Assembly (NCBI GenBank): GCA_038496445.1
Contig: JALMLS010000417.1
Coordinates: 1-64,000, forward strand
Length of the DNA: 64,000 nucleotides
Direction of reading: 5' to 3'
Source of the DNA: Trichosphaerium sp. ATCC 40318
Taxonomy: Eukaryota; Protista; Tubulinea
Part shown: piece after piece, positions 1 through 64,000 of the stretch
How the letters are laid out: the number at the start of each line of letters is the position of its first letter
How positions within the stretch are numbered: position 1 is the stretch's first letter
The notes under the pieces: model-generated
What the model was told of the DNA's origin: nothing
The model's database searches: none
The model's input: the letters and a program-made list of their open reading frames with translations, nothing else
Position numbers and translations under genes: made by a program

Positions 1-1517
1 ACGTTAACAATCTAAGTATAACCGTCCATGGTGGTCCAAGGTAAAACCGAAGAAACCAATCACACAGAAAAAGTATCAAACTCTAACTGTTTTAACCAGC
101 TGGTTGTACAATCTCTTTATTGATATCTTCAAATCGTATATCGAAAGCGCAGCAAACACAGCAATAGCTAATGCCATTGAAAACGAGAAATCTCAACTAG
201 ACAGTGTAATAGCTACAATTCCAATAAGCTACACACTAGGTACCACTGACTTTCATCTTAAAAAAAAGCAAGTTGTTCTAAAAATAGTTTAGAAGACGAC
301 AATGTGCCACTAGCAACGTTAGGCTTTGGATTGACAACAGCACCTATTATTGGGTCTAATTACATCTCATTATCTGTCGCTGGTGTATGGTCAACCGTCC
401 CAGGAGGTGCAGTATCACCTTACACGCCAACAGCTATGCCAACACTCGATACAACTGAAATGCTTGAGGTACATGACAATTTTTCTTATTTTTGGCTTCT
501 ATTTAAATCATTGTTCCTCCAAACCCCGCTAGTATATTATGTTGTGTTACACGACATTTTGGGAAAGCGAGGATCTGATTGTTAAACTAAAGAGGTTTTT
601 ATGTTTGTTTTCTTTTTTAGGTCACTTTAGTACCGTATGTTTTCGACAGTGCAATCTGGGTATTGTGGAAGGAAGGAAAATTAGAGTACACTGTCACACC
701 TGCTGATGTTCCTGCGACTTCTCCTGTAAAGTTGAATACAACAAACTTCAAGGGTTATGTACCTTTGTTGTACCAAAAATATCCAAACAAAGGATTAGAG
801 GTAAGAAATGTTTTGTTTTTCGTTTAGTTGTAGTAAAGGCTAACTCTTTAATTCAGATCAAGATCACTCCTGAAACACCTCTTCCTTTGACTAAAATGAA
901 CTCTTCTGGTATAACGATTAACCTCAAGATTGATATGGAAGTGTAAGGATGACGTCTATTTAAATTATATTTCCTGAAAGACTAATTTTTTTTATGTTTT
1001 TTAGGATGGTCATTGTTGATAATAAAACTATTACACCAGCTTTTATTCTTGAACTAGATGTTGTAGCCTCAGCAAAAGTAAGTCATTATTCAATTCTCAT
1101 ATGTTACTAATAAAACTATAAAGGCGACATTGAATAATACAGCGATAAGTATTAATCTATCACATGTTAGCGATTCAGCAACGCTTAAAAAGTCTTATAT
1201 TGGTACTTTTGATCCTACGACTTTGGAGACTGTAATCAAGTTTTTGCTCACTGGAGTGTTATATCCTTATGCCAATAAGATAGCAAATAAGGGATTTGAT
1301 TTACCAGTCGTTCCAGGCACGTGATTATGAAAGATCGCCTGAAGCGTCTTTACTTTCCTTTTTTTTTTTCTCTTTCTTGAAGTTTTTTGCTTGTTTTGTC
1401 TTACTGTTATCTCTAGACGTCAAGCTTAATAACCCTACTATTATATATGGTAATGGTTATTTATCTGTTGCTTCTGATATTACCTATGTTCCACCATCAA
1501 GTGTTGGTGTTTACTAA
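1..1517 (+). CDS. BPI/LBP/CETP lipid-binding family protein, 3' part (5' end outside window), multi-exon
   Basis: Spliced exons give LYNLFIDIFKSYIESAANTAIANAI..., SPYVFDSAIWVLWKEGKLEYTV, YVPLLYQKYPNK, YPYANKIANKGFDLPVVP|DVKLNNPTIIYGNGYLSVASDITY. This is a typical BPI N/C-domain pattern. Confidence 0.8.
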
Positions 1518-1796
1518 GTAGCAAAATAAAAACAAACCCCGTTGCATTCTTTTTAGCAAGTCTTTCATTCGTCAATGATACCTTGTTTGGTTTTGAGATA
1601 CGCAGGATATTTTTAATAGACAGAGTTTACTTTTATACTCTTTGGTCCAACGTTCCCTGAGGTTTTGAATCAATAAGCATAAAAACCATTTTTTACCTTG
1701 TATGTGAATCACTAACAAAATGGCTTTAGAAAATGGTAACGAAAACACGTGTGAATGAGCAGATGAAAGTGTTTATTACAGTATAATATTAACACT

Positions 1797-4700
1797 TTAC
1801 TCAGCGTTCAAAAAGAATAATGGAAACTCATCTATTGGCGTTGGACTATAAAATGTTAGCACTAAGCTCAAAAATGGATAAAACTAGAGAATGTTTTTTA
1901 GCTTACATTGTTTGCTTTCCAGGTTCAAATGCCTTTTGAGTGTAGTGATGCACCTAGCAATATTAAAGGTAATTTAAATTATTACGCATACCCATGTATA
2001 TCCTTTAGGTAGTGAAGGTAAGCATACCTCTCTTGACTTGGCTTGATACTCCAACACTATGGTTATCAGGCAAACATCTTTTTTATCGGTTTCTTTGTAC
2101 CTGGAGCGACTAGCCAATCTGGACCGAACATATATTGATCATCAGCTGATGCGCAAGGATCATTTTGAAAATCCCAGAACATTGGTCGAAGTACAGGTAT
2201 ACCTGTCTCGGAGGCAATCTTCATCTAATAGCAAAAAAATTTGGTTACAAAAAACTGCTTGATTAAGTGTTTAAGTATATACGCACGTGTTTCATGACGT
2301 AATCTCTCAATTGCTCTCGAAGCAGTATAACTTTTGAAATAACAGCATACGCAGTATCGCCAAATTGCCAAACCTAAGAGAGTTTAAGGAATTCCAACAA
2401 AGTTGAAAGATTACCTCATTAGGACCTCCAGAACCACCGCATGTACTACTGTTAGGGTCAAAAGGACTCCGGTGGCCATGTAGTCTGAACTAACACGTCA
2501 CGTTTAGTAAATACAAGCATACTTAAACCAAGTTACCAATGGGCAGAAAGCACCAAACTGGAACCTAAGCAAAAGTGTAAAAATCAGAATTCTCTAGAAG
2601 TTATTTAAACTTACCATCTTACAATCAATTCTTGAAACTTTGGGTCCTTGATGTTACCTCCCTTGTATCTTTTGTGAAAAGCTATTTAGGAACAGAAAAA
2701 TACTAACCTCGTAGCCGCCAATATCGGTGGTCCACCAGTACAAGCCTGCAATTAAAACGTTACCAAACATGTCAAAAAATCCAGCAAAAAATGTACCTGA
2801 CATTGCTACGTTTTGAGCTACCCTTACTTGGATTGCTAATTCAGCGAAAGTTGAAGAGATATCCCCACTCCACACGGCAGCGCCATAACGTTGACTACCT
2901 GGATATCAAATCAGCAACATCACAGAAGATTCATTAGAATAGCTTTTTTTCTACAAAGACAGATTGTTTTGTACCAGCCCATGCGCTTCTGCTCAGTAAC
3001 ACAACGTCTTCCTCTCCTTCACCTTTTAATCCATCATAGAACTAAGAAATTAACGGCAAAAGCTATCAAGATACTAAGGTATGACAAAGTAAATACCGTT
3101 TGTTGATGCATTAGAGGATAAGCCATTCCTAACAAAATAAGAAAATATTACTTGTTATTTTTAAATGTACCAACTTGTTCGTCTTGCCCAGCGGCATAGT
3201 ACCATTTACCACTAAAGATAGAAGTCAGTTATTATTAGACTTGCTAATGAAATTATTGATAACTACAAGTGTGGCACCTTGTATCAGGTAGAAAACGTTG
3301 TGGTTCGTCAGCATCTAACCAGTACATCTTAACACCATTATCATAATACCCTTTCTTAACTTGATCCCAAACAAACTATAAAAAAAAGGCTGTTAGAATC
3401 CTTGTTGCTCATCCAAAGCGCTGAGATATGCACATCTACGTACTCTAAAAAACGATATATTAATAGGTAACAAAAGAAACAGCTTAACAAATGAATCTTA
3501 CTTTCTGGCATCAGGATTGAAAGGATCGTAAACATAAGAGCTAAAAGGGAATGGTATACCACTTGAGTTCATTACAAGGTATCTAATATAATTATATTAA
3601 TTTTGTGTCACAAACAGTAGCAATGAGCTACTTCAGAAACGTACTTATTGTCAAACATTGGTTTAAAGTTATGGCTTTTTTCATCAATAATCGGCCACAC
3701 TGACACCTTTTCATTATTAGACGTCTGTTTGACACACGTGATTTTTTTTTTTTGACCCTTACCATAATTTCTGTTCCGTGGCCGTTTAGGTTTTGAACCA
3801 TTTTTGATGGAGTCTCCCAGCAAGCAGGGTTAAACGACCAGTCTCCAAAGTTAACCCTAGATTTTCTTAGTTGTTTTCATAAATAGCTTTGACTTACCAG
3901 TTGAAGTAGTCTACAACAATAACGCTTAATGGTAGGTTCCTTTATATTGTGTTAACATTTTAGGATCATACAAAATCAAATACCTTGTATAGTATCCATC
4001 AGCTATACTGAGTAACTCAGTTTCGTTCCTGTATCTGTTCTTACATTGCCAAAATCCTACCTTAAGTTTAGCTATGTAATAATGCCGCATGTGATCACCT
4101 GAAGCATGAAAAGGCAAGATTGGCGGATGACCTGTTGCGTCTACGTAATTGTGCATTATTTCGGAGTAATCGAGGTTGCTTGAAGACGTTGTTGTAACCC
4201 AAAAATCTCAAAACAAAATGTTAATAGTCCACTTTATTGAGCAGCTTCTCACCTATTTGAGTGGCCCCATTAGATACCCATGTAGTTCCATTAGCTAGTA
4301 TTGATATTGATCCAAAAGAAGGTAAGTTCCTAAGGCAGAAAATCAGACAATACAGAAGAGTCTGGCAGAGTTAACAATTCTTATTGCGTGCCACAAAAAT
4401 CCATATCCTGCCGAAGACTGATAAAAAGGAATACTAATATCAGCTCCTCTTGAATAAGAGTATATTTGGCTTCTCTGAAATATATGTGTATAAGGTTTAT
4501 TTTGAAGTTTGCCTGTTCTATGCTCGCCCAAACCATAGATGTTCTTTCGAGAAAATCAACAAAAGTTAGGTAAAAAAAAAGCAAACGACGCACTTCATCT
4601 TGAGGTTCAAAAGATATAGACGCCTTTGATGTCCCTTCAACTGTATCTGCGCTACCGAAGGAGTGACTCATTTCTCGTAACAAAACCTGGTTCCGGTTGT

Positions 4701-5165
4701 CAGCACTTTTTGTCACGTGACAAAGATCGTTTAAGTTGTTGTGCCTTTTTATCAGATACGCGTGTTACAACGAGTTTGCCATTTTCGACAGTTGCTGCAA
4801 TATTTCCGTTTGAAGTGTAAAACGGCTTGTGATTGATTTCCGCGCTGTAAACCAATTAGAAGAGATTCTACTTGGCTTGAAGGCGACGTACTTTGTAATT
4901 TTTGGTGGGTTTGGGAGTAATGCCTTTATTGAACTTAAAGTGGTTTAGGATTGTCTAGCGTACCTGTACAGCCAAATTTTTAGGTTCTCCGCTTACGGTT
5001 ATCCGAATACGAAGTGAATCCGTCCCCCAAGGGTCTATTTGAGTGACGCTTGGCTCACCAAATACCCCCTAAAAAGGGTGAGATAGTTTGACACGATTTT
5101 ATGTGTACCAGGGTGTTCGCGCTATATAACACTGTAATAAGTGTTAACAATACCTTTAGATCCAT
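1797..5165 (-). CDS. Secreted glycoside hydrolase family 31 (alpha-xylosidase/glucosidase-like), multi-exon
   Basis: Signal peptide MDLKVLLTLITVLYSAN; GFWQCKNRY; VIVVDYFNW; nucleophile motif YWLDADEP (~3301-3325); acid/base motif WSGDISSTF; WWTTDIGGY; GGPNEVWQFG; ends SPTPIDEFPLFFLNAE*. Confidence 0.92.
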
Positions 5166-5861
5166 TTGAATACTAAAACAGTTGGTTGTGTAACCGACAA
5201 TCTTGAGAAAAACGTTTCGGATGAGAACTTGTTTGAATTATCATTTTCCACTTTACACTAAATTATTTTGGCTTCTGTATTGGGCAATCACGCATCAAAC
5301 CATAGATCATAAATGAGCGTTATTGGAGATCATACTTGTACAGTGCTGAAGCGTTTTGGAAACGATAAAAACGATGTTCACAACGGGATTTAAATCACGT
5401 GGCTTGACCATCGAATACGCATAGGCGTTGTCAGCAACTCACTGAGTAGCGAAATAACAAAAGGTGATGTACTACAACGGTCTAGTCCAAGAAAGAGCAA
5501 GAGTCCCTGTTTGATGTCGACTTTCATTTAAAACAGGTCATATTTTTAGACAAGAGCTTAAAATTTTGAGTTTTCTAGGCGCTTATGATCACGTAAACCC
5601 TTTTGTTGTATAAAGAAATGGTACGTAATTGGCTGTTTTATAGGACTTTGCCGACCAAATCGTCCAAGGAAAACTCATAATTTTATGATTTTGTTAGTCG
5701 ATTTTCTTCCACTGTTGTTTTCTGAGATCTCGCCAGTAGTTTTCCTTAGCAAAACTATGCATACTGAGATGTTTTACAAGCGCTGACTCATTTTAGTCAC
5801 AGATAGTCCTGCATGCAGTTTTTTTACGTCACTTTCAAACAATACGCTATTAAACGACGAA

Positions 5862-7123
5862 ATGATGATAACAAGAAGCAAACGGCGGCGCAGAGCACCT
5901 GTTACGCCTGTACTAGTGTAAATAACCTATTTTCCTTCTTTTTCTGTAATTCTTCACGCAAATACCGATTTATTAACTTCTGACGCGTTTGTTATAGGAA
6001 TACGCACTCAATATTCGATTTACCGTCGGAAATAATAAAAGAAATTCTAAATTTCTGCCCTTCGACTTTACCAACAGCGCATTCATGTCAATACCTTTAT
6101 AAACTCATTGTAGAGCATATAGGGTATAGAAGAATCTATATAAAGACAGAAGAAGACTTTAACGTCCTTTCAAAAAGTCCTCTACTGAAGAACACGTTTG
6201 TTTACTGCCATTTCGAAGAGGCAAGGAATAGGCATATAAAAAAACTATCAGGTATCCAAAGACTATGTCTTAGGAAATGTAAGAAAGTAACAAATATGGG
6301 TATAAGATCGTTATCTGGTATACAATTTCTTAATATAAGACAAACAACAAAGATAACTCATAAAGGACTTCGTGCACTTAAAGGAATACAAACACTTTTA
6401 GTTTATGGATCAAAGAGTCTAACAGATGAAGGTCTTAAGGCTATTTCAGGTGTACAAAAGATAGATATCGGTCAGTGTGAGAAAATAACGGATGAAGGTA
6501 TACGTCATTTATCAGGTGTTCATACAATAGATCTTTACGGTACATCTGTTTCTGAGAAAGGACTTAGAGGTATTTCAGGTGTTCATACAATAAATCTATC
6601 TTATTGTAAGTCAGTTACAAATGAAGGTGTCAGAGCTCTTGCTGGTGTTTATAAGATAAATCTCACTGGCTGTACTAGAGTATCAGATGAAGGCATTAAG
6701 GCATTAAAAGGTGTACATACACTTAACATTAGCGGACTTGATATCACTGATAAAGCGATATCATCACTTGGAGGTGTTTATGATATTGAGCTCTCCAATT
6801 GTGAAAACGTCACTGATGTAGGTATTAAGGCGCTTAAGGGTGTTCATACTATACATATTCGTCATTGTGATAAGATTACTGATGAAGGTATTAAAGCTAT
6901 TGCTGGCGCACATACGATTGATATGACTTTTTGTTCTGCTATTACAGATGAAGGTGTTAAGTCACTTGCTGGTGCTCATACTATTTGGATGGATAGGTGT
7001 TTTCATGTTACTGATGAAGGTATTTCTGCTCTTAAAGGTATTAAAAAGATAAGTGTTCTTGGGTTGACAAAAGTAACAAAGGAAGGTTTGTCTGTGTTGC
7101 AAGGTGCAACAATTTACAGTTGA
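5862..7123 (+). CDS. F-box + leucine-rich repeat (AMN1/LRR_CC-like) protein, one 5' intron
   Basis: The frame stays open upstream of the 6296 ORF: SIFDLPSEIIKEILNFC (F-box). It is followed by about 11 repeats of 24 aa (xxITDEGIKALxGVHTIxL). Short first exon MMITRSKRRRRAP from 5862. Confidence 0.85.
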
Positions 7124-7495
7124 AGACACTACTATACAACTTCGTGACATTGCAGTGGATAGTCGCTCACAGGTTTTTTGCTTTCTAAGAGATTTTGTCT
7201 GCAAAATGACGTTTTGTAACGCAGCAATTGTTTTAGTTAGTATAAAGTAAATTTATTGTAAAGCACGTGTTTACTACTTTAAAAAAAACACGTGACAAAA
7301 TTCCCGTTTAGTTTCGTGAGCAACAGGCCGAGAGTACATAGAAACAAGGGCCGTGATGGATTCCTAAAGATGCCTTATGGTCTATCATCTCGATTTATGT
7401 TACCTTAGCTCCGAGTGAGGTATTAAGCGAGACGTTTAAGCTATCATGTATTGGAATAGTCAAACGACTTCTTCAACCCTGAAGCAAACCAAGCG

Positions 7496-8258
7496 ATGTC
7501 TGTTGAAAATACCACAAGCCAGACTGAGTCAGCATCAAAAGGCGCAAAAAGCGTACAAATAACTGATCCCAAAGAGTTAAAGCAATACGAAGCCACTATT
7601 GAGTTGCTAGTAGGTGTTGGATACTATAAAGCAAGCGACACTACTTTAACACCTTTTGATCGAGTTATTGGAGGCCTTTGCTTTTGTATTACAAATAGTA
7701 GAGTAAACAGTGATGTTATACTTACTTTTAAAGAGCGTGCCGGCATATCACAAAAAATGTACCTACCATCTTCCTTGAAAACTTGATGATAATTCTTTCT
7801 CTTGATGCAGTTTTGCTGGCAATTATATTCTCGACTTTACTGATATGCTCTGGACCGCCTTTTGGCGTAAGCTAGACGTCCTTATAGCACATGTCAAGTC
7901 TTAGAGTTTTGATAATACTTACTTTATTGTGTAGGCAATTATGTGATAATGTGATAGGGGCTTTGAAAAAAATGCACTATCCAAGTCGTATAGATGCACA
8001 TGAACTTATGTACCTTAATTATGTCAATATCCTACCGATACTAAAATGGCTTGAGAAACACATGTAATTGACCTAATAAAGTCTACTCCCGGGACAGTTT
8101 CTTGTAACAGTAGACTGTTAGACAAACAGAAATGGTTGTTACAGCGACAAGTGAGAAACAAAATAAATGTTGACAACATCAGCTTGTTTCAATTTAATTG
8201 TATGAACACCATGAAGACAAGACAGGTCACTCAGATACAGTATTGTGAGAAACGATAA
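7496..8258 (+). CDS. CCDC93-like N-terminal calponin-homology domain protein (short, 3 exons)
   Basis: IELLVGVGYYKA..LTPFDRVIGGLCFCI..FKERAGISQK|QLCDNVIGALKKMHYPSRIDAHELMYLNYVNILPILKWL resembles the CCDC93 N-terminus as I recall it. Stop at 8256-8258 in my exon model. Confidence 0.7.
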
Positions 8259-8696
8259 TTTTAGTGTTTTTAAGCAAAGACTGTTTCAGCATCTTGCAAT
8301 CAGAAGACATTTAGTTCTTTGCAACGAAAGTTTAACAAAGCAAATATTGTACCGAATAGTATTGCCAAAAAATCGAGAGACTGTTGTACCTCTTATACGC
8401 TCTGTTTTGCATAAGTACCGTAAACTTGTGTTAACGTCTCTGCAGGCAGGCGGTGAATTGTTACTTGATTCATCATTATACAAGGTACTGTAACCCCTTT
8501 AAAATATTAGTTGTGCATGTAACTGAACAGTGGACTTAAAAACAATACTAGGCCACCAAAACCTCAAGAAAGGGAAAAAACCACACACATCTTCAATGAG
8601 TTTTCTTGGTATAAACTTTCTGCTTTTTTTCTGCTATTGACTGTTATTTCTGTGATAATACCTTAACTACGTTAGTCTTTTCACAGCTTTATAGTG

Positions 8697-9347
8697 ATGT
8701 CTAATACTATGCAAGTGTTCTGCCAGCTTCCACAAGTAGTGCGAGAAGCACTACGTGCTTTTCGGACAGAAACAATCTGTATAGCACCAAACAGCACTGT
8801 TTATGACCTCAAAAAGCTTCTGGAGGTTAAAACTGGCTTTCCAAGCACTTTCATTCGTATATCGGATAAAGGCTGCAGAAAACGTTATACAGACACTGAC
8901 GTAATAGACAAGACGTATAAAGAGCATACATTCAGATATTGGGTCCATCCAACGATATTGCCCGACCACGACATCTATTCCGATCCACTCATGACCAGCA
9001 TCCCACCACGCAAGTGTGAAGGGAGACAACTACTCTATTATGCAGTTTGTTACCTCCAAGAAAAACACGTGGAGAGATTGCTGGAAACAGGCAAATACGA
9101 CGTCAACAGTTATGATAGCTCTTTTAAGTTTACATTCTTAAATCAACTATGTAGTGGCAACAGCGGTGCAAATATGTTTTACAGTGGCGAAAATAGAGCC
9201 AAGTTTAATGCCATTGTACTCCTTCTCCTTGCTCATGGAGCTAGAAATGATATACCTGATACTTTCGGTAGAACACCATTACAAAATGCTGAAAAAAATA
9301 ACATGACGCCAATTGTGAAGCTACTGAAGGCTCACTTTAACTTGTAA
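8697..9347 (+). CDS. Ubiquitin-like domain + ankyrin repeat protein, intronless
   Basis: Ubl-like STVYDLKKLLEVKTGFPSTFIRI; ankyrin LLLAHGARNDIPDTFGRTPLQNAEKNNMTPIVKLL. Confidence 0.75.
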   Translation: MSNTMQVFCQLPQVVREALRAFRTETICIAPNSTVYDLKKLLEVKTGFPSTFIRISDKGCRKRYTDTDVIDKTYKEHTFRYWVHPTILPDHDIYSDPLMTSIPPRKCEGRQLLYYAVCYLQEKHVERLLETGKYDVNSYDSSFKFTFLNQLCSGNSGANMFYSGENRAKFNAIVLLLLAHGARNDIPDTFGRTPLQNAEKNNMTPIVKLLKAHFNL

Positions 9348-10086
9348 ATGTTAATACAATCCATTATTGAGCTATCACGTGTCTATACTTTATTGGTGTT
9401 GGTCATACCTGATATGCGGAAAATAGGAAACAGAACATAGTACATCCAAACACATTAGTCACGTTTTTTAAGGCATAATATCTGAACATGCTTCGATGGA
9501 AGCAACAGAGACTGTACATGCTTCTTGCCCATACTCAAATATATCCACTTTTGGCATGAAGCTGTCACAACAGTCTGTATCAAGGTTCTCATAAACAAAA
9601 CTCAATATCTCAAACTGTTGGTTGAAACAAAGTATCCTCCCTAGATTAACTCGGAAAAAAAGAGGAAAGCTCTATTTCCTTTAGTGCACGGTCTTGCGAT
9701 AAGCTAGGCTGAACCTGATACCACGTTAACTTATGTGTTCTAACCAGGAGCATAAAATACGGTCACATATTGCCCTTGACAAACCACACGCAGGTGAGTC
9801 TTTTGTTCCGATCACGTTTAGAAAGCGATAGTGTTGGCTTTGTAGGCTCGGTGTTGCTAATCCCTCCGGCTCTAAGTTGTTTATTGTTTCCAAGTTCCAT
9901 TCTTTAATCAGGTAAATTATATATGCAGGTTGTTGCATTTGTTAGTATATGGAACCAACTCTGATTGTCACGTGTGTAGACAGGTATTAAGAGAACGAAA
10001 GAATGCGTACGCCGCAAACTAGCCTCAAAAGCCTATTTAAGCGATAACTTAACCGTACCTTAGCGCTACTTGTTTCTAACCTCTAA

Positions 10087-11423
10087 ATGTCACTTGTTAA
10101 CGTCAGCGTAACAGATAAGGTCTGCTTGATATCAATTAACCGTCAAAATGTACGAAATTGCGTAAATGGGCCAACTGCCGTTAAATTAGGTATGACTACG
10201 CATGATACAATACGCTGTGAAGCGCTAAAAACTGATTAAACGTTTTTATTATTTGCAATGGTAATCTACGTATTCCCACTAACTTTGTACTCAGCGGAAG
10301 CGCTTATAGCGTTTGACAAGAACCCAAAGCTATGTGTTGCTGTTTTATATGGCGAAGGAGGATGCTTTTGTGCAGGTGCAGATCTCAAGGCAGTTTCAGC
10401 AGGCTGGGTATTTGTTACATTCAGATTTTTTGTCAGTTTTTAACGACATTGTGTTCAGAAAGCCAAGGATGGCCTTCAACTTGTGCCAGTAAAAAGTATT
10501 CCTGAGAAAGGACCTGACTACGATACAACAGGTAAGCATGATAGACAAAGAAACCACTTGTTGCAAAAGTGACATTAAAACAAGGACCGATGGGGTTTTC
10601 AAGGCTGCTCTTAAGCAAACCAGTTATAGCAGCTGTTGAAGGCTTCGCCGTCGCTGGTGGGCTTGAACTTGCTTGCTGGTGTGATATGCGTACAGCAGCA
10701 GAGGATGCTGTTTTCGGAGTGTTCTGCAGACGATGGGGTGTACCTCTTTTAGATGGAGGAACCGTAAGTACAACTAGGTTTTTATTTTAACTTGAGTACT
10801 AGACCCGGCTACCAAGACTTATTGGGCTTTCACGTGCTATGGATATGATTCTTACAGGAAGGCCAGTAACTGCCCCAGAGGTACTAGTATTCTTGAGATA
10901 AATTTTGGTTTACAAAACACGTAGGGATTGTCAATGGGTCTTGTCAATCGGGTTGTACCCAGAGGTAACAGAATGAACTTTTATGTTTTCTAACAATGAC
11001 AAGGCACAGCTGTTCTTAATGCTGTAGCGATAGCAAAGCAGATTTCTTCATTCCCACAGGTATGTTTCACAAAGCTGCAGTGTAAGAAAACTAATGTCTA
11101 CCTCCAAGGCAACAATGCGTGCCGACAGAATGTCAGCAATTCGTCAGTATCAACACGGAAACATAAAAGACGTAAGTTGGTGATTTTATTGCAATTACGA
11201 TCCTTTTGTCTTAACTAAATTCAACACAAGGCTTTACGGAGTGAGTACGAATTAGGGGCGCCTTGTGCAGCTGATGCTGTTCGCGGAGCAACTATTTTTG
11301 CTGTAAAGAAAAAAGGTTCACATTATTTTGGGTTTATCACGTGATATTATTAACATAGTGTTCTTAGGTAGACACGGAAGCTTTTCAGAGTTCACTGGTG
11401 TTAAAAAAAAGTCCAAACTATAA
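10087..11423 (+). CDS. Enoyl-CoA hydratase/crotonase family protein, peroxisomal (C-terminal SKL), multi-exon
   Basis: INRQNVRNCVNGPTA, FCAGADLK, KPVIAAVEGFAVAGGLELACWCDMR, FCRRWGVPLLDGGT, RLPRLIGLSRAMDMILTGRPV; ends TCC AAA CTA TAA = SKL*. Confidence 0.93.
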
Positions 11424-11570
11424 ACAAAGCAAAGGGCCAATAAAACGAACAAAACAGTCCTTGCAGCACTTCAATAAGCTGGTTTTTTTTGTTGTTGTAA
11501 CATTTCGCTGAAATTATTTTAGCGTAAACCTTATCGGCTGTTACGCCGAAGTATAACCATTTTACTGCGA

Positions 11571-12471
11571 ATGGTGGTGTTTTTGGTGCGCAGCGAGCAA
11601 AACTTTGAAATTTCTACCTTTTTGTAAGGGTATTTCTTGTTGTGACCATGTGGAACGCTACAGAGCTATTAGAAATGTACTTAACGACCGAAGAGCCTCG
11701 TTTGTTTCATTTAGATGTCGGTTGGTCACTGTTCTGGTGTTTAGTGCTTGGGCTTATCTATTTTATGGACCAAAGGTACAAACAAAGCGGAAATACGCGC
11801 CAAAATGAAGTTTAATAATTTACTAGTACAGATATGATTTATCTATGGTTCTTTTACCTCCATACGCCAGACGATATCGGTAGAGGTGCTTCAATGGGTA
11901 TTGGGCTTGGTATTTACATGGTAGTCCTCAAGTACGTCATTTACGCGTAAAAACCATCGCAAACGCGCTAAATAGCGTTAAATACTCGAATCCAAAGGTT
12001 TTAGTTCACTAACATTATCGATAGACCAATTATATCGTCGTTTTACTGTGAGAGCACTACCTTGCTTATTTTACTTGGATTTGTAGCATTTTATGAAGTG
12101 GGAGTTGTATCTAGGTTCCTATCTATCAATATGTGTGATGTACGACTATTTAACAATCCTGTAACGTGGTCATTCTTGTTTTCTTTTTAATTCACTTCTA
12201 GGATGTTCTACTTGGTTCACACTACCTGATTCTTGGGTTTCCTCTTGGATTCATTGTACTAGCTACACAGTCACTTGGTTATTATACTGCATTCATGTTT
12301 GGGCTTTGTCAATTAGCTCTTTTGGTCCCTCTTATTCCGATTTGTTGGATTCTTTTTCATACTCATATCTTCGTTCCTATTGTTCGTGTCATTAGTATAG
12401 TTTGTATCCCTGCATATGTGCTCATTGAAGAAGAGTTTTTTGGGCCTCATTGGACTGAGATAGATACTTAA
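11571..12471 (+). CDS. Hypothetical multi-pass membrane protein, about 5 exons
   Basis: GT-AG joined exons give several hydrophobic segments (LVTVLVFSAWAYLFY; ASMGIGLGIYMVVL; LLILLGFVAFY; LALLVPLIPICWILF). No family recognised. Confidence 0.55.
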
Positions 12472-12861
12472 TTTAAGCAAAGAAGGGTGCGTCAGAAACA
12501 AACTAGTTTCTCTTAAAGAGCTTGAATTGGTTTTTTAACTTGTTTCCTCTAGTACAAATACCAGACTTTAAAAACGTTATATCAAACAATGAGCACTAAA
12601 TGATGAAATGTATACGAATACGTTCGCGGCAAACGTTTTCCGCTGAAGCTCGTTATAGGAGTAAAACTGTAATTTTAATCGAAAGATAACTTTGTGTTTT
12701 TTTAAGTGAAGTTAGATTCTAATGAGGGCACTACAAGCGCTAACAGTTTTATTTACCACAAATGCAAGTTCATTAGGCTAACCTTTGCGCGATCCTTTTT
12801 TTTTGCACATTCGAATTTTCTCAATCTTGATAGTCTTTTATCTTCTTTCTTTGTTTGGGAT

Positions 12862-14471
12862 TCATTCCTTCAATTGACCATTTTCATCCCACTCTTTTGG
12901 ATTGTGTTGTGGCTCATTGTCTTTAAAATATATACGCGATTTCATTTGCCCGGTTTTATGATACTCTATTTGTTTGCCATCTTGTTTATCATCCTTGAAG
13001 TGATATTGTAACCATAACTGATCATTGTCATACCACTCTTTGTGTTCACCTTCTCTCTTGTCATCCTTGAAGTAGCAATGTATACGTAAGTATCCATTCT
13101 CATGCCACCACTTGAATTCACCATCTCTCTTGCCTTCGTTAAAATGGCAAACTGCTTTTTCTTGACCATTCACATAAAAGTCTTTTGTTTTGCAACACTG
13201 ATTATTCTTGTATTTATGGTGACATTTTAGTTTTCCGTTTTCATACCATGCTTTACCTTGATCTTTATATCCTTCATTGTAGAACAGTTGAAATTTTAGC
13301 TGTCCATTGTCATACCATGTTTTTTCTTCACAATGTTTCTTGCCGTTTTTATAGGTGGCTAGGTGAACTAGTTGACTGTTTTCATTCCATGTTTTAGAAA
13401 TACCTTGTTTATTGTCATCTTTATAAAATACTTGGTACTCTAATCTACCGTTTTTATGCCACGTTCTACCCTCACCTTCATTTTTGCCATGTTTGTAAAA
13501 GAAAAGAGATTTTAATTGACCGTTATCATACCACTCTTTTTGTTCACCTTCTTTCTTGCCATTTTGTAAATGACATTGTTGCACTAATTGACCGTTATCA
13601 TACCACTCTTTATATTCACCTTCTCTCTTGTCATCTTTGAACTGACTCTGTTGCAATAACTGACCATTGTCATACCATCGTTTGAATTCACCTTCTCTCT
13701 TGCCATCTATCAAATGAATTTGTGCACGAGACTTACCATTCTCGTACCACTCTTTAGCTAGGCCTTCAATCTCATTGTTTTTGTAATAAAAAAGATGACT
13801 CATTGTACCATTCTCATGCCATTGCTTTGATTCTCCTTCTTTCTTGTCATCTTTGAAGTAGGTTTGGTTGTGTAGTTTACCACTCTCATACCAATATTTA
13901 GCAACACCATGTTTCTTCCCATCTTTATAATAGCACGTTTCTGAAAGAACACCATTCTTGTACCAGAACTTGCATTCCCCTTGCACTCTTTTATGATTAT
14001 CAAAGTAGCATTGGACGGATACCTGACCATTTTCATAAAACTCTTCGTATAATCCTTTCTTCTGTCCACTCCGGTAAAGTCGCTTTTTAACGTTTTTGCT
14101 GTTTTCATAAAGCACCTTTACAAAAAAAACCGTTTCAACACGTGACTGTTTGAAATAAACCTAAAATGTCGTACCTCTTCTATGTCTGGTGCAAAATTAC
14201 CGCCACTGACAACATGTTCAGTGGAGTAGCACCGTAAAGGATAATACCGAAGCATTGTTCTTGAGCTATGTATACAGCTGCAATGCGAACCATACAATGG
14301 CAATATTTTAGTCAATCTTATTTTATGCTTGTAATGTGATTCTCGCATCACCGCATTGGGCATTTTACAGGTTTTATGCATCTTAGGATGCACGTTAACT
14401 ATTGTATATCCTAGTAAGCTGTATCAATACCATCTTATTCTTTATTGTTAAATGTACATACGTCGTAACAT
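12862..14471 (-). CDS. MORN-variant (MORN_2/YwqK-like) repeat protein with spliced N-terminal extension
   Basis: 417-aa exon of about 16 repeats of 24 aa (YKDGKKEGExKxWYENGQL). Two 5' exons: ATG at 14471 (MLRR|), then an intron 14461-14411, then YTIVNVHPKM...RCYSTEH...DIEE| joined to VLYENSK. Confidence 0.85.
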
Positions 14472-14921
14472 CTTGTAGAACGTAAGTGTTGTAGCGAAAT
14501 AAAAAAAAGATTGGTAAACTCATTGATATTTATTGACTAAAGCAACCCTTCTCAAACAATAGGACACTTAGAGTAGGAGCCGAATGATACCAAAATCACG
14601 TGATAAGCAAAATTTTTGAGGGTTATTTTTTTTTGAGAAATTTTCAACTTGCGCCTTTAGTTTTTGCATGGCTGCGCGTAGACAAAACTATGAGAGCGTT
14701 GTTTAGAGTTTTTACACGAACGCGTTTTTTCTTGACTACATATTTTTCTTAGACGGCTGTAAAGCTGCAACGGTAAGTTTTTGTTCAACAAACGAATTCG
14801 AATAAACAAAAGATTTTTTTGGAACAACCAGAAAAAAAGAGGTGATCGCGTCTCGTGACATCATTGAAAGCGAGCGTTTTTCTGAAACTTCAGAAGCACA
14901 CTCAGCAAGAAACGAAGTAAG

Positions 14922-15000
14922 CGATTGGAATTCGGATATGTTACCATTACACCACCCCGCATTTTATAACAGCGGGACCGGGAATCGAACCCGGAGCTTC
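14922..15000 (-). tRNA. Circularly permuted tRNA-Gly(UCC)-like gene: 3' half 15000-14971, 10-nt spacer, 5' half 14960-14922
   Basis: The minus strand reads GAAGCT-CCGGG-TTCGATT-CCCGG-TCCCGC-T / GTTATAAAAT / GCGGGG-TG-GTGT-AATGGTA-ACAT-A-TCCGA-AT-TCC-AA-TCG. T arm, D arm, complementary acceptor strands and an A15:U48 pair are all present. Irregularities: 6-bp acceptor stem and A32. Confidence 0.75.
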
Positions 15001-15447
15001 AGATACGGTAGTTTGAGTTGATGCGACGTTGACTATTACTGCACCTCGAAAATCATTACAATTACAACAGCATGGACCCAAAACGATTTACTATCAGAAA
15101 ACCACATATTTCTGAAATAAAATACAACTGAGGCTGTTGTAATACTTGCAACAGTGTACTTTAGTGCAGTAAAGTGAACACCTACATACAGTGTATTTTT
15201 GTTTCCTTGCCAAGCTGAAAAGCCGAGTTGTTATGCCCGCAAAAGCCAAGCCGAGCTGTTAACGGCTTCACGTTGGGTCTAAACCGTTTACACCAAAAGT
15301 CATTACAAGCTGAAACCACTTCGTTAACATCTCTACAGAAAACCACGCTATTCTATAAAATTGGATTTATTAACAAGGGGTTTTTGTTACATTGTTTGGT
15401 TTTTGACTTTTTAGCCATCCCAATGTAAAAGTTAAGTTGTTATTCAG

Positions 15448-18400
15448 TTAATCATTAACAGCAACTGCAGCCTCAGAAGGTTCTAGTTCTATTTCGCTAT
15501 CATCTTGCTTTGTATCATCTTTAACAACTACAGGTGATTGCGTTCTCTTAAACTTCTTTGTAATACGTCTAATCCTACAACAAAGAATGCAAGCAACTAT
15601 CAATACTATAACGAACAATAACATAAAGATAACAACACCAGCAACCAATCCTCTGTTCTGCTTGTTCTGTATGTACTCTATTATAGTAGCTTGTCCTGTA
15701 GGTGCAACACTTGGTGCTGTTGTGGTATCAGGTGTATCACCAACAGATCCTTCTATACTCAAGAAATCTTCAACACCTGAAACCTCAGGATCATTTCTAT
15801 CAGAACGTATTTGACTAATTCCTTCAGCGTTTTTGGCAATAACATCACGAAGCAATTGTTCGTATCCAACACTTGACACTTTGCTCTGAGCGACTTGAGT
15901 TAAAACGTATCTAAGAGATAGCGTTAGTTACAATAGAATACACAAGAGGTATTGATGATTAAACACGTACATTGCAAAGGCTTCTGTTGCGATACCAGCT
16001 GTTCTGTGTGGTATCAAATTTTCATCAAAGATCATGTATGAAAATGTTGATAGAGGCCATGTGAGCTCACCTGGTCTGTTTACTAAAGTAAAAGCAGCCC
16101 AGTTGTCTCTTGATCTTGGAAGACCTGTATGAATAGCCTCAGTTGCTGCATCTTCAACAGAAGCTTCACTAAACAAGTATTAGCTGCCAGTTTTTTTTGA
16201 AAAAACTTTGCACAAAAGAACGTACTCTAGGGCAACCATCTCGCCGTTTTGGTTTTCTATGAGAGCATCTTGAAGTCCATTTAGTCTTGCAGTACCATAT
16301 TCAAGATAACCTTTAATGAGACGAGTAAGTACGAAATGTAAATAAGAAAGACTTTAATAAACGAGAAAGAAAACAAGATGTAAATACCGATTGAGTATGG
16401 GGTATTCTTGATTACATCAGCAACTCCTTGATCTTTGTAAGCTCCTATTGTAGATAGAGGGAACTCTGGAGCGTGTTCAGGGCCACCTTAAAGTGAGTGT
16501 AAGTAAAATATGACGTTTTTACAGGCTGATCTCGTGTAGCATTTTTAACTTACCAACTCCTTTACCAAGACGCCATTGGCTGGTAGGTGCAGCTTGTGAC
16601 AAGTAATCAGATAGTACATAAGTAGATCCTGAAGCATCAGCTCTTCTTACAACAACAATATCCTTATTGAAAGAAGCCAACCTAATTGTAAAAATCAAAA
16701 AAAAAAAATAGTTTTAGCAGAAGGAAGAAGGACTTACTGAGGGTTTAAGCTATTTATGGCTGGATCGTTCCATCTTGTTATGACACCAGAGAAAATCCTT
16801 GCCAATACACTAGCTGTCAATTGTAGCTCGTGGAAATAACCAGGAATATTGTGGGAAATAGCAACAGCACCCATAACAATAGGAATATGTAATGGTACTC
16901 TAAACAAGAAATTAGAGTTTTACGAAAAACGAAAGCAAAGTTGTTGTAACTCGCCTTGCTTTATCAACTACTTCGTTTCTTTGTTCTGTAGTCAAAGGCG
17001 CGTCACTAATACAAAATTGTACTTGATCGTCTATGTACTCTTTAACACCTCCACCAGATCCCTATCACAGTTGTAAGCCAAGTTTTAGCATAAACCGTTT
17101 TTGTGATGTTTCTTTTTTTTTTTGGAAAACGCAGCTTTGTGGCTAAACAAAAAATTGTTTTGGCGTACAATAACATCATAATTGATGTAGACTTCTGTTG
17201 GCGATTGGGAAGAGAATCCAGCAGTCCAAATATCCATGATGTTCTTAACAAAACTTGATCCACTTGCTTCAACAGTCACTCCAGCTCTAGGCCATACAGC
17301 ACCATTTGGTACTGGATCTTCTAGTGGTACTTTGTAGTATAGTTCAGAATCTGCTCCAGCAGCCAAGGTAATGAGGTTCAAAGTGTCAAGATTGTAGCTA
17401 GTAAGCTAGGGAAGAAAAGAGTAAATACAAGAAAAGAAAGATCCTTGGTTAAAACGTACCAGTTTTGGTAGAGGCTCTAACCCTTCTCCAATGCTTCTTT
17501 CTTGTGCGTTCTCGTTCATTACAAATCTTAATAATGCTTGTATTACAGCACCACCGTTACGAATATCTGACAAGTCTTGGTAAACCAAAGTGTATGCAAA
17601 CGAAGTAATAGGCCATGTGTTTGGTCCCTTTAAGTTAACTAAAGAAAGTCCATGCCATGACTCCTCTCCAAGAGGAATAATGTCATCAGCAACAGCTTGT
17701 TCAGCAGCAGAATTTACAGGTATTTTTCTAAAACAAAAAAAATCAATAAGAAAGTTCATGATTTCCACGATTTCCACGTGATAAGTTATTTTGAAGTTAT
17801 AAAAGTTGCGTACCCCATTTCAACCAATATGCCTTCAGCGTTGATCATACGAGCGAACTATTTAGAATCATTAGTATACTTTTAACATCCATCAAGAAAA
17901 CAAACAAAAAAAAAAGCAGAACTCTGTTGATACCTTTCGTGCAAACCTGTTTGCAGTGCCAAGATCAACATAACCAAAAGAGTAAGGTGTATTAGCAACA
18001 TAAGTTGCCATATCATCTGCTGTTTCAACTTGAGGAACATTCGCAGGCCAAGGAGTGTTAGGATCTAGTATATCTCGTCAACAACATGGCAATTTTTTTT
18101 GGTAAAATGTGTAATCCGTACTTTGTAATGCTGCATTGAAGTATGGGGAAGCTTTACTCAAATACTCAATGTAAAGAGAGTGTATGTTATGTTCAACACC
18201 ATTAGCATATGTGACAAGTTTTACTGTTTCACTGAGTGTAGCAAGAGTTGGATTAAGATCAACCAAAAGTTCGTGCTGCCAACGGAGAATAGAACCAGCT
18301 TGAATCCTAGCAAGGATATCGGCGTTCACGTTCTAAAAACCAAGTTAGTAAACATTGGTAAGCATCTTGTTATTGCGAACGTACAAGATCTCCATCTAGT

Positions 18401-21400
18401 TCAGGGATGTTGTAAATGATACCAACAGCAAATAAACCAGTTGGTAGTGTCAATACAGGGTAACCTGCATTCTTTTGTCTATCCCAAAGGTTTTGTGGTA
18501 GAGGTTGCTCTGTCATTGCGAACCTAACTGATCTTTGCATAAAAGACTCAACAGAGAGAGTAGAAGGTTCTACTTCTAACTCAATGCGGATATCAGCATC
18601 AGGTACTTGAGCGATGAATGTGTTACTCCAGACCTAAAAAAAGGAAAGTTAGAACCTTTCATGGCTTTTTTTTTTTTCCGTTCTATACTCACATTCCACA
18701 AGTCGTTCAGAGTAGGTGAGGTTGTACCCCTGACCTCTATACCATAGTATGGTTCTGGGAATGGCGGTTGGTAGTAGTATAGTGGTTCTTGGTCTTGTGG
18801 AAGTAAGATTGAATCAATTGAAGCTTCATTTGACTCAGCAAGCTATCACAGAGAATTAGTTTGATGTCTATTTTTCCATGCCGTACAATCTTTGGAATTC
18901 TTTCGTAACCATCTAAAATAGCACGTGATTGAGCTGCATCTGACATAGCGTATCTAAGGACCATTGTCAATAAAAGACAATAGGCAGCCAAAAAAAAACA
19001 CACCTCAAATAACCAACAAGTGCTGCAGCTTCTTCTGCCCGATGTGTTTGGTTGTAATCAACAATATAGTACATCATAAACGAAATAGGCCATGTCTCTG
19101 CACCAGCTTCATCAAGTATTTCAATATTTTCCCAAGAGTCTGCAGGTGAAGGTAATCCTCTTCTGAAAGCAACATCCGCAGCAGATTCAATATCAGCCTC
19201 GCTAAAAAAAACCAGTGTTAGTCTTCCTTATGAGTCACATGGGTAAATATTCAAACGCACGTGATACTGACAAATACGCCTGCTTTGTTTTGTAACTCAG
19301 CGGTTAGGAAGTCAAAACCTCTTGGACCTCTATAGTCAACCTATTGCTTAAAAGTTTGTATTGCGCACAGAAGTTGCTCAAAAATAATAAAAAACCAAAA
19401 ACTTGTTTGCACTCCGTACGTAGCCAATGGAGTAATCAGTGGCTTTGATTATTCTAGACATACTATTTTCCGAGTCAGCAATAGTGTCGTTGACTGGCCA
19501 ATTAATAGCTAAACAACAGTTACTAACTGTTTGATTGAAAATCTGAGACGACTTACTTCTTCCTGTGCCAAGTCTCCATACAGCTCCAGCGGCCTCATCG
19601 AGGTATCTTGTAAACATATCTGTACTTGTAGATGCATCAGATCTTACCACAACAGTTATTGCAACATTCCTAGCTACGAGTGCTAGTGTATTCAAATAAG
19701 CGAAAAACGAAGAGCAAGGGTGAAAGAAGGTACAACGTACAAGGATTAAGCTCAACCAATTCAGCATCATTCCAACGTGTGATGTCTCCTTGGAAAATCT
19801 TGGCTGCAATTGAAGCTGTAAGTTTGAGAGGGTCTGATAAAGTTCCAGCAGGAAGGGTATATCCAATAGCAACACCACCCATGATAGCAGGTATGTGCAT
19901 AGGCAACCTTAAAGGAAGGAAAAAGTTAGAACAAAATAACGAGAGGTGTTGACTTATTACCTATCTTGTATGATAAGGCTAGTACGTTCAGCAACGGTAA
20001 GTGGATATTCGGTACAATAGAAGTTTGATAGATTATCCATATATTCTTGTTTACCTGCAGCGCTTCCCTTTACGAATTTTAGTACAACTTGAATAACAGA
20101 TCAAATAGCGTACTTTTTGTTCGTAGTCAACGATTACTTTAGCGAATGATTGTGACTCAAAAGCGTAGTTCCAAGTACCAAACAATCTATCTGGGTACAC
20201 TGATCCACTACCGTAGATCGAAGCACCATCAAACGGTGGAGGAAGTGGAACAGAATAATAAGAATCTGATGTAACATTTGCTGGTAGTTCAATCTGATCA
20301 AAGGTGTCTTCATTAACAATGATGAAATCATCTCTCAAGCGAACGAAATTCTCTGCATCAACACGTGTTTGAAGAGTTTCAGAATTAGCAAATCTAAGAT
20401 ACAATATAAGCACAACATAGCATGTTATGGATTTGGTTGCCATCAAAGCAAACAAGCAAGTAAGAAATATGGTATTTTTTGTTTTCTTTAATTCGTACTT
20501 CAAAAAGCCTGCAATAGGTCCAGCTGCTTTGTTTTGTCTCAAATCAATGAAAGAAATCGCATAGATTATAGACGAGATTGGCCAACTGAATCTGCTTCCT
20601 CTATTGATAAGATTAGTACCAGCCCAATCAGATGATCCATCAGGAAGTCCATGCAGTGCTAAATCAGCACTAGCAGCTTGTATAGCCTCAGCACTACAAA
20701 GAAAGTTATGTTTGACTGTTTAGACACGTAGTTAAAACCCAAAAAAAGTCACGTGTCACGTGCTTTATGAAACAAAAGAATCAAAAAAAAACCGCTTTCA
20801 CATTACCTTATTGGTAGCCAAGTGCCGTATGCGTTTTGTACATGAACTTGTCTAAAAAAATACTTTCTTGTAGTATCATATCTAACAAAACCAAGAGAAC
20901 CTTCTGTTCTTTGTATCTCTGTAGCTATATCATCTTCACCAACACTACAAATAAAGTTCGAGCTTGTTAAGAAAGGAAACTCAGGTGTCTGTCCAATACC
21001 ACCTACAAAAGGCGTCAACTTCTTCATCATGCATAACACGTGATTTTTAAGTAACAAATATTTGCGTACCTCTTCCTACGCCAAGACGCCATGATCCAGC
21101 TGCAGCACTTGCAAGGTATTGAGAGAATAGTAGTGTTTCAGTAGAAGAAACACAAGGGACTACTACAGAAATCTGCTTGTTTGAGCTTAAACCTGGGTTC
21201 AAAGACAATATCTCAGTTACAGTCCATACATCCAAGAGTCCCTCAAATATTCTAGCAATAAGCGAAGCTTAAAAGTATTAGTCCAACGCATTCAAAAAGA
21301 GAACTCTACTTACGAGTGAGTCTAAGATCTCCTGCGAAGTCAGATTCAGGTATGTTGTGTACTAGAGCTAGGCCGTCAAGCGCAATTGGGAAGTGTAAAG

Positions 21401-24400
21401 GTTGTCTATAAAGATATTATTTAGTTTAGAATATATGATATAAGAGTACGTACAGATTGTTTCTTAACAACTCTTGGAATTCAAACGTTTCAAGAGGTTC
21501 GTCTGTTATTGTCAATTCTGAAGTACCCAAAACGCGATCATTAACAGCTTTTTCAGCCGTCTAATGTTCATATTAGGAAATTGTAACAAGAGTATATGTT
21601 ACGAATGTAACTAAAGTCAATAGTAACCCGAAAACTGAGAAATTTGAAAAAAGGTGCCTTCATCACGTGATGTTGTAAAATAAATATAAAGTATGTATTT
21701 GAGCACAAAAATAATCAAGGTACTCATAAGTAAACAACCACGTGCCGTTTCTAAGTATTCCACAGATATCGGTGTATGAGATGTAGTCTCGAATAATTCT
21801 GTTATAGACTTCAACATACTTGTCGCACGTGTTGTTCCCGTTACTAACATTTGTTCTCGTAGAAAGTATGAAAGTGAATATGGAGTTGGGTTGGTAATAA
21901 AATCAACAGAATCGCTATTAATAACCTTCAACAAAGGTGGTGGAGAAGTCAAGAAGAATCGACTTGGTGTTGCTTGAGCAAGATTTTGATTAATGTATGA
22001 AAGGAAAGCCTTGATAGCAAGTTGTTGAGTCGGACTAACGCATGAATTGTCTTCATCTGCAATATTGTATATCATAAAAGTCATTGGCCAAGAGACTAAG
22101 AAAACTAATTAGAAACCAATAAAGAAGAAACAAACTTTCTGCAGGCTTTTTTTTGAAAATAGTTGAATTCAACTTTTTGGAGGAAACAACATACAAAGGC
22201 CATTGGCATCCGTAATACTGACATGAGCCCAATCTTGGTATCCATCTGGTATTATACCTTCCAGTACACCTCTAGTAGCAGCATCGGAAATATCGGACTC
22301 TCTACAAGGAAGTTAGAATACGTAAGTTTTTGTATTGTTTTGGTTTTTCGTACGTTGGGTAGACATAGTCTCCTTGTTTGTTTCTAATATTAGCCAACTT
22401 AAGGTTAAGTCTTGCAGCTATACTATGTTCTACAACACCAATAGATCCTCTTACGTTTTGCACAAATTCTGCTACTTCAATGTCATTACCATGCTCGCTA
22501 TTGAACAAAGGTCCAGATTCTGGGTCGATATCTATAATAATGAGAAAAATGAAAAACACAGCTCTTTAAAAAAAATCGTACCAAATACTCGCCCATGAAC
22601 CCAGTAGTCAGATGCCTTTGTCAAATAGTCACTCATAATCCATGTTGCTCCATTTGGTCCAGAAAGAGCGTATATGAATTCATCAGAGGTCAACATTGGG
22701 TTTGGATCAAATCCTAATATGAAAAATTAAAACAAAGAAAAAACAGCTAAATAGATAAGTCAGTGTCGTACCTTGACCGTCATCGTGTAATCTTGGGTCG
22801 TTCCATTGCGTAATATTACCTTGGAAGATAAGGGCAATCATGTCACTTGTGAGGTTCAATGCTTGTCCACCAATCTCATCAAACTGCAAGTTGTATACCA
22901 AAGTAATGGCGCCAAGTGCAAAAGGTATATGAGTTGGTGCGCGGTTATCAAGTCTATCTAAATGGAATTGTTGTAAAGGTATCATGGATGTACTAAATTC
23001 GCTATTGCACGAAATATAGTCGTCAAGGGCAGTAAGAGAGTTCTATACAATGTAAGAAAGTAATTTGAACCAAAACTTAAAGAAAAAAAAAAAAAAAAGC
23101 TAAAAACAGAGCCGGCTTTTTTGGTGTATGACACGTGCCTTTGTTTCGTAAGAGATTTTGATAGGATTTAACGATTGAGATTCGAAACCTTTTATCCAAA
23201 TATCCATTTCTCTTTCAGGAAAAGAGCTACCACTAATATGAATCAAGGTAGACATAAAATCCATGTAATCGTATCCTGAAGTGAAAAAAAATTAGCAAAT
23301 CTTTTTTGAATCAAAAATACGAACCTTCAGCTGTTTCGATGATTTTAATAGCGTCATTGTTAAAATTCCTTACAGTGAAAGGTAGTGGTTCAAGACCTTC
23401 TTCATCAGCGAACTGTTGAGCGTAATTTGTGTTGATAAAACTAATGTGACGTTAAAAATCACGTGGGAGGTTTAACATTAATACGTGCCTCAAGAACGCA
23501 GTAATAAGAGCTCCATCACGTCCTTTTCTAAAAGAAGAGTATGAGTCGTGCGTTGACGTTCTTTGGATTATTTAAAATACGTACGCTCGAAGATCAGAGT
23601 CAATAATGATGTAAGAGAAGGTTATCATAGGCCAAGAATCTGGACCAGGCTCATCTACAAGAGAAACAACTGACCAATCATCAGTTGGAGATGGGAATAT
23701 TGCCACTGCCTCTCTGGCCGCAGAATTGATAGTAGATGCACTATAAAGCAGTTCATGTGAGATAAATCATTCAGAAAAACAAAATTTATGATAAAAACGA
23801 TAATAGAAGTAAACCGAATTTTTACGAACCTAGCCGAGACGTAGTTGCCATCTTGGTTTCTGAGTTTAGCCAACCTTACTTCCTCCTTCTGAGCAAGTCC
23901 AAATCGCTCATAAGATATAGCTCCATTAACGTTTTCGACAGCAAGAACACCGCCTAAAAAAAAAGTCATTTTTTTACTTTATCTCTTCTTGAGGTGGTTT
24001 TGTAGACCTCTTTTATACTTACCTCCTGTCCCTGTTACTGGTACAACTTCTGCAAATGCATTAAAAGGCCAAGAAGGATCTAAGAAGAGAGATATGAGTA
24101 CTTCAAAAAAAAACAAATCAAAAAGACTTACAGTCGGATTTTCCGAGTGTCCAGTTGCCTGAGGCAGCATCAAGATAGTCAGTGAACAAGTATGTTATGT
24201 CGGAAGGAAGTTCGCGGATAACAACCGTTATTTTCATGTCGGGCAGATTAAAATTACCAAGGTCAGAGAGCCTTGTATCATTCCAATTTGTTATAACACC
24301 TTGAAAAATTTCTGCTAGAACATGTGCAGTTAATAGCAGCTCTCCTTCCCATCCAGACAATCTGTATGGTACTACAACAGCACCCAGGGATACTGGTAGA

Positions 24401-24995
24401 TGGAATGGAGACAAAGAGGGATCCCTATACAAACGTTGGTACGAGAAAACCGTAAATGTTGTAAAAGTAGAAATTCAAGAACAACAAAAAAAAACCGTAC
24501 TCTCTGTTGTTGAAATAACGCGATTGCTCTGCTGTGCTGAAAGGCCTATCTGACACCGCAAAGTCCACTAGCTCTTCTATAAAGAGATCTTTTCCTCCTA
24601 AAGTATTTTAAGTTATTTACAGTTGTGAGACATCGAATACAAGCCAAGAAACCAAAAAAAGCGTTTTTAAATAATCACGTGAACAGACATCAAAAAGTTT
24701 GGCCGCAAAAAAATTTTGTGGCCGCAACTTTGGTGCCACGTGTCAGTCGTACCTACAGAACCTCTTGTAGTGAACTCTACTATCGCATCCTTAGGTGATT
24801 GCTCGGGAAACTCTTCGATCCACTCTAATCGAAGTATAAGTACTCGGTACTGCGTACAATCACAACGTTACCTTCCATAAGTTCTGATACTAGCGTAGAT
24901 CCTGCTCCAGTTATAATCTGTATATCCTGGCCGGTTATCGTTACGACCATTATGGCCATTACGCTTAGCAAAGCTAAGAACGATATGGCTTTCAT
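15448..24995 (-). CDS. Type I membrane protein with six tandem PstS (phosphate-binding protein, PBP2 fold) domains, about 2,200 aa, >35 introns
   Basis: Signal peptide MKAISFLALLSVMAIMVV; six copies of the PstS pattern (G-x-G-S/T ... P..GAV...Y.. L.LT...A.IF.G.IT.WND ... WP ... GSIGY ... L.N..G..V ... WP.....Y); domain junctions are continuous or spliceable; C-terminal TM GLVAGVVIFMLLFVIVLIVACILCC and a short acidic tail. Confidence 0.88.
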
Positions 24996-25263
24996 CTTGC
25001 GTGGTGTGGCGTCGTTGCGCTGAAAATAGTTTAAAAAAAAAGACGGAAAAGTTTGTGATTTTTGTGTACTGTTACAGCGGTGCGCTAGTAAAAACTTTTC
25101 CCAAAATAGACCAATGATTACCACACCAAACGATGAATCTAGCGTTTACAACAACAAACAAGTTTATTTTTCAACTAGCGTTCGATGTGGGTACGCGCGA
25201 GTACTTTTCGGTCAAACTTTTTTTTAAATCGTTTTAAAGCAACGGTTCCCATCACGTGACTTG

Positions 25264-26237
25264 CTAAGTATACGACCTCACTGTCTGTAGTATCTCTCTA
25301 AGAAATTTAAATAAACTATCTAGTTTAGGCGCGGCTTCTACAGGCACTTGATCTTCCCAGCTAAGAGGTTTGAATAGAGCAATAAGTTCTTCACCTCCTT
25401 TATGGAATTTCTGCATATTTTCTACAACACCGATACGCTCCTTGTTATCGTCTGTAGCAGGTATAAAGTACTTAACAATGTTCGTTACAGCTGTTATTTG
25501 GCGATACAAAGATTTGGCAAACGTATCAGGCGACTACCATGAAGTTAGGACGAAAAAAGAAAAAAGCGCTCCGTACTTTTTTTATATTGACAAGTTGTCC
25601 TTTCCACGCGCTGAATCTAATCACGAGATAAGTATCGGCGTTTCTAAAACACCGCAAAGCGGTTTTGAGGCGTACTCTCTTGTAGCTTTTGCGAATTCTT
25701 TCAAATAGTCCTGTTTCGTTAACGTTGTGGTTCCTTGGGCGTTTCCGCGCAACAGTGCCATGACTGTGTGATGTTAAACCATAACGTAATGTGACAAGTC
25801 TCCTTACGCTTAGAGTGGACATCATTTAACACGAAATCAGCGTCGTCGTAAGCTTTTTTGTTTTCTGGTGAAGGATCGTTCGCTGCCGCTTGCCCTACGC
25901 TTCAATAGTTAGCATTAACCCTATTTCAGCGGTTCCGAACCAAAGGTAACCAATCTAGCGGCCGCGTTTGTTAACAAGCGTTTATGTTCTTGAATCTTCT
26001 CTCGTAGTAGCTCATCTGTTATCTCCTTACATGTTTGATCTGCAAAAGCGACTATAACGTTTTGTTAAAACGGTTAATTTAGACTTTAAATTATACGCTC
26101 TATTAACGTATATTACACGTACTTGAGCGGTTTACGCTTTTAACAACATCAATGTACTGAGACGGATCAGAAACGCCTCCTTTTGGCGATAATACAATGT
26201 CCTCAGGTGACCACTCTACTGTTCTCTTTGTAGACAT
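25264..26237 (-). CDS. Hypothetical alpha-helical protein, multi-exon
   Basis: Starts MSTKRTVEWSPEDIVLSP; internal exons CKEITDELLREKIQEHKRLLTNAAARL and AAANDPSPENKKAYDD; last exon is ORF 25264-25509. No family recognised. Confidence 0.5.
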
Positions 26238-26404
26238 TATTAATGTCGTGAGAAACGTTTCGCAATAAGCAATGGAGACCTTTTAAGGCATGAGCTTACA
26301 ACAAAGCGGTTTATTGCCATTGGCTCGGTCATACAACCGCACAGCATAGCTTAACAGTTGTATTACACAGGTATCGGAAGTCTAGCTACTGCTCAAGACG
26401 GGTG

Positions 26405-27833
26405 TTACGTGGAATGAGATGATTTAACTTTCAGCCCAGCTCGTCTCAGCTTACGTTCAACTAATATCTTGACAACAGCTTGAATATTACCATTATGCTG
26501 CTTGAGAAGTCTCATACTAGTCTTATTGACCTTGAAACCCATCTCACATAACTGACTGAACTGATCTTCGTAGCATTCAATTTCACTTTCTGATACCTCA
26601 TCTTCATCTGATGTACTTGAGCTTGCATCATCTAATTCAGAAACAATCTTTACCATAAGACGTGGACCAAACCTTCTGCCTGACAAAGACAATTGATACG
26701 AGCAAGTGTAAGATCCAGCAACTTGATTAAACAAACTTGTTAGCAAGAAAAAAAAAAGAAAAATATGTAGCTTTAATAACGTACTGAGAGGTGCCATAAG
26801 TGGGATACTAACATTAGTAGTTTCACCAGGAAGTACCTCCTTATTTAACGTTACATTTTTAGGAGCAGATAACAAGTTATAAGCCCTGAGACTAACGATT
26901 TTTGTTGCTAATAGGGAGTTAAACAAAGAATGTTTCAATTGCTTTCAAGACAATACGTACCAGTAGGCCACGCAGATCTCCCTACATTCATCAACCGCCA
27001 TGTCTTTGTAAAAGCTGATCCTGCTCTAAACACTGTTCCATTCTCGGCAGTCACGTGGGAAATAAATCTAGCAACATATTTACGAACACAACCATTAGTT
27101 CCTCTTTCTCTTGCGGTTGTTGCTGTTCCCCTTGACTTCTCTCTTAGTTCCTTATTCTTCCTCTCTTTAATGAGTAACTTTCTTTCCATATTGAGCTGCT
27201 TTGCACGCAGTCGAAGACGAGCCTGGTCACGTCTAAAACAAGAAATACTCAGTCATTTGCATGAAAAACAGAAAATGATTAAATTTCTTACTTCACTTCG
27301 GCTATTTTCATGTTAACTTCTTCTAAAGAAGCGAGATACTCTTCTTCAGAGCCAATAGAGCTTTCATCAGAATCTTCAGGTTCCATTTCATGCTCGGGTA
27401 TTGGCACGCGCTCATCGCGTGATTCAGCAGCATCGCACTGCATTTTTACTGGTTTTGGCGTGGTTTTTGTTCGGTTTGGTGCTCTCGGGGAAGCTTGGAA
27501 TCGTGGAGAGTCATTCCTGGCTTCAGGCAATGCTGTTGTTACCAAAAGGCGTAGGGGTGTCGTATCCTGCAAAGCTAGTTCCAAGTCGTTGTCACTGTGG
27601 GCGTTAGTGTTTCTAAAATTGACAAGTACCAATACGAACCAAGAGATAGTTATACTGTCTCCATCCTCATCCTCGTACTTAATAGTGACGTCCTCTCCAG
27701 TTTGAAAGCCGTAAATATCGAATACAGTACCAATAAGTGATTCAAACGACGTGCTATGAAGCTCAAAGCGTCTGATATCATCACCGTGATACGCTTTACA
27801 TGTTACTATCGCTAAATGTGGTTTACAAGCCAT
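26405..27833 (-). CDS. NBR1/p62-like autophagy receptor: PB1 + FW (NBR1 Ig-like) + UBA
   Basis: PB1 (CKAYHGDDIRRF...IKYEDEDGDSITIS.DNDL); FW (ARFISHVTAENGTVF.AGSAFTKTWRLMNVG..AWP...FGPRLMVKI); UBA (QLCEMGF.....MRLLKQHNGNIQAVV). Confidence 0.85.
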
Positions 27834-28631
27834 AATTGTTGTGAAAGTGATAGCAAGGTGTGTAAGTTAGCCACCAGTGGTTATGGCTTGGTTTTAACGT
27901 TCTAAGAACGTACTTAACGCACTTCTTTGAAAGAATGAAAAAAATGTGAAAACTGAAGATCTTGTTTGGCTCTTAAACGAAAGAATAGATTTGTATTTTG
28001 TAGACTATCAACAGGGATTTTAGTGATGGGTTGGGAGTGTGATCCATTAGGTCCAAACCATTGATAGATTGTTGTCAGTGTCAGCAACGACGTCGCTGCT
28101 GACACTGACACAACACGACAGTAAGTCAGATTGAAATACTATGGACACATAGTGTATAGATGAATTCATGCTTTTGGCAATAATTGTGAGCGAGAATAAT
28201 ACTTACCTATGTACATGCTACTCTCCTGTAAGATTAGCACTGTTAGATATGCCTTTTTCTTCTTTTATTTAGCTATGAAAGGTATCAAAAGGTACGTGAA
28301 AAATAGAAAAACCAAAAGATGCACCTGGCTTTTTACATGTTTGGTAGTTGCTTGGTTACACTGAAATACATATCTACTTCATCAACTGAACATGTGAATT
28401 ATGTACCAGCGAGTGATAGTCTATCTCCGAGTATGGGTATGGAGCCTACTAAGAAGGTGCTACTCAATATATTTGGGAAAAACTGTCAGTTCGTCAAACC
28501 ATTTTTTCAGGCCAGGTCTATCTTTCCCTGGTTTTTGGAGAACACAGTCACCCCATATACAGCAAACCATTGAATCTCGTCTGTTTGATAACTTAATACT
28601 GTATATTGTGACGCCAAATACTTAATTGCAT

Positions 28632-29657
28632 TTACTTGTTGATACGTAACAAAGACGAGCATGAACACTCGAGCAGAATGACACTAATGTAAAGTACAAT
28701 ACACCTTTTATTTTTCTTCATCATTTTTATTTTTTCTCTGCCTTCAATCGCAACACGTAGTGCTAGCTCAAACACTAAAATTTATTATTGTTAGTCTTCT
28801 GTACTTTGACAGTACCTTCAGTAACGTTATTTTGTTCCTTAGCGCTACATTCCACAAAGGGTATCTTTTTATCATTAGTGTTTATTTATAGGCAAAAAAA
28901 AAAAGAAGGTAGATCGCTTACACCTAGATATGAAGCCAGCTCGTCCCCTTCTGACGTTGATATTAGTTTGATTGATTTATCACTTCCTTTGGCTTCTCTT
29001 ATATCTATTTTTAACCCGCACAAGACTAATAATAGCAAACTTAACACAAAAATAATATTCTACTAAGTATTTACTTGAAGGTGTATTTGGCATATGATGT
29101 TGTACTTCTGGGTAGAACTAAACGTCATTATGAAAAGTTTCTACTTATTGATCTCTTACTGTTTTGGCTATGCTTTCAAAACTTTCCTCATTTGCTACAT
29201 CGTAACAAAGCAAGAATACGTCCTTTTACATTAGTCAAGAATACAGTTTTTCCAATAAGGCACTTACAGTTCCAGGATAAGTTAACGGTCTTAGTCTTTT
29301 ACGATAAGCTTCTGTATTCCTACCTCCCTTTAAATAATTGATTAAACAATGTCAGATATTGTCATGTTTAGTGTGTACACCATCCCAAAGTCCAAGTTGA
29401 ATTTCAGAACCTTGAAACTTTACACCAATTTCATATGAGTCAAATACAGTCGGTACATAGTTCGATGGGAATACCCCTACGTTTTAGTAAGTTAATACAA
29501 GTTAAAATAAAGTTCATTCACACAAACACAAGACGTACCTGCAGTGTATGTTATAAGAAGAGATGTCTTTCCTTTTCAATCGTTAGAACAGTTAATCTTT
29601 CAGTACAACTGTATTACCTACACCTTCATCTCCTAGCACCATCAGTTTGTTGTGCAT
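28632..29657 (-). CDS. Atypical Rho-family small GTPase, about 9 exons (not shown in the ORF track)
   Basis: Spliced: MHNKLMVLGDEGV|GKTSLLITYTA|GVFPSNYVPTVFDSY...QLGLWDG|GGRNTEAYRKRLRPLTYPGT|DVFLLCYDV...|LCGLKIDIRE...|FVECSAKEQNNV|...KKNKRCIVL. Confidence 0.88.
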
Positions 29658-29929
29658 ATCTCACAACGTCCTTTACTTAGTTTAATCTTCTTTCCATCAG
29701 CAAGTCAGACAGGTGAACGTATTAGGCTAACAGAACATGTAATAGTCATATTTTTTCTTTTCTGTACAAAAAAGTCGTGTTTGGAAATTGCACGTGATAC
29801 AGTGCACACGCCGCAATCAGTTTGGTATTTAATCGAATTTCTTACTCTTGCAACATTACAAGGGACGAGAACGCATTGACGGTAAAATTTCAAACGTCAA
29901 CAAAAAAAGGATTTCAATTACTTTTTTTA

Positions 29930-31518
29930 TTAATATTCATTTACTAGTACACCTGATGTTGGTGTATTAGGCGTTGTTGATATATCACTAACATCAGTAT
30001 CAGTTTTACCATTACTATCTACATCTTGGTTTAATGATACACTAACATCTCCGCCATTATTCCAAGAAGAAGGAGAATGAGCATCTTCAATAGCACCAAC
30101 ATCATCATTATGATCAGCTAGAAAAACCATTAGAACGTACAAACGATTCTCAAACAAATAACTCACTCAGTAGAGCAGATGCCTCTTCTTCAGCTTGTCT
30201 TTTTCTTTTTCCTCTCCTCCTATCACGTATCCAATACACTATGCACATCGCAAGAAGCAATGACTGTTCAATACCTTCAGGAGAAATTAAGAAAATTATA
30301 AGAAATACATAATGGGTTGGTTGTTTGCACTTACCTTGAATGACATACGGACCCCAAGTTGTTATGTCAGATTTACTTTGTACTGCTTGAAAATATACAA
30401 TAAGGAAAGCTCCTGGTATTTGTAGTAAAAGCATAGGAATACTGAGTGTGCCAATTTCCTTTTTTTGTATTTAGTTTAATTAAATATTTCATTTCACAAG
30501 AGAACTTCCTTCACTTACCCTTGATCTAAACGTTGTCCATAACTGAGGAAGCCACATTATCAATACAGCTATTGCTGATATAATGCCACAAATACGAGCA
30601 TATGTGACTAAGTACAAATGTCAAAAATACTAAGGCCACAAAAGGAGAAATAAAAGATACGAAACTTCGAGACGTACTCATGTGGTCTGACCTGACGCCT
30701 GCTACATAGTACAATAGTGCAGCTAGTCCACTAACAAAGAAAAGCAATGCAACCAAAGCAGCTAGAACGATGGTTCCAATGAGGAAGCTTCTTTTTTTCT
30801 GTTTTCTTGTGGCAGTCTTTGATGGCTCGAATGGAAAGTAGTGGAGTACAAATACATATCTTGCATGTCAAGGTTTATAAAAAAAGTCTAAAGGCCGTCA
30901 AAAAAAACACATTGTTAACACTTTGGTTGACATGGTTTAGGATACGCTACAAATGTTCCCAATGGCCCTGGTGCCAGTTGTGTTATTGGTAAGTTTAGAT
31001 ACAAGCACTGTCCGGCATCCTTGAGAAAGTTAAGAGTGAATAAACAGAAAAAAGTAAAAAAAACGGGAAAAGATACGGTACCAAACTTAGGTAATTACAG
31101 CACATCACGTGAGATTCCCACTTTAACATTGTAACATTTATAAGTCCTGTAATACCTGAGAGGAATCCAAGAGCATATACAAAGTAATTCAAACCCTCAG
31201 ACGACTTGGCAAGCAAAATGGAGATGTACTATTAAAAGTTAAAAAAAAAACTAAAAAAGAAGCGCTAAACGCCTTCAATCAACGTAAGATATACTTACCT
31301 GTGGTACAAACGATGCTAGAATACCAACTGTGAGTAGTATACCTTGAAAGCGTCAGTATAGCGATTGTAATCGCTTGTGAGCGAGCTGCTGTCAAAAAGT
31401 TACCAACAAATGCTGTAAATCCGTCAATTTCTGGTTTTTCACAACCGAACGACGTGGTATTGATAGCTGGCGGAGTAGAATTGCCAATTTCCCATGAAAA
31501 GTCGTTTAGAGATTCCAT
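29930..31518 (-). CDS. PQ-loop repeat membrane transporter (PQLC-like), multi-exon
   Basis: Two PQ motifs (LASFVPQ|YISILLAKSSEGL; IMWLPQLWTTFRSR|EIGTLSIPMLLLQIPG), about 7 TM segments and an acidic tail containing EEEASALL (dileucine-like). Confidence 0.85.
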
Positions 31519-31764
31519 AGCGTTACCTCCGTGTTACCTAGGCTATTTTTATTGCGTAAGGAAGATTGTCCTGTAAATACAGGCGGAAGTGAAAAGATAA
31601 GCGTTGTAATAAAAGCAATTAGTACCTGATGCGCGCTATTGAAGCCTCCGTTATTTGAAATCTGTTGACATGGAAAAGAAAGTTGGCGTTAAATTTTAAA
31701 GCCACCAATTAGCCACATACGTTCAACAAACGTACAACAGTACTATTAAATAACAAGCACTTAA

Positions 31765-33041
31765 ATGGACAGCCCTAGCGAAGTTGAAGTCGAAACTGAG
31801 ATTAACACTAACGTACGACATTGTTTACGTATGAAATACGTATAAACACGTATATGTAGGGCTATGCGCTTATAAAGAATTTTATCCCACTTGAAGCCGT
31901 TCAAAATCTTCAAAGCGCTATTGACGCGCTGGTAGAGCGTAACTACACCAGAAAAAACCTAATGGGTAACAATAAAATTGTTTAACCTATGAAATAACGT
32001 CCAACGCAGATCATTCGGCATATGTTAGCGATACAAACAAAGGTACAGCGTTAAAAAAACCTTACGAACACTTTCAACTAATCATTGAGTTCAACAGGAC
32101 GTCTATCTTGGGCTTTTGCACTGAAGCATCCTACAGCGCCAGCAAGCTCTCTGCCATCCATAGACATAGTAGGAGATGACACAGTTACAATACTCAAAGA
32201 TCTAATGCTCCGAGTTCACAAACATCTTAATGTCACTCAAGGAAGAACACTGTTTAATATACAAAAGTACGTACTCCTTTGGCTCATGGCGTTGTTTGTG
32301 GCCAATCTTTTAGTTGGTATGACAGTGACTGACGTAATGTTAATGCTATAGATACTTTACATTTTCGAAACCAGTTGTAACACATCACGATGGTGAGATT
32401 TTCGACGTTCAACTTGATCACAAAGAGCATGGCATTGACCAAACTATTTTACGAGCAATTTACCCACAAAGAGGTTCGTTATCCGTTTTTTAGTCACGTG
32501 TATGCAACAGTTGTCTCATGTGATAACCTTGTTTTTTAATTCTGCTGTAGTTGCGTTATTGACATTACTTAACAACGCAAATGGCGGCGGAACACGGCTC
32601 CACTCGTTGGAGACTGGGAAAACGTTTGTTGTTAAAGCTCAGCCAGGAGAACTTTTAGTATTTGATAACGTGAAGTATAAACACAGCGTGGATGAGCTTA
32701 AACCTATCGGCGATCAAATAGATGATGGTAAATTAATTAGACAGGTACACCTGACGTTCAGTTCATTAACCTTTGTCCGAAAAACATAAAAACAAAAACA
32801 GAAGTTCTGCAGCGTGAGAACCAATAACCGAAGTGTAGTTATCTTCATTAACGTTTATTTATAGATAGTCGGTTGGCGGAGTATGGAGGACCATGTTGTA
32901 CACTATAACTTAAATAGGAATCGCGAACCATACAAGCCTGTTTCATACTTGAAAGCATGTTATTTTTATGATCACTTCTTTTCAAAGATCTGGCCACATA
33001 AGAAACTAGAGCTTGCAATGTTTGATCTTCCGAAAAAGTAA
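31765..33041 (+). CDS. 2-oxoglutarate/Fe(II)-dependent oxygenase
   Basis: GYALIKNF; HxD motif (THHDGE); VALLTL..GGGTRL..GELLVFDN..KHSV..LIR|IVGWRS, a double-stranded beta-helix pattern. Confidence 0.78.
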
Positions 33042-33198
33042 TAGTAAATAGTAACATATATGTAAAGCAAAATCTACAACACATCTACCGGCTGTAGGTA
33101 GGAATAAAATTCAATTCAATTTTTTTTGTACTGGCAAAGAAGCACGTGAATTCAAACGTTTTCAAACATATTATTTGAGAAAGGATTTTTTGTTCTGA

Positions 33199-34076
33199 AT
33201 GTCTGACAGTTCAAGCGAAGAGGAGGTCATCCTTCCTGTAGGAGAACGTACGGTGTAAACGTAGTAGCTTTAGATAATTAGATAAACAAAAAAAAAAAAG
33301 TCCGTTTATAAGCGTATCCTCTCCGTGTTAGTAATTAGATTGCTTTCTAATGTGGCAACATTTATAACCCCTCCTTCCGATATTTTGGCTTCTCTTTAAG
33401 GCTTTTTTGGCGTTAAAACAATGTAGAAATTGCTTACAGTGGATTCTTACTTAAAAAGACGTCATCCGTTTTGGTTGCGGCTAAAAGGCGATTTTTTGTT
33501 CTGCGAGGTAACGTCTTGAGTTACTTCAAGGATGATAAGGTACGTCTCTAATAAACACATTGATGTTATTTACATCAATAAATAAACTGGAATTGTGCTT
33601 TTGGTGAAATAATTACACTACTAGGATCTCACTGCCAGCCGATGTGATATTGATTTAGAAGGTGCAGAGATAATAGCTCCAGACGCATCGGGTAGTGGTA
33701 CGTAATTACTCTTCTTACTTTTTCGAGTTTTTTCTTTCACGTTTTTTTTTCTGTTTTGTATTCAACCCTTTGTTTGCAAATATACGCTGTATACTATCTG
33801 ATCGATACAATGTATTGCTACAACACGGTTTTTATAAAAAACAAAGAATTTTATCGCGACAGCAATAACGTCAAAAGAAAAAAAAAACAAAACACGTGAA
33901 AGAAAAAGAGGACTTGCATAAAAATAGTATTAATCACGTGTTTTTTAGGTCCCTTTCATATGAAAATTCGTACAGCAGCAAGGACATGGGAACTATCATG
34001 TAAAATAACAAACGTGTACAAAGAATGGCGAAAACATTTGCAATCAGCAGCGAAAGGAGAGGTTGCTGATGTTTGA
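33199..34076 (+). CDS. Small stand-alone PH-domain protein, 4 exons
   Basis: YSGFLLKKTSS..AKRRFFVLRGNVLSYFKDDK|..IDLEGAEI..|FHMKIRTAARTWELSC...YKEWRKHLQ. Confidence 0.85.
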
Positions 34077-34453
34077 AAGAAAACTCAAAAACAAAAAAAA
34101 AAAAAAAAGTGCTCCAACTCAGATTTAGGGTTGAGCTACTACCCCTTTGTATAGGACAAATGTGTACACAAACGTACGGATATGTCGGTAAAAGCTTTCT
34201 TTTTTTTCTTCAAGGACTTTGAATGAGTGTAGAAAAAAACCGCGTAGAAAATGTTCTAGCGGCTTGTAATATAATAAGATAAATGGAATACACGCGTTTT
34301 TTGGTAATATAAATTGTGTTAGAGTTTTTTACCTCTTTAAAGTACTACCACATGACAGGTGAACTTGTTGGTGATAGCGAGAGCAAAGATTATCGGCCAA
34401 AGTCACCGAAGTTCTTTACCATTTCTGCTACAAGCTGCACGTTACATTCGACT

Positions 34454-36535
34454 ATGCATAGCGTTACGCTTGTTGTTTGCTTGGTAGCTTTATTCTGTGT
34501 ATCAAACGCAACTTTTGACGTTGAATTGTGGGTTTCGCCGTCGGGATCTAATAACGAAACTTGTGGCACTGAACAAGAGTACGTACTAGTAAATATATGA
34601 GATGTACTAATGCGTGTAGCCCATGCAAAACCATACAGCATACAATCGACAAAGTGCTATCTAACAGCTCCCACGAGAATAAATTTGTTGCGGTTACGCT
34701 TGTAAGAATTCTCTGCATAATTGTCGCTTTTAACGCACTGATGCTGACAGGAATAGGTTCCGAATGGCGTATACTCGGCTAAAGAAGATATTCAAGTAGC
34801 TTTCCCAAAAAAAAACTACATCAAAGTAGCATCGTTAACTATAGCCTCCGCTGAAGTTCCATCAGGATCGGTGCGTACCATAAAGCACTATTCTTCTCTT
34901 AACGACTTTAGGCCAAACCGCGCATTTGGTGTGAAGAAGCTACTTCTACAGGCTGGAAAGTAACGGATTTCGAGCCCACACTCGTAATTAAAGGTGTTTA
35001 GTTCGCTTTAGGCAAATTAATTGCTGACCTTTCGGTTTTCAAGACTTGGAGTTTCATAACTGCACAGACAGTGCACTGTACATAACAGATGAAGAAGACG
35101 AGCAAACACTAGATGACTACATAATCAAAAATTCAGGATTTTATGCGTAAGTGCCTCTAAGGATGATTTCTACGCGTGGAGTAGACAATAACGCTATTAT
35201 AAACCCGTTCCAACTGCATAGCGCTTTTTTCTTCTACCATCTTTCATGAATGGTTAAAGTGTTCGAATATGCTTGTAAACGTTGGCGCTTCAGTATACTT
35301 GGCCGAGAAGCGCATTTTGTGTTTTTTTTGCTTTTTGGATCGCCGATTTTGTTTGATTTTTTTTTAGCAATACAGGCTCTGCAGGCGGTGCAATACATTA
35401 TGATGGTGGCCATAAGCTAATAAAGATTGTTGACTCGGTGTTTGAAGGTAATACAGCCAGTGGTCAAGGCGGTGCAATACGTGTTGAAATGTCAGGTGCT
35501 TTGGAAATAATTGGTTCAACATTTGAGTACGTATTTGTTTGGCTCTTTTTTTTTTGAGTGGTATCACGTGATTAAACTTTTAAATAGATATAATGGTATG
35601 AGCGCATTTGGGGGTTTATTCGAGACTACAGCTGGTGGAGCAATAGCGTTTATAGCTAAGTAAGTGTAACAACACTGAGCTTTCCTTTTTTTTATTTTTT
35701 TCCCCTTTTTTACCAACCTGTTTTCCTGCTGTTGCGTGTGACTAGGGGCCCCTTTTTTTTTGGTGTACTCATTACTATTAGTATGTCTAATTTATGTTAT
35801 TTAGGACTATAAATTCGACATTTTCAAGTAATACAGGGAATACTTACACTCATTGCTCTGCTGCTAACGGAGGTGCTATTTATAGTATTGCAGCTCTTGC
35901 AACAATAAATGGTGTTTTCAAGCATAATTCTGCGACCCGCAGTGGAGGTGCTCTTTTCCTTGAAGGAATGGGACTCGATGTGCCAGATAAAATGGTTGAA
36001 ATCTGTGGTGCAGAAAGTACGTTGTTCATTAGGTTTTTTTTTTAGTTTAAACTTTTACTGACCTTTTTTACGCTTAGTAAAAAACAACTCTGCTCTTATT
36101 TCTGGTGGTGGTATTCATGCTGGAAAGGGTAATTTCTTGTATGTAATATCTAGTGTCTAAGTTGATACTCATTTGTTACATTTTAGAATAAACAGAGCCT
36201 TGTACACTGATAACGAAACTGGTACAAAACCAGATGAGTTTGATTGTATATACCAATGTTCTGTGCACTATTGCGAAGACGGTCCAGTTGTGCCAACAGG
36301 CAAAGGAAGTAAATTGGCTTTAGCTCTTGGTATAAGTAAGCATCATCTTTTAACAATACAGAGTCTTTACGACAACTTCTTTGTGCTTCTCTCTTACTTA
36401 CTTTTTTTTCTAGTATTCATTTTGATGGTTATTGTCGTTTTAGTATCTTTCTGTTTATACTATTTTGGATACCATAGACGTTATAGACGTCTTTATTATC
36501 AGACATTAGATAGACATGCAGCTAATTCCTTATAA
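34454..36535 (+). CDS. Type I membrane protein with Pmp-like GGAI beta-helix repeats
   Basis: Signal peptide; VSPSGSN..CG...SPCKTIQHTI; repeated F..N....GGAI motifs (AGGAI, QGGAI, NGGAIYS, SGGALF); C-terminal TM and basic tail. Confidence 0.75.
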
Positions 36536-36817
36536 AAAGGATGTTATAACAAAAAAAAACTAAAACAAATATTAAAAAAAATTGGAAAAGTGCAACATTT
36601 TATGCTCGATGGTTTGGCCTTGTACATTCAATGAATTGGTACTAAGAGGCCTCAAAGGGTGGCCCAACCAGTGAACGTGGTCACCCAAACGAGGATAGTC
36701 TTAAATACGTGCAGTCCGTGGCTTCCAGGATTCACTAAATAGAATGCTGGTTTTAAGTCATTAGTGTTGTTTTAAAACTATCAGTTCCTGCAAGTCAACA
36801 ACAGTTCTTTTTTTAAA

Positions 36818-39800
36818 ATGAACCACCGAGAGCGTGACTACGGTTACCCACGTAGGAATGAGTACCCTAGATATAGAAATTACCATGATAACAGCTATAA
36901 CGAACAAGAATACGATAGACAACCTGAATACTATTATAACGATCCACCAGCGCCCAGATATGGGCATAATTATTCACCTCATACAGGTGCTCGACATTAT
37001 CAACAACAGCATCAAAACCAACCACGTGCGTATGGCAATCGCCGAGTAAGTACGAGAAGACATTCAATTCATGGTGTACACCCAATAACCCCTCACAACG
37101 GTAAATGTTCGAGTTCCTACTGTTGGTTTTAAGTAAATCTTTTTTAGCTCCTAGAAGAGACGTTAGGAAGCCACTAAGTTTTAAAGATTTGTACGATACC
37201 AAACCTGTCGTAGTATGTTTAAACAATGGGTAGTATTTACACTAAAGCGTATTACCTCTAGGAACCAAAGAGGAACGTTGGTCATAAAACACAATATCGC
37301 AAACCACGTGCGCAAATATTTGTTTGGACGTCTTTTTCCAATTTTCTGTTGTATGTTAGAACGCACTGGTAGACGGTTCAGCAGTATCGTTGATCTTGTT
37401 GCTTCTTATGAGGAAGACGACAACGAAGCAGAACATGATATTGAAGTCGTGAGCGCTCCGGTAGTGCAACGTAAAGAGCATGATCTTATTGAACGAAAAA
37501 AACCTTCGTCTTATCAAAAACCACCTTCTTCATTGGTACCAAGCAAATCCTTTTGTTCTTCTAATGGAATTTGACTTTTTTATTGTAGAACTTTAATGCG
37601 GATGTATCATTCCTTGATAATGGAACTACGTATTGGAATAATTTAAAGAGTGTCAATCAAACGAAAGAAAGTGTTCCTGAAGAAGTAGTTAATTATGTCA
37701 AAACCTTCAATGCTGTCTTCAAGTAAGAGCTTTTTTTTCTTCTTTTTCTTTAAAGTACTTTTTGAAGGGCTAGTAATTATACCTTTTTGGTTAAATTATA
37801 TTTTAATACGTGCTATGTATAGGTGTAGTTCTAGGTCCTTTGTTACCATGCTCAAGAAGTCATGTGCTTTGACACAGAAAACGACAGATCCAGCTGGAAC
37901 AATATTAGCAAGTACGTAGATCTATCAACTATGTTAAGCTTCCACACAACACTACATATTTACTCATCTTTTATAGCAATATCATCGCTCCCTTTATTAA
38001 AATCCAAACGCTTGACAATATCAAGTGTTCAAAAAACACAACTGGATAAATGGATACAATCAGTAACAAAAAGGTAGGTGTTTAAAAAATAAAGATTCCC
38101 ATCCGCTAAAAACATTTCTAACTATTTTTATTGTAGCGTCTTTTCTCCTTCACAAAGTGCAACATCTGTACGTTTTTAACAATTCAGAATGTATCACATG
38201 TCTTTAGTTCCTAGATTAGTATCTAGGGCATGAACTGAAAACTATCTCTGCAGTTATCTTACTCTTTGTTACAAGGCAACGTTAACGATTGAACAGTCAG
38301 TAAGAAATTTTTTAGAAGCTACAGAGCTTCTTAAAATACGAAGAGATATCATATCTATGTCTAATGCTTTACACCAACAAAATAGTCAATTACAATGCTA
38401 TTTCGGTAGGCCTTCGAACATCAACGGATCAGATGTCCTAATTGTCTTAAAACAGGTAAGCGAAAAGGTTACCAAAAAGCAAACCACTTTTCTTCACTTA
38501 TTGCGGTTTTTTGTGAACCGCTGCTGACTTGTTTTAGGAGCTTCTATACCATCCTGATTCATCAATTATAGTACACCCATTATTTTCAATTTTATCAAAA
38601 CGAAGCAAGATTAGCCGTCCATGGAGCACTAGTTTAATCGATGGTCAAGATGCCTTAAAGAAAAGCAAACTTCATCCTGCAGTTAACAAAGACTGGAACC
38701 ATATTATAGCCGCTGAACTCATCGTAAGACACTCAGTAAGCGTGTTAGTTACCCTAATGATTTTTAATGTGTAGGCTCAAGCTGTACAAGCCACTACAGC
38801 TGGATTATTCAACTACGATGCAACAAAACCATTGGAATCTGTCAAACGCTTTTTATCAGAAAATTATGAGAATCCAACCGCATTACTTCCTTCTTATGTA
38901 CCTCTTCATTATGCTGAACGCGTTATAATGTCTGAAAGAACTTGGTTTAGTATGGCTACTACGGATCAACAGATACTCAGCGCAGTTTTCGGTAAAACCG
39001 CAAAGAGCTCAATCGTTAAAGTTAAACAAAGAGATTTTGTCGATTTGAAGTATTATGTTTTAAAGCATATACTTGTTCCTAGACATGAGCAAAATGGTTT
39101 TTCTTTATGGATTGAGAAAAAAAGAGGAAGGGATGTGTTCATACCATTACCGATAACAAACAATAGTTGCTCCATCACATTCAAAGGTAACTTATTTGTC
39201 CCCGTTCTCTTTTTTTCTTCAAAAGTGGCCTGATACAAACTCTTTTTCTTCGTTTGTTAATACTCTCTTTGCAGCCTGTAGATTATCTATATCATTAAGA
39301 CTAACTGATAAACCTGTCGATACACTTGGCGCGGATTCAACAACCAGAGAAATATATTCAATCACTATTGACGATGAAAGATCTTACTCTTCTTATATCA
39401 AGAAAGATAACAAGCATCCAGGCAAACGTATTGCTTTAGTTTCAAACCTCAATAAGGTACGCCCTTGATATTACGCAAAACAGTATCTATTGATGTGAAC
39501 AAACAATACCAAAGCCTAGACAAGAGCCATAGTACTTGCTTTGTTCTGTTTTTGGTTTTACAGTTGAAGTGGATTTATGTTTATACACTTTTTTTAGAGC
39601 TATGGAGTACCAAAACGATTTGAACTTATTGAATATAAGTTAACTTATCGCGACGGTGTATTGACATTAGCACACATTGACGGTATGAAGTAACAACTGC
39701 TTTCAAATGATTTTTGGAAAACTTTTTTTTTTTCCATATTTTTGTACTCGATCAAAATTTCTCACTAGTGAATTGTAATTAGGTTCTGGAACGCTCTTTG

Positions 39801-40925
39801 TTAAAGATAAATTTCCTTGCAAGAATATCAAGTACTTTGCAGTGAGGTAAAGTTTTCCCAAATGACGCTGTTAATTAAAGAGTGTTTGTTTAGTTGCTGG
39901 GAAAGAAAAGTTTATTTTAAAGATATAACAATATCTGGCGCACTTGGATCTCTCGGTGGCAGTAACAGTAATACTCTTGTTTTATTTTAATGCTTACAAA
40001 ACAAAAACCGACGACTTTCAAGACACTGCTTCCTGGTTTTTTTCCGATGATTGATTTTTTTTTGTTTAGTCGCTTTTCCTTCTTTCTGGCTACCTCAGAA
40101 GAATGAAGTTGAGTTCTTTCAACTCTCCACTACGAGTCAAGAATACAAAGATGCTCTTAATCTTTTCAAAACCACTGGACTAGACATAGACGCACGTATT
40201 GTTAAAGTAGAGTACGTCGTTAACAAACAAACAAAATGCATTATTTTTTTGCAGTCACATGATTGTACTTTTTGTTTGGATTCAACGTTATTCGAGTACA
40301 ACTTTTATTTTCTTACTGTTAAATGCATAGGCGGATACAGAGCACTTTTCTATGGCGTATGTATTGCATGATAAAGGAGAATATGGTAAAAGAGCTTGGT
40401 GCCACAAACGTAAACGAAAAAACATTGTTTCATGGCACAGCGTTGGCAAATGCTGTACCAATAGCCACAACTGGTTTTGTACGTATTCCAAGCTTTTTTT
40501 GGTTGTTTATTCTCTTGGTTAGGATATGAGACTAAATAGCGGACATGCTTTGGGTAAAGGCAACTATTTCGCGACTCAAGCAAGTACGAGCAATGGTTAT
40601 ACAAAACCAGATGCACAAGGACATAGAGGTAGGTTTCTGTGAAACAAGCAAACAAAAGAGAAAACAACCAGGATATTTTTTCGCCTTTCTTTCTTGTTTT
40701 ACTCATTCACGTGATTTTTTTTAATTTTCCTTAGGTATTTTTATGGCACGTGTTTTAGTAGGTGATTACATACAGAGCCCTTCAAATAGCATAACTCTAC
40801 CACCTATGAATCCGCAAACAGGAAAAAGGTTTTGGTCAGTAGGGAATGCTAGCACCAATGCAAATGTTTTTGTAACGTTTAATAACTATCAAAGTTATCC
40901 CATGTGGCTTGTTACTTACAAATAA
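36818..40925 (+). CDS. Large protein with C-terminal PARP catalytic domain (mono-ADP-ribosyltransferase-like, H-Y-V triad), many exons
   Basis: IVKVE|RIQS.FLWRMY...NEKTLFHGT...GF|DMRL...LGKGNYFA..ASTSNGY..|FMARVLVG...NVFVTFNNYQSYPMWLVTY. The N-terminal region is Y/N/Q-rich low complexity and the middle is unrecognised. Joining all exons into one gene is inferred. Confidence 0.8.
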
Positions 40926-41247
40926 ATCACGGATACAATGTCCCTACATAATCAAAGAAACATATAATTACATAGCTATCAAACTGTTGTTTAATTAGTA
41001 GGTTGCCGTGGTCCGGTTAGCCGGCTACAAAAATTCTTTACAGTTAACCCTCAGTAAAGAAACTGGGAATTGCAAAGAAGTAGATTAGTAATTTTCGTGT
41101 CACGTGATTTGTACATTCTTCATACTTTTTGACAGTATCAGTTATGAGGGTTTTTTAGCCGGCTATAGTCGTTAACGGCCCACCAATGTGTTAGCATAAA
41201 GTAGGAAAACAACAATATGATAAGGACCCAAACGGTTTTTTTATTGC

Positions 41248-42126
41248 TTACACAGCATAGTTATACGATTTAACCATTTCGTATCTAATACCCAAGGATT
41301 CAACAGCTTCTTTTGTTATCTTACTTCGTTTCCCTTTGATTCTTATCGTCTTGAGTGACTTCATGTGCTTCAAAACCGAGTTTGTTATGTGTTCACAACA
41401 GTATAGTCCTAGGTTCTCAAGATTTACCAAGTGCTGTAGTCCTCTTTCTGATATTTGGTGACAATTATCCAACGTGAGGTCTTTGACATTTGTCAAACAC
41501 TTAATACCATCATCTGACATATCAGTAATGCTCCCGCGCATATAAACATGAACAGTGTTGACATTGCAAAGATATTTGAACCACGAGTTTTTTGGACTTA
41601 TCTTAATCGTGTGGACATCTCCAAGTGCTTTTATTCCCTCGACAGAGATATACTTACAATCGAAAAGGTTTATAGTGTGTACACCTTTTAAAGCTTTTAA
41701 AGATATATCTGTTACTCTAGTTCGTGTCAAGTTGATACTATGAATGTTTTCCGGTAGTAATCGAAGTATATCTTTGTCTGTAACACCTGAAGCGCCTAGA
41801 TTTATACTACGAACGCCAACAAGGCAAGCCAAGTCGCTTGGAGATAGAATCATTTTCCATGTTGTTTCGATTTCTGTGTTTTTAAGCAAAGGGCTGCCTT
41901 TCAGAACTTGACAATCTGACGATGTGATTAATGTGATCGTATTAAACCCAATGTTATGCCGAATGATGTCGTTAAACATGTGAGAAACTGAAGATGCTCT
42001 AATACGTTGTTCCCTGTTTAGAAAGCGTAGAATAAGCGTCAAAACTTCTGGTGGCAACGGCGGTGGAGGACGGTGTACTACAAGTTTGAAATCTTTCGTC
42101 GGAAAACTTTTCATGCCACGCGACAT
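41248..42126 (-). CDS. F-box + LRR protein, intronless; paralog of 5862-7123
   Basis: LPPEVLTLILRFL F-box; shares the VL..SPLLKNT motif and ALKGVHTINL repeats with the 5862 gene. Confidence 0.87.
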   Translation of the reverse strand: MSRGMKSFPTKDFKLVVHRPPPPLPPEVLTLILRFLNREQRIRASSVSHMFNDIIRHNIGFNTITLITSSDCQVLKGSPLLKNTEIETTWKMILSPSDLACLVGVRSINLGASGVTDKDILRLLPENIHSINLTRTRVTDISLKALKGVHTINLFDCKYISVEGIKALGDVHTIKISPKNSWFKYLCNVNTVHVYMRGSITDMSDDGIKCLTNVKDLTLDNCHQISERGLQHLVNLENLGLYCCEHITNSVLKHMKSLKTIRIKGKRSKITKEAVESLGIRYEMVKSYNYAV

Positions 42127-42316
42127 AAGCACGCGACACGTTCTGTCGTAAAGTAAATATCGAGTTGTTTATACAGTACTTTAACTGTGAAGCACGTCGT
42201 TGTACTTTTTAGTTTGCAACGTAAAATGGAAACAGTTTCATCGTAAAAAAAACAAGTCAAACTAATTCTGGATTCTCTTGTCGTTGAACAACTTTAAAGA
42301 ACAAAGAAAACGTTAT

Positions 42317-44156
42317 ATGCCGTACAGTATTGTTATTCTTGGCGCTGGAGCGATTGGATGCTGTTTAGGAGGCCATTTAATGTCAGTTGGGCATCATGTT
42401 ACGCTAATAGGTTGTACATCTCTAAAAAGATTCGTTTAGCTAACCTTACGCCTTCATAGGACGTGATCGTTTAAAACAAGTGAGTTAGCGTGTTTTTAAA
42501 GCCTTATACTCAAGAACTACCTTAAGAGCGCTGCAAAACATGGTTTGACAGTTCGTGACTTCACAGGCAAACAGCTTCATATTAAAGATGTTGTGGTGCA
42601 CCTCAACATGGATGAAATTGATCGACCAGGTATACTACGCTCACAAACCAGCCTTGAATGGTTGTGCACATGTTTTCACCAAAGAAATATACTTTGTTAC
42701 CAAAACGTGACTAGAGTATTTGGACACGTGTTTATGACTTGGTATCTCTATTCTTACCGCTTTTACAGATTATGTTTTTATATGCACAAAATCAAAAGAT
42801 ACTAAAGCTGCCGCTGAACAAATCAAAGCTTGCTCTCGTTTAGGTAACGCTAGTGTTGTATCGTTTCAAAACGGTATACACAATGGTGAAACAATTCGTC
42901 ACGTACTTCCAGGTACAGTCAAGGTTGATTTCTTTCTTATTTTATTTTCCCTTTATTTTCTTCCTTTTGTTATGTTGGGGTGTCGTTTGGCTTACTTTTT
43001 ATGTTTATCAGAATATAATGTTATAGAAGCTAGTATTAATTTTGGTGTTGCTTGGGAGGACGGTTGTGTTTTTACACGTGCACACATATCTAAAATCGGC
43101 ATTGGCAAAGTACTTTTTTTATATTTTGTCAAACTAGTTTCTTAGTTATTGACAACACCTAGGATGCACGCGGTGATGCTGCTGATATTGCTGACGCGCT
43201 TACCAAAGTACCTAATATTTATTTTGTGCTATTATAGTAACTTTATGGTAGGCTGGTCTACAAGCATACGCAATTGATGATATTAGGTCCTTACCGTTTT
43301 TGTTGCTCATTTTTGCTGACCTTCCTTAAGATCTTTGTTATTTACTAAACTTTGCCTTAATTCTTTGCACAACCCTATATCATCTCTTTCATGTAGAAAA
43401 TTTCCAGTGCGTACTAATGAAGTCTCAACAAGCAAATTAAATTTAATCTTTTTTCCAGAATTATTTCATAGATCACCTTCTTCGTGAGTTAATCATGGCT
43501 GTAATCAGCGAGTCTTTTGCAATAGCCAAGGTACCATTTATATTTATTGCACGAGAAAGTCTCCGCTACAATTATACTGCTTGTTTGTTAACTAACAGAA
43601 CTCTGTGTAGGCACATGGCATAAAGTTCTCAGAACACTCAATACCCCAAGTACAAAAGTTACGTATGTTAGACCGTTTCCCTCATCCCATCATACCTTTT
43701 CTTTTGCCTAAAATTGGTGGTAAGACTGAGTACATTTCATCAATGGTACCACACATTAAACACTTCCACAACCAAGCTGATTATTTTGACAAAAACAGCA
43801 TGATGATCTTGTTCGTAAAAGAAAAACTGAGATTGGCGTACTCAATGGTGCCCTTGTGAAGATGGGAATTGAGAAAGATGTAGATACACCAATTCATAAA
43901 AGGTTGATAGCGCTTATAAGGAAACATGAATCTGAAGGAACAGTGCCGGATTACACAAGCGAACAGGTAAAGAAAGAAGCAATTGGTTTTTTTTGTTGAC
44001 CAGTCTTTGACTGTTGCTGATTTTTTGTAGTTGTATCGTATGCTACTCAAGAAGGAACCGCCTTTAATTTACCTCGGTAGTATAGTGATATACTTAATCG
44101 GTGCATTTATCATTTTTGCTGCTCTCTACTGCATTTATGTTGTATTCTTCATTTAA
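42317..44156 (+). CDS. panE: 2-dehydropantoate 2-reductase (ApbA/PanE family) with C-terminal hydrophobic anchor, multi-exon
   Basis: ILGAGAIGCCLGG; DYVFICTKSKD; VSFQNGI; TKLCLNSLHNP (catalytic Lys); SSM; KRKTEIGVLNGALV (catalytic Glu). Confidence 0.85.
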
Positions 44157-44497
44157 GTTAAATAAAAATTCTGGGCATCAATATTACAATGTTTGTTAGT
44201 ATGTAGTTGAGCATATGGTAGGCGCAATGCTTAGGTAGGCTATTAGCTAGTTAGTATTGAACGATTTTTAACCAGGTATTAGGTCGCATGGGGCAGAGTA
44301 GGCAATAAAGTAAGAAGTCTTTCGACATTATTTTGGCGTGACATTTTGACACATGTCATTAATTGTGTTGACTTACAAGGCCGTTCTTTGTAGAAACCGC
44401 CTGCTACTTCGATTTTATTAGTTAGTAAATACCTACAGGTGGCATTCAACCGATATAGCGCGTTTTGTGATATACGTGTTGTTTATTTCTGGTTGGT

Positions 44498-44968
44498 TTA
44501 CAGAGCTAAAGCGTTATAGTATGCAGTAGTCATATGGCTTCTGAATGACCTGCTTACTACTTTAACAGCACATCTGCCTTCTAAAGGATTGCATTCACTG
44601 GTTTCTCTATCCCATTTATAACTACGGCGGTAAGGAAGTACGTAAACAGGAAGGTTTTTCCCGTTTGCCGTCTGTGGAACAAAGTTGATTGAGATGAATT
44701 CAAAGGCGGTTTTCCTGTCATTGCGATACTTGCATTGTAGTTGAGGTCCCCATATACCATCTTGTACTTTAGCTAGCACATTTCTCAATATACCGTTTTC
44801 TTCGCTAGTTTTCGTTGATGGGCAAGCTAAACCAATCCATCTATCGCTTTTGGCGTTTAAAGCAATATGGGAGTATCCACCGTATTCTTTCCAATAGGTT
44901 TTAGCACAGTGACCTACTGTACATGAAAGTGCGATTACGCATAAAAGAAGCAGCTGAGATGCATTCAT
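44498..44968 (-). CDS. Small secreted hypothetical protein (156 aa), intronless
   Basis: Signal peptide MNASQLLLLCVIALSCTVGHCA; four Cys in the mature part. No family recognised. Confidence 0.65.
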   Translation of the reverse strand: MNASQLLLLCVIALSCTVGHCAKTYWKEYGGYSHIALNAKSDRWIGLACPSTKTSEENGILRNVLAKVQDGIWGPQLQCKYRNDRKTAFEFISINFVPQTANGKNLPVYVLPYRRSYKWDRETSECNPLEGRCAVKVVSRSFRSHMTTAYYNALAL

Positions 44969-45572
44969 CTTGTCTACAACAACAATTCCTTAAATTCCTT
45001 AAACGCTTTAACTAAATTAAGCCCAAAACTTGCCTTTTTTGATACAACCTTACTTGCTCAAGAAATTCAACTTTACTATTTCCTAAAGAAGTCACCGTAA
45101 TCCTACAAATACACTGCACTTTTGTATGGCGAAGGGAAGTAAGTACCTTGGTAGTACATCTTTTTTAAGATAGCAAATACATTCATCTACGACTTTTTCA
45201 CGGTGTCGTTCTAGAGCTGGCACAGAATTTATTGAGAAGTGATAGGCTGTGCCAATTTGATATAACTGACATATTGACTGTACGTAAGGTTCTGTCTGTG
45301 CCGTCAAATCGTCTAAGGTTAAGAGTTTGAACTTGTTTTTTGTTTGAAAATTTTATTTCCAAATAAATTTACAGGATTAGAGTAGTAAGTCATTGTTGCG
45401 TTAGATTTGGGAGCACAGGTGCTGAAATTACTTTTTTTTTAACGCGTCGGTTTCAATTCCACTTGCAGGCAGTTGCAGACGATTCTTGTATAGTGGACTC
45501 GTTAAGCACGTGATATATTACGAGTACATAAATAATTCATGTCCAGTATATCTCTCTGTGTACAAAGCAGGA

Positions 45573-48117
45573 CTATTCGCTTGCGAACTTATCAAACGCC
45601 TTTGAGGCTTGCTCGTTGTTGTCTATGTTACTATTGTCGTCATACTCATGAATATGCCTATCGTCTTCTTCTTTGCTGCTTCGAGTATCGTCGCTTTCTT
45701 CTGTATTTGTTTTAGCTTCCTCGTCACTGGATTCGTCCTTGCTAATAGGTGCTGGTCGTTCCATTAACGAAATCATTGATAGAGTTGATTCTGTTCTAGC
45801 ATCGTTTTGATTTATTCTGTTTAGATATCGAGTACTGACTGTCCTTGATGACATCATAGGTATGCTACCCAGAGAAGAAGGTACTCTGGCTCCTACTACA
45901 GCGGATACAGTTGGTGTTGTGCCACGTGGTACAAGTCTTGTTTGAAAAACGGCCCATCCAAGAGGAAAGAAGTAGTCCCTGACTCTCTTTGAGTATACAA
46001 TGAAGAGTATCAGCAAGCAAACTAATATTATAACCACAAAAACCACAACTGCTGCTGCAATTGTGAGAACAGGAAGACCACACCTCGAGTCATCGAAGCT
46101 GTAGTTTTGCATTAGTAAAGTAAGAAAAACCAAGTGTATGCTTACGCCACTGCTACATGTATTCCGCTATCGTCTTGAACGGCACGTGAAATGTCCTCCT
46201 CGCATTCTTCGTTTGTTGATCCTGATACTTGAATATCTATGACATCAAAGCTTCCTGTAGAACATTGATATGTCATCAAGTCTATCGTCTGTTTAAAAAA
46301 AAAGAGGTCAGAACTTGCCCAATACAACTTCAACCATACCTCGTTTGTTACAGCTACATTAGCTGTAAGCTTACCAGCAATATACGCACAACCTATTACA
46401 GTGTAAGATGATAAATTGATGTGCACAAAGATCTCTTTTTGATACATACCATAAATAGTAACCGAACTGCCTTCTTGGATAACAAGCTCTGAAGAATTAT
46501 CAAAAATAAAGTCTCCAACGATCGTGATAGTATCCATAAGAATAAGGGAAGTATTGGCTAAACTGACGTTTCCTCTTACAGTTTGAGAAACTGTAATAGT
46601 TATAGAGGCTAGTAACATAAGTTAGGAAGAATACTAAATAAGAAAAACTCTACCTCCATGTGCTTCAATTCCGCCCTCAACTAAACTAGGTTCATCAAGG
46701 ACTATGACTTCATTTGTGATGGTGGTAACGTTTTCAAAAGGCTCCAATGTAGGTGATGTAGTTGGTGTAAAAGGTGGCAATGAAGGTGGTTCTGTGGTAG
46801 GAGGGAAGGTTGTAGGTGGTTCTGTAGTTGGTGGCGCAGCGTTAGGTGATATAGTAGTAGGAGGCATTGTTGTTTGTGTCGGTGTAACTGTAGGTGGTAT
46901 TGGTGCGTTTGTTGGTGGATCTGTAACAGGTGCGTTTGAGGGTGACTCAGTTGGTGGTATTGGTGGATTTGTTTGTACAGGTGCGTTTGTAGGCGCTTCA
47001 GTGGGAGGCGGTACTGGTGCATTAGTGGGTGAAATGTTGGTGGAGGTACTGGTGCGTTAGTGGGAGCATCAGTAGGTGACACAGGCATGTTTGTAGGCGG
47101 ATTTGTAGAAGGATTTGGCGGCTGTGTAACTCCTTTTTTGATATGCATGTTGAGGTGTTCATCAAACTCGATAGAAATATGTTCAATAGCGTTTTTCCGT
47201 AATGGACTAGAGATAAGTACACTATCAAAATATTCTTGTTCTGACTCAGCCAATACACCCACAAAGGCTTCTGTATCGAACTTGGGAATATTAGCTTGAA
47301 AAAAACTGGAAAAGAAACAAAATCACGTGCTTGATGGCTATGTTGAGTGAATGTGTATTTAAATTCAAGCTTATGCATTAGCGTCAACGTATACTGTCCC
47401 TTTTGAATGTAAAATCTGATACTTCGTATTCTATCTTCAGAAGAAGTATGAATTCGAAGTCCTTGAATGTGTAAGAACCTCCCAAGTTCCGAACGTTGCT
47501 TACCTGTTTGTGATGACGCTTCGCTTGTTTGGAAGAATACCTAGGCGCAGATTGAGAGAAGAGAAAAAACACAAAGTAGAAAAGTCTCCACTCCTTGGAA
47601 TTGTCCACTTACTGCGTTTATGTTCGTGTTGTTTGTGAAACTCCTAAAGAAGTCTTGAGATGGTGTATTACACTTGTATGACCGTACGCTCCAACCCTCA
47701 AACTTGAACCCTAAACAAACCAGTTAGGAAATAAAAAACAGTTATGGTTAGGGTATCACGTGACCTTATATGGTGTGAGCATCATTGTTCTGTTTATTTT
47801 TCGTTTATTTCCATTTACGGCACTTTTGAACTTTAATGTAGTTCCCACAGCTCCAACGGTGCGTCGGAGATTTACTACGCCTATCCATTGTTCGTAAGAA
47901 CCAATTAAAATTAATTTGCACTACTTGGTGTGTTTTTCAATGCCTTCAAGAAGAGGTCACTGTTGTTTGATGCATAATTAACACCTTTTGATGAAGCTGT
48001 TAGTGATGAAATAGTCAATGACGAAGATGAGCGTATACCTGGTGTAGAATGGAATAGTTTGTATGATAAACATGCTGTACAGCTTATAATAAATAATATG
48101 AATACACTACGGTACAT
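45573..48117 (-). CDS. Type I surface protein with Pro/Thr-rich stalk; apparent frameshift at about 47033
   Basis: Signal peptide MYRSVFILFIISCTACLS; PT repeats 46745-47130; beta-rich GDFIFDNSSELVI..GCAYIAGKL domain; TM LPVLTIAAAVVVFVVIILVCLLILFIVY; acidic tail. Confidence 0.7.
46745..47130 (-). repeat. Coding Pro/Thr-rich tandem repeats (PTNAP/PPTTEP)
   Basis: Repeated PTxAP and PPTxxP units in the translation. Confidence 0.8.
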
Positions 48118-48629
48118 TATGACTTTTTTCTTTGAGCACACGTGATCAACCGTTGATCTCTCTATTGTAGCTTTTTAAAAAAATGAACAATAAAAAAAAG
48201 TGCACCATTTCTCTGTTCCTCAGAAGTTAGTAAAACCCGTGTATGCCTTTGTCACCACTATTAGCATTGGTGGGTATTAGATTTACATTGACAAGTGATG
48301 TAAATGATCCATTATTGCGCTACCAATTTAACATTATTTTGTGAATATTTGTTCTTTCCAAAACACCTTGTAGAGAGCTAGCGCGCCTTACACTAAAAAA
48401 ACCGTAGAGGAACGCAAATTAAAAAAAAAGATCCGAATACAGTCTTTACTACTAGGAGCTTATATTCCGTTAGTACTACGCTTGGTAAGGAGTGAGGCGT
48501 TCTTGATATATTGGCAACATACGACGATTAAAAAAAAGATTTGGTGATCTCGAGATCGGCAATGATTTACTACAGCGCATTCCGTACAATGATTGGCTTC
48601 CAATTTTATTTTGTTGTTAGGTCTCAAGA

Positions 48630-49932
48630 GCAATCTCTGTTTAAATTTGTGTGCTGAAAAAACTACAAATCACATTAGTTTTGTAATTGTTGGATAGGAT
48701 TCTTAAGTTTTTTTGAAGTTTTAGTTCTTTCGTTACCTTTATTGTAGTGAGCAGCATCCAAAATGACCCCAAGAATACAAAAACGTGCCAAAATTGATGT
48801 GAGTGAAACTAAACCTTACATTTAGGAGACGGTGTTATAGAAGCTATTGATTAAGCTAGGCGTGCTTTGCATTTTGTTTGAAAAAAAAAAGAGAAAAAAC
48901 TTGTATTGACGAACCCAAATATCAAAATATCCTGGGGCGAATCGTTCAGGTATCAACGTATAAAAGAAGAAAAATCCAATAGCAAACAATACATAAACTA
49001 GTGTTATCCTCCATACAAATATTGAAACATCTACAACAAGTTTTTTTAGTTAAACACATGTGACATAACACTAAAACGGTACCTTCACTGTATAAGCCTT
49101 TAAGATAAATCCAATGCAAGAATGGTAATATGCTTGCGCCAACATATGACACAAACAAAGCTGCCCTGAAGCTCGCGTACTTTAAGTGAGAAGCAACTGG
49201 TGTTGGTAAAGCTAGAACTAAAAATACAGCAATTCCTAATCATTGTAGTTTTAGCCTACACTGACTCTTGTATTTAAATTGTACCAAGTATAGCGTCCAC
49301 TGAAGTGTATATTGCCTTAGAAATACGTTAGGATACCAAAACCTGTCCAAGATGGAGTGACACGCACTTGATAGTAAGGGAAACAAAGATATCCATAATA
49401 AATTGCTGGTACACACGTGCCGGAAATACACTAATCCAATTTAGATCATAGATTGTCTATAACGATCATAATACGTACAAGTGATATACCAGCAAAGTCT
49501 ATACGCCTACAGAGAGTGTTTGCTTAAAAAGAAAGTTAGTGGTGCTTGAAATCGTCAGTTACGCTTATTGTTGTTTATCTAGGCGTAAGAAGGTGTCGTA
49601 CCGTGAGGACCCATACAAAAAAATGTGTGGTAAACAGCAGAGCAAAAGAAGCATAAGGCGTTACTCAGTAGGCCACAGGTGAATACTAAACGGTCAAATA
49701 AAGGGTATCCAGCCATTAAGTGATTATAAACGTAATACGGCATTGAAATGTATATAAAGAACGGTAATAAGTGCGTCCATATATTGATTGTTTCATTATG
49801 GCACTGACAAGTAGATTTCAGTGCTTGGGGCAATGTAAGTTTTTGTCTGTATCCTGTCTTAATATACTCGTTGCTACGTATGTATTGTGGCGTTTCCTCA
49901 TACTTTAGTAAGCGTTTACGGTTGTAGCTCAT
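48630..49932 (-). CDS. PAQR/adiponectin-receptor (HlyIII) family membrane protein; 3' end approximate
   Basis: NEYIKTGYR..HNETINIWTHL; CSAVYHTFFC; IDFAGISL; PERFAPGYFDI; HSHQFWHVFV. Confidence 0.9.
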
Positions 49933-50152
49933 CACAAATCGAAAAAAAGCAATCGCTCGAAGTCAGTCAAAGGTATTCTTCAAAGATTGAAAGAATGTTC
50001 GTTTGCCCATGTTGTGCTCATTTATGTTTTCTCCCAACTGAAGCAAGCAGTCATTGGTACGTTGCACCATATCCTAAAAATTGGTTGTGGTGCGACATAA
50101 TGTTCCGGAAAAAAGTAACAATCTTTTACACTAACAAGTTGGCTTTTATTCA

Positions 50153-53100
50153 TTACACCTTACTCACAAATAATGAGCTCGCAAGAGACATATGAGGTTT
50201 GATATCTTGCCCTGTTGGTAGTATGTAAGCGTTAGCGATGCAAACCAAAAACTACTTAAAATAGATCTATCACGTGCCTAAAACGTTGTGTACTGCTTCT
50301 TGAGCTTTTGAAACGAGTAAGACAGATTCTTCTTTGTGTTGAGAGAATACTGATTGAAAAGCGTACAAAGCAATCACTTGAAGAAAAAACGTTAATACAA
50401 CCATTTTTTGGAAAAGTTACAAGAATGTACCTGTTAACCAAACACTCAATTCTTCGATACCAGACTCTTTCATCTTCTCTAAAACTTCTTTTTTAGATAT
50501 ACCCAATACATTGTATAGCGATTCACAATCAGAAAATAAGCCTGAAGCATCTTGTGCTAGTATAAAAGTATCGAACTTTCTAACCTAAACTGAGCGTTAA
50601 ATTGACAAAAACTTTTTACACTGCAACCATACATTAGGGTTTTTAGCTTTGACAAACTTATTAACAACAGCACTTGGCTTTGTCGGGGAAGGCTTCATGG
50701 GCGTGTTCAATACACCCGAAGGTTTTTTTGGTTCATCAGATTTTAATGCCTCTAATCGCTTCATCAAATCATCATCCGCTACTCGTTGTTCAGTGCTTGG
50801 TTTCGAAAGAGCGCTATTTATTGTGTCACCATGGCTAATTCCTGATGATAAATTTGCTAATCGCCTTTCAAGTTCATCATCCATTTGTTCTTGCTCGTAT
50901 TTTGAAGTTGATGTCATGGTAGTTTGAACAAGACCGCCTGCAACATCCAAGGATAGTTCGTCCAAGACGCAATGCATTAATTCATCAGTCTCCTCTTCTA
51001 CATCATCATCGTACATACAATCATCCATACACTCATCAATCAAGTTTGATTTACTCAGCGCCTATTTGTAATAACTTTAATAAAGAGATGAAACTGTTTC
51101 TACAAAAAAAATTCGTAGTTACATTCATGGTGGCAGTAGGACTTAACATGCTGCCAGCTTTTCCAATAGCATCATATAGTTTTATTGCTTCAGGTGACGG
51201 CTAAACAGTACTAGTGTAAGTAACACACTAAACGTAAACAATAAATCTCATGGGAAATTAAGTCACGTGACATTTCTTCCAGAGAAGTGAAATTACCTTT
51301 CCGCTTTGATGCATTTCCAAGGTACATTTCCCTATTTGTGCCATTGCTCTCAGGTGGTCCTGTTTACTAGCTCTCAATCTATGCACATATTAATCAAACA
51401 AGTCAATAAAAGAACCTTGCAGGCCAGACTCGTTGCTTCAAGTACTCACCCTACTAAATATCGACAGAACAGTCGTGCTCCATTTATGTTATTGCTCTTT
51501 GCTGCTTTCCTATACGCAGACGCTAGTTAAAACCATTGCAGAAGGAAGAACCTAACTTACTTGATATCTCGTTTATATTTCATCTCTTCGCGCTCTTTCT
51601 TCCTTAATTCTCTCCTTAAATGTCTTTCCTCGGACTTTAACCTCATTTTTACTTCACGAATTGTAGGTCCATTTTTACCAAAAAGCCATCCATACCAAGA
51701 TTGATTACCAACAGTATTTGAAGAAGCTTTGTTTGTAACTTTTATATCTTTTTGAATTTCTTGTGTTTTCATCGCATCAGTATTTTCTCTCACTGTCTCT
51801 TCATCAACACCAACAAGAGAAGTCTCACTTGTGATGATATGCCACCTTTAAACAAATAAAAGTTAATCACGTGCACTTGTTAATGAAACAATTTAATCAA
51901 AACAACTTTTTTTACCTTTTTGCTAAAGCCACAACATCCACGGAAAGACCACTACAAAACCGATCAACAAAACTCAGCTACCAAGTTCAAGTCAACGTAC
52001 CTTCCACTCAAGAAAGATTGCTGGATTATAGCATTTCTAACAGCAATCCTAACAAGGCTGGAAGACTCAATTACATCACTTGTGTCAACAGGGATTTTAA
52101 TTTCACCAATTCGAACAAACTGAGGGTTTTCAGGCATATTTTTCAACAAAATACAACGTGCAGCATGCTCAGTGCCCATAAAAACAGTTCCTTGCCTAAA
52201 CATTACTTAGCCTTATCGATCACACTATTAAAAGAACGTACGACTCGAACTTTGTAGTGATATCACAAAGATCAACACGAACAACAGTTTCTTTAAGGGA
52301 ATGTTGAAGTAACCCCATGACAGGCTTTTCTATTCGCTCTGAATTGGTAACAGAAATACACTATTTTTAAGTCAGCATTTGAGAGTTAAGTAAGAGTTTT
52401 GAGAGCGAAGGAATAACAAAAATTTTACCTTTCCTTGACCGCTATCAGCTATACGTTGTACAAGAGCCTTTCCTGCATTATCAATACCAACAGTATTGAC
52501 TTCACAATGAAACGAGCTGTTTGTGACACGTTTGTTTACAAGTGAAACTATTTCGTTACCATTTGATACATCTCCATCAGTCTAAGTATTTACTCTCTTT
52601 GTTAGAATCTAACAACCATATAGATAGCGTGTTTATACACGTACCAGTAAGAATATCTTACGTGAACTCAGGCCTTCACATTTAGAATCAAAAGCGAACG
52701 TTAATGGTTCCAGAATACGAGTGCCACCTTTTTTTTGAAAATTTTGTGTAAGTTTTTTTTTTGCAATGCAAAGAATGCTTGGTTACCCATATCAGCTCCC
52801 ATATCTTCTATGTGTTTTGTCGCTTGTGTAAAACTTTCTGTGTTGTATTGTGTACTAGAAGCGAAAAGACTCGAAATCTCAGTGCCGAAGCTCACAACTA
52901 CAGACATAAAAAAGTCAGGTTGTAAAAACTAAAAAAAGTATGTTCTCCTTACTGTTAAAAGTAGAGCGTTGAGGTAAGGATCTCAAAATCAGCTGTAAAC
53001 AGTTTTTGGCTTGCTGTATCCTACTACCAGACATTGAACCACTCCTAACATAAAGTAAGTTTCTTAGATTTAATAGTTTAAAGTACCTATCGATGATGAA

Positions 53101-54258
53101 TATGAAATCCATGTTTGTCAACGCCTCTTTCTTCTGTTTATCAGCGATTCTTCCAGATAATACAAGTGCATATTCTTCTTTATCGCCAACGATACCACGT
53201 GCTATATGGCACATATAATTGCTTAGGCTTTCTTTAACACCAATGTCTAGTTTAAATGCAGCAGCATTGTTTTCTTTCCATGAAGCAACTACGCTGAGCT
53301 AGAAGTGTAGGTTTAATAAACGCGTGTATGCCATTGGTAACGTACTGCACCGCTTGAAGAGCTTGTCGTTTTAATGTCATGAGAAGGAGAAGTTACTTTG
53401 TCAATGTGTTTAACATCCACATCAACTTCAACTTTATATTCTTTGAACATAGACGGATTTGCGACGTCTTTGGTAAGGGTATTAGTGGCATCCATTGCGC
53501 TACCAAGTAGAGGCAATACAAACGATAAACGATTATCATCTAGCAATTATAAGTACACAACATAATTTGTTAGAATACATTACCTTCAATCTGGAGAGGA
53601 ACATCATAGGCAATCTTGAAAAAAGTACAAAGTCAGATTTTTAAGTTCTTAACAATCACTAAGTTGTACCATTACAGATATTTGCTCTTTAGGACTAATG
53701 TTGCCTAGAGACAATTTATATTTACCGTCCACATCTCCTAATAATATGAGAAGTTAGCTGCTACCACGGATGGTAATATTTCTGACAACGAACCTGCTTC
53801 TAACAAATATGCACTTTTCCCAGAACTTATTGCATCGTCATACTTTTCAAACGCACGACTACGGGTCTTACTCTTCGACAATATTCTCTTACCACTTGGC
53901 AATGTAATAATAAAGTCATGAAGTACAGCATGAGGTTGATAAAAAGATAAACTAAAGAAGTTCAGCTCGTCTTCTTTCAGTTTTTTTTTTCTTTAACGGA
54001 TTTTACAGTTGCAAATTACACAATGCATGGCTTTTAAGTTTTGAAGGTGTATTTGGGTTTAAACGTACGTTGCTTCGACAGGGGAGCTTGAATTATTACA
54101 AAAGGATTGCGTTATTTTAACCGACGCCGTAAAACCAATAATATCAGCTTTTACATACACTTTATGCGCGTCAATACTATTTTTACGTAAATATGCGTAC
54201 CTGACTTTAATTCGGGTTTAACGGATCCTGTCAGATTAATGGTACATGCTTGAGCCAT
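50153..54258 (-). CDS. VIT + vWA (VWA5A/BCSC-1-like) protein with inserted ESCRT-III (Vps24/Vps2-like) domain
   Basis: VIT (QSFCNNSSSPVEA..AFEKYDDAISSGKSAYLL..LGNISP); vWA MIDAS (FIFIIDR|SGSM, GT, LLTDG); WHIITSETSLVGVDE; then the ESCRT-III segment; then a C-terminal LAQDASGLF..VWLT|VIAL..F...EE..LLVSKA domain. Confidence 0.85.
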
Positions 54259-54541
54259 TGTGAGGAGCCGGTGTAACTCTAATACACTCTTCGCGAAAAT
54301 ACAGGACATTTTTTTCCTTGAACAGTGCCATTCCTTTGTCCGTCTGTTCACCCTTCGAAAGTGCATCTAACCATTGCCAACAGAGTAATGAACGTACGTG
54401 TATATTATTTACAAAGATGTACAGATCACATGTGTCAAAAACGCCGAACGGCTTAACTTGCTTCTTGTTTAAGCTCGCTGTGCTTTTTCATAACCTCCAA
54501 CTGTCATATACTAGTTGGTTTAACGTCATAGCGTAGAAAAA

Positions 54542-56013
54542 ATGCACTATGATCATAGTGCGCACATGAATAACGAAGAAATCGCTTCAACAGTCAAAAG
54601 TCAATTTTCTGACCACCAATTCATGCTTTTAATCAATACTTTACGCGCATCAGGTGCCTTAGGGCTTGTGGTACACAAAACGAAACTCTATACGCAATCT
54701 AACGTTTCCTACTGGGTTCTCTATTCATTGTAATCTCGTTTCTTTGGATTGGTAGGAAATCACGACAGTTTCCACAACATTTAATTTTCTGGCTTGGTTT
54801 ATCTGACGGCGCATTGGCATTATCTTTGTACTAAATGACAGTACCATAGGCAGTGACATATATTATTGACACATTTTTTTATTTACTTAGGTTAATGGGA
54901 ACATTCAAGGATCCGAAAACAGGCCTTTCAGTCACGTGGTGTCACATACAAGCACGTGATCAAATTTTGATATGTTTTTAGGGTTTTTTGTTGATTTCCA
55001 TTTCTGACTCTTAGCTGAAGGCTTTTAATGCTCAATTTTGGGCTTTAGCTAATATTCTTTGGGTACTCGTTATTGCTGTTAAATTATACCTAAGATACAG
55101 GTTTGATGTTGAAGCCAAAGTGCTCCAAGAGTACAAACTTTTGTTGTCGAAATAAGAGTTCAGAAAAAAATTAATAGTACATTATAGGTGGCATGTACCT
55201 TCACACTGCCTTTGTTGGGGTCTACCTGCGATAACATGCCTCGTCATAACTGCCATAAGAGGTTGGGGAAGTGGCCCTGCATGGTTACTTTTTGTTTTGC
55301 CTATTTATTTATTGTATTTTCTTATTAACAAAGAGCAAGGTGCTGGATTGGTGGAGATGATAGACTCTTTATAGCTAGATTTGTGGGGTTTTACTTATAC
55401 GTGATTGGTGTTTTTCTAGCCATTTTAATTGTACGTACTGAAGAAGGCAAAGAGAAATTTACATGTTCAACATGAATTTGTTGAGTGAGTGACTTTAACT
55501 GGAGTACTTAGATTTATATCATGTTAATCGCTCGCATTCTAAAAAGAACTCCTAAAGTATTTTCTTCTACTGTCCTTGAAGATCTTGACGATTACTTTGA
55601 AAATGAACAGAGTCTCAGAAAGAAAATTACATTTCGTGTATCCCTTTATCTCTTGTCTTTTATCATCGCATGGGTACCTTTGTATTTCGTTTTTATTGAT
55701 TTAATATGTAAAAGGGAGGTGGTTTGGTTAATAGAGTTTATGGGTGGTGGACTGGCGGACATGTAAGCTTTGTACTGTGGATGGTAATCAACAGAAATAA
55801 TTTCTTGTTTTTTTCTTATTTTTGTTTTAGATTCAAGTTGCGTGTGTCCCAGTACAGGGTATCTTTGATGCAATTGTATATGGGTTAAACAGGAATACAG
55901 TGTTACAATACAAAGAGTTCTTTTGTGGTGCACAGATGCGTAGAAAGTCATATTCAGCAACACTCAACACAAACGTGGATGAAACTGATGTGGAACCTAT
56001 TTTCTATGGATGA
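54542..56013 (+). CDS. G-protein-coupled receptor, cAMP-receptor-like (CAR/Crl/GCR1 class), multi-exon
   Basis: WCHIQ|AFNAQFWALANILWVLVIAVKLY; HCLCWGLPAI; WGSGPAW|CWI; RVSLYLLSFIIAW; PVQGIFDAIVYGLN. Confidence 0.85.
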
Positions 56014-56569
56014 AACGGAACAAAACCCACATTTCAACAATTTGTCTTGTAAATTTATAAATATACATGTATACACCATTGTAAATAGCATTAGGATTTT
56101 TTGACATTGACCACAATCACTTTTTTGTGTTGGCAATGTTTTTTTCTGTGAGCTTTATTTTTTTCGTACAAATAAGAATAACATCGACTTGTAGGGTTGT
56201 TGTATCACATGATAGCATTACTCTACCTCTCAATCGTTTGCTTATCACATACAAAGCAACAAGCACTGCGGTTAACAACCGCTAATAACGCCGGAAAAAA
56301 TCCACTGTTACCACGTAAAGCTTAGGAAACGAAATACCCTCGAGTGTTGTGGATGTGCAGGCAAGTTCAACAAAACATATAAATTAGGGTTGATAAGACT
56401 ATTTATTTAATAAAGACAGTCATGATCTTATTGCTCGTCCAGCTGGATATTTCGAGTAGGGTTAGAATGATGATGCTATCCATAAAAACCCTGTAAAAAA
56501 ATGTTAGTGTTATTTTCTCGGAAGTTAAATTTAGGCCTATTAACGGTTCACGGGATGGCTTCCGAACTT

Positions 56570-58702
56570 TAAAATATCCTTTAATGGATGCTCGTTTATG
56601 TTTTTAGAGACAAACGCTGAACAAAAAACCTGTCCGGTGGAGTTAATTCCAGTTTTAGAAAGCGATGTACAAAAGCCTCCATGTATTGGCTAACAACACC
56701 TTAAAAACGAACGCTCAAGACCAACCAGCTGTCGTATCAAGTCTTCTATAAAACTAAAATAATACGCACCATCAGAATCACCGCCACCATAAGATTTTTG
56801 TGTACATTTAGTACAAGGGATACTATCAGGTCGACCTATAAACAAAAAAGTGGGAAAAAAGAAGCACCATTGACAAGCGAAGCCTACCTGATGGGTTGCC
56901 AGCGATACCACCAAAAGCTACTTCATTTTTTGATATCAAAGCACTTGCAGAATTAACGCCTAAAGGTACAGATTGAGTAGTGTTGCTTTAAAGAAACGTA
57001 CCTTTGGTGCCAATAAGGTAAGTCGATAGTAGGAGTTGCTTTAACTCAGCGTCAAAGATTGATACAAACCCACCGGTGCCACTCACTGGAGTGTACCATC
57101 TATTGCTTGTTTCTGGTAATCGAGATGCGCTGTCTCCGTATGTGACCACAAAGGACACCTCAGTTTGTGTACCAAGAAATGTGACACCTGTCATTTTAAT
57201 ACCATTTGCTAGAAAAGCCTTAGTCCTTTAAAAAAACCAAAGCTATTCATCTCTTACGGTGAACATTTTTACCCCCTAAACATTGACAAGGTGTTGTTCT
57301 ATTTACTCCAACATATGCAAGGTGCCAAGACTAAAAGAACGGAATGATTAACATGTACATAATAATAGCAAAAGGCAAAAAAGAAGAAAGAAAAAAGGTA
57401 CCTGGGTTTCTAAGTTAGAAAAGTCTTTTGTAAAAGCGCCTATCCAAGTCGCTTTGTTTGCTCCTTTGTAGCCGAAGCAAGGTGATGAAAGGCACTTTCC
57501 TTCAGCAGCTGTTTGAAGCTCAGTAAGGTTGTAGGGATTACGTGTAAACACTGTATTTCCTCCGTCCGAGCTGCCACTAACCCAAACTTTTCCTGTATGA
57601 TCTGTTGTCAAGAAATTAAAGAAACTATCTGCTTGTAGTTGGAGGTGGTCTGTGTGTACAAGCTTGGGGTTCTAAAAAAGCGTCAGAGAACAGTGGGCAT
57701 GAGATACTACTCACGAAATCCCATAGCGGAGGGAATCCTTGAAACGGAGCTTTTGGAACAGTAGCGTCTTCAATAAATATGTACGGATCACGCCTTAAGA
57801 GTAATTAGGCTAACGCTTACGTTACCAACCATGTATGTGTACCATGGTTCACAACAAGTATGGGAACTTTGATCTCCTCCAACTATCACGTGATCGTCAA
57901 CATCGACTGTGATAGCAGGCATACGAGATTTCTTTTGAAAAAGTTAACTTGGTTTAAAAACTTCTACAACTACCTTTACAGAGTGGCTAAGAACTACTTT
58001 ACCATCCGAAATACGAACCCATCCTCCTGATCTGAGCAATAGGGTATCTCCATTTTTGAAAAAGCGAACAGTACAAGAGGTACACTCCCCAAAACTTGTA
58101 ACATTCCAATTCACCTTTTTACCATCTGTCGATAAAGAAAACGCAATCGAGGCACCTGTACACGTGTCATTAACGGCACCTTATTAATAAAACATTTACC
58201 TGAAGCTACTAATTCATTATTCTTTTCATTGTATGCAATAGAAGCCACAGGGGAAGTAAGATAAATCCATTCTACCCTATTGAAGTCACAAACCAAAAAA
58301 AACCAAAAATTGGCTGGTTTGGTATTCGTACTTTGATCCATCTCCTGATAACGACGCTATAAAACCACCTGAAGAAGGGCTACCGCCCAGGTGTGGTGCT
58401 TTTTTAAAAGGACCATCGTTACTTCTAAACGGCTTTTTTAACAAAACACGAATAGTGAAGTGGATTTTCGTACGTTGTAGTCCCTCCTATTATTATAGAA
58501 CCGCTTGTCATATAAACAACAGATGTTATTGAATCATCTCCACTGCCTCCAAAGTATCTAATTCCAATTAGAACTGAACTTCTGCTGTATACTTCTTTGA
58601 GAAAACTTACGAAGAGAAAGTTGGTTTTCCGAAAGTGCTATTGTTCTGGCACAAAGCTACTGCTACAAAGCTGAATATAAAGAACACAACGTGTTGTGAC
58701 AT
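56570..58702 (-). CDS. Secreted SBBP-repeat-like beta-propeller protein; 3' end uncertain
   Basis: Signal peptide MSQHVVFFIFSFVAVALC; FSS|YFGGSGDDSITSV..IIIGGTT; GFIASL; STYLIGT; YGGGDSDG motifs. Confidence 0.65.
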
Positions 58703-59198
58703 TGATTGTTGTCCTGCTAGGTCAATTAAGTCCGTGTAGGACAAGTTTGTGAGCTTTTTTCCAACTATGTACAGTTTTTCTGTTTAACCAACTTAAAACC
58801 TTCGCAACGGTTAGCATAATAAAAATCGAAGGTTTTGGCGGCGATGTTGAGCAAAGTGGTCGCTTCTTGTGCTTTGACACGTTTATTTCTCCTTAGTGAA
58901 GAAATACGCTTTTTCAATATGAAACGATCGTTATTGAGCGTGGGGAAACGCTATTCCGGAAAAACTTTTGTTTCCAGCTGGTAGTGCGTTTTAACGCTCA
59001 CAAAATAAATAACAAGTACTTGGTACCTTTTTATAGAGTCTGTTTAGACGAAATGATGTTGGTGTTATAAATGGTAAATACTAACATAACTTTTTTGTCC
59101 AAAACAAGAATGTATGAATACGTTATTGACAAATACATCAGGAGAGCAACACCACTCTGTCAATATATCTTCTAAAATAGATGATATCGTCAACTCTG

Positions 59199-59650
59199 AA
59201 GAGATGTTTAGATATCTGAGATATCTAGATATTTTACATTATCTAGATACTTGTGAATTATCTAGTTAGACGACAATCTAGGTTAGAACCAACAAAGACA
59301 GAGTAAGCAACAAGACAGGTTTGGAGGAAGACTAACGTCTCGGTGGCTCAAACGCAACACACGAGTAAGGATTTATATCTTGTACACGTGCTATTTATGC
59401 AAAAAATGGATCCACAAATTCAGTTTTCAATAAATGCAGGTTTTTTGGATCAGAAAAAGTTCCTTTTTCAAGGGCGGGAAGTGGGATGATTGTTGCTTGC
59501 CATCTGTTGATCTGTGCGTGCCGGGTGCGGTAATGTCAGATTATGGTTGGTCAGCTAGTTTCTTCAAACGCCTGGAATTCCAGTAGAATATACAGACATT
59601 TTGGCGAAATTATCTAGATTATCTAGATATTGTAGATCTAAACATCTCTT
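59199..59650. repeat. Imperfect inverted repeat pair with TATCTAGA sub-repeats (possible MITE remnant)
   Basis: 59199-59231 AAGAGATGTTTAGAT...ATATCTAGATA matches the reverse complement of 59620-59650. No target-site duplication was identified. Confidence 0.45.
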
Positions 59651-60029
59651 GACAGCAATACATGAAAGATAAACTTCTTCTACTTTTTTTTACCTTCACT
59701 ATACAAGTTGATGAAACATCAACTGTGATGTTCCCTCCAAATTGTTTAACACTAGAAGAAGTAAAAGAAAAAGTACAAAGTGTACCATGCACTGAGGTTG
59801 CCGTTGACAGCTTTGGTAATTCATACATGGTCATTCTTACAACAAATGAATGACGAGGAGTTAATTGTAACTATGTTTTTATTGCTGTTGGCATTGTCTG
59901 TATTTACATTTTTGTATCTGTTGCAGTTTCTGGATACTACTGTTGGAGGTGGCATCGGACACAACAAAACTTTGTGTTGGAAGACTATAACACAAATAAA
60001 TACCATCTAGCTAATTTTAGTTCAAGTTT

Positions 60030-61499
60030 CTAAGTTGCTTGCTTTGGTTTGAGGGTTGTATTGCTTTTCTTTTTATCTGCTTTGCTAACAATATTATGAA
60101 ATACATTTCGGTCTTTTCTCTCTATTTTATGGTATTGTGGATAAACACTCAAATCCTCCATAACACGGAGAACAGCACCTAAACTTGTCAATACTTGCAC
60201 AAAACTAACTGACAGCAATATATTGTTACTTGCTTTGTAACTCTTACCATCGTTATCACACCTATTACAATAGTCTGATGCACTGTATACATGATGTAGT
60301 TTGCCGCCATGAGCAGATTTGTATCCTTCCATCACAAGAGAGTGCGATCTAATTATACCCTTCAAATTATTTCTTTGCAGAAACTGTTCTGTTATATCTT
60401 CTCCAAACTCGTACCCTTTAAAGCTAATTAACAACTCTGGTATAACAACAAAGGTTTAGATTACCTACGCCTCTGGGAACAATTCCCCAACCAGATCTTT
60501 CCTCATAGTTATCCCAAAGGAGGTCACAAATTGGTCCTTCAATTGGTACTGCGTCATCTCTAAAAAGTGCTTGTATATCTTGTAATGTATCTGCAGAAGG
60601 ACTGAGACCACTGTGAACACAAAAATATGTATTATCTATAATAGCCACTATACTAGGTTAATATAATAACCTTTTTGTTGTCAGCAAGTACCGAGAGGGA
60701 GAGCGTTGAATGCAGAACAAAACAACTCCCAAATTGAGTCGTCATAAATTCTTACACACTCTTCATAAAATGAATATACTCGAGTTAATTCCATTGACTC
60801 ATGATTTCCTCGTATCATATGTACTCTGTCAGGATATTTGATCTTTAAAGCAAATAACAGTGCTATGACACGGACACAAAAATAACCTCTAGAAATAACA
60901 TTAGGCTAAAGGCCAAAGTCAAACAAATTTTCACGTGATTTTTGAAGCAACATTTAATTACCTATTGACATAGTTTCCCAAGAAAAGGAAGTTGACGTCT
61001 GGAGGCATACCCTCTATTTTGAATATCTCTAGCAAGTCAGCCAACTGTCCATGGATATTACCAACTACAGAGATAGGTGCATCGATGTTAAGAATATTGT
61101 CTTCTTTTAGGAATACTTTTCTCGCTTGTTTTGCTATGACAACAATTGTTTCTTTAGGAATTGGTTTGTGGTTCATGCAAGCGTGTATTACAAAGTTCAG
61201 AACAGAGTCCATATTGTATGAGACAAAAAAAGTAAATTGTGGATCAGCCACCTACAGAGATCATCAACGCTTCAAAAATCATTCGGTCTGTAACGCACGT
61301 GTGTACTTTGTGTTTTTGTTACGTCAATCGGTGTGAGACTTGTATTTTTAAGCATAAACGTCCAGAAACGATTATCACTTATCACATTGTGTATATAAAG
61401 ACATGAAGCGCTTAAACTGCATAAATTGGTGTAGTTTAAATGAGTAGTTATTTTAAGAAGCGTCTCCAAAGGTAGGTACAGAAAATGAGATGTAGCCAT
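60030..61499 (-). CDS. F-box + PPP-family (PP2A/PP4/PP6-like) pseudophosphatase
   Basis: F-box FLYLPLETLLKITTHL..LCSLSASC..ISDNRFW is spliced in frame (H|V) to GNIHGQ, LGNYVNR|G, RGNHE, CVHSGLSP, GPICDLLW, IIRSH, SASDYC. Confidence 0.87.
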
Positions 61500-61928
61500 T
61501 GTTTAAAAACAGAAAACTGATGTTCAAGACACTTTAGACATTGCTTACAAACAAGTCTTGGTTAGTCAATTTGATCCTTCTCAAGCTCAACAGGTAGGAC
61601 AAAATCAGCAGGCTGAGTTCTCAATAGGTTCTTCAGGATTATCTTGTTGTGACCTAGCGTGAGCAATTAAAAAAAAAACCATAACATTTTTCCGCTGTAG
61701 ATAGGACTTGTTGGCTTTGCACAAAAAAGCGTGTGAGTTGTCATTCAAAATTTCATCGAAGGCACCCATAAGATACGATGTGGGCACAACAAAAAAGAAC
61801 AAGGGTTTGGAGTTGTTTAGGTTGTTCTTTTTCTACTTGACTTATCTCACTACTTTCATCTTTTTGGATCATTGGTTGTATTTTACCTTTGTTAAGACAG
61901 CACTCCTTGGTTTTATTTTTTTAGTTTT

Positions 61929-64000
61929 TTATACAGCTATTTTACCTTTGTTTGCTTTGTTACGACGGGCGAAGTTAAAAGGAAGCACTTGATTTTTGAT
62001 CGGCCGTACTTTGAGTACAACAAGAATAATAGTGACGATGGCAATGAGAACCAGTATAACGATTATACCACTCACTATAGCAACAGTAGGCAACTCGCTT
62101 TGAGATGCACTTTGACAAGCATGTTCAACTTTAAACAGCAAAATGATACTTCCTATGTATAAACTGTTAATACCAACACGTGATGTCTTTAAGACAACAA
62201 TCAAAGTGATTGAAAAAAAACGCTGAGTATTGTTTCGTACCCTTGTCGTTATTGATTGGCGATGCTGTAGTTTCAATGCACCCATCAACGGTATTATTAA
62301 CAATAACGTCAGCGCTAAAATCCGTACAATCATTCATTGGGTCGTAGTTAATGAGAGTATGAGTCTACGACAACAGAAATGAGACACATCCGCGTTTCAG
62401 ACAAACTTACTTGGTCATTTGATACCTCTGTATCCAAAACCATTGTTATTGTACCGTTCACTAGCACACAACCTGAAATCATGGTAAGTTGTTTTATGCC
62501 GTGACAAAGGTATACGTACTTCCCACAGTAATTGTTGAGTTAGCAATAAACACGGAAGAGCCATCCAAGGTCAAGTCTCCAAGCACTACATAGGTTCCAT
62601 TCCAAGTCGTTGATTCTATTACAAAGATAGGTCCATCTGCAACCCATGTACCTTGGCGTAGAGTTAGTCAAAGGAATAATCAGCTAGTGTACCATTTATA
62701 CAAATAAAATCAGATACTGGTGGGTCTCCAAAACAATCATTGCTATTCTGAGGTTTCGATGGAGGTTCAGTGACTGGATCTACGCTAGGTGGTATTGTTG
62801 GTGGTGTTGTCAGAACCGTATTTGGAGCAATCGTAGGCGGAGGTGTTTGGGGTACAGGAGCACTTGATGGAGACAAAACAACCCTCTGGTACAATTATTA
62901 AAGCAAAGCAATAAACTAAAGCGCTCACCTTCTGAAATGCACCGACGTCGATGTACCCTCTAGCACGTGGATTTCCATCTACTTGAGTGTAAAGATTCCT
63001 TATTGAAAACAAAAATAACATACCAATGTCGTGGAAAGGCTCGACTTCCTCAACACCTTGTAATCGTATTTAGTTTTTGGATATATTTGCAACACGCACC
63101 TCTGAACTCAAACACATTTATCGCGCTATCAGTTAGCCTGTAATCATATATGCCTATATCTTCGAACGTGCTCATTGGAGCGTTGTAGACAGTAGATGAA
63201 GATATGTCCTCATTAGTCATTGTTATTACGTTTTTCCACGCATTTGCAGAGCCAGTATGTTGGGAAAAAGCTGAAAGCCCTAAACTTGTGTAAGTGTTTC
63301 TTAAGTACTAGAGTATGACATGTTAATACCCATTCCAAAGGTGGCGTATACTAAAGAGAAACTTCCTTGTTCATCCACGCAGGGCGAGTGAATAACTACA
63401 AGAGTGAAGGTTAACAATACGGAGATGATAGCGCTTTTACCTTTTTCTACTTTTCCAGTAACCAGTATATTTGAGACTTTGAATTGCGCTCCCTTGTGAC
63501 AGCTAGCTTGGTTTTAATGTAAAACAGTTTCGTTGTTATATTAAACATACTCGAATACTTTTTCAGACGTTTCACTTGTACTTCCGATATAACGAAATCG
63601 GTCTTGAATTAAAATAAATATGAGAAAAAACTACGAAAAAAAAGAGAAAATTATGCACAACTTACCGACTGCCACGTTCTGTGCACAGCTGTCACTACTT
63701 GCTTTTATGAACTCTAGTAGTAATTTAGATTTTATCCACACTTAAATCCTGCGTACTTGAATATGTGCCGTAAACTCGAACATCTGTAACAATCACGTGA
63801 CCAGCACTAACCTCAATACCAGTCGGTGTAGTTCCGGTATTGCTAAACGTAACATTTTTGAAATAAACAAAGCGATCATTGGTTGAAATACACTCTGTGT
63901 TCACGTGCACAATACTAAAAGAAAGAAAAGGTGTCAGCTCAAATATTAACGCTAGACAAAAACAACACTACCGTACCATCCTGGTACATTTTCTGTTTCT
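61929..64000 (-). CDS. Type I surface protein (beta-helix + choice-of-anchor-Q-like motif + PT stalk + TM), 5' end outside window
   Basis: DGNPRARGYIDVGAFQ; PT-rich stalk; GDLTLDGSSV..GCVLVNGTI segment resembling the 45573-48117 gene; TM AIVSGIIVILVLIAIVTIILVVL. Confidence 0.72.

Follow-up and report, generated by a model that had tools for sequence, protein, structure and literature searches.

Six tandem PstS domains on a predicted surface protein of Trichosphaerium sp. ATCC 40318

The gene, its transcript and its product

The window analysed here is a stretch of 64,000 nucleotides (64 kb) from Trichosphaerium sp. ATCC 40318, an amoeba-like protist of marine habitat. A spliced model built from its sequence places a single 42-exon gene on the minus strand between 24995 and 15448, these two positions being exactly the ATG and the stop of the coding sequence (Table 1). 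Of its introns, 37 of 41 are GT-AG and four are GC-AG, and the spliced 2,228-aa reading frame contains no internal stop. Similarity to the phosphate-binding protein PstS is limited within the window to 15.8–24.4 kb, i.e., to this gene alone; tRNA and Rfam scans of the window gave no matches.

The six-PstS gene is transcribed as one unit, because spliced contigs from three studies cross the borders between its PstS domains (D1–D6), from D1/D2 to D5/D6, within a single molecule. Contigs crossing these borders measure 6,772 nt (X1) and 4,470 nt (X2), and all contig joints are GT-AG on the minus strand. Between 17360 and 23359, the model matches the contig joints and the record coordinates to the base; outside this interval, it follows the splice consensus, the open frame, and the homology that the domains share, with the last donor (GTACGT at 15970) placed by consensus alone. 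Read-backed features include introns 19509–19556, 20394–20498, and 18634–18692 and a donor at 19419, and the 44-nt exon 17814–17857 within D5 is flanked by contig joints 17727/17814 and 17857/17934. Two exons run continuously from one domain into the next: 22095–21746 from D2 into D3, and 20393–20114 from D3 into D4.

Read in six frames, the locus shows many stops, and at three places coding neighbours in the same frame are split by a single stop, as might be expected of several adjacent genes or of a decaying pseudogene array. All three of these stops, however, fall inside introns, either confirmed or consensus, and the domain borders are bridged both by single spliced contigs from the three studies and by the two continuous exons, while the spliced model is open throughout. 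Such a reading is refuted for 17360–23359, where in-frame stops are intronic and contigs span the borders, and its overall probability is close to nil; the original prediction of one gene rather than several is upheld by the same contigs.

The layout originally predicted—signal peptide, six tandem PstS domains, transmembrane (TM) helix, and a tail of about 40 aa carrying no enzyme domain—was confirmed in the spliced model, in which six full-length domains of about 340 aa each lead into a short stalk of Ser/Thr/Pro character, a single TM helix, and a tail of 42 aa. There are two hydrophobic segments only, at aa 1–19 (signal peptide) and at about aa 2162–2186 (TM). The product is thus best explained as a type I plasma-membrane or surface protein, with the string of PstS domains predicted to lie outside the cell. 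The domains are joined by short Pro/Tyr-rich linkers, with the pattern YY-x(1-3)-P at three borders. A Pfam search of the 42-aa tail gave no match above threshold, and no Tyr-based or di-leucine uptake motif was seen on reading it. The protein has one TM segment and no 7tm_3 match in the Pfam search. Nor does it belong to the DING proteins: its mature N terminus reads QDIQIITGAGS, not DINGGG, and its best solved relatives are classical PstS.

Table 1. Features of the six-PstS gene, in positions of the 64-kb window.
Feature	Position	Strand	Remarks
Whole coding region	15448..24995	(-)	42 exons, 41 introns; CDS 6,687 nt; 2,228 aa
Start codon and signal peptide, aa 1–21	24933..24995	(-)	First of two hydrophobic segments; same exon as D1 start
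PstS domain 1 (D1), aa 23–366	23256..24929	(-)	Partly worn pocket T L S D R L S D I; 241 bits
D1 motif VVIRELPSDIT	24193..24225	(-)	
Predicted intron, D1/D2 border	23276..23324	(-)	49 nt; X1 contig continues past 23359; X3 loose end at 23324
PstS domain 2 (D2), aa 367–713	21860..23255	(-)	Pocket lost: Arg135 to Leu, Asp56 to Met; 150 bits
PstS domain 3 (D3), aa 714–1068	20231..21859	(-)	Pocket lost: Arg135 to Pro, Ser38 to Ala; 122 bits
PstS domain 4 (D4), aa 1069–1416	18750..20230	(-)	Partial pocket V Y S E R D S T S; 216 bits
D4 motif VVVRSDASTST	19621..19653	(-)	
PstS domain 5 (D5), aa 1417–1776	17286..18749	(-)	Pocket lost: Arg135 to Tyr; 131 bits; includes exon 17814–17857
Intron, last D5 exon/first D6 exon	17406..17459	(-)	54 nt, GTACGT...TAG; joint 17405/17460 in X1, X2, X3
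PstS domain 6 (D6), aa 1777–2110	15805..17285	(-)	Complete pocket S F S D R D S G S; 263 bits
D6 motif ASGSSF	17250..17267	(-)	Equivalents of Thr10 and Phe11
D6 motifs GSGGG (Ser38) and ISDAPL (Asp56)	16993..17061	(-)	HMMER alignment to 2z22 residues 37–63
D6 motif VVVRRADASGST	16621..16656	(-)	Arg135, Asp137, Ser139, Gly140, Thr141 as Ser; HMMER alignment to 5wnn, 2z22, residues 128–157
Stalk, aa 2111–2161	15652..15804	(-)	Acidic, Ser/Thr/Pro-rich
Single transmembrane helix, aa 2162–2186	15577..15651	(-)	Hydropathy; ends in membrane-adjacent Cys-x-x-Cys-Cys cluster
Cytosolic tail, 42 aa	15451..15576	(-)	Basic stretch, then acidic Ser-containing cluster; no known domain

Six PstS folds and their phosphate pockets

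Single exons match the Pfam family PBP_like_2 (PF12849) and the NCBIfam PstS family TIGR00975; the exon-wise TIGR00975 matches, at best with 2.7e-20 and 1.8e-14, tile successive profile positions 2–164, and single exons also match solved PstS structures. Each of the six domains aligns across the full approximately 320 aa of E. coli PstS (22%–30% identity) and, when joined, covers positions of about 30–343 of a bacterial PstS profile at 122–263 bits (local script), so that the family match extends over the whole two-lobed domain in all six. Bacterial PstS of the TIGR00975 type (E. coli 1IXH, Yersinia 2Z22, and M. tuberculosis PstS3 4LVQ) are among the closest known counterparts. Fifty-five columns are conserved in at least five of the six domains, many of them E. 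coli core positions, and the alignment thereby shows the predicted core of the fold to be preserved in every copy. Scores against the bacterial profile fall in the order D6, D1, D4, D2, D5, D3, which broadly tracks how far each pocket has been retained.

In E. coli PstS, phosphate is contacted by Thr10, Ser38, Asp56, Arg135, Ser139, and Thr141; the pocket further includes the Phe11 and Gly140 backbones and Asp137, which pairs with Arg135. D6 keeps nine of these nine positions, two of them as Thr-to-Ser changes. D1 and D4 are partial, albeit with Arg135 and Ser139 retained, whilst Arg135 is gone from D2, D3, and D5, and in D5 three of the positions that formerly met phosphate are occupied by Glu, Tyr, and His. 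The D6 motifs first read from the sequence (GSSF, GSGGG, SD, and the VVVRRADASGST motif) are all present in the alignment to E. coli PstS, and the partial RSDASTST of D4, the RELPSDIT of D1, and the lost motif of D2, D3, and D5 are as then quoted; the table of E. coli pocket positions agrees that the site is complete only in the membrane-proximal D6. Every one of the six is a strongly acidic domain (pI 4.2–4.8, net charge −14 to −30).

Relative to bacterial PstS, D6 therefore holds the full set of phosphate-contacting positions, but the protein differs in carrying six copies per chain, five of the six pockets incomplete, in being encoded by a spliced eukaryotic gene, and in having a TM anchor where bacterial PstS is free or lipid-anchored. 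The accompanying description of prokaryotic PstS as single-domain does not always hold: two-domain bacterial PstS were found from Viridilinea and Brocadiia.

Origin of the array and similar proteins in other eukaryotes

Comparison between the domains reveals intron positions and phases common to several of them. Because these positions are shared, the array is shown to have grown by internal duplication within an intron-bearing eukaryotic gene. The nearest named single-domain relatives are bacterial PstS, which fits a possible old bacterial origin followed by expansion. Of the proposal that an acquired PstS had expanded, the expansion inside a eukaryotic gene stands and the bacterial relatives are in keeping with acquisition; the tree points to neither a donor nor a date. 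D1–D6 form one clade in the best tree after long-branch removal, with support of 54. When the D1 exon was used in an all-against-all profile search, no match exceeded 51% identity and no orthologue appeared, and a metagenome scan for the protein or an orthologue returned only PstS loci of 44%–50% identity, presumably bacterial.

The design is not singular. Public databases contain proteins with a signal peptide, three to five PstS domains, and a TM helix in Mesostigma, in volvocine algae, and in the EukProt protein g2114.t1 (1,802 aa, with metagenome relatives); Mv02212 of Mesostigma viride has three to four such domains. Those of Mesostigma and Volvox africanus, together with g2114.t1, were checked: they possess a signal peptide, PstS domains in tandem, a stalk that is acidic or of the Ser/Thr/Pro kind, one C-terminal TM helix, and a short tail. 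They thus share the signal peptide-(PstS)n-TM layout with the six-PstS protein, which itself combines a signal peptide and at least three tandem PstS domains with a single C-terminal TM helix and a short tail. Volvocine proteins of about 1,400 aa occur in Volvox, Gonium, Tetrabaena, Chlamydomonas incerta, and Chlamydomonas schloesseri, those other than the V. africanus protein being known here as long PBP_like_2 proteins only; a Symbiodinium protein with multiple PstS domains is known here from those domains. In all, PstS arrays were found in streptophyte and chlorophyte algae, euglenids, an ichthyosporean, dinoflagellates, and CRuMs. P0002 and P0009, when used in word searches, brought back only relatives of their own. 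A literature search for tandem or eukaryotic PstS yielded only GPCR fusions and one Chlamydomonas expression table and no paper describing multi-PstS membrane proteins as arrays.

The PstS domains of the Mesostigma/volvocine/g2114.t1 group fall in a separate clade (SH-aLRT 100) that excludes D1–D6, and most or all of their copies carry the pocket T N S D/E R L/K S S S, unlike any of D1–D6; both tree and pocket signature argue against common descent. Six is the largest number of domains seen, and a single canonical pocket adjoining the membrane was seen in the six-PstS protein alone. Chromosphaera has its worn copy nearest the membrane, and the best-kept copy of Volvox lies outermost; judged by predicted pockets, the position of the intact domain is no rule among look-alike proteins. 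In Chlamydomonas, induction together with the PSR1 phosphate-stress regulon is reported for a gene called PSTS (PMC10413257), and this gene is tied to the approximately 1,400-aa multi-domain proteins of its close relatives by name and kinship alone.

Other eukaryotic proteins share with the six-PstS protein an extracellular bacterial-type PstS on a eukaryotic membrane protein but differ in their membrane part. Chromosphaera perkinsii joins four PstS domains to Ephrin_rec_like and TRP-like parts, and Entosiphon joins four to DUF7630 and a TRP-like part; both are multi-pass, whereas the six-PstS protein has one TM helix and no channel. Fusions of PstS with class C GPCRs (Rigifila, Plasmodiophora, and chytrids) possess a 7TM part that is absent here. 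PstS is often present in more than one copy in these channel-like and GPCR proteins, and these copies belong to a different clade from D1–D6.

Possible functions and their significance

The best explanation, given somewhat less than an even chance, is that the six-PstS protein serves in tethered phosphate capture or hand-off. D6 would bind orthophosphate with high affinity through a closing-clam movement just above the membrane, and would then pass it to a plasma-membrane phosphate carrier, or endocytosis of the protein would carry it inside. D1 and D4 may contribute weak sites, and D2, D3, and D5, instead of binding phosphate, would form an acidic and rigid stalk or shield. Such a way of working would resemble that of binding proteins tethered to the membrane in Gram-positive bacteria and in archaea, or that of diatom phytotransferrin. 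Prokaryotic ABC importers can carry tethered or tandem substrate-binding domains, as in GlnPQ with its two fused binding domains. As there, tandem binding domains are held at the membrane and the membrane-proximal one would be best placed to dock; GlnPQ-type domains, however, are fused to or encoded beside their permease, and the six-PstS protein has no known permease. Transferrin and phytotransferrin descend from binding proteins, and they too show eukaryotes putting a type II binding-protein fold to new use in catching nutrients at the membrane, with duplicated lobes occurring. They belong to another subfamily with another ligand, and, whereas diatom phytotransferrin (ISIP2a) is reported to be taken up by endocytosis (PMC7972479), the six-PstS tail has no evident endocytic motif; the likeness is a working analogy only.

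In favour of capture count the retention of the same signal peptide-(PstS)n-TM layout in independent eukaryote lineages and the induction of Chlamydomonas PSTS in the phosphate-stress regulon (PMC10413257). Against it count the cost of a scavenger with one good predicted site in 2,228 residues, the variable position of the intact domain in Chromosphaera and Volvox, a tail lacking Tyr-based or di-leucine motifs, and a 64-kb window in which neither PstC, PstA, PstB, nor any other partner was found.

The adjacency of the intact D6 site to the membrane would also suit a phosphate sensor or co-receptor, in which phosphate would close D6 and alter its contact with a membrane partner—perhaps a phosphate carrier in the role of transceptor, or a PstS-class C GPCR—with the tail or partner relaying the signal. 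The tail offers a basic stretch, an acidic Ser cluster, and membrane-adjacent Cys residues that could be modified, and PstS recurs in eukaryotes as a receptor head (7tm_3 fusions P0047 and P0012, Plasmodiophora, and fungi). However, the protein has no signalling domain and no known partner, and five extra domains would be superfluous for sensing, such that a sensor is possible but somewhat unlikely. Quite improbable is a multi-ligand scavenger, in which the worn domains would have switched to other anions, organophosphates, or metal ions. Their pocket residues are replaced rather than deleted on a fold core kept in six of six domains, the three D5 substitutions are typical metal ligands, Arg135 and Ser139 persist in D1 and D4, and transferrins, which arose from anion-binding proteins, might offer a precedent. 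Yet this case is drawn purely from residue types, the searches gave no orthologues that could show conservation of the new pocket residues, and the strongly acidic surfaces speak against polyanions. Polyanion binding by the worn domains is accordingly considered unlikely, and the suggestion that they bind polyphosphate or phosphorylated prey surfaces found no support.

A mainly structural role in the cell coat or in adhesion, the protein being long, rigid, and acidic, with PstS domains as building blocks and the D6 pocket a leftover, would accord with six domains of about 340 aa on short Pro/Tyr linkers, with low domain pI, and with five of six pockets being incomplete. Against this, D6 keeps every pocket position while its sister domains drifted freely, and because of this, selection on binding in D6 is indicated; a mainly architectural role is very doubtful.

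In textbooks, eukaryotic phosphate uptake is the work of secondary carriers (PHO84/PHT, PiT/PHO4, and Na/Pi symporters), and high-affinity binding proteins are credited to prokaryotes. The six-PstS gene is a real, expressed case of a eukaryote with six PstS copies on a predicted surface protein, and comparable arrays have been built by unrelated eukaryotes, in some cases on membrane parts of channel-like or GPCR type. Its intact, half-worn, and worn pockets on one fold offer a natural series for how binding proteins lose or change ligands, and, for seawater poor in phosphate, the protein is a concrete candidate for capturing or sensing that ion. PstS arrays may be an overlooked route to phosphate capture or sensing in eukaryotic microbes. 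The bolder proposal—that arrays built independently in several eukaryote lineages constitute an unrecognised high-affinity phosphate capture route, with the worn domains here having gained new ligands—is unlikely as it stands; if true, they would be the phosphate counterpart of the transferrin/phytotransferrin cycle, or would hand phosphate off to secondary carriers.

Gene model and protein layout

The locus lies in eukaryotic DNA of about 37% G+C. From 25.1 to 15.4 kb on the minus strand, a six-frame reading gives about forty small coding pieces, whose translations show the PstS pattern six times over. Frame-keeping GT/GC-AG intron candidates were enumerated between these pieces, three hard spots were inspected directly, and positions 17360-23359 were compared with spliced contigs of four public sequencing runs (X1-X4, from three studies). 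The X1 (6,772 nt) and X2 (4,470 nt) contigs both carry the exons of domains D2-D5 (numbered from the N terminus) and continue past both ends of this interval into D1 and D6. All splice joints within it read CT..AC on the plus strand, equivalent to GT..AG on the minus strand, and those of X3 and X4 are identical to those of X1 and X2.

The final model has 42 exons, 41 introns, and a coding sequence of 6,687 nt, encoding 2,228 residues with no internal stop. Within 17360-23359, X1 contig coordinates equal the model coding position plus 16 at each listed point; because this offset is constant, joints not individually listed are confirmed too. At 24995-23360 and 17360-15448, the model is based on splice consensus, reading frame, inter-domain homology, and a compatible contig size. 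One D5 exon, lying between 76- and 86-nt introns, is detectable only via the spliced contigs and not from sequence alone. GC-AG introns number four of the 41, with GCACGT or GCGAGT donors that mirror the genome's usual GTACGT; the two inside 17360-23359 agree with the contig coordinates. Single spliced contigs cross the borders from D1/D2 to D5/D6, two exons themselves span domain borders, and all three single in-frame stops of the raw reading are intronic, which upholds the original prediction of one gene with six PstS domains. A 1,003-nt plus-strand contig (X4 record 11) matches only 111 nt of the first D2 exon before diverging from the window; a paralogue, an antisense RNA, or chimeric assembly might each account for it.

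Hydropathy identifies only two hydrophobic segments, residues 1-19 and approximately 2162-2186, and the tail contains no Pfam domain; the anticipated signal peptide, transmembrane helix, and tail of about 40 residues lacking an enzyme domain are thus all present. Within the tail, a basic stretch precedes an acidic cluster containing serine, and neither a tyrosine-based nor a di-leucine sorting motif is found. Inter-domain linkers are short, and a YY-x(1-3)-P pattern is common to D3/D4, D4/D5, and D5/D6. The neighbouring ORFs noted in the window show no obvious connection with phosphate.

Features of the PstS gene, its protein, and neighbouring ORFs
Feature	Window position (strand)	Residues	Remark
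Signal peptide		1-21	first exon, joined to D1
D1		23-366	
D2		367-713	
D3		714-1068	
D4		1069-1416	
D5	17286-18749 (minus)	1417-1776	
D6		1777-2110	end in last exon
Stalk		2111-2161	acidic, Ser/Thr/Pro; last exon
Transmembrane helix		2162-2186	C-x-x-C-C at its end; last exon
Cytosolic tail		2187-2228	42 aa; last exon
First D2 exon, stretch matched by X4 record 11	23164-23274		
D5 exon	17814-17857 (minus)		44 nt
Border-crossing exons	22095-21746, 20393-20114		
GC-AG introns	23441-23488, 23043-23138, 21561-21745, 16900-16954 (minus)		
MORN-like repeat protein	12862-14115 (minus)		417 aa, immediately downstream
PB1-like and UBA-like pieces	26405-26938, 27288-27833 (minus)		p62/NBR1-style, upstream
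Leucine-rich-repeat proteins	6296-7123 (plus), 41248-42132 (minus)		two, GVHTI-type repeat

Fold and phosphate pockets

Within the 64-kb window, only this gene shows similarity to PstS. Single exons match Pfam PBP_like_2, exons match the solved PstS structures 4LVQ, 2Z22, and 1IXH, and exon matches to NCBIfam TIGR00975 ('phosphate ABC transporter substrate-binding protein PstS') fall at successive profile positions (best E values 2.7e-20 and 1.8e-14). All six domains align over the whole mature E. coli PstS at 22%-30% identity, share 24%-36% identity among themselves, and are strongly acidic (pI 4.2-4.8). Against a profile built from 46 single-domain PstS sequences, presumably bacterial, D6 scores 263 bits, D1 241, D4 216, D2 150, D5 131, and D3 122. 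Five or more of the six domains share conservation at 55 columns, many of them core positions in E. coli; domains that have lost the pocket therefore still retain the fold.

Residues of D1-D6 aligned to E. coli PstS at the positions that we take, from structure 1IXH, to hold phosphate
Position	E. coli	D1	D2	D3	D4	D5	D6
10	T	T	S	T	V	P	S
11	F	L	F	R	Y	T	F
38	S	S	S	A	S	S	S
56	D	D	M	D	E	E	D
135	R	R	L	P	R	Y	R
137	D	L	G	V	D	N	D
139	S	S	N	S	S	H	S
140	G	D	G	T	T	N	G
141	T	I	A	E	S	I	S

The alignment agrees with HMMER pairing of the D6 exons, in which VVRRADASGST is matched to VVRRADGSGTS, and GSGGG...ISDAPL to GSSGG...ASDAPL, of solved PstS. As had been proposed, only D6 retains a full pocket, D4 is partial, and D2, D3, and D5 have lost the motif; D1 is partial as well.

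In D5, Glu (56), Tyr (135), and His (139) have taken over three former phosphate positions. Residues of these types typically serve as metal ligands, and one might speculate on a parallel with the rise of transferrins from anion-binding proteins.

Relatives and growth of the array

An exhaustive profile search with the 97-residue D1 exon (E <= 0.001) returned 2,353 proteins, each at most 51% identical and the top matches including long proteins with several matched stretches; neither the protein itself nor a close orthologue is present in this collection, and a metagenome scan agrees. Architectures were assigned from Pfam and from domain and transmembrane maps made in this analysis. The signal peptide-(PstS)n-transmembrane layout of the Trichosphaerium protein recurs in Mesostigma viride (three or four nearly identical domains), Volvox africanus, and the 1,802-residue EukProt protein g2114.t1; volvocine algae, including Chlamydomonas incerta and C. 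schloesseri, have long PBP_like_2 relatives of 1,247-1,411 residues, and a Symbiodinium PstS protein has 1,127. Environmental metagenome contigs L002-L004 (6-16 kb) carry an intronless 1,747-residue multi-PstS gene, 60% identical to g2114.t1. In full-text literature searches, no account of eukaryotic membrane proteins with tandem PstS domains turned up; the public databases, with look-alikes from several eukaryote lineages, show that the design is not singular. Prokaryotic PstS, assumed to be single-domain, also occurs as tandem proteins of 711-769 residues with both domains complete and intact, in Candidatus Viridilinea (P0001) and a Brocadiia MAG (P0003); the bacterial P0010 is a further case.

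In the domain tree, each protein's own domains mostly cluster together, and the Mesostigma/volvocine/g2114 group forms a clade apart from D1-D6 with its own pocket signature; the array design thus arose repeatedly. D1-D6 split into (D1,D2) and (D3-D6), and form one clade, with weak support (54), once the longest branches are removed. An intron at column 253 (phase 2) is common to all six domains, one at column 40 (phase 0) to D2, D3, D4, and D6, and one at column 324 (phase 2) to D1, D3, D4, and D6, with further positions common to two or three. It follows that the array expanded inside a eukaryote, through duplication of an intron-bearing unit. The nearest named single-domain proteins are bacterial PstS of Geobacteraceae and Tepidibacillus, at only about 34% full-domain identity. 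Of the proposed horizontal acquisition followed by expansion, the expansion is thus borne out and a bacterial origin is likely on sequence grounds, while the tree fixes neither donor nor date.

Possible functions

Tethered phosphate capture is the best-supported candidate function. D6 would bind orthophosphate directly above the membrane, and might pass it to a carrier or move inward together with the protein, with D1-D5 serving as an acidic stalk in which D1 and D4 may provide weak sites. The copy with an intact pocket differs from protein to protein among the relatives, so the membrane-proximal position of D6 is suggestive rather than a rule. PMC10413257 lists a Chlamydomonas gene called PSTS (Cre01.g044300) among those that respond with induction to phosphate stress and to PSR1 over-expression, and treats it as a subunit of an ABC transporter; by name and relatives, Cre01.g044300 may correspond to the array protein of about 1,400 residues carried by sister species.

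The main rival is a role as sensor or co-receptor. Two PstS domains sit on a class C GPCR-type body in Rigifila (ANF_receptor plus about eight transmembrane segments) and in P0047 (7tm_3); PstS (PBP_like_2) heads on 7tm_3 receptors are described for Plasmodiophora (PMC4815078) and a chytrid (PMC3251606), and a social-amoeba GPCR survey has PBP_like_2 in its abbreviation list (PMC10445921). In Chromosphaera perkinsii (P0008) and Entosiphon sulcatum (P0004, P0005), four PstS domains precede Ephrin_rec_like or DUF7630 and a TRP-like multi-pass part; these possibly represent phosphate-gated channels or transceptors, and no description of such proteins was found. It is also possible that the worn domains have new ligands, or that the role is mainly structural. 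The 1,360-residue P0126 combines two PstS domains with WWE, a PARP catalytic domain, and several hydrophobic segments; oddly, modules for ADP-ribosylation thereby share a chain with an extracellular type of binding domain.

Tethered capture by D6 remains the best-supported reading; what was originally observed is confirmed, and its interpretation is supported in part. The protein is an array of bacterial-type PstS domains on a predicted eukaryotic surface protein, among a scattered set of candidate look-alikes.

Follow-up and report, generated by a model that had tools for sequence, protein, structure and literature searches.

Whether an ESCRT-III module can be housed inside a VIT-vWA protein, and what it could do there, is the question raised by the locus analysed here, located on the minus strand of a 64-kb window (the whole stretch of DNA under study). 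Nearly all ESCRT-III subunits are small proteins that stand alone, and VWA5A/BCSC-1 is conserved and cytosolic, with a molecular function that is poorly understood. The preliminary description of this DNA proposed that a VWA5A-type protein is interrupted by an ESCRT-III domain carrying two MIM1 motifs, in an undescribed fusion that might co-polymerise with ESCRT-III or recruit Vps4. The peptides on which this proposal was built are all found at the locus, on that strand. The locus corresponds to one real, expressed gene encoding a probably cytosolic VWA5A/Vwa1-type protein with a Vps2/CHMP2-like insert in its loop; its features are collected in the Table.

The structure of the gene is derived from transcript contigs of four runs belonging to two independent studies, from 2015 and 2023. 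Spliced contigs from these studies carry every junction of the 22 exons; GT-AG introns were read from these contigs and the remainder was fixed by contig and depth arithmetic. The transcription start site corresponds to the loose end of a template-switch (SMART) oligo, which is the sole cap-site signature seen. The start codon is located at 54258 and the coding sequence extends from 54258 to 50153 (minus strand), where it ends with a TAA codon (50155-50153) followed by an AATAAA signal (50150-50145). Translation of the spliced coding sequence gives an uninterrupted frame of 948 aa. The intron between exons 1 and 2 measures 41 nt (54160-54200), in agreement with the frame and with depth arithmetic, and an intron of 24 nt at this place was rejected because it yields a stop. 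The last intron (50212-50277) is of the GC-AG type.

Table. Features of the gene and of its product within the 64-kb window (aa, residue numbers in the spliced protein)
Feature	Position	Strand	Basis or remark
Whole transcription unit	50145..54436	-	Spliced contigs; TSS 54436, 22 exons, 948-aa product
VIT domain, exons 2-5, aa ~20-135	53584..54159	-	Pfam VIT on exons 2 and 3
vWA core with complete MIDAS	52570..53091	-	DRSGS aa 270-274, GGT aa 339-341, TDGD aa 367-370, read from the spliced protein
Junction exon 15, aa 535-628	51561..51845	-	Genome and contigs of all four runs contiguous, frame open
a1-a2 hairpin, aa 587-672, exons 15-17	51309..51688	-	Profile alignment, positions 3-88
Degenerate, shortened a3-a4, aa 673-705	51053..51308	-	Profile alignment
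Alternative 3′ splice site	51062..51074	-	13 extra bases; contig of run X3 uses 51074
Acidic a5 helix including DELMHCVLDELSLDVAGGLV, aa 706-747	50927..51052	-	Profile alignment
MIM1 motif a, DDELERRLANLS, aa 763-774	50846..50881	-	Regex and profile; final K/R of the consensus replaced by S
MIM1 motif b, DDDLMKRLEALK, aa 798-809	50741..50776	-	Full consensus; regex, and aligned with P0006 at its C-terminal MIM1
Pro/Lys-rich linker, aa 810-845	50633..50740	-	From second MIM1 to C-terminal domain
48-nt GT-AG intron	50585..50632	-	Junction in all four runs; ESCRT-III exon to C-terminal domain exon, in frame
Putative C-terminal domain of VWA5A/Vwa1 type (exons 20-22), aa 846-948	50156..50584	-	Position and length

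Recognition of the VIT domain comes from Pfam, which matches exon 2 with 28.4 bits (profile positions 3-36; gathering threshold 26.5) and exon 3 with 22.5 bits (positions 42-85), the two matches being collinear. The MIDAS of the vWA core is complete; the 30-aa exon 8, which contains the DxSxS motif, reaches 17.7 bits with Pfam VWA_3 (E 0.0038), a score below gathering for what is a short piece. By eye, the first 40 residues show no obvious signal peptide. The exons of the C-terminal domain gave nothing in Pfam or in the Atlas, and this domain is the putative counterpart of the VWA5A C-terminal domain by its position, its length of ~100 aa and its likeness in alignment. An Atlas feature search with the vWA exons likewise returned nothing, and phmmer with a VIT exon against the PDB gave no meaningful match.

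The order and lengths of these elements fit what has been described for VWA5A/BCSC-1 and Dictyostelium Vwa1, namely VIT, vWA with MIDAS, VITpt2 strand, long loop and helical C-terminal domain of ~100 aa (PMC10539598). A disordered and heterogeneous loop followed by a docking C-terminal domain has been described for both Vwa1 and human VWA5A; the loop tethers this autoinhibitory domain in both proteins, the docking on vWA and its autoinhibition being a prediction in the case of Vwa1 (PMC10539598). The amoeba insert is placed exactly at this loop. The described loops contain no recognised domain, whereas that of the amoeba protein holds a Vps2 module, and neither Snf7 nor ESCRT is mentioned in the Vwa1/VWA5A paper (PMC10539598). 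The cpRAS-VWA system (PMC2430557) was also considered; it concerns another type of vWA and is not relevant.

On its 5′ side, the fusion occurs within a single exon. Exon 15 encodes successively a VITpt2-type strand, WHIITSETSLVGV (aa 535-547), a linker of 37 aa, the Vps2 start WLFGK (aa 587-591) and helix a1, and the passage from VWA5A-type linker to ESCRT-III start in one exon was thus correctly perceived from the outset. The next exon (51450-51509, minus strand) encodes KAAKSNNINGARLFCRYLV, and a single exon (50633-51061, minus strand) contains the acidic helix together with the two MIM1-like motifs. The module occupies aa 587-809 of the 948 residues, is tethered at both ends and has no initiator Met; its ~225 codons are distributed over five exons, all open, with four internal introns spliced in frame. 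On the 3′ side, a linker of 36 aa is followed, across the 48-nt intron, by the ~100-aa domain located by position, length and alignment, as expected if the VWA5A-type C-terminal domain resumes past the insert.

Separate transcripts for the two parts had been regarded as a possible outcome of cDNA analysis; instead, one spliced contig of 2788 nt covers the exons for VIT and vWA, the ESCRT-III-like exons and those of the C-terminal domain. The proposal of an in-frame, transcribed fusion is confirmed by the spliced contigs of the two studies, by the exon that contains the junction and by the open frame of 948 aa. The opposite reading, that no fusion exists at the protein level and that read-through or contig assembly has merged two neighbouring or nested genes, would draw on the fact that contigs by themselves are no proof of a single molecule, and on a possible additional product initiated internally at M559. 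It is nevertheless extremely improbable. A single exon contains the junction, with neither a stop nor an ATG where Vps2 starts, a canonical 48-nt intron makes the connection on the 3′ side in 4/4 runs, and the only cap-site signature is that at 54436; misassembly and separate genes were rejected on these grounds.

The identity of the insert has been approached through profiles of the CHMP2A/Did4 family. With a profile built from 109 sequences, the whole protein scores 51.0 bits, and the N- and C-halves 33.9 and 34.7, whereas none of 3000 shuffled controls exceeds 10.1; a profile built from 6 sequences gives 63.6, 24.0 and 56.2 bits, respectively. The module spans the family consensus from residue 3 to the C-terminal MIM1, and its charge is split between a basic N-half (+15; aa 587-702) and an acidic C-half (-18). 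This split, the two MIM1 consensus motifs and the profile scores bear out the proposed homology to ESCRT-III. When the last module exon was compared by phmmer with 1.84e9 representatives, only two matches were obtained, both with stand-alone CHMP2-type fragments (E 3.8e-5), and P0006, a full-length relative of both fragments, matches CHMP2A at 7e-58 and CHMP3 at 1.8e-16 or weaker. Given these matches and E-values, CHMP2 is preferred over CHMP3: of the initial Vps24/Vps2-like label, the Vps2/CHMP2 part stands and the Vps24/CHMP3 part has to be dropped. As judged from sequence comparison, we are dealing with a true homologue of ESCRT-III proteins, of Vps2/CHMP2 (Did4) type and not of Vps24/CHMP3 type.

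Pfam scans of single exons yielded little, the pieces being too short. An Atlas feature search with the module exon returned Snf7/CHMP2b clusters, and Pfam Snf7 (PF03357) on the last module exon alone gave 20.5 bits (E 4e-4; cut-off 27.3) over a stretch that includes the residues linking one MIM1 motif to the other; none of the remaining exons, taken singly, matched Snf7. With the last module exon, phmmer against the PDB gave no meaningful match and a metagenome scan found no relative. Compared with Vps2/Did4/CHMP2A, the module shares the W-L-F-G start, the basic a1-a2 hairpin of canonical length, the charge split, the EEETDEL..VLDE segment of an acidic a5 and the MIM1 consensus [DE]xxLxxRLxxL[KR], with an identity to the family of only about 27-35%. 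The differences are that the family consists of stand-alone proteins of ~220 aa, whereas the amoeba module is flanked on either side by the rest of a 948-aa protein and lacks an initiator Met, that its a3-a4 region is degenerate and ~14 residues short, and that MIM1 is doubled and internal.

Along the module, conservation was followed region by region. In the 109-sequence profile, the a1-a2 hairpin has only two small gaps, near its start, and it keeps 22 of the 33 conserved hydrophobic positions, as compared with 23/33 in P0003, a divergent but bona fide Vps2-like protein. The a3-a4 segment keeps 3 of the 28 conserved family columns, with 10 columns gapped and hydrophobic positions at background level; MAFFT places the deletion in a2 and hmmalign with the larger profile, which is followed here, places it in a3-a4, the exact location of the ~14-23 missing residues being uncertain. 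Helix a5 is the best-conserved part of the module (13/13 conserved hydrophobic and 11/14 conserved acidic positions), and DELMHCVLDELSLDVAGGLV is the counterpart of residues 165-184 of yeast Vps2, the peptide bound by Vps4 in its pore (PMC5413351). The two MIM1 motifs initially reported are indeed present, at aa 763 and 798 of the spliced protein by regex, the second with the full consensus. In the six frames of the window the pattern [DE]xxLxxRLxxL occurs at these two places only; among CHMP2/Vps2 proteins (n = 125), it is found exactly once near the C-terminus in 115 and twice in none. This duplication, together with its uniqueness in the window, is far beyond chance.

Allelic variation gives a further view of the module. 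Four of its six SNPs are non-synonymous, which, for so tiny a sample, is compatible with relaxed constraint, and length polymorphisms of 3 and 12 nt in the acidic runs are all in frame. Runs labelled as a further organism, organism B, contain 9-15% of the module 31-mers, which suggests that a relative possesses a conserved copy.

The best reading of these data, with about an even chance of being correct, is that of a putative Vps4/MIT-docking module carried by a VIT-vWA scaffold. Its main role would be to let proteins with MIT domains, and the AAA ATPase Vps4 in particular, dock and engage. MIT domains would be bound by the pair of MIM1 helices, and Vps4 would grip the conserved acidic segment of a5 in its pore. 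The basic hairpin a1-a2 may still make contact with ESCRT-III lattices or with acidic membranes; the MIDAS-bearing VIT-vWA scaffold would be brought to sites of ESCRT-III/Vps4 activity. More speculatively, a pull exerted by Vps4 on the loop could free the C-terminal domain from its autoinhibitory position and so activate the scaffold, since the Vwa1 loop tethers a domain predicted to autoinhibit vWA. Vps4 is able to accept hairpin or looped chains (PMC6602582), and a co-IP/MS analysis of human VWA5A lists CHMP2A, VPS4B, IST1 and PDCD6IP (ALIX) in a non-specific set of 341 proteins (PMC12540739). Two features of the sequence count against docking: the first MIM1 has no terminal basic residue, and both motifs are internal instead of C-terminal.

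Besides the docking module, other functions have to be weighed. A polymerising ESCRT-III subunit would co-assemble with Vps24/Snf7 filaments and tether the MIDAS vWA domain at scission or repair sites. The canonical length of a1-a2, a hydrophobic core on a par with that of P0003, a strongly basic hairpin like that of membrane-binding ESCRT-III, and linkers on either side of the module are all in favour of this role, but the region that has a packing role in the open state is a3-a4, whose degeneracy makes regular polymerisation unlikely, and the membrane-facing N-terminus would carry a load of 586 aa. N-terminal fusions usually disturb ESCRT-III function. With so few a3-a4 columns kept, residues missing and a module tethered at both ends, the co-polymerisation initially envisaged is weakened and doubtful, and a polymerising subunit is improbable. 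A possible, if unlikely, role is that of a bait or integrated decoy. The protein would then belong to a large paralogous VIT-vWA series of this amoeba whose flexible loops display copies of core host proteins; the Vps2 copy would lure pathogen effectors, or host enzymes, that target ESCRT-III/Vps4, and the VIT-vWA and C-terminal parts would constitute a reporter or trap. The retention of interaction surfaces (a5 and MIM1) next to a decayed polymer core is what a recognised but idle mimic would display, and the module is lodged in a flexible loop of Vwa1/VWA5A type; however, tblastn with the 948-aa protein found no paralogue within the 64-kb window, the protein shows no obvious domain for output or signalling, and no published account of such a system was found.

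In an extended and improbable form of the decoy proposal, VIT-vWA scaffolds would serve amoebozoan innate surveillance by displaying host machines attacked by pathogens (ESCRT-III/Vps4, actin/Arp2/3, Rab/SNARE, histones, spliceosome); engagement of the Vps2 integrated decoy by an effector or by a hijacked Vps4 would free the C-terminal domain and activate the MIDAS scaffold. Plant NLR integrated decoys (PMC4246468) similarly contain a copy of a host target within a larger scaffold, with recognition surfaces that outlast function; the amoeba protein differs by having no NLR or signalling module, and the comparison is an analogy only. The insert could also have no function at all, if a duplicated Vps2 gene had landed in the exon of a VWA5A-like loop, had been tolerated on account of the disorder of this loop, and were slowly decaying. 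The degenerate a3-a4, the non-synonymous SNPs, the variable length of the acidic runs and an alternative acceptor that truncates the protein within the module would all suit such a chimera. It is quite improbable, however, in view of the open frame and in-frame splicing across five exons, the intact hydrophobic core of a5, the duplication of MIM1 with its consensus retained, indels that are all multiples of three and the 31-mers shared with organism B.

Precedents for a VIT-vWA combined with Vps2/ESCRT-III were sought in the literature and in sequence collections. No published description of this combination was found, and the claim that the fusion is undescribed holds as far as the literature search extends. 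Neither another VIT-vWA/Vps2 fusion nor the amoeba protein was detected by phmmer among the 1.84e9 representatives with the last module exon, an absence of fusions that is weak evidence because proteins of this genome are missing from the collection (five ORFs of the window were absent from it in an exact look-up). A homologue search with the junction exon gave no candidate, its length filter shutting out full-length fusions for exon-sized queries. In IST1, two MIT-interacting motifs in one tail allow avid or multi-partner MIT binding, and motifs of different MIM types are combined at a free C-terminus. The amoeba module likewise has tandem MIM elements; unlike those of IST1, they are two copies of MIM1, ~35 residues apart and both internal. 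CHMP7 and filactin also contain an ESCRT-III/IST1-type domain within a larger protein, but their partner domains are not VIT-vWA. In CHMP7 the partner consists of ESCRT-II-like winged helices, and in both proteins the ESCRT-III-type domain is terminal instead of lying within a loop. The hybrid protein filactin, found in Amoebozoa, combines an IST1-like with an actin-like domain (PMC8932920).

By physically linking two little-connected systems, the fusion provides a Rosetta-stone hint that VWA5A-type scaffolds may act together with ESCRT-III/Vps4. It would also tell what is retained of Vps2 once there is no need to polymerise, a5 and MIM1 being maintained and a3-a4 being lost, and could be useful to separate the Vps4-recruiting role of Vps2 from its role in filaments. 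If the module were a decoy, it would point to a novel type of amoebal immune sensor.

A further observation concerns the alternative acceptor within the module. Contigs of runs X1, X4 and X5 use the acceptor at 51061, and that of X3 uses the one 13 bases upstream. The latter yields by translation an isoform of 709 aa that ends with TATMNLLQIGAE (its tail reads ...LLQIGAE) and is devoid of a5, of both MIM1 motifs and of the C-terminal domain.

An intron-rich eukaryotic gene on the minus strand, set in a window of 37% G+C, is transcribed into a spliced mRNA that joins a VIT-vWA architecture to a retained set of Vps2 elements. Contigs of four public runs (X1 from a 2015 study; X3, X4 and X5 from one 2023 sample) were compared with positions 49800-54600; all were spliced and of transcript type, the listed joints reading CT..AC on the plus strand, equivalent to GT..AG on the minus strand. 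A single X3 contig of 2788 nt covers the gene from the VIT exons through its 3′ end. Loose contig ends bearing the template-switch (SMART) oligo place the cap site of the fusion gene at 54436 and that of its downstream neighbour at 49940. Contig joints, together with contig and depth arithmetic, yield a model of 22 exons, in which 20 introns are GT-AG (41-117 nt) and the last is GC-AG. The frame is open over 948 aa, from the ATG at 54258 to the stop at 50155-50153, with AATAAA at 50150. Every peptide named in the preliminary description was found on the minus strand of the window, and its claims that a VWA5A-type linker shares one exon with the start of the ESCRT-III domain, and that the C-terminal domain resumes afterwards, are borne out by exon 15 and by the intron removed after exon 19 (Table). 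The downstream neighbour (49000-49940, minus) encodes a membrane protein of the PAQR/haemolysin-III type (Pfam HlyIII, E 4.8e-13 for the first exon); the cap site of this neighbour lies only ~200 nt past the fusion gene's poly(A) signal.

Table. Positions of exons, introns and variants of the fusion gene (forward-strand coordinates).
Feature	Position	Strand	Remark
Exon 15	51561-51845	minus	one exon, holding WHIITSETSLVGV (aa 535-547) and WLFGK (aa 587-591)
Alternative 3′ splice site	51062-51074	minus	13 nt upstream of the main acceptor; used by one X3 contig (2023 sample)
12-nt deletion polymorphism (genome vs transcript contigs)	~51014		acidic MYDDDV run
Exon 19	50633-51061	minus	acidic helix and both MIM1-like motifs
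3-nt deletion polymorphism (genome vs transcript contigs)	~50768		ADDD run directly before second MIM1
48-nt intron	50585-50632	minus	spliced out in all four runs, so that the frame runs on from exon 19 into the exons of the C-terminal domain
Last intron, GC-AG	50212-50277	minus	junction seen in all four runs

When exon 19 was compared by phmmer with a collection of 1.84 billion representative proteins, whose entries do not include the proteins of this genome, just two matches emerged (E 3.8e-5 and 4.8e-4), both of them C-terminal fragments with Pfam Snf7. P0006, a full-length relative of these fragments, matches human CHMP2A at 7e-58, CHMP1B at 6e-20 and CHMP3 at ~2e-16; among its 120 best relatives, those with descriptive names are labelled CHMP2A, Did4, Snf7-domain or SNF7-family proteins. 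The earlier assignment as Vps24/Vps2-like thus holds for Vps2/CHMP2 and falls away for Vps24/CHMP3. The spliced protein aligns with P0006-type CHMP2 proteins over aa 586-773. A custom profile of 109 CHMP2A/Did4 sequences gives 33.9 bits for the N-terminal half of the inserted module (aa 581-702) and 34.7 bits for the C-terminal half; when the N-terminal half was shuffled 3000 times, no score exceeded 10.1 bits. The profile alignment sets in with the W of M-x-W-L-F-G (consensus position 3), so that the insert amounts to a virtually complete Vps2 coding sequence lacking its first two residues.

In the host protein, exon 2 scores 28.4 bits with Pfam VIT, above the gathering score, and exon 3 scores 22.5 bits, the two matches falling on collinear parts of the profile. 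The exon bearing DRSGSMSG matches VWA_3 (Pfam, E 0.0038), and the spliced protein has every element of the MIDAS triad (DxSxS, T, D); inspection by eye revealed no N-terminal signal peptide. The domains are followed by a VITpt2-type strand, a long loop and a tail of ~100 aa, which, judging by its position, length and resemblance to VWA5A, is a putative VWA5A-type C-terminal domain; Pfam and Atlas searches gave no supporting match for its exons. This order of VIT, vWA, VITpt2 strand, loop and tail fits the one described for Dictyostelium Vwa1 and human VWA5A/BCSC-1; in those two proteins the loop is disordered, and docking of the helical C-terminal domain is predicted to autoinhibit the vWA domain (PMC10539598).

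Conservation of the module is uneven. Helices a1-a2 keep 22 of 54 conserved family columns and 22 of 33 hydrophobic core positions, about as many as are found in a genuine but divergent Vps2-like protein; a3-a4 keep 3 of 28 columns and are ~14 residues shorter; the acidic a5 keeps 9 of 19, with hydrophobic (13/13) and acidic (11/14) positions largely intact. Net charge is +15 in the N-terminal half and -18 in the C-terminal half. The segment DELMHCVLDELSLDVAGGLV is the counterpart of yeast Vps2 165-184 (DEIVNKVLDEIGVDLNSQLQ), a peptide bound in the pore of Vps4 (PMC5413351). Across all six frames of the window, the MIM1 pattern [DE]xxLxxRLxxL has just two matches, at aa 763 and aa 798, in agreement with the two MIM1 motifs first noted in the insert. 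A single copy is present in 115 of 125 CHMP2 proteins, the median distance to the C-terminus being 14 residues; two copies occur in none of the 125. The likeness of the two segments (QEQMDDELERRLANLSS vs QRVADDDLMKRLEALKS) suggests that they arose by local duplication.

We infer that the module is mainly a docking site for MIT-domain proteins and Vps4: the two MIM1 motifs would bind MIT-domain proteins, and a5 would be gripped by Vps4. An internal position is compatible with such engagement, since Vps4 takes looped or hairpin substrates (PMC6602582). As the module sits in the stretch that tethers the predicted autoinhibitory C-terminal domain, it is conceivable, if speculative, that engagement might open the scaffold. 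Co-immunoprecipitation and mass spectrometry of human VWA5A recovered CHMP2A, VPS4B, IST1 and PDCD6IP among 341 proteins (PMC12540739), a weak and non-specific support for a VWA5A-ESCRT link. The earlier proposal of a regular, co-polymerising ESCRT-III subunit appears less likely because a3-a4 have decayed and the N-terminus of the module bears a load of 586 aa. The gene might also belong to a display or decoy series of VIT-vWA proteins, rather than being a one-off ESCRT adaptor; recognition surfaces kept while the core decayed would fit this too, but a paralogue of the fusion gene is absent from the window, and we regard this reading as rather improbable.

A full-text literature search found no description of a VIT-vWA plus ESCRT-III/Snf7 architecture. 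CHMP7 is a known larger protein with an ESCRT-III-type domain. Amoebozoan filactin is another (PMC8932920). Unlike the fusion protein, these two have neither VIT-vWA nor a loop insertion of the ESCRT-III-type domain.

Transcript contigs differ from the window by 12 coding SNPs, 6 of them synonymous; six lie within the module, four being non-synonymous, numbers too small for a selection test. Both indels (3 nt and 12 nt) are in frame and in acidic runs, and the reading frame is always kept in the variants observed. Runs labelled organism B (X2, X8-X11) contain 9-15% of sampled 31-mers of the module region (50633-51845), which would fit a conserved copy of ~95% identity in a close relative. Use of the upstream acceptor leads to a 709-aa isoform that stops within the module, ahead of a5, the two MIM1 motifs and the C-terminal domain, all of which it lacks. 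Such a transcript may serve regulated truncation or be targeted by NMD.

Elsewhere in the window, an intron-free ORF of 417 aa (12862-14115, minus) consists almost entirely of MORN_2 repeats (Pfam E 3.7e-60). Two long ORFs of 'GVHTI'-type leucine-rich repeats lie at 6296-7123 (plus; Pfam LRR_6 E 8.8e-25) and 41248-42132 (minus), the latter opening, by eye, with an F-box-like stretch. Positions 46702-47262 are of low complexity and open on both strands, the minus-strand ORF being rich in Pro, His and Gln and the plus-strand ORF in Gly and Val.
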